A stretch of DNA of 64,000 bases, from contig OZ024741.1 of assembly GCA_964016885.1 (NCBI GenBank), positions 344,348,001-344,412,000 of the forward strand. Direction: 5' to 3'. The notes below the pieces were generated by a model, which saw nothing but the letters and a program-made list of their open reading frames with translations, was not told where the DNA came from and ran no database searches. Source of the DNA: Eledone cirrhosa (taxonomy: Eukaryota). Both the position numbers and the translations under genes were made by a program. This document shows positions 1-64,000 of this stretch, piece after piece. Within the stretch, counting starts at the first letter, position 1. Every line of letters starts with the position of its first letter.

Positions 1-13048: not shown

Positions 13049-16000
13049 GGTGCTGGTGGTGGTGCTGGTGGTGGTGGTGGTGGTGTTGGTGGTGGTGGTG
13101 ATGGTGTTGGTGCTTGTGGTGCTGGTGATAATGCTGATGCTGTTGCTGATGATGATGGGGGTGGTGTTGGTGGAGATCTTTAAGGTGGTGGAAATGATGG
13201 CTTAGATATGACGACTTTGTTGTTGTTGCTGTTGGTCGTGCTGGTGGTGATGGTGGTGATGGTGGTGATGGTGGTGATGGGGGTGATGGTGGTGCTGGTG
13301 GTGATGGTGGTGGTGGTGGTGCTGGTGGTGATGGTGGTGATGGTGGTGGTGGTGGTGATGGTGGTGGTGGTGGTGCTGGTGGTGATGGTGGTGCTGGTGG
13401 TGATGGTGGTGGTGGTGGTGCTGGTGGTGATGGTGGTGATGGTGGTGCTGGTGGTGATGGTGGTGGTGGTGGTGCTGGTGGTGATGGTGGTGATGGTCGT
13501 GCTGGTGGTGATGGTGGTGATGGTAGTGATGGTGGTGCTGGTGGTTATGGTGGTGATGGTAGTGATGGTGGTGATGGTGGTGGTGGTGGTGGTGATGGTG
13601 ATGGTGGTGATGGTGGTGATGGTGGTGATGGTGGTGATGGTGGTGATGGTGGTGATGGTAGTGATGGTGGTGCTGGTGGTGATGGTGGTGATGGTAGTGA
13701 TGGTGGTGATGGTGGTGGTGGTGGTGGTGATGGTGATGGTGGTGATGGTGGTGATGGTAGTGATGGTGGTGCTGGTGGTGATGGTGGTGATGGTAGTGAT
13801 GGTGGTGATGGTGGTGGTGGTGGTGGTGATGGTGATGGTGGTGATGGTGGTGATGGTGGTGATGGTGGTGATGGTGGTGATGGTGGTGATGGTAGTGATG
13901 GTGGTGCTGGTGGTGATGGTGGTGATGGTAGTGATGGTGGTGATGGTGGTGGTGATGGTGGTGGTGGTGGTGATGGTGGTGGTGGTGATGGTAGTGGTGG
14001 TGATGGTAGTGATGGTGGTGGTGGTGATGGTGGTGCTGGTGGTGATGGTGGTGATGGTGGTGATGGTGGTGATGGTGGTGATGGTGGTGATGGTGGTGAT
14101 GGTGGTGATGGTCGTGATGGTCGTGCTGGTGGTGATGGTGGTGATGGTAGTGATGGTGGTGCTGGTGGTGATGGTGGTGATGGTAGTGATGGTGGTGATG
14201 GTGGTGGTGATGGTGGTGGTGGTGGTGATGGTGGTGGTGGTGATGGTAGTGGTGGTGATGGTAGTGATGGTGGTAGTGGTGATGGTGGTGCTGGTGGTGA
14301 TGGTGGTGATGGTGGTGCTGGTGGTGATGGTGGTGATGGTCGTGCTGGTGGTGATGGTGGTGCTGGTGGTGCTGGTGGTACTGGTGGTGATGGTGGTGAT
14401 GGTAGTGATGGTAGTAATGGTGGTGATGGTGTTGGTGATGGTGGTGGTGGTGTTGATGGTGGTGGTGGTGATGGTAGTGGTGGTGATGGTAGTGATGATT
14501 GTGGTGGTGATGGTGGTGGTGGTGATGGTAGTGATGGTTGTGATGGTGGTGCTGGTTGTATTGGTGGTGATGGTAGTGTTGGTGGTGCTGGTTGTATTGG
14601 TGGTGATGGTAGTGATGGTGGTGCTGGTCGTATTGGTGGTCATGGTAGTGATGGTGGTGCTGGTTGTATTGGTGGTGATGGTAGTGATGGTGGTGCTGGT
14701 TGTATTGGTGGTGATGGTAGTGATGGTGGTGCTGGTCGTATTGGTGGTCATGGTAGTGATGGTGGTGCTGGTTGTATTGGTGGTGATGGTAGTGTTGGTG
14801 GTGCTGGTTGTATTGGTGGTGATGGTAGTGATGGTGGTGCTGGTAGTATTGGTGGTCATGGTAGTGATGGTGGTGCTGGTTGTATTGGTGGTGATGGTAG
14901 TGTTGGTGGTGCTGGTTGTATTGGTGGTGATGGTAGTGATGGTGGTGCTGGTTGTATTGGTGGTGATGGTAGTGATGGTGGTGCTGGTCGTATTGGTGGT
15001 CATGGTAGTGATGGTGGTGCTGGTTGTATTGGTGGTGATGGTAGTGTTGGTGGTGCTGGTTGTATTGGTGGTGATGGTAGTGATGGTGGTGCTGGTCGTA
15101 TTGGTGGTCATGGTAGTGATGGTGGTGCTGGTTGTATTGGTGGTGATGGTAGTGTTGGTGGTGCTGGTTGTATTGGTGGTGATGGTAGTGATGGTGGTGC
15201 TGGTCGTATTGGTGGTGATGGTAGTGATGGTGGTGCTGGTTGTATTGGTGGTGATGGTAGTGATGGTGGTGCTGGTCGTATTGGTGGTCATGGTAGTGAT
15301 GGTGGTGCTGGTTGTATTGGTGGTGATGGTAGTGATGGTGGTGCTGGTTGTATTGGTGGTGATGGTAGTGATGGTGGTGCTGGTCGTATTGGTGGTCATG
15401 GTAGTGATGGTGGTGCTGGTTGTATTGGTGGTGATGGTAGTGTTGGTGGTGCTGGTTGTATTGGTGGTGATGGTAGTGATGGTGGTGCTGGTCGTATTGG
15501 TGGTCATGGTAGTGATGGTGGTGCTGGTTGTATTGGTGGTGATGGTAGTGTTGGTGGTGCTGGTTGTATTGGTGGTGATGGTAGTGATGGTGGTGCTGGT
15601 CGTATTGGTGGTGATGGTAGTGATGGTGGTGCTGGTTGTATTGGTGGTGATGGTAGTGATGGTGGTGCTGGTCGTATTGGTGGTCATGGTAGTGATGGTG
15701 GTGCTGGTCGTATTGGTGGTCATGGTAGTGATGGTGGTGCTGGTTGTATTGGTGGTGATGGTAGTGTTGGTGGTGCTGGTTGTATTGGTGGTGATGGTAG
15801 TGATGGTGGTGCTGGTCGTATTGGTGGTCATGGTAGTGATGGTGGTGCTGGTTGTATTGGTGGTGATGGTAGTGATGGTGGTGCTGGTCGTATTGGTGGT
15901 GATGGTAGTGATGGTGGTGCTGGTCGTATTTGTGGTGATGGTAGTGATGGTGGTGCTGGTTGTATTGGTGGTGATGGTTGTGATGGTGGTGCTGGTTGTA

Positions 16001-17370
16001 TTGATGGTGATAATGCTGATGCTGTTGCTGATGATGATGTGGGTGGTGTTGGTGGAGATCTTTAAGGTGGTGGAAATGATGGCTTAGATATGACGACTTT
16101 GTTGTTGTTGCTGTTGGTCGTGCTGGTGGTGATGGTGGTGATGGTGGTTATGGTGGTGCTGGTGGTGATGGTGGTGATGGTGGTGCTGGTGGTGATGGTG
16201 GTGGTGGTGGTGATGGTAGTGATGGTGGTGCTGGTTGTATTGGTGGTGATGGTAGTGATGGTGGTGCTGGTTGTATTGGCGGTGATGGTAGTGATGGTGG
16301 TGCTGGTTGTATTGGTGGTGATGGTAGTGATGGTGGTGCTGGTTGTATTGGTGGTGATGGTAGTGATGGTGGTGCTGGTTGTATTGGTGGTGATGGTAGT
16401 GATGGTGGTGCTGGTTGTATTGGTGGTGATGGTTGTGATGGTGGTGCTGGTTGTATTGGTGGTGATGGTTGTGATGGTGGTGCTGGTCGTATTGATGGTG
16501 ATGGTGTGTGATGGTGGTGCTGGTCGTATTGGTGGTGATGGTAGTGATGGTGGTGCTGGTTGTATTGGTGGTGATGGTAGTGTTGGTGGTGCTGGTTGTA
16601 TTGGTGGTGATGGTTGTGATGGTGGTGCTGGTTGTATTGGTGGTGATGGTAGTGTTGGTGGTGCTGGTTGTATTGGTGGTGATGGTAGTGTTGGTGGTGC
16701 TGGTTGTATTGGTGGTGATGGTTGTGATGGTGGTGCTGGTTGTATTGGTGGTGATGGTAGTGTTGGTGGTGCTGGTTGTATTGGTGGTGATGGTAGTGTT
16801 GGTGGTGCTGGTTTTATTGGTGGTGATGGTAGTGATGGTGGTGCTGGTTGTATTGGTGGTGATGGTAGTGATGGTGGTGCTGGTTGTATTGGTGGTGATG
16901 GTAGTGTTGGTGGTGCTGGTTGTATTGGTGGTGATGGTAGTGATGGTGGTGCTGGTTGTATTGGTGGTGATGGTAGTGTTGGTGGTGCTGGTTGTATTGG
17001 TGGTGATGGTAGTATTGTGGTTGTTGTTGATGTTGGTGGTGGTAGTGGTGGTGAGAATATTAGAGACGGTTTAATTGGTGTGAGATTTAGGTGGTGGTGG
17101 TGGTGGTGGTGGTGGTGGTGGTGGTGGTGGTAATGGTGGTGGTGTTACTGTTGGCGATAGTGATCGTGGTGATGGTGGTAGTGGTGGTGAGGCTTTTGGT
17201 GGTGGTGGTGGTGGTTTTGATGGTGGTGGTGGTGGTTGTGGTGGTGATTTTGGTGTTAGTGGTTGTAGTGTTAGTTTTGGCGATAGTGACCGTAGTGATG
17301 GTGGTAGTGATGATGGTAGAGGTTTTGGTGGTGGTGTCCGTGGTGGTATTGGCTATAGTTGTTGTGGTGT
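11750..17370. repeat. (GGT)n-derived microsatellite grading into a 36-bp minisatellite
   Basis: Near-pure GGT at 11.75-13.1 kb, GGT/GAT mix to 14.5 kb, then the 36-bp unit gatggtagtgatggtggtgctggttgtattggtggt. A ~120-bp more complex segment is duplicated at ~13124 and ~16006. Confidence 0.95.
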
Positions 17371-17693
17371 GAGACTAGCGAGGATGCATTGACAGGTGAT
17401 ACATCAGACAAGTGACAAAGTGACATTAGGTCGATCAGAGCTGCATCCATTACCATGGCAACCGTGGCTCAGGACTGATGGAATTTCGTCTTAACGTCCA
17501 TCAAACCTTTAACAAACCAACTGAGGCGTTTGTGTCTGGGTCACTGTGTGTGTTTGTTTGTGTATGTGTGTACATGTGTGTACATGTGTGTGTGTACGTG
17601 TGTTTGTGTGTGCGTGTATGTGTGTGTGTCTGTGTTGTGTGTCTGTGTTCGTGTATCTCTCTAACAATATATATGTACAACACAGTATGTGTT

Positions 17694-17759
<66 letters not shown>

Positions 17760-17984
17760 TACACACACACATAAACACTCATACAAAGACACACACACGT
17801 ATACAGATAAATATGGTAGAAACTTGCCGAGGTTAAAGCTGAAAAGGCTTGAGCTCGCGGTCGGTTCTCTACTTTATTAATATATATACATTATATATAT
17901 ATATATATACATAAGATATATATATATAATATATATGTACATAATATATATATACATAATATATATACATAATAGAGAAAGGAA

Positions 17985-18192
17985 CGATCGACTTTCGTCA
18001 AATCGGACCGAGGAAACTATGTTTCCATTGGTATTTCCACTTGCTAATACTATATATCGGTCGCAACTCCAGGTAGAAGGAGGCAACGTGCAAATAAAGT
18101 ATCTTGCTCAAGGACATAATGCATCGCCCGGTCCGGGAATCGAACTTACACCTCACGATTGCGAATCCAGTTCTCTAACCACTCAGCCACAC
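17985..18192 (-). mobile_element. tRNA-derived SINE, family B (second copy 23868-24048 on +)
   Basis: Box A tggctgagtgg, box B gttcgattcc, then tgtccttgagcaag. Both copies share the 3' segment ending gatttgacgaaagtcgatcg. Confidence 0.7.
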
Positions 18193-18845
18193 ATATATAA
18201 AGAGAGGGGAGATACACACAACACATATACAATAGTTCCTACTTCCAGCCTTATTGATAACAACATTAACTACAACCACATTACCATTATGAGTTAGTTG
18301 AGCAACAAATATGAAAGGGACATTGAACGCGGACGTTAGAGTTACTATCTATTTACTACTAAAATTCTGTGAATGTGTGTTTGTCTGTAATTTAATACAA
18401 CCAAAACGGCGCATAATGGGAAAATAATTTGAAAGAAGGAAGTTGCCCCTGAAATGGGAATACAAATGAAATAAAACAAGTTTCGCGTAAATCGGTGTAC
18501 GGGTTCCCGAGAAACTGCGTTTTTCCGGATACATTCATAAATAGAGAGAAAGAAAGAGATAGTGGTTGTGAAAGAGAAGATTGAAAGAGATATATAGAGA
18601 GAGGGGGAGAAGGAGACAGAGAAAGAAAATGGAAGAGAAAGAGAGCTGGTGGCGCTGTTGAATGAAATTATAAAAGTTAACTTCAAAGAATTGAATACAG
18701 CATCAATATATATAGCTCGAATTTAGTAACTAAATATTAAGTCATATTTATCATATAACTACTGTTAGGACAGGTTACGTGTAGCGAATATTTCCTGCTA
18801 AATAGGAAGGATTTCTAAGTTTTTGTGTATATGTGTGTGCATGTG

Positions 18846-18886
<41 letters not shown>

Positions 18887-19059
18887 CTGTGTGCTTGCGT
18901 GTGTTTGTGTTTGTATGTCTGTGTCTGTAACCAGTGTGTATAGGTCAGAGACATATATATAAATATATATATATAGTAATAATAAATTTGAAGACTAAAA
19001 TCCAAAGAGGGCTCGATAAGGATAAATATATATCGGATATATAAGAACCGTAGAGCAAA

Positions 19060-19194
19060 TATTTATTAAAATAACAGATTAAAGTTTAAGCAAAGAATCG
19101 CTGCTTTCACCCTTAACGGGATCTTCTGAGACTAAAAGATCCCGTTAAGGGTGAAAGCAGCGATTCTTTGCTTAAACTTTAATCTGTTATTTTA

Positions 19195-19203
<9 letters not shown>
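19060..19203. repeat. Near-perfect ~68-bp palindrome, family P3 (same arm at 45598-45668 and 45805-45876)
   Basis: atttattaaaataacagattaaag...cgggatctt / aagatcccg...ctttaatctgttattttaataaat. Confidence 0.9.
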
Positions 19204-19227
<24 letters not shown>

Positions 19228-19448
19228 ACAAAGGAATTGTGGTAAGGAACCAAATAGACCATAACGAACCAGAGTACTCAATACATAGAGTAGTAGAGTG
19301 GGAAATAGGAAAAAGTATGACCCCGACGGCAGAGCTTAAGCCGTTTCGACGGCTATTTCTGGACTAAATCACCAGGCTAAAAATTCTAATTTAGTCCAGA
19401 AATAGCCGTCGAAACGGCTTGAGCTCTGCCGTCGGAGCCATACTTTTT

Positions 19449-19545
<97 letters not shown>

Positions 19546-19567
19546 ACACACACATATATATATATAT

Positions 19568-20011
19568 ACGATATATTAACAAATGGAAACTATATTTATA
19601 AAACCATATTTATTTCATTATACATATTTCAAGGACACCAAGTTAAATTATGGTGTGCTTTCATCCGATAAAATATAATATAGAGCAGTTTTATAAATAA
19701 ATATTGGCATACCCTTAAAGAATGCGACCATTTCTGTTGTCTCCGGGAGCTTCCAACAGAAATGGTCGCATTCTTTAAGGGTATGTCAATATTTATTTAT
19801 AAAACTGCTCTATATTATATTTTATCTGATGAAAGCACACCATAATTTAACTTGGTGTCCTTGAAATATGTATAATGAAATAAATATGGTTTTATAAATA
19901 TAGTTTCCATTTGTTAATATATCGTATTTTTATTCCAATAATTTGTTGAGTGCTTTATGTCAGTTATAAACATATTTGCTTATTGTAGCCCAACAATTTA
20001 AATAGAACTTC

Positions 20012-20015
<4 letters not shown>
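19568..20015. mobile_element. Head-to-head inverted Penelope-like pseudo-LTR pair (arms ~172 bp, 14-bp spacer)
   Basis: 19568-19739 is the reverse complement of 19754-19926; the right arm continues to ~20015; both ends abut (TA)n. Confidence 0.8.
19819..19881 (+). ncRNA. Minimal type I hammerhead ribozyme
   Basis: attttat-CTGATGA-aagcacacca..tggtgtcctt-GAAA-tatgta-TA-atgaaat. The inverted partner (~19612-19674, minus) has a mutated CGGATGA core. Confidence 0.75.
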
Positions 20016-20049
<34 letters not shown>

Positions 20050-21390
20050 CCTTCCAATTTCGTTTTACATATACACGTCTGGGTATATTTTAATTATTTA
20101 TAAATTTTTTTAAGCGAACGCGACTTAACGAGTCACTGGTGGTCTAGTTATTATTAATATCCCCTAATCAAAGCTCATCGTGGAGTCTATTACACAACGA
20201 GAAGAAACAAAACAATTTTCTTTGGGGATTTTTAATACTATATCTCACGTTATATTTGGTCTGACAGAGAAATATGAAAAGAACCATCACACATTCACTT
20301 GACCTGCAAGAAAATGCAGCCAAATCTCCTTCAGATCATGGCTGACTTTTGGCTAAAAAAAATTAAATACTGGTTAATATAATCCTAAACCTAATAACAA
20401 TTTCTACAATAGGTTCAAGGCCAGCAATTTGAGGAGAAGGGAAAGTCGAATAAATCGACCCCGGTGCGTTACTGGTACTTTATTTTATCGACCCCGTAAG
20501 GATGAAAGACAAAGCTAACCTCGGCCGTAACTCTATGCTGCTCAGCATGGCGTCGGTATTTTATTTTTTCGTATTATATTTTATTCTTTCGTATCATAGA
20601 ATGACAGCACTTTAAGTACTGATTTCAAATCCCGCCGAGGTTAGGTTTACTATTCATTCTTCCAAGTTTGATAAAATAAAGCACCAGTGACGCACTGGGG
20701 TCGATTTAATTGCCTTACCCATGCCCCAAAATTATTGGCCTTGTGCCTAAATCAGAAACCAATTATATGTCTTCTCAGCATGGATTGAGACGGACTACAC
20801 AATAATATCAACAAGAAACCAATAAGTTACTGTTATAATTAACAATATCGCCTGGTCAATCCTTTCCTACCTAATTACAATCTTTAATAGTTAACTAGAA
20901 TGTTCAGAACACGCGATAAATTAATGAAGAAATTTGGCAAGCGTGAGAATTTGAAATCTATTTGCTTATTCTTAAATTGAGCTACCATAATGTGTATATT
21001 AACTATAAAATAGTACGACAGGCTGAAGACGGAATAAATTCTTCTAATATTGGTAGTTTCAGTGCAGAGAAATAATTAATATTGTTTTTTTTAATTCAAC
21101 AATCCGTGGTTGAGAACACTACTATATGAGTAAAACTGATTTATTTTAATGTGTCCGGCTTATATCCCCACAAATCGAGATTTTGGCTCAAGTCAAATGT
21201 ATATATATATGATATAGGAAAAGAGTCAGGACCCCGACGGCTAAACTCCGGCGTTTCGACAGCTAGATCGTGCTGTCGAAACGACCGGAGCTCAGCCGTC
21301 GGGGTCCTGACTCTTTTCCCACTCTACTTCCCTAGTATCGAGTAATCTGGTGCGTTATGGTCCACCTGGTTTCTTACCATACTTTCTTTA

Positions 21391-21423
<33 letters not shown>

Positions 21424-21488
21424 AGTTAAAACATGGATTACATCGAGTTCTTCATACAGAATAGACCCCACAACTTACAGTGGATACT

Positions 21489-21563
<75 letters not shown>

Positions 21564-21716
21564 ATAATTACATTCGTAAACCAACCCAAATCAAACAGTG
21601 AGTGAGTGTGTCCTATTATTATTTCTGGCAATATTATAACAATATGATCCTCCCCAAATATAACAATATATATATATGTATATGTATATAGAGGAGCCAG
21701 AACCAAATGGGAAAAA

Positions 21717-22379
21717 ATGGTAAATAATGACACAAATGGGACCTGCCCCTTGTATAGGAGCAAATTTTGGAATAGAATAGAAAGAACTAGGAACAAGGCT
21801 AATAGAATAAACTCATGGTATGATAGCAATAAATACCAGAGTGTAATGTTCATCGATACAACCCCTAGAGGTGAATTAGCTTACAAATTTAGAAGGGCCC
21901 TAGATAAACATAAACTCAATATTAAGATAGTAGAAAGACCAGGTACCTCCATAAAAACACTTATTAGCAAGACATACCCTTTTCAAAGACCTCCCTGTAT
22001 GGATAAGAAATGTATAATCTGTAAATTAAGCCCCCATATTAACTGTAAAACTAGAAATGTAGTATATAGCATAAGATGTACTGAAGGACAATGTAGAGAT
22101 AAAAATATAGTGTACATAGGTGAGACAGCTCGTAGTATAGGGGAACGGATAAATGAACGCTGGCGAGACCTTCAAGATAGTAAAGAATCATCTGTACTCT
22201 ACCAACATGCTAAAATAGAACATAAGGGTAAATTAAAGAACATAGAAATAAAAATAGAATCTACACACAGAAAAGACGCAATGTTTAGACAAATCACAGA
22301 GGCAATAAACATAAATGAATTACAACCAAAATTAAATAGAAAACATGAGTGGAACAGCAACATCACAACTTACAATTAA
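21717..22379 (+). CDS. 5'-truncated Penelope-like element ORF: C-terminal linker plus GIY-YIG endonuclease
   Basis: CxxxxCxxC, NVVYSIRC..C...VYIGETAR (GIY-YIG), HAKIEH, RQITEA...PKLN. Begins right after (TA)n, so the reverse transcriptase (RT) is missing. Confidence 0.85.
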   Translation: MVNNDTNGTCPLYRSKFWNRIERTRNKANRINSWYDSNKYQSVMFIDTTPRGELAYKFRRALDKHKLNIKIVERPGTSIKTLISKTYPFQRPPCMDKKCIICKLSPHINCKTRNVVYSIRCTEGQCRDKNIVYIGETARSIGERINERWRDLQDSKESSVLYQHAKIEHKGKLKNIEIKIESTHRKDAMFRQITEAININELQPKLNRKHEWNSNITTYN

Positions 22380-22580
22380 GGACAAAATGAAAACACACAC
22401 GCACATAGAACAAACAACCAACCAATAATATGTAAATAAACAAATAAATAAACGAATATGAACACACACAGACACCCGGATGTAACACATGCGCAAACTA
22501 AGCACACAACACACACACAAAACAAGATGGCGTAGGACAGAACAAAGGAGAGGCACAAAAAACAAAGAAAAGAATCCCCA

Positions 22581-22623
22581 GTCACTGAAGAGGTCACAGA
22601 ATGTGTGACGAAAGAACTTTGAC
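22581..22623 (+). ncRNA. Hammerhead ribozyme in the Penelope 3' pseudo-LTR
   Basis: gtca-CTGAAGA-g-gtcaca(gaatg)tgtgac-GAAA-gaac-TT-tgac, with one extra nucleotide before stem II; lies ~200 bp after the endonuclease stop. Confidence 0.7.
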
Positions 22624-22826
22624 AATATATAAACAACCACCTGGTAGTGGAACCAATCAACCAACCAGAAATTTATAAATTCCTAAATTTATAAATTTAT
22701 TATAAAAAATTGGAGTGATAGCATCTGGTGCGTGTGTTTCTTATTGGCAACATGACCCTCCCAAAGTATAACAATATCGGTTTCAACACACGTTTTCAGA
22801 TAAAGAATCTTGCTAAACAAATTCAG

Positions 22827-22894
<68 letters not shown>

Positions 22895-22988
22895 ATATAG
22901 CAATGGCTTCTACAGGACTAGAACTGTTTCATACTCTGCTATGTATTGAGTATCTTACTTACTGTGGTTACCTCCGATTGAATCCGGA

Positions 22989-23098
<110 letters not shown>

Positions 23099-23173
23099 GT
23101 TAGTGTCAAAATTGTCTCTATGTGTGAATATTTGTCTCTCTGTATATTTTCAGTTGTGTGTATATATATATCC

Positions 23174-23267
<94 letters not shown>

Positions 23268-23379
23268 TTTGTGTTTAGTTTATATAAAGGTGAGGTACAG
23301 TAGTTTTCATGACCTATGTATTATTTATGTGTGTATATATATTATTTATGTAGCTTATACTTTTAATTGCATACGACCT

Positions 23380-23590
23380 GCTATATTCTAATTTTTTCGC
23401 TTAAGCGAAGGAGATATCTCGTTGTTCCATTCCTATAAGGCCGTCATTTCTCCAGAATATTCGAATTAGTCGTATATGGAATCTCTTTATTCTTCAGATC
23501 TGATACACAATTTGCCACTGCCGTGTCCGTTATATTATTATCTCCCTTACATCTCATGACCTCTCATATCTGAAATGATATATAATTTAA
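23380..23590 (-). pseudogene. Decayed Penelope GIY-YIG endonuclease C-terminus
   Basis: TAVANCVSDLKNKEIPYTTNSNILEK*RPYRNGTTRYLLRLSEKIRI resembles the PLE motif T.LS..IW.LK...I.Y.I.W.IL.KA.PY....RC.LCL.EK. Confidence 0.55.
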
Positions 23591-24505
23591 TTAAATACCA
23601 ACACAAGATCAAATAATAGGCAAATTAATACATCCATTCCAGAATAACACCAAGAGCGAATGGCTATATATACCCATCATATACATGTTTCCTTGGGGTT
23701 CACTGGTGATATATACGCCTGTTGATGAGGGTCCAATTAGATTCGAAAATCAATTAAAGGTTTTTATCATATTTTCAATTTACAGGCGAATTTGTATTTT
23801 CTAAAATGTTCACATACCTACGTATTAGAAATGTGTTTATATACATAGAAAGAGAGAGAGAGAGTGAAGGCGTGTGGCTGATTGGTTACAGAACTGGATT
23901 CGCAATCGTGAGGTTGTCAGTTCCATTCCTGGACCGGGCGATGCGTTATGTCCTTGTTCCTTTTACCTGGAGTTGCAACCGATAGATAGTATTGGTAAGG
24001 CCAACGGAAACATTGTTTCCTCGGTTCGATTTGACGAAAGTCGATCGACAAATTATATTATATATATATATATATATATAAATGAGGCTGTTTGCATAAT
24101 TGCACACGAATCGAATATTATTATTAATATCCGAAAAACTGAGATTACATTTATTTATATATATATATATATAAATAATGCAAGAAAAACCACAAACCCT
24201 CCATCTCAATTCTACTTTTGAAAAGCACAAGGACTGCCAAACCGGTAAAGAAACCAAATAAATATTTTTAAAAAGACTCCAGTTGCATTTTCGATTTCAT
24301 CCATTTTCCTTATACTTTCACTCGTGTAGGACATTCTCATTTTGTAAAAATATCCTCATTTTCTAAAATATATATATGTCTGTGGAAGTCTGTTGGAGAT
24401 GCAGGATATGGCAGCGATATGGCAGCGATAATGAGGGACAGAGACCGCTGGAGAGAACTCGTCCATGGATCTCGGGAATTTTACCCGCCTTAGATAGATA
24501 GATAG

Positions 24506-24598
<93 letters not shown>

Positions 24599-24773
24599 AC
24601 AACTTTGGTTCATTCTCGACTACACACTCAGTATTTATACATATATGGGTTTATCATACACATCGTCTTCTAGCGCATTTCCTAATACGTACATGCATAT
24701 GTATAAATACATACACAGGAACGCATATATATATATATATATTATCCATAAAATTGCGTCAATATATATACAG

Positions 24774-24912
<139 letters not shown>

Positions 24913-24956
24913 TATATATATATATATATATATAATATAATATATATATATAATAT

Positions 24957-25024
<68 letters not shown>

Positions 25025-25502
25025 TATATTATATATATATATATATATATAATATAATATATATATATAAATATATACATATTCACGCAATTTTATGGAT
25101 AATCTATTCTTCAATTTGGCACGATGATCAATATCCTATAGGGCAATAGTAAGAAGTCTCTAAGCTAATTTGACTTTCATACTCTCAATGTTATATTATA
25201 TTCCTATGAGAGTGGAGATCAATTTTCCAACCCTCTGGAATAATTAGGCATGAAATTATTTTTCTATACGATATACTAATTAATATATGAGCGATGGCAT
25301 ACATACGTATGTACATATATGTGTATATATATATATGATAATATTAAGGATACTATTTATAGTTATGTATATTTTAAACTTTTTATAGTTATGTATATTT
25401 TAAACCATAAACAGGGAAGGTCAGTAATTTATTACTACCTTATTACCAGTAAGATAAATAGCTCAATGTAATAACATCAGTTGTTCTACAGAGCAGTTAC
25501 AT

Positions 25503-26419
25503 AGAATTCACAAGAATCAAAGCTATGTTCAAAGCATTTATTCACTTACAATTGTTTCATCCAAACCTAGGCTTGGCTTCTTCGGAGCATTTTTCAATGT
25601 TTGTACATATAATTGACTTCCTATCCAACGCCTGAGACATACAGATACATATATATATTGATGTAGAGTGGAGTGACATATATTATACTATACTATATTC
25701 GTACAGCAATTCAAATTTAAAATCAAAATCAAAAATTACAATTAAAATTAAAATACATGCGGCAGATAACACAGATAATGTAAGGGGATAGTTTGATAAT
25801 CAGATCTAGTAGGTAGTGTATGCGTTAGTCACACATGGAGCATGCAAGTGTGTCTCATTTATATACGATTATTGTGTGGCAAGGTGTTACATGTAACATG
25901 CGAAAACTATAACTCTCTTTTTCTTTTACTTTTTCTACACACATATTTTTTTGTTCTATACAAAAAATACCCTACCATTACAACCACCATAATACTCTTG
26001 CTTACCCGCTTATAGTGCTTGCATTACATGTAACACCTTGCCACACAATAATCGTATATAAATGAGACACACTTGCATGCTCCATGTGTGACTAACGCAT
26101 ACACTACCTACTAGATCTGATTATCAAACTATTCTCTTACATTATCTGTGTTATCTGCCGCATCTATTTTAATTTTAATTGTAATTTTTGATTTTGATTT
26201 TAAATTTGAATTGCTGTACGAATATAGTATAGTATAATATATGTCACTCCACTCTACATCAATATATATATATGTATCTGTATGTCTCAGGCGTTGGATA
26301 GGAAGTCAATTATATGTACAAACATTGAAAAATGCTCCGAAGACGCCAAGCCTAGGTTTGGATGAAACAATTGTAAGTGAATAAATGCTTTGAACATAGC
26401 TTTGATTCTTGTGAATTCT
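25503..26419. mobile_element. Large inverted repeat (~395-bp arms, ~130-bp spacer); inverted Penelope-type pseudo-LTRs with outward-facing hammerheads
   Basis: 25503-25897 is nearly the exact reverse complement of 26027-26419. Confidence 0.85.
26333..26379 (+). ncRNA. Hammerhead-like motif with variant core (mirror copy at 25543-25589, minus)
   Basis: tgct-CCGAAGA-cgccaagcc(ta)ggtttggat-GAAA-caattg-TA-agtg; palindromic stem III ACAATTGT; U4 replaced by C. Confidence 0.6.
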
Positions 26420-26483
26420 CTCTATATATATGTATATATTTGTGTGTGTGTATATATATATATATAAAACATAAATAATAAAG

Positions 26484-26562
<79 letters not shown>

Positions 26563-26720
26563 TATAAGTTGCCGTGACTAGCATTAGTTTCACTGTTATC
26601 TTAGTGTGTGTGTGTATAAGTGTGTATAAATATATATATATTTATACACACATATATATATTTATTAACACACACACACACTAAGATAGCAGTGAAACTT
26701 ATGCTAGTCCCGGCAACTTA
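26563..26720. repeat. Short inverted repeat (~55-bp arms) in (TA)n
   Basis: tataagttgccgtgactagcattagtttcactgttatcttagtgtg / cacactaagatagcagtgaaacttatgctagtcccggcaacttata. Confidence 0.8.
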
Positions 26721-27459
26721 TATATATATATATATATATAGGTAAGTTATTCCGGGTTGAATCAGAGGTAAACACAGTAAGTAAGGTACTCAATACATAG
26801 CAGAGTATAAAAGTTTTAATATAGATGAGATTCTACAGGACTAGAACGGTTTCATTCTTGAGAAATCATGAGGAATCTGACTGTCCAAGTAAATATGGTG
26901 GTATTGATATCTTTTCTGCTGGTAGGAGAGGATGGGGAGTGGGATGGGTGGAGGTCATTGGTTGAAAGAAAAGGGAATTCAATAAAAGCTAATTCTTTAA
27001 GGCTATAATTTATATTTAGAGTGAGAAAGGCAGAAAGAACTCTATAAACAAGTTCAAATTAGGGTGCCACTCCTTATTTTTAAGTTTCTCTTAAGCTAAC
27101 AATGCCTATATTTCAGGTGTCTATAAAATGGTTGGGGGTCAGTCATGGTTGATGGGTTTAAAGAAAAGGGAAATTCTTTAAAAGCTAATTCTTTAAAGCT
27201 CTACTTAGAGTGACAAAGGCAGAGAGAATTCTATAAACCAGTTCAAATATTGGGTGCCTGTCCTTATTGTCATGTTTCTCTAAGCTATATTTCAGGTGTC
27301 TACAGACATATTCATATACACACACATATACACATATATAAATATATATAAATATATATAAATATACACATATACAAACATATACAAACACATATACACA
27401 TATACACATATATATACATATATACATATATATACACATATACATATATACACACACAC

Positions 27460-27499
<40 letters not shown>

Positions 27500-28220
27500 A
27501 TTTTCTTCATTTTATTGCCTTCTATTTCTTCATATACATGGCAGACCCCACCACCACCACCACCACGAGAGATGGTGGCAGGATTGATGAAGAAACACAC
27601 ACAGATACTTCTAAATGTCAGCAGCAGCAAGACATAGGCTGACCACAACACCAACACCACTACCAAAATAAGGGTAGAGGTCAGATGTACTTAACAATAG
27701 CAAAAACAAACACTGCAGGGAGCCTCATCCCAGGAAGAATTTCTATAGACTTTTGACTGAGGAATGCTCTCAAAACTGACCAATGGGAGGAGTAACCTTA
27801 CAAATCTTTCTAACATTGAGATTGGGTATAACACACACACACATTTTATTTGATTATTTTATTTTGTTCCTACCATCTTATTCCTTCTATCACTTTATCA
27901 TTTTTTTGAGCTGACTCCAACACCGACACCACTACCAACATAAGAGTAGAGGTCAGATGTACTTAACAATAACAAGAACAACCACTACAGATTGCCTCGC
28001 CTCAGAACGAATTTCTATAGACGTTTGACTGAGGAATGTTCTCACAACTGACCAATGAGAGGAAAAGATGTCCTTAGACGCTGAACTTCGTTTGTTTAAA
28101 TTCATATGATTCCAGTTCCTCAGTGAAATAACAACCCAACTAGGAACTGGGCATATCAGAGTATTGACAAAATTAAACACCTCAACAACATGTGTACTCT
28201 TCTCTACCACACTAATTCGG

Positions 28221-28275
28221 ACTGCCTGAAGAGGTCACAGCCAAAGATGGTTGTCACCGAAATATATATAGCAGT
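28221..28275 (+). ncRNA. Minimal type I hammerhead ribozyme
   Basis: actgc-CTGAAGA-ggtcacagcc(aaagat)ggttgtcacc-GAAA-tatata-TA-gcagt; perfect 5-bp stem I, palindromic stem III; ~45 bp before a (TA)n tract. Confidence 0.8.
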
Positions 28276-28316
28276 AATAAACGAAGCCAAATTTTAAACA
28301 TTTGACTTATTTGTTT

Positions 28317-28354
<38 letters not shown>

Positions 28355-28360
<6 letters not shown>

Positions 28361-28642
28361 ATACTTGGCGAGGGTCATATTTGTGTAATATTGCCAGAAT
28401 TAATAACAGAACACACTCACTGTTTGGTTGGTTTTCGCTTTTCGCTTCTGTGTCTTTTATATCGGTAATCTGTTGCCATTGACTGACCAACGGTCAAAAA
28501 TAATACAGATACTATATAGACACAAACACATATATATAGTTTATCAAAGTTCTTTCGTTGCACATCTGCAACATCGTCACTGGAGCTATTGTTTCCTCCC
28601 GTTGCATTGTATTTTCTACGCAAAACTGATTCATCGCCGTTA
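28355..28642 (-). mobile_element. Penelope-type pseudo-LTR fragment with a degenerate hammerhead (28543-28584)
   Basis: GTGACGA-t-gttgca(gatg)tgcaac-GAAAgaacTT is homologous to the 22581 motif. The 3' end atgaccctc..caagtataacaat is shared with ~21595-21668, 22745-22777 and 49015-49082. Confidence 0.6.
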
Positions 28643-28691
28643 TATATATATACATATATATATATATACACACACACATATATATATATAG

Positions 28692-28768
<77 letters not shown>

Positions 28769-28793
28769 TACATACATATATATATACACATAT

Positions 28794-28876
<83 letters not shown>

Positions 28877-29155
28877 TATACATATATATATAAATACATA
28901 TATATATATATAGACTTATATATATATACATACATATATACATATATATATACACATATACATATATATATACACATACACATACACACACACATACATA
29001 CACATATACATACATGTACACACACAGACGCACAAATAAATGTATATATACACATATATATATATACATATATACAAACACATACACACACACATATATA
29101 TATATGTACACATACATACACACATGCATACATACATACACACATGCATATACAC

Positions 29156-29218
<63 letters not shown>

Positions 29219-29223
29219 TACAT

Positions 29224-29306
<83 letters not shown>

Positions 29307-29681
29307 TACATATACATATATATACATATACATACACATATACATACATATGATGGCTGCCCCCTCGTTATCGCGTATGGCAATACACTAGAAAGAAAAC
29401 ATACATAATAATAATAATAATAATAATAATAATGTTTTCTTTATTAACCACAAGGGTTTACATAAAGTAGACATTAATGACAGTACAGGACAATACAGGA
29501 CGGTACAAATGTGAATTTCTGCGTGTAAAAAAAAAAACAGAGGATGTAATAAAAATAAAAATGAAAAATTCCCCAATAAGGGGGAGAATTCCGAGGGACA
29601 TTTGTGGAGAAAGCCCATTAAAAGACCACAGTGACCCTGACCACCAGGGCAAGTGCCCTCTCCCAGTTTTCCACCTTTAAT

Positions 29682-32600
29682 TTACAGACAGATACTCAGA
29701 GTAGCCCCATTCACTCGGGCCATACTTGCTTCTCTCACCCATCTTTCAACAAAATGCTGGGCGGAGAGCACTTCCCTCTCTACCCTGATTTTCCTTTTCA
29801 AATGAAATTTGAAAAAGTTAATCAGGGCATCACCGAAGAGGTAAGTGCTCGTCTTCAGCCATTTCAAACGTGTCCACCATACTATCTCTTTCGTCATGCC
29901 CACCAGACAGATAAACACTGCCTGCCCTTCCCGGCTAAAGGAAGAGGGCGGGGAAATCCTCACGATGGACTCAGCTGATAGCTGGATCCGTCCTACACGT
30001 GACAGCAGGTGTTCGACATAAACCCACAAGTCAACAATGCTTGGACACTGGACGAGTGCGTGCAGGACGGATTCGTCGCCCTGCGCGCATCTCGGATATG
30101 CCCGGCTGACGGCACCTCCATGCCTGTAGAGTTTATCCCGAACTGGCAAAGCTCCTCGGTAGCACTGCCAGGCCAGGGATTTCTGGAAGTTGTCCATAGG
30201 CCCCGACCCGAAAGTCCTTCCGAAGAGATTGGATAGTTGATATTCGTCGACGCCTAGAGTTTCTCCAAGTACGTCGTCGCTCTTCCCCTCCACTAATCCT
30301 CTATAGAACGCCAAGGTGGAGTTTCCACTGATCACATTGCCCGATTGGTCGAGGGCTGTGAGCGCCTGAAGACATTCCAGTATCCAAGCGCCCCCTCTCG
30401 GTCTTCGTTTGTCCCAGGACTGCAGCTCCGTCAAGGAGACGAGCTGGAGGAAGACGTGTCTAGCAAACGGCGACCACACCTGATCACCGTCGAGGAAGAG
30501 GTGCAGATGTCGTAGCCTGAGCGCGTGTCTGCGCATCATCAGCCACGGCAAGCCCAGCCCTCCGCGTATCGGGTGTTGACAGCAGATGGACCGCTTGACC
30601 ATCGGAGCGCGTCCCTTCCACAAAAAGCGAAAGAGCAAACGCTCCAGCGCAGTCAGGCGGGGCTTAGGACAAGGTACGACGGTCAGGCGGTAGTAGATGA
30701 CGGACACGATGTACGCATTAGCCACCTCCGCTCGACCTTTCAAGGATAGCTTCCTCTCCGCCCATTTCTGGGTGAGAGAAGTCACCCTGCTCGTCACCTC
30801 GTCCCAGTTTTTGTCCGTCTGGAGGTCTGGACCGAACCAAACCCCTAGCAATTTAACCAGTCCATCCGTCCAGCGCCCGACGACGCTGTTGGACGGCATG
30901 GACCTGCTTCTCCAGGTGCCGAGCTGCAGGCCCACTGACTTTTCCTGGTTGATCATTGCTCCTGTCACCGCTTCGTATTCTCTTAGTGTAGTGCCGATCG
31001 CCTCGATGTGTTTGGCGTTCGACACCACTACGGTGACATCGTCGGCATATGCTGACACGGATCTTCCGCATCCTAGTTCGCGCGGGACCCCCCTCAACGT
31101 CTCCAGTTTGTGCAGTAATGGCTCGAGAGTCAATACATACAAGAGGGACGAGAGGGGACATCCTTGGCGGACCGAGCGCATGATTTTGAACGGTTCCGAA
31201 AGGTGACTGTTCACTCTCACTACAGAGCAGATGTCGCGATGCATGGCAGCGATCCAGCCTCTGAAGACGGGCCCAAAGCCAGCCGCCCTCAGGACTGACG
31301 CTAGGTAACGGTGGTCGACCCTATCGAAGGCTTTCGACTGATCTAAATTGATCAAAGACCCACCCGTGCCAGGTTCCCTAGCTACCCTCTCTACGATGTA
31401 TCGCATGAGGTGTAGGTTGTCGTGGATGGATCTGTCGGGAATGGCGCATGTCTGTGCCTCTCCCACCAGACCACCAACGACAAGCGCCAACCACTTTGCT
31501 AGCACCTTGGCCAAAATCTTGAACTCTGTGTTTAGCAAAGTTATGGGCCTGAAATTATCTATGTTATCCCCCTTGTTCGGATCCTTTCTCAGCAGTTCCA
31601 CCGCTCCTCGGCTCACAGAGCTGGGAATTCTCCCATTCTGTTGCCAGTTGCAGTAGACGTCCGCCAAGAGGCCTCCGAACAAGTCTGGCATCTGTACGTA
31701 AAGTTCATATGGCAGACCAACCAAACCAGGCGATTTACCCCTTGTGCAGCCAGTCATTGCCTCCCGTACTTCAGCGGCAGTTATCGGCTTTTTGCAACAC
31801 TCCGCCTCAGTGGCCGAGAGCCTCGGCAGTCCGTCTAGGTAGAGACTAAAGTCCATCCCTCGACGCGGCCAACCGCTGCCCCCGAACAATTGAGCGAAGT
31901 GTCGCTGAAAAGCTTCACACATTCCCCCGGGATCGAGTAGCATGCGCCCGTCGTGGTCCACCAAAGACCGGATCGTGGCTTTGTTGCCACGACGCGCCTC
32001 CGCCACTCGGGCCCATTGAACGGCTTTCGTCCCCTCGTGTCTGAGAGCACGCACCCTAGCTCTGACAACGCAGCCTTCGTGCTTTGCATTGAAGAATTGG
32101 TCAAGGGCCAATTTAGCCGCAAGCACGTCGGTCGCGATGCCTTTGCTAAGCGCCTCGTCTAATTTTCTAACTAGTTCTCCCTCTGCTCTATTTTACTCTA
32201 TTGCTAAAGCCTTACTAAACCTAATGGACTCTATTCTAATCGCTCTTTTCAGAGCAAACCACCACTTGTTCTTGACGATGGCCCCGTCAACGCCCGCTTA
32301 ACTAGTTCGCTAATCCGGTCTCTGTAGGCCTTGCGCGCTGGTAAGGACGCGTTTAGCTTCCAGTAGCCGGGTCCTCGTCTATGAAGCCTATCTAAGTCAA
32401 GCACACAGATCACGAATTTGTGGTCCGTGTAGCTGACTATCTTGAATTGTGGACAGCCTATGCTAGACCTATCTATTTCCCTACAAAATACTCTATCTAG
32501 ATATGATCTGGATGACCCGATACGATTTGTCCAAGTCCACATTGGCACATTCGGGAAATCCAATCGGTACCTGTCAGACAGCTCAAAACGCCTGAGCAGG

Positions 32601-33098
32601 TTGGTGAGGCTCTTGCACCATCCTCCCTATCCGCTAATCCCACACAGTCCCAGCGTGCATCTAAGATCCCGTTCAAGTCGCCCACTAACACTAAAGAGCG
32701 GGACGTTCCAAGAAAGGTCTCCAGACGCCGGAAGACATCAGGCCGCCCTGCTCCTGTTGGGGCATAGACGGCCACTAGCCTGAAAGCTTGCCCGTCTCCG
32801 CTGGTCACATCCAGCACCACCAACTTACCCCCTGGGTCCAGGAAGATGGCCCGTATGGCGAGATCCAAACCTCTCCGAAAAAGCACAGCAACTCCTCCCC
32901 CGATTCAGGACGGCTGGGAGATGCGTACACATCGTAGCCGCCGAAGATCGGTGCGAAGGCCCGTACTTCGGAGATTCTGGTCTCGCTGATGGCCACTACA
33001 TCTATGTTTAGTGACCTGAGGTCGTTGAGCAGGTGGCCCTGCTTCCATGACGACCCCAAGCCACGCGCATTTATGCTGCCTATTCTGAGTGAGGTCAT
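29682..33098 (-). pseudogene. Tx1-like ORF2 (APE endonuclease + reverse transcriptase), frameshifted
   Basis: SINARGL, AISET, VYAP, YLDRVF, YTDH, GYWKLN, KAFDRVDH, VRQGCPLS, YADD, ESVLHALVQC, split over several frames. Confidence 0.9.
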
Positions 33099-33132
33099 GT
33101 TGAAATGGAGTGGAAAAGATGGGAAAGACCAC

Positions 33133-35307
33133 TTACCGTACTTTTCGTAGAGGAAGGATGGTTTCTCCATCCCTTTTCACTTGATCGTCTGGTGAAGGGA
33201 CCGTTGAATCGTCCCTTCGGATGGTCGTCGGCTCTTCTATGAGTGTGTCCGAATATACTCTCCGGTTGAGAGTCCCTCCTGGGTCTCTGAAATCACCAAC
33301 TGCGTTGGGGAATTTCGTATTAATGTTTGTGTATTGTTTCTGTGCTATCCTTACCAGTCTTATGTTCGTTGGTGTTTTGATTGGTGCTGGTATTATGTAG
33401 TCGTGCTGTGAAATGTCTGTGTGTTCAATTATGTAAGTCATTAGTTTCTTGTTGTGTGTATTTATTGCCGTGCATTTGTTTTTCTGGGGGTGGGGGTGTG
33501 GTTCTGCTATTTTCTTGTCGTTGTTGCTGGGTGTGTGTGTATTGTTATTGTGTTTGCGATGTTGGTGCTTGTGGTGGTGGTGTTGAAGTTGTTGTTGTTG
33601 GCGGTGGGGTTGTCGCCGGTGGTGATGGTGGTGCTAGTGTGGGTGGTGATGGTGTTGGTGGTGTTGCTGCTGTGAGTCTCTTTGCAGTATCCTTTACCCT
33701 TTTTTCATTTCTTTCTTCCCTTTTCGAAGGCGACGATGCGCTGCTTCTAAGTTTGTGACTTCTAGCGACGTTTTGCCATCTCTCTCCCACCTCAAACTCC
33801 ATGTCTGATTCTGTGTGGTCGGGGAGGGGTACCAGCTCCACTCTTTCACTTGTTGTTGTTGGTGATGTTTGCAGTGGAGTCTCTGTTGGAGCTGCAGTTG
33901 GTATTACTGTTGTTGTTGTTAATACTTCCACTGCTGCTGCTGTTCTTGATTTCCGTGGCGTGGGTATGGGTGCCACGGACCTATCGTTCCTGGTTGCCGC
34001 TTGTCCTGTTGCTGGTAGAAGTGGAGCCGGTTTCGGAAGGAGGGGGGTTTTCTCCTTTCTCAGGGTCTTATCGTTGCAGAAGGCCCTGAGGTGAGTCTTC
34101 GATCCACAGCGAAAGCATTTCGGGCGTTTGCCCTCAACACTTATGGGCAGTTGAGTGCCGTTATCGAAGTCTATCACATCCGGGATAGCTTCGATGCACT
34201 CCTGGTTGGTTTGGATTAACATCTCAATGGAGGTGCCGACCCAATCTTCTCTTACTCTTTTCTGTACTTGCAGTACAGTTGTTTTGTCCTCGATTCCGAC
34301 GAGGACAGACGCGGCCAGCCAAGAAGGGGCCATCCTGGGGGGGGGGGGGGGGGGGGGGGCGTGGGTCAGTTTGACCCTCACAGTTTTTTGTTCGCAGTAG
34401 GAGGGCACCAACACCATTTCCTCGCTCCATAAGGTCACTAAGGATTGAGCCTTTGCCTCCTGGGGTGTGGCAAAAAGCACGTCTACGGTGGCATATTTCT
34501 TACCTCGGGTGATATGCGTTTTCCGCTGCCACACAGACCCTAAGGCTTTTTTGTATTTGAGCCTCTGTGGCTCTTTCAACCCTACGGGATTTTGTGCTTA
34601 CTGTACGGTACGTGACCGTACAGTGCTGTTGGGTTTCGAAAAATGTTTGCGGCTGCCTTGCAGATTGCTCGGTGTCCGGTTTTCGTCACCATCTTCTTCG
34701 CTTCCTGTAATTCCTCATTTGTTATGAGGATGGTTTCTAGGTTCTTTGCGATACCTGCAAACGAAATTGGTTTTTCTTTGCTGCTGTTGTTGTTGGTGTT
34801 GTTGTCGTCAGAGCTGCTGTTACTTTTGTTGTTGCTGCAGGTACTACGACTACTGCCGCCGCCGCTGTTGCTGTGGTTGTTGTTGTTGCTGCTGCTGCTG
34901 CTGTTGTTGTTGTTATTGCTGCTAATGTTGATTTTGTTGCGGCTGCTACTGTTGTTTTCCTTGTCACTGTTGCTGCTGCTGCTGCTGTTATTACGGCTGC
35001 TACTGCTATTATTCATGACGTCAGACGAATGAAATGGGTTTTCGTATTTACCGCACACCTTTTTCGTCGTTGTCGTCGTCGGGGAGAAATGTTCCATGCT
35101 TTGCACGTGATTTTGGAAACTAATTTTCTTTACTGGCTTCGCTTGCGAAAGAGAAGGAGGGAGAGAGACACATTTAGAGAAGGGAGGGAGAGAGACAATC
35201 TTCTCTCTGCTGTAGGAAGAAGAAGACGGAATGAGTGGGAGTGACTTGTGAAAATTCTTTTTCGTAGCCATGTTTTTTTTTTGGTTTAAAATAAATATTG
35301 GGCACAA
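33133..35307 (-). pseudogene. Tx1-like ORF1 (nucleic-acid binding, CCHC), frameshifted
   Basis: CFRCGSKTHLRAFC zinc knuckle; Ser/Asn- and Thr/Pro-rich linkers; three ORF pieces. Confidence 0.8.
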
Positions 35308-35487
35308 AATCCCAATAAGCGATTATTTAACCCCGAAGGGCCAAATAACGGGCAAAAAGACCCCTCTCACGAGGAGGAGGGTGTTTTTGTCTACAATTTG
35401 GTTAAAGTTTTAAACAATTTACAATTATTATAGCGGTCAAAATTTACATTACCTTACAGAGCCGAGCCTCCGTCAACCATGGCATTC

Positions 35488-35535
<48 letters not shown>

Positions 35536-35723
35536 TGTTTCTACTTTTGGCACAAGACCAGCAATTTCCCAGTGCATTACTGGTACTTTATTTTATCGAA
35601 CCCATAAGGATGAAAGGCAAAGTTAACATCGGTGGGATTTGAACTCAGAATAAGAAGGGTCGTAACTCTATACGTCAAAGCATAGCATCCGACCCTCTAC
35701 CGATACTGCCAATCCACCGCCCT
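35536..35723 (-). mobile_element. Family A SINE between the two Tx1 copies, flanked by (AAT)n
   Basis: A box tggcagtatcgg, B box gagttcaaatcc. Confidence 0.8.
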
Positions 35724-35784
<61 letters not shown>

Positions 35785-36027
35785 TTTTCTTTATTAACCA
35801 CAAGGGTTTACATAAAGTAGACATTAAGGACAGTACAGGACAATACAGGACGGTACAAATGGGCATTTCTGGGTGTAAAAAAAACAGAGGTTGAAATAAA
35901 ATAACAAAGAAAAATTCCCCAATAGGGGGAAGACTTCCGAGGGACATTTGTGGAGAAAGCCCATTAAAAGACCACAGTGGCCCTGACCACCAGGGCAAGT
36001 GCCCTCTCCCAGTTTTCCACCTTTAAT

Positions 36028-39000
36028 TTACAGACACATACTCAGAGAAGGCCCATTCATTCGGGCCATACTTGCTTCTCTCACCCATCTTTCAACAAAA
36101 TGCTGGGAAGAGAGCACTTCCCTCTCTACCCTGATTTTCCTTTTCAAATGAAATTTGAAAAAGTTAATCAGGGCATCACCGAAGAGGTAAGTGCTCGTCT
36201 TCAGCCATTTCAAACGTGTCCACCATACTATCTCTTTCGCCATGGCCACCAGACAGATAAAAACTGCCTGCCCTTTCCGGCTAAAGGAAGGGGGCGGGGC
36301 AATTCTCACGATGGACTCAGCTGATAGCCGGATCCGTCCTACACGTGACAGCAGGTGTTCGACATAAACCCACAAGTCAGCAATGCTCGGACACTGGACG
36401 AGTGCGTGCAGGACGGTTTCGTCGCACTGCGCGCATCTCGGACATGCCCGGCTGACGGCACCTCCATGCCTGTAGAGTTTATCCCGAACTGGCAAAGCTC
36501 CTCGGTAGCACTGCCAGGCCAGGGATTTCTGGAAGTTGTCCATAGGCCCCGGCCCGAAAGTCCTTCCGAAGAGATTGGCTAGTTGATTTTCGTCGACGCC
36601 TAGAGTTTCTCCAAGTACGTCGTCGCTCTTCCCCTCCACTAATCCCCTATAGAACGCCAAGGTGGAGTTTCCACCGATCACATTGCCCGATTGGTCGAGG
36701 GCTGTGAGCGCCTGAAGACATTCCAGTCTCCAAGCGCCCCCTCTCGGTCTTCGCTTGACCCAGGACTGCAGCTCCGTCAAGGAGACGAGCTGGGGAAAAA
36801 CGTGTCTAGCAAACGGCGACCACACCTGATCACCGTCGAGGAAGAGGTGCAGATGTCGTAGCCTGAGCGCGTGTCTGCGCATCATCAGCCACGGCATGTC
36901 CAGCCCTCCACGTAGCGGGTGTTGACAGCAGATGGACCGCCTGACCATCGGAGCGCGTCCCTTCCACAAGAAGCGAAAGAGCAAACGCTCCAGCGCAGTC
37001 AGGCGGGGCTTAGGACAAGGTACGACGGTCAGGCGGTAGTAGATGACGGATGCGATGTACGCATTCGCCACCTCCGCTCGACCTTTCAGGGATAGCTTCC
37101 TCTCGGCCCATTTCTGGGTGAGAGAAGCCACCCTGCTCGTCACCTCGTCCCAGTTTTTGTCCGTCTGGAGGTCTGGACCGAACCAGACCCCTAGCAATTT
37201 AACCGGTCCGTCCGTCCAGCGCCCGACGACGCTGTTGGACGGCATGGACCTGCCTCTCCAGGTGCCGAGCTGCAGGCCCACTGACTTTTCCTGGTTGATC
37301 ATTGTTCCTGTCACCGCTTCGTATTCTCTTAGTGTAGTGCCGATCGCCTCGATGTGTTTGGCGTTCGACACCACTACGGTGACATCGTCGGCATATGTTG
37401 ACACGGATCTTCCGCATCCTAGTTCGCGCGGGACCCCCCTCAACGTCTCCAGTTTGTGCAGTAATGGCTCGAGAGTCAATACGTACAATAGGGACGAGAG
37501 GGGACATCCTTGGCGGACCGAGCGCATGATGTTGAACGGTTCCGAAAGGTGACCGTTCACTCTCACTACAGAGCAGATGTCGCTGTGCATGGCAGCGATC
37601 CAGCCTCTGAAGACGGGCCCAAAGCCAGCCGCCCTCAGGACTGCCGCTAGGTAACGGTGGTCGACCCTATCGAAGGCTTTCGACTGATCTAAATTGATCA
37701 AAGACCCACCCGTGCCAGGTTCCCTAGCTACCCTCTCTACGATGTATCGCATGAGGTGTAGGTTGTCGTGGATGGATCTGTCGGGAATGGCGCATGTCTG
37801 TGCCTCTCCCACCAGACCACCAACGACAAACGCCAACCTCTTTGCTAGCACCTTCGCCAAAATCTTGAACTCTGTGTTTAGCAGAGTTATGGCATTTGTA
37901 CGTAAAGTTCATAGGGCAGACCATCCAAACCAGGCGATTTACCCCTTGTGCAACTAGTCATTGCATCCCGTACTTCAGCGGTTGTTATCGGCTTTTCGCA
38001 ACACTCCGCATCAGTGGCCGAAAGCCGCGGCAGTCCGTCGAGGTAGACACTAAAGTCCATCCCTCGATCCGGCCCGCCACTGCCCCCGAACAGTTGAGTG
38101 AAGTGTCGCTGAAAAGCTTCACACATTTGCCCGGGATCGAGTAGCATGCGCCCGTCGTGGTCCACCAAAGACCGGATCGTGGCTTTGTTGCCACGACGCG
38201 CCTCCGCCACTCGGGCCCATTGAACGGCTTTCGTCCCCTCGTGTCTGAGAGCACGCACCCTAGCTCTGACAACGCAGCCTTCGTGCATTGCATTGAAGAA
38301 TTGGTCAAGGGCCAATTTCGCAGCAAGTACGTCGGTCGCGATGCCTTTGCTAAGCGCCTCATCTAATTTTCTAACTAATTCTCCCTCTGCTCTATTTTTC
38401 TCTATTGCTAAAGTCTTACTAAACCTAATGGACTCTATTCTAATTGCTCTTTTCAGGACAAACCACAACTTGTTGTTGACGATGGCCTCCGTCAACGCCC
38501 GCTTAACTAGTTCGCTAATCCGGTCTCTGTAGGCCTTGCGCGCTGGTAAGGACGCGTTTAGCTTCCAGTAGCCGGGTCCTCGTCCGTGAAGCCTATCTAA
38601 GTCAAGCACACAGATCACGAATTTGTGGTCCGTGTAGCTGACTATCTTGAATTGTGGACAGCCTATGCTAGACCTATCTATTTCCCTACAAAATACTCTA
38701 TCTAGATATGATCTGGATGACCATATGCGATTTGTCCAAGTCCACATTGGTACATTCGGGAAATCCATTCGGTACCTGTCAGACAGTTCAAAACGTCTGA
38801 GCAGGTTGGTGAGACTCTTGCACCCTCCTTCCCTATCCACTAATCCCACACAATCCCAGCGTGCATCTAAGATCCCGTTCCAGTCGCCCACTAACACTAA
38901 AGAGCGGGACGTTCCAAGAAAGGTCTCCAGACGCCGGAAGAAATCAGGCCGCCCTGCTCCTGTCGGGGCATAGACGGCCACTAGCCTGAAAGCTTGCCCG

Positions 39001-39305
39001 TCTCCGCTGGTCACGTCCAGCACCACCAACTTACCTTCTGGATCCAGGAAGATGGCCCGTATGGCAAGATCCAAACCTCTCCGAAAAAGCACAGCAACTC
39101 CTCCCCCCGATCCCGGACGGCTGGGAGATGCGTACACATCGTAGCCGCCGAAGATCGGTGCGAAAGCCTGTGCTTCGGAGATTCTGGTCTCGCTGATGGC
39201 CACTACATCTATGTTTAGTGACCTGAGGTCGTTGAGCAGGTGGCCCTGCTTCCATGACGACCCCAAGCCACGCGCATTTATGCTGCCTATTCTGAGTGAG
39301 GTCAT
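36028..39305 (-). pseudogene. Tx1-like ORF2 with a 142-bp internal deletion at ~37890
   Basis: ORFs 37887-39305 (APE) and 36028-37860 (RT). The segment matching copy 1 31547-31688 is missing, with a TGG microhomology at the junction. Confidence 0.9.
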
Positions 39306-39339
39306 ATTGAAAAGGAGTGGAAAAGATGGGAAAGACCAC

Positions 39340-41249
39340 TTACCTTACTTCTCGTAGGGGAAGGACGGTCTTTCCATCCTTTTCACTGCTTGTGGCCTCC
39401 TCAGGAAGGATGTCCTTATAAATCCTCCTGGAGAGTGCTTGTCGGAAGTCTCCAATGTCTTTGGGGAATTTTTGTTTTAGTGTCATGTACGTTTTCTGTG
39501 TGATGCGAGTGATTTGTATGTGTGGAGGTGGTGTGAATATTTGGGTTGTTGTGTAGTCTTTTTCTGTGATGCTGGTGTTGTGTTGGATGTAGTGTAATAA
39601 TTGCTTGTTGTTCAAATTTAATGCTGTGTAGTGTGTATCGTTTTGGTTGTTTTGTTCTGTTTGCGTTTGTTGTGGGTTTGTTTCTGTTTCGCATTTTGGT
39701 GACTTTTGTGGTGTAGGTGATGGTCGTGTTGGGGTTAATGATGGTGATGGTGTTGGTGTTTGGGTTGATGGGGTTGGTGATGCTGGTGTGGATGGTGGTA
39801 TATCTGTCCTAACTTTTTTGTTTCTTAGTTTATTTGTTTCCCTCTGTATTTTGTTTTTGGAGGGGGAAGGAAGAGTATTTTTTCTTTTTTGGTTTCTTTT
39901 TTTTTTCCGGATATCGTTTCCCACTCCTCGTCGTCACAATCTGTCTCCAGTTGTGATAGGCCGGGGAGTGGAAAATCCTCCACAGGCGTTAGTTTTGGTT
40001 GTGGCGTGGTGGATGGTGTAGACGCTGGTGCTAGTTCTGAAGCGTTGGGTGGTGGTGGTGTTGGTTTTGCTGGTGGTGGTGGTGGTGTTGGTTTTTCTAC
40101 TGTTGCTGGGGTTGTTGCTGTTATAGTTGCTTCTGTTGTTGCTGCTACAGTTGTTGCTGCCATCTCTGCTACTGGTGGTGTTGATGGTTGTGTCACTGGG
40201 GTGGGTAGGAGAGGTGGCCTCAACCTTTTAGCCTGAGGGCAGAAAGCCCTTAGGTGGGTTCCTTCACCACAAACGACACACCTAGGTCTTCTGCCCTCGA
40301 CAATTACCGTGAGGTGGCTGCCGTCAGTGAGGTCTATTACCTCTGGGATCTCCTCAATGCTTTTTTGGTCCGCTTGGATCAGGAGCTCCATCCCAGATCC
40401 GGACCAGTTCTCCTGCTTTTCTTTTGCTATTGCTATTATTTTCGGGTTGGCTTCGATGCCGGCGAGGACGGCCGCTATTAGCCAGGGAATTTCGATGGCC
40501 GGTGGAACGTGGGTCACCCTGATCTTTACGAGTCTATGGCCACAATAGCTTAGGACGAGTGTGAAGTCGTCACTTCTTAATGGGGCCATGGAGTGTTCTC
40601 TAGCCTCCTCTGGTGTTTCAAAGAACACGTCCACGGTTCCATACTTTTGCCCACGTCTGATGTGGGTTTTTCTTGCCCACACATGTCCCAAAGCTTTTTG
40701 GATTTGGGACTCGGATGCCCGTTCCACTCGGCGCGATTTTACATTTATTGTTCTATACGACACGGTGCATAGGCGCCGATGCTCCATTTTATTAGGTGGG
40801 GGGGTGAGGCTGACCCTGTACCCATCTTTCTTTACCATTTGTTTGGCATTTTCTAAATCCTCCTGAGTTCCCGTAAATGCTTCGAACTGTTTTGCTACGA
40901 TGGCGAAACTGGGGGGGTTTTTTATAATGTCATTGTTGTTGTTGTTGCTATCGTTAATATTAATTTTAGTTTCAGTTGTGGTGGTGGTGACGTCAGTCGT
41001 CTTTGGTGGGGAAGAGTCCATTTTGCTTGATTTCATTTCGACATCACGAGTTAATTTATTTTTTTCTTCTTTTGTTTCTGTTGTCGCGGTGGTGGTGGGG
41101 GTGGTGGTTGTCGCGGTGGTGGTGGTGGTGGTGGAGGCTTTAACACCTGCAGTCATTGGTAATGGCGGGAAATGAATGTCTGCCTGAGACAAATTTAAAA
41201 TATTGCTACTGCTTATATTTTTTTTTTGTGTTGGCAAACGTAGTAACAT
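39340..41249 (-). pseudogene. Tx1-like ORF1 of copy 2 (one frameshift near the A-run at ~39900)
   Basis: CVVCGEGTHLRAFC knuckle; homologous to copy 1 ORF1 but divergent. Confidence 0.8.
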
Positions 41250-41537
41250 TTACAATGGTGGTGTCGGTGTGAGGTGTTATTTTGTGAGGAAGACTTTCAG
41301 CTGCTTCGTGCAGAGGTGAATTAGCCATTTTTTTTTCAAAGAAATTTTTTGATAATAATAAAAGTTAAAATTTTGGGCACAAGGCCCCAATCTTTTTGGG
41401 TGTCCTTTTCGGAAAACAATGTATGTGTGCTTATAAACAGTTAACAATAAAATTTTCCATAAATGGCAATTTTTAACAAACGGAAATAACAAACCTTTGC
41501 GGAGCTCACGATGATACGATTTACTACGTAGGTCGCC

Positions 41538-41605
<68 letters not shown>

Positions 41606-41606
<1 letters not shown>

Positions 41607-44523
41607 CTTAGTGGTAGATGAATTGAACAATGATAGTGGGAGACCTATGAACCTAAGATTTGTAGACATGAAAAAGTTAAAAGAAACAACAGCTAAGGTA
41701 AACAAAGTCATCCCATACCTTGAGCCTTCACCAGTGCAACAATATCCTCAAAGCAACAGCAAATACGGTGAGGAAACTACTTGGTATAAAAGCGAGAGGA
41801 AACAACAGACAAGAAAGAGCAAAGCCTTGGTGGAAGAAATGACTGAGTGGTGAAATCAGGGAAATGAGAAATGACATTGGAAAGCTTCAGTCCCTACTGA
41901 ATGGGGCACTAAAAAACATAGACACTAAAAATAGACTGGAAATAAAGTACAAAACTAGGAGGAAAAAGCTAAATATTATCATAGAGGAACTGAAGCAACG
42001 CATTGTAGCAAAAAGTGCAAAAATCAGGCGATACGAGAACAGAGTCAGCCAGTATAGACAGAACCGCATGTTCGACAACAACCAGAAGATGCTGTTTGGA
42101 CAGCTTGAAGGGAAAGAAAGAGGCAACGACTTGATCCCTGAGGCGGAACAAACTAAAACATTCTGGAGAGGAATGTGGGATCAGGATGTTAAACATAATG
42201 ACCAGGCAGTGTGGATTGAGACAGTACAGAAGGAGATCAGTGAACAGGCACGCCAACAAACTGATTTGAGTATCACAGTTGAAACTCTTAAGGGGCAGGC
42301 CAAAAAACTAACCAACTGGAAATCACCTGGCCCAGATGGTGTGCAGGGGTATTGGATTAAAAACATAACATCCCTCCACCCGAAACTGACAACCATGTTC
42401 AATGACTGCTTGATGTCAGGTGAGGTACCAGAGTGGTTGACAAAAGGTACCACAGTTCTGATAATGAAAGACCGAATCAAGGGTAATGATGTTACCAACT
42501 ATAGACCTATCACATGTCTGTCCGTAATGTGGAAACTGTTGACAAGCATTATGTCTGAGGAAATCTACCATCACCTCCACACAAACAACTTGTTACCGGA
42601 CGAACAGAAAGGATGCCGAAAGAAGTCACGTGGTACAAAGGACCAGTTACTTATTGATAAGATGGTAATGAGGAATTGCAAGAGGAGACACACTGGTCTT
42701 GCCATGAGATGGATAGACTACAAAAAGGCATTTGGCATGGTGCCTCATTCTTGGATTACCAAAAGCCTGGAGATATTCAAGGTGGCAGATAACATCAGGC
42801 AGTTGTTGGGCAAAAGTATGAAGTCCTGAGAAACAGAGTTAACATCAACTGGAGAATCCTTGGGAAGCGTGAAGATCAAGAGAGGTATCTTCCAGGGAGA
42901 TAGTCTGTCCCCTCTGTTGTTTGTCCTTGCGCTGATGCCCCTGACCAGTGTACTGCGAAAAGTGAGAGCAGGATACAGGGTGGGAAAGGGAGGGCTTACC
43001 ATCAATCACCTCCTCTTCATGGACGATCTTAAGCTCTTCGGGAAGAGTGAGAAGGAGTTGGATGTGCTTGTTGACACTGTCCGTATTTTCAGCAATGATA
43101 TATGTATGCAATTTGGTATTAGTAAGTGTGGAGTCATTGTGATGAGGAGGGGTAAGTTGAGCAGAAGTAACGGAATCCAGATACCAACAGGTGAGATGAC
43201 AAAAGAAATTGACTCTAAAGAAGTATTTGGGCGTTCTGGAGGCTGATGACATCAAGAACAAAGAAATGAAGGAATTGATAAGAACTGAATACCTTCGGAG
43301 AGTAAGGAGCGTATTAAAGTCACATCTGAACAGTAGGAATGCCATAAGTGCAGTAAATTCCCGAGCTGTGTCTATTATTAGGTACAGTGCGGGAATTCTG
43401 AGATGGAATGTTGCTGAACAAAAAGAAATGGATAGGAAGACTAGGAAGCTATTGACTATCTACAATATGTTCCACAAGAGGAGTGATGTCGATAGACTCT
43501 ACTTAAGGTGATCTGAGGGTGGAAGAGGTCTTATCAGCATAGAGGACTGTGTTCAGATGGAGAAAAACAACCTACACAAATGCGTGACTGATGGTAAGGA
43601 GCCAATGCTCAGAGCTGTACTGAAGGAGGGGACAATAGGCCAGGGGATGTTCAAGGAGGAAATAACATCAAGGAGAAAGAGCAGCCTCAAGGAAACATAC
43701 CTTCATAGTACCTTCTTTGAGAAAACTGAATTTAGAGATCCACAGACATGGAACTGGTTGAAAAGAGGAGACCTTAAAAAGGCTACAGAAGGAATGTTAA
43801 TGGCTGCGCAGGAGCATGCCCTCAAAACGAAGTGGTTGAAACACCACATTTACAAGGAGGAAGCTAGCCCACTGTGCAGGATCTGTGGAGAGAGAGAGGA
43901 GACTGTGGCTCACATTGTATCCGAGTGTAAACACCTAGCCCAGACTCACTATAAGGGCTGGAGACATGATGTGATGGGCAGGGTGATCCACTGGCACCAA
44001 TGCAAAGTAAACAATTTACCACATTCTGAGAAGTGGTATGAGCATAGGCCAGAGGCGGTGATAGAAAACGATCAGGTGAAGGTGCTGTGGGATTTTAGGA
44101 TACAGACGGACAAGAAACTGGAACACAATAGACCTGACCTGGTGGTTTTGGACAAAGAAAAAAGATCGTGCCTGATTGTGGATGTGGCCTGCCCATTCGA
44201 CACGAGAGTGCAAGATAAGGAGAGGGAGAAAATTAACCGATACCAGGACTTAAAGTGTGGGGGGGAAAGGATTTGGAACTGCCATGAAGTCAAAGTGATC
44301 CCGATTGTTATAGGCGCACTAGGGACTATCTCAAAAAGTTTCCAGGGATGGTTAAAGAAAATTGGTCCCTTCACGCTTTTTGGAATGCTTCAAAAGGCAT
44401 GCTTGCTGGGAACAGCAAGAACCCTCCGTTACGTCCTGAATATCTGAGGCTGCAGGTAGTGGCTTGATATTCATCTCAACAAACTTTCCAGTTAACTAAC
44501 ATAAATGACTGAGACTCAAAGAG
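41606..44523 (+). mobile_element. 5'-truncated R4/Dong-like non-LTR retrotransposon (RT + restriction-like endonuclease), decayed
   Basis: WKSPGPDG, NYRPITCL, WIDYKKAF, GIFQGDSLSP, HLLFMDD, CRICGEREETVAHIVSEC, RHD, HNRPDLV..DVACP; stops and frameshifts; bounded by (TAA)n, the known Dong target. Confidence 0.88.
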
Positions 44524-44560
44524 TAATAACAATAGTAATAATAATAACAATAATAATAAC

Positions 44561-44847
44561 GATTTTTTTATTAACCACAAGGGTTTACAGAAAGTAGACA
44601 TTAAGGACAGTGCAGGACAATACAGGACGGTACAAATTGGCATTTCTGCGTGTAAAAAACAAAAACAGGGGATGTAACAAAAAAATAACAATGAAAGATT
44701 CCCCAATAGGGGGGAGACTTCGGAGGGACATTTGTGGAGAAAGCCCATTAAAAGGCCACAGTGACCCTGACCACCAAGGTAAGTGCCCTCTCCCAGTTTT
44801 CTACCTTTAATTTACAGATACATACTCAGAGTAGGCCCATTCACTCG
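44561..44847 (-). mobile_element. 3' stub of a third Tx1-like copy
   Basis: Matches the 3' UTR and last ORF2 codons of copies 1 and 2; its 3' end abuts a degenerate (AAT)n. Confidence 0.9.
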
Positions 44848-45281
44848 TAAATGGTATAGCTGAAGTCGTAGACTAAATTCTAACTAGGAAACCGGATGAA
44901 GAGTTAAGAATAAAGTAAATAAAATACAATACAGTTTTGGTTGACGTACGTCTCCGAACATTTGTGTATTTACATGTAGGTATGTGTGTGCGCTTATATA
45001 TATATACGTATTTATTTATTTATATACGTTTATTTAATTATTTATTTATTTGTATACACGCACACACACACACATATTTATATGTGCGTGGTTTTGTATA
45101 CCTATGGCAAGTGTTTTCGCGTATGCTTGTGTATGTACGTATTTGCTTGCGTGTATGTATTTATTTAATTTCTATTACCTCTGTATTGTATTTTATTTAC
45201 TTTATTCTTAACTCTGAAGCGGAGATTCATTCGGTTTCCTAGTTAGAATTTTAGTCCACGACTTCAGCTATACCATTTACG
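44846..45281. repeat. Inverted repeat (~90-100-bp arms) around ~245 bp of low-complexity DNA; MITE-like
   Basis: cgtaaatggtatagctgaagtcgt..aatacaatacag / ctgtattgtatt..acgacttcagctataccatttacg. Confidence 0.7.
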
Positions 45282-45681
45282 TGATTTTGTCTTTGCGTGC
45301 AATTGTTCTCCACGCTCCACATATGACGTATTATCTTCGTTTTTTCGTTCATTGCCAGAGAACGTCTCTATGAACCACCTAAGAGAACATTAGTCTACGT
45401 CTTCTTTTATACCATAAACGTGGTTCTGTCTTTGCGTGTAATTGTTTTTCACCGCTCCTATTAATGACGTATTATATTCGTTTTTTCCCGTTCTTTGCCA
45501 GGGAACGTTTCCACGAACCAAAGTATCATCTTCCTGTCTTCCTCCGGTTGCAACGTTTTTTGAAATATCCACTTTTGCGTTTACAGATTGACTTTGTTAG
45601 TTTCAGAAGATCCCGTTAAGGGTGAAAGCACCGATTCTTTGCTTAAACTTTAATCTGTTATTTTAATATATATATATATAA

Positions 45682-45799
<118 letters not shown>

Positions 45800-46115
45800 T
45801 TATTTATTAAAATAACAGATTAAAGTTTAAGCAAAGAATCGCTGCTTTCACCCTTAACTGGATCTTCTGAAACTATATATATATTACTATATATATATAT
45901 ATCCCAAATTGTAGAAATCCTATAACGAAACGGCCGTCTGGAAGGAAAGAGATATTTATTTAATAATGTCTCATATAATACAACCAGCTATCCACGAAAT
46001 ACTGATTAGTTAGCACCCCAAACACTAATTTGGGAAAATACTTAGGTATATCCTAATGTTTGTTGAGTGAGATGGAGTTGGTCAGAGTATCGCTTAAGGC
46101 TTTTTCTGTTTATGT

Positions 46116-46181
<66 letters not shown>

Positions 46182-46299
46182 CATATATATACATATATAT
46201 ATACACACAAATATATACACATATATATATACACATATATATATGTTGAGAAGTGACCAAAGAGTTGATACATATAATAGTAAAAAAGAAAAAAACAGT

Positions 46300-47150
46300 A
46301 GAAAATGCTAATGGGATTTTCTCATAGAATAACAGCAAAACATTTATTTATAAAAAAGGAATTTATCGTACCGGTTTCAGACACGTGGGCTTCTTCATGC
46401 TACGGAAGTGTATAACAAAATTTATAATGTAGTTACTTTGTTTATTAATAAGAATATGGTATGAAATAACATAGTTTACATACATATATACAGATGAGTT
46501 CACATTTTTGTTTATCGCTTTCTCTCTTTCTCTCCTTCTTGCTGACTATAACTGCAGCAGTGGTAGTGAAAGTAGCAGAGGAGAACTAGCTCGTTCTATG
46601 TTTAATTCCTAGATTTCTATTGTTAATCTTCGCTATATTCTGGGCTATGCTTTTTGGCAGTCGAGTAGGAAAGGTTGATTGTGTGTTGGTTAAAGACTTG
46701 ACTCTATATATGTGATTTAGGAAGACATTTATCTAATACATAAAAAAAAAAGCCTAGCTATGTTATTTTGTAGTCCTAAAGAATGGGGTGGATTGTACCA
46801 CAGAACGGAGCGGGATCTAACCCTCTTATTTAACTTTATGGTGCTATTTCAGCTATATCTATTTGGAACCGGATTTGTCCTGTCTCTAATGTCTAATTAT
46901 TTCAATTAACGTTAATTGTGAGTATGTTAGTGTTTATGTCTATGGTTTGTTTGTGTCTATGAGAGGCTCTGTAATTGTTTCTATCTATATGCATGTACTC
47001 AATTTTGTCCTGGTAACCTACTCTAACTAATGCATTATTATAGTATCTAGCCTTCCCATCGAAGATTTCCCTGTTAGCTAAGATTCTAGAGATTCTCTGT
47101 TCTACACTTTTGACTATGGTATTCTTAACGTTTCTATATTGAATCGACCT
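46300..47150 (-). pseudogene. Decayed Penelope-like fragment (RT thumb/linker) with a degenerate downstream hammerhead (~46367-46406)
   Basis: IVKSVEQRISRILANREIFD..YNNALVRVGY; RSRSVLWYNPPHS...VLDKCLPKSH..VFNQHTINLSYS; ATGAAGA-agcccacgtgtct-GAAAccggTA. Confidence 0.65.
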
Positions 47151-47161
47151 CTCTAGGGACG

Positions 47162-47550
47162 CTAAACTCCGCCAGTTGAAGACTGCGCATCAACATGAGA
47201 TATCTCTCTCCACAGAGTTCGATCACCAGCAACAGAGTTCAAAGAGTAAAGATCAAGTCCAGTCCATGAATTGACATTGTCAAGCCATCGTTTTGGCTGC
47301 CGGCCTTTGCTTCTCTTATCAGGCAACCTTCCTTCCAGGCATAACCTACTCACACCACGAGTTAATCTTGCTATATGGCCGTATAGTTTGAGTACTCTTG
47401 ACTTGACAATTGATGTAACTGGTCTAAGTTTGGTAATGTTGAGCAGCTCACTGATAGAGATACGGTGGCTGAGCCACTTGCTCGTCATAAGTCTCATGAT
47501 GTAGTTCTGGAATGTAGAAAGCTTCTGAATCGACCATGTAACACCGAAGA
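47162..47550 (-). pseudogene. 3' end of an RTE-clade LINE ORF
   Basis: LKLYGHIAR...LEGRLPDKRSKGRQPKRWLDNV...DRTLWR. Confidence 0.75.
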
Positions 47551-48886
47551 CATTTATCATACATATGTGTATATGCGTCTGTGTGTGTACATGTTCGTTT
47601 ACAAGTAGTGATATCAATGTAATTATGTGCTTAAAAACATGTATGGATATTTTTATGAATATGTATTGCACTGTATACGCTGTATGTATTTTTTAAATAT
47701 ACCAGAATTTTCCGGAAAATCTTGAAATGTTTAAAGCAGACCGCTTTACTGTGAAGCCCGGAAAGAAACCCTAGTATAAGTTATATTAAAAACATAACTG
47801 TATTTGCGTATGTGTCTTTGTGTGTGTAATTGAGTATGTGTATTTGGGTATGCGTGTGTGTGTATGTGTGCGTTTATGAGCATGAGTGTGTGTATTTGCG
47901 TATCTGTGTGTCTATATATTTCTCTGTGCGTGTGTGTTTTTGTGTGTGTTTGTGTTTGTACCTTTGAGTGTGTATATTTGTATATGTGTGTAGTGGGTGT
48001 ATGTTTGTATGTTTGTTTGTGTGTGTGCATGTATGTGTGTGTATGTATGTGTGTGTGTGTGCATGTATGTGTGTGTATGTATTGTGTATGTGTGCGTGTG
48101 TATGTGTGTATGTGTAGGTGTGGGTGTGTTTGTTTGTTTGTTTGTTTGTGTGTGTGTGTGTGTGTATGTGTGTGTGTGTTTGTTTGTTTGTATGTATATG
48201 TATGCACGTATGTATAATGATAATCTTTCTCGATATTTTACACTGCTCGATAATTTTCAAGTAGATCATGCTGCTACTCTGGATGTTCAACACTCTTCGA
48301 TTTTCATCGAAGAGTGTTGAATCGTTACCTCAGACATGTATTTATTTATTTATATGTTTATTTATTTTGAAAAGCAAATTAATTTTATTGATTAAAAAAT
48401 ATCCATATTCTATTTTAGATATTTACAAACAAGAAGAGATAAAGAAAAATGGAAAGGGGGATTGAATTAAATAAATAAATAAAAGAAGTGGAGAGAAATT
48501 AGGCGAGGGAAAATTCTGCTCCTTTGGTTTGACGGTACATCTTAGTTGTGACCCGCGGACGAGAGCCAGCGATTACCCGCTGCAAGCTATTTAAACTCAT
48601 GGAGTTCCATCCATGGGCGTGATACCTACTTTCAAATTTGGTAGTCTGGAGATCGAGAGCACCAGATGTTTGGATGGTGACCAGCACCAAAAGGAAAAGG
48701 TTAGTCAATGCCAGGTGTTTACTTAAGACATATAATTATCCATTATGTTCCACATCACAGTTATAAGTTAACATTCTTGCAAGAAGCTAAGCATTTCCCA
48801 AAGATGTGCACACTTAAGGTAATTCCTAGGTAGATTCAGTGTATTGTCTCATGAGCTTAGTGTAGGTTGTCATGGAATATCGAGAT

Positions 48887-49001
<115 letters not shown>

Positions 49002-49110
49002 TATACATATATATAGCGGCGATGAATCTGTTATTAATTCTGGCAATATTACACAAATATGACCCTCCCCAAGTATAACAATATATATATATATATATAT
49101 ACATATATAT

Positions 49111-49167
49111 ATGTAAGTATGCATGTATACGTACATACATATATGTATACAGACGTACAGTAGCATG

Positions 49168-49205
<38 letters not shown>

Positions 49206-49653
49206 TATATACATATGCATACAGGTACACATACATATATGCACGTATCAGTTTAGCGGCGCTTATTATAACGTCGCTTTGTTCGTTTGTAAACAAACTG
49301 AACAGCCTGAATTTATGCCATACGGTGTTAGGCAACCACGTCACCTTTTTGTTCAACACTGACACAGGAACGATGTACTAGTTTCAAGCTTGTTAGCTAT
49401 CATCAGCACCGTTTACCCATCTGCCAGATAGTTGAACGTTCGAAAGTATATACTTTCCTTATGAAAATTAACGGCTGAGCAGCCTAATTTGCATATTGAG
49501 TGAGTTAAATCGGTCAGGCATACCGAAAACGATAAATTGAAACAAAATGAAAACGAAATTTCATTTCTCACTCTTAGTATGGCACTTACTTAAATGTAAG
49601 TATGCATGTATACGTACATACATATATGTATACAGACGTACAGTAGCATGCAC

Positions 49654-49686
<33 letters not shown>

Positions 49687-51663
49687 TATATACATATGCA
49701 TACAGGTACACATACATATATGCACGTATCAGTTTAGCGGCGCTTATTATAACGTCGCTTTGTTCGTTTGTAAACAAACTGAACAGCCTGAATTTATGCC
49801 ATACGGTGTTAAGGCAACCACGTCACCTTTTTGTTCAACACTGACACAGGAACGATGTACTAGTTTCAAGCTTGTTAGCTATCATCAGCACCGTTTACCC
49901 ATCTGCCAGATAGTTGAACGTTCGAAAGTATATACTTTCCTTATGAAAATTAACGGCTGAGCAGCCTAATTTGCATATTGAGTGAGTTAAATCGGTCAGG
50001 CATACCGAAAACGATAAATTGAAACAAAATGAAAACGAAATTTCATTTCTCACTCTTAGTATGGCACTTACTTAAATGTAAGTATGCATGTATACGTACA
50101 TACATATATGTATACAGACGTACAGTAGCATGCACATATATATATATATATATATATACATATATATATACATATGCATACAGGTACACATACATATATG
50201 CACGTATCAGTTTAGCGGCGCTTATTATAACGTCGCTTTGTTCGTTTGTAAACAAACTGAACAGCCTGAATTTATGCCATACGGTGTTAAGGCAACCACG
50301 TCACCTTTTTGTTCAACACTGACACAGGAACGATGTACTAGTTTCAAGCTTGTTAGCTATCATCAGCACCGTTTACCCATCTGCCAGATAGTTGAACGTT
50401 CGAAAGTATATACTTTCCTTATGAAAATTAACGGCTGAGCAGCCTAATTTGCATATTGAGTGAGTTAAATCGGTCAGGCATACCGAAAACGATGGGTAAA
50501 CGGTGCTGATGATAGCTAACAAGCTTGAAACTAGTACATCGTTCCTGTGTCAGTGTTGAACAAAAAGGTGACGTGGTTGCCTTAACACCGTATGGCATAA
50601 ATTCAGGCTGTTCAGTTTGTTTACAAACGAACAAAGCGACGTTATAACAAGCGCCGCTAAACTGATACGTGCATATATGTATGTGTACCTGTATGCATAT
50701 GTATATATATATGTATATATATATATATATATATATGTGCATGCTACTGTACGTCTGTATACATATATGTATGTACGTATACATGCATACTTACATTTAA
50801 GTAAGTGCCATACTAAGAGTGAGAAATGAAATTTCGTTTTCATTTTGTTTCAATTTATCGTTTTCGGTATGCCTGACCGATTTAACTCACTCAATATGCA
50901 AATTAGGCTGCTCAGCCGTTAATTTTCATAAGGAAAGTATATACTTTCGAACGTTCAACTATCTGGCAGATGGGTAAACGGTGCTGATGATAGCTAACAA
51001 GCTTGAAACTAGTACATCGTTCCTGTGTCAGTGTTGAACAAAAAGGTGACGTGGTTGCCTTAACACCGTATGGCATAAATTCAGGCTGTTCAGTTTGTTT
51101 ACAAACGAACAAAGCGACGTTATAATAAGCGCCGCTAAACTGATACGTGCATATATGTATGTGTACCTGTATGCATATGTATATATATATGTATATATAT
51201 ATATATATATATATGTGCATGCTACTGTACGTCTGTATACATATATGTATGTACGTATACATGCATACTTACATTTAAGTAAGTGCCATACTAAGAGTGA
51301 GAAATGAAATTTCGTTTTCATTTTGTTAAAATTTATCGTTTTCGGTATGCCTGACCGATTTAACTCACTCAATATGCAAATTAGGCTGCTCAGCCGTTAA
51401 TTTTCATAAGGAAAGTATATACTTTCGAACGTTCAACTATCTGGCAGATGGGTAAACGGTGCTGATGATAGCTAACAAGCTTGAAACTAGTACATCGTTC
51501 CTGTGTCAGTGTTGAACAAAAAGGTGACGTGGTTGCCTTAACACCGTATGGCATAAATTCAGGCTGTTCAGTTTGTTTACAAACGAACAAAGCGACGTTA
51601 TAATAAGCGCCGCTAAACTGATACGTGCATATATGTATGTGTACCTGTATGCATATGTATATA

Positions 51664-51697
<34 letters not shown>

Positions 51698-52621
51698 CAT
51701 GCTACTGTACGTCTGTATACATATATGTATGTACGTATACATGCATACTTACATTTAAGTAAGTGCCATACTAAGAGTGAGAAATGAAATTTCGTTTTCA
51801 TTTTGTTTCAATTTATCGTTTTCGGTATGCCTGACCGATTTAACTCACTCAATATGCAAATTAGGCTGCTCAGCCGTTAATTTTCATAAGGAAAGTATAT
51901 ACTTTCGAACGTTCAACTATCTGGCAGATGGGTAAACGGTGCTGATGATAGCTAACAAGCTTGAAACTAGTACATCGTTCCTGTGTCAGTGTTGAACAAA
52001 AAGGTGACGTGGTTGCCTTAACACCGTATGGCATAAATTCAGGCTGTTCAGTTTGTTTACAAACGAACAAAGCGACGTTATAATAAGCGCCGCTAAACTG
52101 ATACGTGCATATATGTATGTGTACCTGTATGCATATGTATATATATATGTATATATATATATATATATATATGTGCATGCTACTGTACGTCTGTATACAT
52201 ATATGTATGTACGTATACATGCATACTTACATTTAAGTAAGTGCCATACTAAGAGTGAGAAATGAAATTTCGTTTTCATTTTGTTAAAATTTATCGTTTT
52301 CGGTATGCCTGACCGATTTAACTCACTCAATATGCAAATTAGGCTGCTCAGCCGTTAATTTTCATAAGGAAAGTATATACTTTCGAACGTTCAACTATCT
52401 GGCAGATGGGTAAACGGTGCTGATGATAGCTAACAAGCTTGAAACTAGTACATCGTTCCTGTGTCAGTGTTGAACAAAAAGGTGACGTGGTTGCCTTAAC
52501 ACCGTATGGCATAAATTCAGGCTGTTCAGTTTGTTTACAAACGAACAAAGCGACGTTATAATAAGCGCCGCTAAACTGATACGTGCATATATGTATGTGT
52601 ACCTGTATGCATATGTATATA

Positions 52622-52655
<34 letters not shown>

Positions 52656-53579
52656 CATGCTACTGTACGTCTGTATACATATATGTATGTACGTATACAT
52701 GCATACTTACATTTAAGTAAGTGCCATACTAAGAGTGAGAAATGAAATTTCGTTTTCATTTTGTTTCAATTTATCGTTTTCGGTATGCCTGACCGATTTA
52801 ACTCACTCAATATGCAAATTAGGCTGCTCAGCCGTTAATTTTCATAAGGAAAGTATATACTTTCGAACGTTCAACTATCTGGCAGATGGGTAAACGGTGC
52901 TGATGATAGCTAACAAGCTTGAAACTAGTACATCGTTCCTGTGTCAGTGTTGAACAAAAAGGTGACGTGGTTGCCTTAACACCGTATGGCATAAATTCAG
53001 GCTGTTCAGTTTGTTTACAAACGAACAAAGCGACGTTATAATAAGCGCCGCTAAACTGATACGTGCATATATGTATGTGTACCTGTATGCATATGTATAT
53101 ATATATGTATATATATATATATATATATATGTGCATGCTACTGTACGTCTGTATACATATATGTATGTACGTATACATGCATACTTACATTTAAGTAAGT
53201 GCCATACTAAGAGTGAGAAATGAAATTTCGTTTTCATTTTGTTTCAATTTATCGTTTTCGGTATGCCTGACCGATTTAACTCACTCAATATGCAAATTAG
53301 GCTGCTCAGCCGTTAATTTTCATAAGGAAAGTATATACTTTCGAACGTTCAACTATCTGGCAGATGGGTAAACGGTGCTGATGATAGCTAACAAGCTTGA
53401 AACTAGTACATCGTTCCTGTGTCAGTGTTGAACAAAAAGGTGACGTGGTTGCCTTAACACCGTATGGCATAAATTCAGGCTGTTCAGTTTGTTTACAAAC
53501 GAACAAAGCGACGTTATAATAAGCGCCGCTAAACTGATACGTGCATATATGTATGTGTACCTGTATGCATATGTATATA

Positions 53580-53627
<48 letters not shown>

Positions 53628-55027
53628 CATGCTACTGTACGTCTGTATACATATATGTATGTACGTATACATGCATACTTACATTTAAGTAAGTGCCATA
53701 CTAAGAGTGAGAAATGAAATTTCGTTTTCATTTTGTTTCAATTTATCGTTTTCGGTATGCCTGACCGATTTAACTCACTCAATATGCAAATTAGGCTGCT
53801 CAGCCGTTAATTTTCATAAGGAAAGTATATACTTTCGAACGTTCAACTATCTGGCAGATGGGTAAACGGTGCTGATGATAGCTAACAAGCTTGAAACTAG
53901 TACATCGTTCCTGTGTCAGTGTTGAACAAAAAGGTGACGTGGTTGCCTTAACACCGTATGGCATAAATTCAGGCTGTTCAGTTTGTTTACAAACGAACAA
54001 AGCGACGTTATAATAAGCGCCGCTAAACTGATACGTGCATATATGTATGTGTACCTGTATGCATATGTATATATATATGTATATATATATATATATATAT
54101 GTGCATGCTACTGTACGTCTGTATACATATATGTATGTACGTATACATGCATACTTACATTTAAGTAAGTGCCATACTAAGAGTGAGAAATGAAATTTCG
54201 TTTTCATTTTGTTTCAATTTATCGTTTTCGGTATGCCTGACCGATTTAACTCACTCAATATGCAAATTAGGCTGCTCAGCCGTTAATTTTCATAAGGAAA
54301 GTATATACTTTCGAACGTTCAACTATCTGGCAGATGGGTAAACGGTGCTGATGATAGCTAACAAGCTTGAAACTAGTACATCGTTCCTGTGTCAGTGTTG
54401 AACAAAAAGGTGACGTGGTTGCCTTAACACCGTATGGCATAAATTCAGGCTGTTCAGTTTGTTTACAAACGAACAAAGCGACGTTATAATAAGCGCCGCT
54501 AAACTGATACGTGCATATATGTATGTGTACCTGTATGCATATGTATATATATATGTATATATATATATATATATATATGTGCATGCTACTGTACGTCTGT
54601 ATACATATATGTATGTACGTATACATGCATACTTACATTTAAGTAAGTGCCATACTAAGAGTGAGAAATGAAATTTCGTTTTCATTTTGTTTCAATTTAT
54701 CGTTTTCGGTATGCCTGACCGATTTAACTCACTCAATATGCAAATTAGGCTGCTCAGCCGTTAATTTTCATAAGGAAAGTATATACTTTCGAACGTTCAA
54801 CTATCTGGCAGATGGGTAAACGGTGCTGATGATAGCTAACAAGCTTGAAACTAGTACATCGTTCCTGTGTCAGTGTTGAACAAAAAGGTGACGTGGTTGC
54901 CTTAACACCGTATGGCATAAATTCAGGCTGTTCAGTTTGTTTACAAACGAACAAAGCGACGTTATAATAAGCGCCGCTAAACTGATACGTGCATATATGT
55001 ATGTGTACCTGTATGCATATGTATATA

Positions 55028-55061
<34 letters not shown>

Positions 55062-55983
55062 CATGCTACTGTACGTCTGTATACATATATGTATGTACGT
55101 ATACATGCATACTTACATTTAAGTAAGTGCCATACTAAGAGTGAGAAATGAAATTTCGTTTTCATTTTGTTTCAATTTATCGTTTTCGGTATGCCTGACC
55201 GATTTAACTCACTCAATATGCAAATTAGGCTGCTCAGCCGTTAATTTTCATAAGGAAAGTATATACTTTCGAACGTTCAACTATCTGGCAGATGGGTAAA
55301 CGGTGCTGATGATAGCTAACAAGCTTGAAACTAGTACATCGTTCCTGTGTCAGTGTTGAACAAAAAGGTGACGTGGTTGCCTTAACACCGTATGGCATAA
55401 ATTCAGGCTGTTCAGTTTGTTTACAAACGAACAAAGCGACGTTATAATAAGCGCCGCTAAACTGATACGTGCATATATGTATGTGTACCTGTATGCATAT
55501 GTATATATATATGTATATATATATATATATATATGTGCATGCTACTGTACGTCTGTATACATATATGTATGTACGTATACATGCATACTTACATTTAAGT
55601 AAGTGCCATACTAAGAGTGAGAAATGAAATTTCGTTTTCATTTTGTTTCAATTTATCGTTTTCGGTATGCCTGACCGATTTAACTCACTCAATATGCAAA
55701 TTAGGCTGCTCAGCCGTTAATTTTCATAAGGAAAGTATATACTTTCGAACGTTCAACTATCTGGCAGATGGGTAAACGGTGCTGATGATAGCTAACAAGC
55801 TTGAAACTAGTACATCGTTCCTGTGTCAGTGTTGAACAAAAAGGTGACGTGGTTGCCTTAACACCGTATGGCATAAATTCAGGCTGTTCAGTTTGTTTAC
55901 AAACGAACAAAGCGACGTTATAATAAGCGCCGCTAAACTGATACGTGCATATATGTATGTGTACCTGTATGCATATGTATATA

Positions 55984-56016
<33 letters not shown>

Positions 56017-56612
56017 GTGCATGCTACTGTACGTCTGTATACATATATGTATGTACGTATACATGCATACTTACATTTAAGTAAGTGCCATACTAAGAGT
56101 GAGAAATGAAATTTCGTTTTCATTTTGTTTCAATTTATCGTTTTCGGTATGCCTGACCGATTTAACTCACTCAATATGCAAATTAGGCTGCTCAGCCGTT
56201 AATTTTCATAAGGAAAGTATATACTTTCGAACGTTCAACTATCTGGCAGATGGGTAAACGGTGCTGATGATAGCTAACAAGCTTGAAACTAGTACATCGT
56301 TCCTGTGTCAGTGTTGAACAAAAAGGTGACGTGGTTGCCTTAACACCGTATGGCATAAATTCAGGCTGTTCAGTTTGTTTACAAACGAACAAAGCGACGT
56401 TATAATAAGCGCCGCTAAACTGATACGTGCATATATGTATGTGTACCTGTATGCATATGTATATATATATGTATATATATATATATATATATGTGCATGC
56501 TACTGTACGTCTGTATACATATATGTATGTACGTATACATGCATACTTACATTTAAGTAAGTGCCATACTAAGAGTGAGAAATGAAATTTCGTTTTCATT
56601 TTGTTTCAATTT
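49111..56612. repeat. Tandem array of ~478-bp hammerhead-containing units (candidate non-LTR retrozyme): 3 units minus, 13 units plus
   Basis: Plus-strand CTGATGA cores start at 50506, 50984, 51462, 51942, 52420, 52900, 53378, 53872, 54348, 54826, 55306, 55782 and 56264 (periods 476-494). Minus-strand motifs at 49369-49413, 49851-49895 and 50329-50373. Confidence 0.95.
50499..50543 (+). ncRNA. Minimal type I hammerhead ribozyme (representative of 16 identical copies)
   Basis: aacggtg-CTGATGA-t-agct(aaca)agct-t-GAAA-ctag-TA-catcgtt: 7-bp stem I, stem II opened by U.U, stem III palindrome ACTAGT, predicted cleavage after GUA (50536). Confidence 0.9.
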
Positions 56613-56624
56613 ACATATATATAC

Positions 56625-56663
<39 letters not shown>

Positions 56664-57146
56664 CATAAATATATAAACGGGATGAAATGGAATGGACTTC
56701 CATCAGTTTCAAAAATGAGTGATCCAGTTGTTCGGTCAACAAGAACAGCCTGCTTCTGAAATTAAGGCGTAAGTGCCTACGCATTCCACAAACACAAGAA
56801 CAATTACCCTAATTCTCAGTGAGAGTCAACATGACAGTGTGTAATAAAACAGGTCCTTTGAATTTAGTTATAATCCATCCGACGGGCTTCCACACAGTTT
56901 CCCTCTACCCAGTTTCTCTCACAAAACATGGGGCCCCTTGAGTAAATGATACATGCCTAAGATGCCACGCTATAGGATTGAACCATGGAACTAACCATTC
57001 CAAAGCAAACGCCTTAATAATGCGGCCAAGGTGCATTCACGAAATATAGAAACACACACCTAAACATTCAGTCAGCTGCATATAAATGTACGTATGCATG
57101 TGTGTGTGTCTGTGCTTGTGCACTTACATACGTAGACTTGTACATA

Positions 57147-57314
57147 CCGTATTTCCCGGCTCCGAAGACGCTTCGTCCTCGAGGACTCAGCCTAATTTTG
57201 ACAACCAAAAATTTGAAAAAACATAATAAACAACCTTCGGCCTTCAGGACACATGGTAGATTTTTGAGACTTATCTTAGGAAAACGTAAGAGTCTTCGAC
57301 GCCGGGAAATACGG
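57147..57314. mobile_element. MITE of Tc1/mariner-pogo type
   Basis: ~25-bp terminal inverted repeats ccgtatttcccggctccgaagac / gtcttcgacgccgggaaatacgg, flanked by TA on both sides. Confidence 0.8.
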
Positions 57315-57622
57315 TATATACATATATAATTTCTACTTTTGGCACAAGGCCAGTTACCCAGTACATTACTGGTACTTTATTTTATCGACCCCGTATACAC
57401 ATATACATATATAATGAGAAGATATGTAAATAAGAAAAAATAGATTGATAAGAATAAGAAAAAATGATTGTTAGGTGGAATCTAGTTGTCTTATAACAAT
57501 CTGTGTTAAAAACGTTTATGCAAATTTCCAATGACATCACGTTCGCCTTATACATACATATATGAATGTATACATGCATACTTAGCTGCCTACATACATA
57601 CATACATACATACATACATACA

Positions 57623-57651
<29 letters not shown>

Positions 57652-57653
<2 letters not shown>

Positions 57654-58445
57654 GTCATCAGCAGCTGCCCAAAGATGTCATCGCGGTACTATCTACCTAT
57701 GAGGCATGATGTACTGGCCAAAACACTGTACAATGCAGTGCGTAAAAAAGATAACCCGATAATAAACATATTAAAAGCTGCAACAATGTGGAAGACATTC
57801 ATGTACATAATAAGAAAGAGTACTGGTGGAATGTTCCAGTAAAAACCCCCAATAAAATGCAGGCATAACAGACCAGATATTATGATATGGGACAGGGAGA
57901 AGAAAGCATGCACAGTAGTGGAAATTAGCTGCCCAGCAGATGCCAATATAATATCAAAGATTAGTGAAAAGGAGAATATTTATGCAGAACTGGTGAGAAA
58001 TCTGCAGATACTCCACCCTGATTACATCTTCAGATTTATGCCTGTGATTATTGGGGCACTGGGGTATGTTAGTAACTGCCTCAATACAAATCTTAAGAAG
58101 CTGGGCTTCACAGGAATAGAAAGAACACAAATAGTTAGGAAATTACAAGTACAATCCATTAATAGAACAGTAAAAATATGTAAAACATTCCAAATATTTT
58201 GCATCTAATAATTGCATATACACATGTACAGATACAAAGCATATACACATGCACACATACAACTCAAAACATACACATCCACACATACAATAACATCCAT
58301 ATCTACACATGCATGCATGCAGACATACATACATAATTACCTAGTTGATGTTGTGTAAATTCCAATGAGAGAGTCTTGTGTCTATGTTAGAAACCGACTC
58401 TCTCTCTCTATTGGTAAAACTTTGTGAAATTATAAACCCAGAAGA
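57652..58445 (+). mobile_element. 3' fragment of an RLE-type (R4/CRE-like) non-LTR retrotransposon in (CATA)n
   Basis: VISSC...RHDVLAK, HNRPDIMIWD...VEISCP, KENIY, PVIIGALG; frameshifted. Confidence 0.8.
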
Positions 58446-58685
58446 ACATACATATATACATACATACGTATGTAGGCAAAATTTATATTACATACGTATA
58501 TACATATATGCATATATATATACATATATATAGATATATAGATAGTATAAAAATTGGTATCACTCACACATACATGTAAACATACGCATTCACATACATA
58601 CCTGTATACATACATAGTACATACGTACGTAGATACGTACATATATACGTATATACATAGATGCATACATAAATACATGTATACC

Positions 58686-59903
58686 TGATGGCTGCAACTT
58701 GATCTCGAGTAATGCCATCATTTGATCTTTAAGCATGAGCATCACGGACCTGGCTTTTTAGTCCTGCTAGGAAGTTGCCTGTGGCTAGCAATACCATGCA
58801 TCGCAAAAAATGCCACATATCAAGCGATGCCTGTGCTTGAAGCTTTTGTTTGTGAGGAAAGGCTTTCCACATACATACATACATACATACATACATACAT
58901 ACATACATACATACATGCATGATGGCTGCAAACTCTGCTAAGAGTACTGCAATCGCTTGTCAGATTATATAGTTTGGTGCACTTGTAGGCTACGGCCAGC
59001 CCCACGAAACTGTCAAATATCCTGAACAAGCAATGCCTGAGCTTTCAAGGTTTTTTAAGTGGGGAAAAGCCTAGCACTCAACCAATCCTACTCTCTGAGC
59101 ATCGAATACACTACCCGAGAAGGAGAACTGGTCAACGTCATCGGATGCTTCCGAAGCCCCAGGTTTTTTTTTCAGAATTTCCCAAACCTAGAAAGGTGTT
59201 GTGACAACAACTGGGGTCCTTTCACTCCCAGGTAAAAATGAAAATAAAAATAAATAAATAAGTAAAAGTACTATTTGGATGGCCGTTGACTCTGTTGAGT
59301 TTCTCCGCCCTTTGCTGGGTCCTGTATTTCATCCTACAGGGTGTCCAAATATCATATACATACATACATGATGTCTGCCCCCTCGTTATCGAGTATGGCC
59401 ATTGCACGATATACCATTATTAATAATTATTAATTAATTCTATCGTGCAATGCCTGTGCGTGAAGATATTTTTTAAAGTGAGGAAAGACTGTGCACTGAG
59501 CCAATCCCACTCTCTGAGCGACAGTAGCTATAACCCGAAAAGAAGAAAAGATCAACATCATCGATAACTACTGAGCTGCAGGTTTTATATCGGAGTTATC
59601 CCAGTTTCCTGAGTTGCATTTTCCTAGAAGAATGTCCTGACAAATGCTAGGGGTCCTTCACTCCCAGTGGTTTAACCACGCGGTACATGTGTATATACAT
59701 ATTTACACACTTTCGGATGGCCGTTGTCTCTTATGAGTTCTTCCGCCCTTTGTCAGGTTTTGTTTTTTGTTCTGCAGGGTGTCCAAAATCACCCTTCTCA
59801 CCAAGTAAACTTGGTGGGGTTCCCGGTTTAGTCGCCGACGACTCGACCATGCGACAGGTTGTACTGGGTTACATGTTACCAGTAATACTCTAGAATGACC
59901 CAA
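58686..59903 (+). mobile_element. Three diverged non-coding elements separated by (CATA)n (58686-58870, 58920-59352, 59369-59903)
   Basis: All start TGATG(G/T)CTGC and share atgcctg..gt(g/a)ggaaa; the second and third align over ~300 bp. A short relative lies at 29351-29400. Confidence 0.6.
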
Positions 59904-60265
59904 CATACATACATACGTATGTACGTAAATATAAATTACACTAGCAGTTTAGCCCGGCGTTGCTCGGGTTTGTTCATTTGCTATGAAAAGTTACATACAG
60001 GCAAACGTGGCTTAAAAGCGAATAAGCTTATCAATTAAGTGCATAAAGCAGTTGAACTGGTTATTAAAAGTTACGAACCAATTAGTATTTTGGACAATCA
60101 ATGATGGGTTAATAATCTTCCAATAGCGAATTTAGTAGACCAAAGTTACAAGATGGTGGCCCTGATGCCGCTGGGTGTCAGATCTGTCCGCCATGGGTGA
60201 CCCTACCAGTTTTCCAGACGGCATAGCTCCAACACCTCCAACACCTCCAACACCTGCACCAACAT

Positions 60266-63200
60266 CTATAGAACCTCTTTGTAGACGATATTGCGTGTCA
60301 TCGCTTGAGGAGTGTAAGCAAAAAGTCCATTCCTGCTCCCTACGCGGGAACAGGCAACATAAAGTTGGCAAAGGGAGAAACATGGCTCCCCTAAATGGAT
60401 GCCCACCACCGACAATGTTTGCTCTTGTGACTTGTTAATGGACATGGCAAAACATGGTCTCACCGGGAATTGGGATCGCCGGAAATCGAACAGGATATCT
60501 GACGCCGAGGGGAAAAGGTTCATCCTTGGAATGAAAACATTCGCCCCTCTCCCGCACCCCGTTACAATGGTGGCCTCAATCAAGTGGGGCGTCAGTGACT
60601 TGACGAACATGCGAGTACCGTTGCACTGCTTTGGTGGACGCAAGTTCCTTATTAGCATAATGGGACAGCCAACCGTAAGCTTAAGAATGTGAGGTGGGAG
60701 CCCTGGGGCTCAAGGGAATTTAATAACTCAACCGGATAATTAACGATATCGTCGGGGTCTGACGTCCGGTCGATAGATTTGAAAATGTGCTCTTTACCGG
60801 GAATCTTCTCAATCAGCTGCTCGTTAATAAAATTAACCATGGTATTTTTCGGAGCAAGGGTGGCTCTTTCGCTGAGCCAATCGAGGTTTTTAAAGTTAGA
60901 TGAGACATTAGGAAAAACTGCTTCCCAAAGGTCAGAAGGGCTGCTCACAATGTTGCACAGGGAGTCGATTGCTATGCCGCCCTTGTCATCTGCAGGGACC
61001 TTGTCTCACCAAGTGCTAAAATGTTCTGAGCAAATGCTGCAAACATGTTGTCACCATGCAAATGAGCACGCATTTTTGTGCTCAGGTACAAACTCTTCAC
61101 CTGGGGCCACAACGTGGACGACTTAAGACAGGCACGCACTTCATCAGCTCTTGTCCCTTTGGGGATGACAGGCAACGTTTGCCGAAAATCCCCTGATAGC
61201 AGAAGGGTTACGCCCCCCATAGGAGCCTTAGAATCCCTAATGTCTTTCCGGGTCTTGTCCAATGCCTCAAGGGCACACTTGTATGCCATTGTGCAGTCAT
61301 CCCAAACAATGAGGCAACATTTTTAGAGAACCAGAGCTTCGTGTGAACTCTTGCTGATATTGCATGTTGGTGTCTCAGTTTTTACTAAATCCAAGGGGAG
61401 TTTAAAGGTTGAATGTGCTGTCCTGCCTTACAGCAGCAAAGTAGCAGCGATCCCGGACGATGCAACGGCCAACGCAATTGTTTTCTCCTGACGAATCTTA
61501 GTGAGAATCAATTTCATTACAAAAGTTTTTTCCGGTACCCCCAGGAGCATCGAGAAAGTAAATACCCCCAGTCTGATTTTGAACCGCGTCAATGATAGTT
61601 AAATAGGCCAAACTTTGGTCCGACAGAAGGCTCATTTTCCTCTAAGTATTGGGAAAGGTATCGGATGTCAAATGCTGTTTCCTGCAACAAATCCGGGGCA
61701 AACGTGTTAACTTCCTCTCTGACGGTTGACGGCAAGCCATACGTCGCCAACTCACTCCTACCCATGTCGAGGATGGCGTGCTCGATTTCAATGAGTGCCC
61801 TGTTGTAGATAATTGTTTCTACCTTTGGCACAAGTCCAGCAATTACCTAGTGCATTACTGGTACTTTATTTTATCGACCCCGTAAGGATGAAAGGCAAAG
61901 TGAACCTCGGCGGGATTTGAACTCAGACCATAAAGGGACGTAACTATGCTGGAAAGCATGGCGTCCGACTCTCCACCGATACTGCCAATCCACCACCCTG
62001 TTGTAGATAATGTCGCGCTAACCATCTTCCACTGAAGTATACTGCATATGAGCCAGGCTCAGGAAGTCCTCAGACATGAAGTCTCTGTACTTGACCCATA
62101 AAGATTTGGGATCACCCAATTCACACTTTTGAAGCAAAATGGCAAAGAGTTCCCGTAGAACTTTAGGTGATTTCAACAAAGCACGCTCTGTTAAAGTGGA
62201 ATCCCATTGCGAATCATCTTCCAAAAGACCACGCTTAAAGCAGGCTTCCCGGTACGTATCACATATTTCTCCATCAGCAGTTTTGAGGTCCTGAAAACTT
62301 TGTGGGCCTACAACTTCATGCAAAAGAAGGCGGAGATGAAAGCACTCATGCTGACTTGGGGGCACAGTGTAAACCCTTCCAAGACAGCTGTCAAATTTTA
62401 CACCTGGATGTCTTTCAACAGCCTGACCTGACTTTCTTCGCACCTAAGTGTTTTTCGACCATATAAAGTACGATGGAACCTGGGGGTACACAATTATTTG
62501 CGCAAATGTATCGAACTGGTAAAGTTTGAAGAAACCCGTCAGAGTGGTCTCTTTCGGATCGGCGGTCAACTTAGCGGCGGTTTGGTCCGTAAAGTAAACC
62601 CTTTGCCCATTTTCCAAATGTACCGCAAGGTGTACGATGGCGGGGTGCCGTTAGTGTAGGGGTAAACCAAATAGGCGCCAAAAAGCTTCATTGCTACTGA
62701 TGTACCGCCCCGCCAGGTATTCTGTGACCTCGTCCCTGCTATTTTCAGCTTGAAATGCGAACATTGTGGCATCAGAGCCCTTATTTACATATTTGCATAT
62801 GTATTATATCGACTTGACGGAGTTGCAAAACTCAACGTTGATGTGGGCCTTGAAGATCTTCAAGAGAAGCGGGCAGTAAGGGACCACCCATCTATTGTCG
62901 ACTTGACCTCCCCTTACTTTTGTGGTGAAGCCACCATTCTCGGGCCGTCTCCGCCTGTACAGGGGATACCGGTCACCACCAGTCTGAGTCTGGTCAACAA
63001 ATATTTGGGGGTATCCCTCACTGCACGACCCCCCTTTCAGACACGTGTGATGCTCATTAGGACCCGACGCACACGGGCCATGTTAGCTTTGACGATGTCA
63101 TGTAATTCCTGGTCAGTTGCTGGGTTAGGGATTTCAGCCAAAATGAAGCTGTCTATGGTATTTGAATTGATTTTATCAGCTAACCAAATCAAAATGTGAG

Positions 63201-63370
63201 CATGTGGCAGCCCTCGTTTTTGCCATTCGACAGTGAACATGTCACATTTTACAGCCCCAATTACCTGACCCTTTTTGATTAAAGCCATGAGTTTAGCCAG
63301 TTTCAGTCTGAACACTGGCAATGAGGTCATGTCTGTTCGAATAATTTTGCCCCGGAAAAAGTTCACTGGT
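60266..63370 (-). pseudogene. Helitron RepHel (HUH Rep + PIF1 helicase), decayed
   Basis: VEWQKRGLPHAHIL (Rep motif 2), YPLYRRR, LRLLL..V.GP.SF.DL, PGGTGK, GDFRQTLPV, QFPVRPCFAMSINKSQ. Confidence 0.92.
61814..61997 (-). mobile_element. Family A SINE inserted in the Helitron with a target-site duplication
   Basis: ccctgttgtagataat at 61798-61813 and 61996-62011. Confidence 0.9.
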
Positions 63371-64000
63371 TACATTCCGATTCATATATCTATAGCATTA
63401 ATCTGTTATATGAAGTGTTATTTTGCGGGTTGTTATTTGCAATAAGCCGGTTGAAAATGCCCCAGATAAGCCGTATGTCAATACGGAACGCTCCACTGCA
63501 GTGTTGTCATATAGGGAGTGAAGAGCAACAGAGAGAGTAAAGCAGTTAAATTATAGAGAGAGGGAATATACGGAACGCTCCATTTGATCATAAACATTGT
63601 TTCTCTCTATGCAGTGTTGTCATATAGGAAGTGAAGAGCGACAGAGAGAGTAAAGCAGTTAAATTATAGAGAGGGGGAATGATCATGATCGATTTTTGCC
63701 CTTTTTGTTGATGGATTTGAAATTTTTTTGCTCCATGACCTTTTCCCGACGAAAAGCAATAATTGTCCCGACTTTGAATAGAATCCGTTGGAAATTGTGG
63801 ACGTGAATCCGTTACAAACCTTAACACACACATCCTCAGATTTATATATATAGATACATATATACATACATGCATATACATACATACATATAGATAGAGA
63901 TATATGCAGCATAGTATGAAAATTATAACTCATACATACATGTAACATACGCATTAACATACGTACATACATACCTGCATACATACATACGTACGTACAT

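Follow-up and report, generated by a model that had tools for sequence, protein, structure and literature searches.

The window analysed here is a stretch of 64,000 nucleotides from Eledone cirrhosa (contig OZ024741.1, positions 344,348,001 to 344,412,000, forward strand). Sixteen exact hammerhead cores were found within 49111..56613, 13 on the plus strand (50506-56264) and three on the minus strand (49376, 49858 and 50336). An earlier note on this DNA had described a tandem array of sixteen hammerhead units of about 478 bp; the sixteen units were recovered, with lengths of 476-494 nt, but TRF and alignment showed two arms of opposite strand joined 5'-to-5' rather than a simple tandem, the minus-strand arm holding 2.9 units and the plus-strand arm 12.8. 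The following features were distinguished, u1 being the first base past the GUA site of the unit:

49016..49082, plus strand: 3'-terminal piece of an autonomous, unrelated Penelope-like element (PLE) family, outside the retrozyme
49083..49110: left (TA)n target remnant
49111..50493, minus strand: A arm of 2.9 units, running from u321 at its 5' start to fixed site A (u260) at its 3' end, where it meets (TA)n
50329..50373, minus strand: first minus-strand hammerhead; two others have cores at 49858 and 49376
50491..50493: 5'-to-5' arm-arm junction, a 3-nt overlap (microhomology)
50491..56613, plus strand: B arm of 12.8 units, running from u433 at its 5' start to fixed site B (u321) at its 3' end, where it meets (TA)n
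50499..50543, plus strand: first plus-strand type I hammerhead, with 7-bp stem I, core, U.U plus 4-bp stem II, and ACUAGU stem III; 12 further plus-strand hammerheads follow, to 56301
50693..50744, plus strand: TA-rich tract inside one unit (50-68 nt over the 16 copies)
51015..52930, plus strand: two identical two-unit blocks (478 + 480 nt), marked by a 2-nt variant
56554..56613, plus strand: terminal 'tail' of approximately 60 nt, spanning the interval from site A to site B, at the right insertion end only
56614..56676: right (TA)n target remnant

Sites A and B lie about 60 nt apart within the unit, and each abuts (TA)n. The target of the insertion was the (TA)n tail of the unrelated PLE fragment. 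The left and right (TA)n flanks have 26 nt in common and show no clean target-site duplication, which is not callable inside (TA)n. The 2-nt variant of the two-unit blocks occurs at no other place in the genome, and the blocks represent either a local duplication or an assembly effect.

Outside the TA tract, only four differences were observed between copies (one substitution, one 1-nt deletion, and the 2-nt variant in two units), and nearly all variation in unit length comes from this tract, as had been claimed. The 16-bp palindrome singled out earlier was found at 15 places in the array. A unit of 478 nt has a GC content of 0.35 (under 45% in non-LTR retrozymes), has no LTR-like layout and is strongly self-paired (fold z -9.1, to which the TA tract contributes). 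No ATG ORF longer than 141 aa was present in the two units examined (52500-53400), and most ORFs crossed the TA tract, in agreement with the claimed lack of coding capacity. Units of metazoan non-LTR retrozymes are given as 170-400 nt by Cervera and de la Pena (2020, PMC7229834) and as 51-972 bp in the part of Li et al. (2026, 10.64898/2026.07.22.740005) covered here; the unit, which had been considered unusually long, falls inside the latter range.

The candidate ribozyme has the elements of a type I hammerhead (CUGANGA, GAAA, NUH, stems I and II): a 7-bp stem I with one G.U pair, CUGAUGA, GAAA, the GUA site and an ACUAGU stem III. This part of the earlier description stood, but it had missed a U.U at the base of stem II in place of the usual G10.1-C11.1, present in 29 of the 29 tail-ascertained loci and also in the active HHR_Amex2 (PMC7229834). 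Cleavage of the first plus-strand copy is predicted between 50536 and 50537, the latter being the first base past GUA and the 5' end that had been proposed. Among 14 haplotypes hand-picked out of 69 (nine of the commonest and five informative ones), the core was invariant, N7 and loop II were variable, and stem I covaried, with two pairs altered on both sides, reflecting few independent events. Helix III, which allows a loop of 2 nt at most, appeared unstable in the monomer, and the motif was therefore placed in the dimer-acting class; the ACUAGU self-duplex has an energy of -4.8 kcal/mol. The candidate is not the 'minimal' hammerhead of the earlier note, as helix III nucleotides are kept and stem I is extended. 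The suggested check with Rfam hammerhead models gave no match in the window at gathering thresholds, the best signal being a weak one to HH9 (18.5 bits, threshold 52 bits, E 0.057).

Pattern searches of the genome retrieved 10,333 exact 37-nt cores, and 24,001 when older variants were included (control, 0). The family is dispersed: 50 short, separate loci lie within the first 70 Mb of one contig. Its arrays have fixed ends (sites A and B) inserted into (TA)n. The expected dispersal of arrays in (TA)n was thus observed, and the retrozyme identity is supported. Satellite DNA, characterized by few long head-to-tail blocks with arbitrary ends, was rejected on the basis of these short, separate loci and fixed ends. 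Three other public runs contained 1-6 short or shallow contigs each, which do not count as evidence of spread to other organisms.

In 111 stretches, 79 two-armed (divergent) insertions were identified: 61 paired one A end with one B end, none was AA or BB, and 18 had one end unclassified. The arms were joined, in most cases, through 0-6 nt of microhomology. The traits of non-autonomous PLEs were present, namely a one-end tail, an inverted 5'-truncated copy, random 5' truncation, and AT-rich or (TA)n targets without a clear target-site duplication. PLE insertions are defined by a tail plus an inverted truncated copy, and the insertion signature observed here is this PLE tail-plus-inversion. L1-type twin priming was considered at first because the A arm of the window starts where the B arm ends; it was rejected, since both 3' ends are fixed and the arms are continuous in only one of the 61 AB loci, that of the window. 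An assembly artefact, in which one or two units were expanded and folded back, is extremely improbable: the copy number of the window array does come from the assembly, and its duplicated block could be an assembly effect, but the two-ended architecture recurs at 61 independent loci, TA lengths are unit-specific, and family variants were present at deep coverage in one separate public run. The mobilisation by PLEs put forward earlier agrees with the fixed A/B ends and inverted arms, and we consider a PLE-type insertion on two target strands very probable.

The arms of one locus had a median divergence of 0.86%, versus 5.3% between loci, and were the more similar in 24 out of 25 cases; the cross-arm distance was no larger than that to the nearest other locus in only 12 out of 25. 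Young arrays were uniform over both arms (11 × 472, 5 × 459 and 6 × 476 nt), and arrays of 5-12 units had identical TA tracts, with 0-3 single differences. The youth of the insertion proposed earlier is supported. Growth of short PLE-type insertions by later unequal crossing-over, as in satellite DNA, is the route suggested in the part of Li et al. (2026, 10.64898/2026.07.22.740005) covered here. Local duplication, or an assembly effect, is indeed visible in the two-unit duplication of the window and in loci L034 and L176, whose variants are shared within one arm. Such uniform arrays, however, leave little time for repeated crossovers, and both arms are often multimeric (3+13, 4+15, 4+4 and 6+3 junctions), which makes this route highly unlikely. 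It is probable that arrays were born long from one monomer variant.

Variants restricted to a subset of units were found in six of the 22 long arrays, and extended across both arms in three of these (L052, L080 and L177), which is not predicted by a monomer circle. These shared minority variants would fit an alternative in which the same PLE machinery and two start sites copy an uncleaved linear multimeric transcript of the parent array, the ribozyme having little weight for insertion. Such a template would equally predict read-through of the cleavage site, which was read through 217 times, and anole Poseidon acted in vitro mainly on uncleaved RNA, with no reads ending at the ribozyme site (PMC11167929). 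Most arms, however, contain 0-2 junctions, so that arrays would shorten at each generation under linear copying alone, and variants fixed in all units of an array need a monomer step. Moreover, the variant of L080 gave 36 matches, among which one opposite-strand pair was the only other multi-unit pattern, and no parent array for the 2-nt variant of the window was found in this assembly. As the conserved core and locus L160 are also left unexplained, we regard this alternative as unlikely.

At L160, a single case, all five junctions lack the same 7 nt beside the scissile bond, as expected from a trimmed and re-ligated circle. Junction length was unchanged in 261 of the 267 surveyed copies, five of the exceptions belonging to L160. 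Among the 100 deletion alleles listed out of 118, no other recurred within an array; the two array-repeated insertions among the 100 listed out of 115 were both in stem or loop II. Single-copy deletions by the cleavage site showed no obvious enrichment (an edge could be placed there in about 14 of 96 loci, counted by eye, which is roughly chance). A cleaved linear monomer, on which the reverse transcriptase, having reached the 5' end, would jump at every round to the 3' end of that monomer or of a different one, would require the in vivo cleavage suggested by the conserved core and L160, and jumps between different monomers could yield mixed arrays. However, truncations were not in excess near the cleavage site (four out of 118 within 5 nt, for 3.3 expected), junction length was constant outside the exceptions above, and an identical loss five times running is more readily explained by a sealed template than by five jumps; we consider such jumping improbable. 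Multi-unit copying from one monomer variant is supported by the uniform arrays and L160, and we lean towards a covalent circle as the usual template.

The repeats appear to form a new non-LTR retrozyme family, whose insertions record PLE-type priming on both target strands, probably from a circular template. With reasonable confidence, we interpret the window array as a young non-autonomous non-LTR retrozyme insertion, made in one event by the reverse transcriptase-endonuclease of a PLE. The array would be transcribed, hammerheads paired through ACUAGU would cut after GUA, and a host ligase would seal the monomer of about 470 nt, as suggested by known retrozymes and L160. The PLE protein, proposed on the basis of identical architecture, would then nick both (TA)n strands, and each nick would be extended on the RNA, one from A and one from B, in keeping with the observed ends and A/B pairing. 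Each cDNA would circle the template for 0 to 15 units before a random stop, such stops being observed, and joining of the two cDNA ends, mostly through 0-6 nt of microhomology, would give the divergent arms seen at the loci; TA slippage and occasional block duplication would follow. Rolling reverse transcription of a circular RNA of about 478 nt, as first proposed, is thus supported for multi-unit copying, with the circle as the presumed template, but not as simple rolling of one cDNA, which fails at this locus; two cDNAs are needed, from opposite target strands and two template sites. Points that count against the full explanation are the lack of an alignable autonomous partner among the PLE families seen, the U.U in place of G10.1-C11.1, and the mainly uncleaved substrate of PLEs in vitro.

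An autonomous PLE of the genome has a 784-aa ORF with RT and GIY-YIG domains, often kept in full, and its listed copies are 96-100% identical. All nine of its two-armed loci obeyed the one-A-one-B rule, and no hammerhead match was found inside it. In about 1 Mb of loci and the PLE families seen, no autonomous element could be aligned to the retrozyme; the candidates rejected for lack of alignable sequence were the PLE family represented by a fragment at 21648-22780, a Hydra-like family and the 784-aa family. The end motifs of the retrozyme and PLE families looked loosely alike by eye.

The retrozyme class is already known; the portions of its literature covered here (PMC7229834; 10.64898/2026.07.22.740005) leave open which enzyme moves these elements, what its mode of priming is, and whether the arrays are made by rolling on a circle or by later amplification. 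The present family answers the first two questions from DNA alone (PLE-type and target-primed, on both strands, from two internal sites) and provides partial evidence on the third, giving genomic support to a so far hypothetical one-step copying of such repeats, probably from an RNA circle. We would give even chances to the joint reading that animal retrozyme circles are real transposition templates, on which a Penelope-type enzyme uses two set sites of one covalent circle, primes once per target strand and rolls both cDNAs, so that arrays are born whole; the genome would then hold tens of thousands of records, one of them of a mis-ligated circle (L160), together with at least one sister family (310 nt) of the same design, and a 470-nt substrate would make the tandem-and-inversion step of the PLE cycle testable. 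Models of the PLE insertion complex are constrained by the strict one-A-one-B rule, which the autonomous PLE follows too, and the co-occurrence in one genome of a template that is short and non-coding and of a young autonomous PLE with intact ORFs makes a direct biochemical test feasible.

The family shares with metazoan non-LTR retrozymes short, non-coding, AT-rich tandem units that each carry a single type I hammerhead, a copy number in the thousands, a self-paired monomer and a host genome that also contains PLEs. The portions of the published descriptions covered here (PMC7229834; 10.64898/2026.07.22.740005) make no mention of inverted arms, of two fixed ends or of a tail; there the PLE link comes from co-occurrence and pLTR similarity, with the priming mode left open. 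In the present family, known from DNA alone, pLTR similarity was not found in the loci and PLE families covered, and the insertion footprint is explicit. Our search of mainly open-access literature retrieved no paper on cephalopod retrozymes or on tails and inversions in retrozyme arrays. With anole Poseidon PAc and other PLEs (PMC11167929; 10.1101/2021.04.23.441226), the family shares two internal start sites, a one-end tail, (TA)n targets, an inverted 5'-truncated copy and partial tandems. In anole Poseidon the tail is as long as the spacing of two RT start sites, and extension of both strands was seen in vitro (PMC11167929). Unlike PAc, the present family has no ORF, a tail of about 60 nt instead of 30-40, up to 19 units per insertion, and strict one-A-one-B pairing, whereas the PAc start site was alike on both strands in vitro (PMC11167929). 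Non-autonomous Chlamys elements such as MRC1 have a 3' end like that of their autonomous partner, unlike the present family, and most Chlamys elements, hosted by green algae, lack hammerheads (Craig et al. 2021, 10.1101/2021.04.23.441226). Among the ribozymes, helix III is stable in most invertebrate retrozymes (PMC7229834), and only one of nine Xenopus retrozyme dimers showed cleavage. The closest likeness is to the axolotl motifs HHR_Amex1, with a one-pair helix III under a palindromic tetraloop, and HHR_Amex2, whose helix II carries the same U.U at its base; the two axolotl ribozymes cleave better as dimers (PMC7229834). The present motif unites these two weak features in a single ribozyme.

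The region at 49111-56613 was resolved by TRF as two arrays. The earlier note had taken it for a plain tandem array; the feature is real but, according to TRF and alignment, consists of two opposed arms and not of a single head-to-tail array:

49111-50493, minus strand: minus arm, 2.9 units by alignment
50491-56613, plus strand: plus arm, 12.8 units by alignment

The sixteen hammerhead cores reported earlier were recovered (16 exact cores in the region), and the units were indeed nearly identical, with lengths of 476-494 nt and differences almost confined to an internal TA-rich tract. The arms meet 5'-to-5' via three bases common to both. If the nucleotide just past the predicted cut, 50537, is numbered u1, site A, where the minus arm terminates, lies at u260, and site B, the end of the plus arm, at u321; each adjoins (TA)n. 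Blocks 51015-51972 and 51973-52930 are identical and both carry one 2-nt variant, whose only two genomic occurrences are at this locus; one block has therefore been duplicated, either locally or in the assembly.

A genome-wide search revealed a dispersed family, with 10,333 exact copies of the 37-nt core in the 3.0-Gb genome (24,001 when older variants were permitted); a 26-mer taken from the A-B interval occurred 22,355 times. Arm ends were scored by script in 111 stretches: the window itself, 50 loci taken consecutively from the first set of matches, 40 tail-only ones and 20 picked for long arrays. Since alignments to older subfamilies end prematurely, an end was scored as A anywhere in u244-261 and as B anywhere in u306-324. 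A total of 79 divergent arm pairs was found in 77 of the 111 stretches, together with 54 unpaired arms. Sixty-one pairs combined an A end with a B end (AB); in 12 pairs B, and in 3 pairs A, was matched with an unclassified end, and in 3 both ends were unclassified; none of the 79 was AA or BB. Arm ends were located in (TA)n, and the overlap at most arm junctions was 0-6 nt. The 5' truncations were scattered (4 of 118 lay 5 nt or less from the cleavage site, versus 3.3 expected), and arms ran through the cleavage site 217 times.

Penelope-like element (PLE) insertions, as described by Craig et al. 2021 (10.1101/2021.04.23.441226), form partial tandems that carry a tail at one end and an inverted copy truncated at its 5' end, and they often lie in (TA)n. 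An anole PLE protein was shown to nick both strands of AT-rich DNA, to extend each of them, and to begin reverse transcription at two positions inside the RNA; the distance between these equals the tail (Frangieh et al. 2024, PMC11167929). Because of this anatomy and these two internal starts, sites A and B are best read as putative reverse-transcription start sites, one from each target strand. The same genome contains an autonomous PLE with RT and GIY-YIG domains (96-100% identity in the C-terminal region among the 150 copies listed, many with a 784-aa ORF), whose two ends lie ~44 nt apart and were AB in 9 of 9 two-armed loci (23 loci examined). Loci L199-L201 represent this very young family, with an upstream ORF, the 784-aa ORF and strict AB ends; L199 is a full-length tandem. 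This PLE had no alignable sequence in common with the retrozyme unit and no hammerhead by pattern search. Other PLE families in the window and fetched loci did not align to the unit either, hence no partner was found among them.

The two arms of one locus differed by a median of 0.86%, versus 5.3% between loci, and arm-to-arm distance was below the between-locus distance in 24 of 25 loci; in 13 of the 25, another locus lay at least as close. By sequence, both arms of a locus derive from the same variant. Young arrays were uniform within a locus, even in the unstable TA tract, while unit length varied among them (11 × 472, 5 × 459, 5 × 466 and 6 × 476 nt over both arms). Among 22 arrays of at least four segments (after exclusion of 8 stretches that held more than one insertion or had cut ends), 5 had private variants fixed in every unit, 3 of these across both arms. 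Given this uniformity and these fixed variants, some step is required that turns one monomer into a multimer. At locus L160 (1175-3750), the seven bases 5' of the scissile bond are missing at all five junctions, which destroys the hammerhead; genome-wide, no other deletion allele of the 31-nt region was repeated inside an array, among 100 listed of 118. A monomer that was cut, trimmed, sealed and then copied five times would explain this single case. Among 100 listed of 115 insertion alleles, two were repeated inside arrays, both in stem or loop II. A 4-nt stem II duplication was fixed in three consecutive units (G000:C4:315615732-315616742) and recurs at C7:82727719, and was thus transmitted. 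If monomer circles were the only templates, it would be difficult to account for the 6 of 22 arrays with variants in only some units, found on both arms in L052, L080 and L177; moreover, the anole enzyme uses uncleaved RNA in vitro (Frangieh et al. 2024, PMC11167929). These subset variants suggest that some events involved gene conversion or an oligomeric template.

The predicted hammerhead has a 7-bp stem I, with a probable extension past an internal loop, a 4-bp stem II on a U.U replacing G10.1-C11.1, and a stem III consisting of the palindrome ACUAGU; stems I and III are as first described. The motif did not reach the threshold of the Rfam hammerhead models. In 29 loci picked by tail and not by ribozyme, every core position except N7 had at most two deviants, and subfamilies differed at N7, at one base of loop II and in the stem I region. 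Among 14 hand-chosen haplotypes of 69, one stem I pair was found as G.U, A-U and U.G, which supports the predicted fold, although the events are few and fall short of proof.

A second hammerhead repeat, of 310 nt (L034:6034-8402 and L136:4221-5001), exhibited the same ribozyme design, with a stem II that is non-canonical at its base, a 4-nt loop and the hexamer palindrome ACGCGT. It also has an inverted arm, and its two ends, which lie in (TA)n at a distance of 26 nt, have motifs similar to A and B; more distant relatives occur in L031, L061 and L088. Other elements in the window were:

1438 and 28380-28640: hammerhead-like motifs of other PLE-derived families
11741-17270: (GGT)n-derived minisatellite, 5.5 kb, strong G skew, 9/18/36-bp periods
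21648-22780, plus strand: PLE 3' part that carries a GIY-YIG-type endonuclease and, at 22585, a hammerhead-like motif of its own; large family, ORFs near 1,000 aa
29682-41250, minus strand: LINE, two consecutive copies, AP-type endonuclease and RT, largely open, presumably L1/Tx1-like
41843-44447 and ~57640-58210, plus strand: non-LTR RT elements whose C-terminal parts show zinc-binding and restriction-like endonuclease motifs; we take these elements to be R4/Dong-like
44934-45875 and 19059-19227: Hydra-like PLE ends, truncated, partly inverted, with a variant hammerhead

The PLE clade labels (Neptune-like, Hydra-like) were assigned by eye from motif comparison with Craig et al. 2021, not from a tree. 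In the fetched loci, many additional hammerhead-like motif types were present and PLE-derived elements were commonly nested in one another's tails. Two of the longest arrays (16 and 19 units) both lie in (TA)n tails that belong to one further PLE family (L080:2700-2770 and window 49016-49110).

By anatomy, the repeat is a non-LTR retrozyme (cf. PMC7229834). Its unit length, at first considered unusual, falls at ~478 nt inside the 51-972 bp range given by Li et al. 2026 (10.64898/2026.07.22.740005), whose sample contains no mollusc. Each of the two weak features of this predicted ribozyme, the U.U at the base of stem II and the short palindromic stem III, is also known from axolotl retrozyme hammerheads, which cleave better as dimers (PMC7229834); 8 of 9 Xenopus dimers failed to cleave (Li et al. 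2026). PLEs are regarded as likely retrozyme partners by co-occurrence or pLTR similarity, with priming left open in these sources (PMC7229834; Li et al. 2026; PMC7761336, a 2020 review). For the tandems, Li et al. 2026 put forward local amplification as a possible origin; Cervera 2014 proposed copying of circles beyond unit length and described truncated PLEs that include close hammerhead pairs on opposite strands. In literature searches we found neither tails nor paired ends described for retrozyme arrays, and no cephalopod retrozyme family. The consensus of the present family may already be deposited in repeat databases under another name. The family is a newly found representative of an established class, and its main value is that thousands of insertions document how a retrozyme moves.
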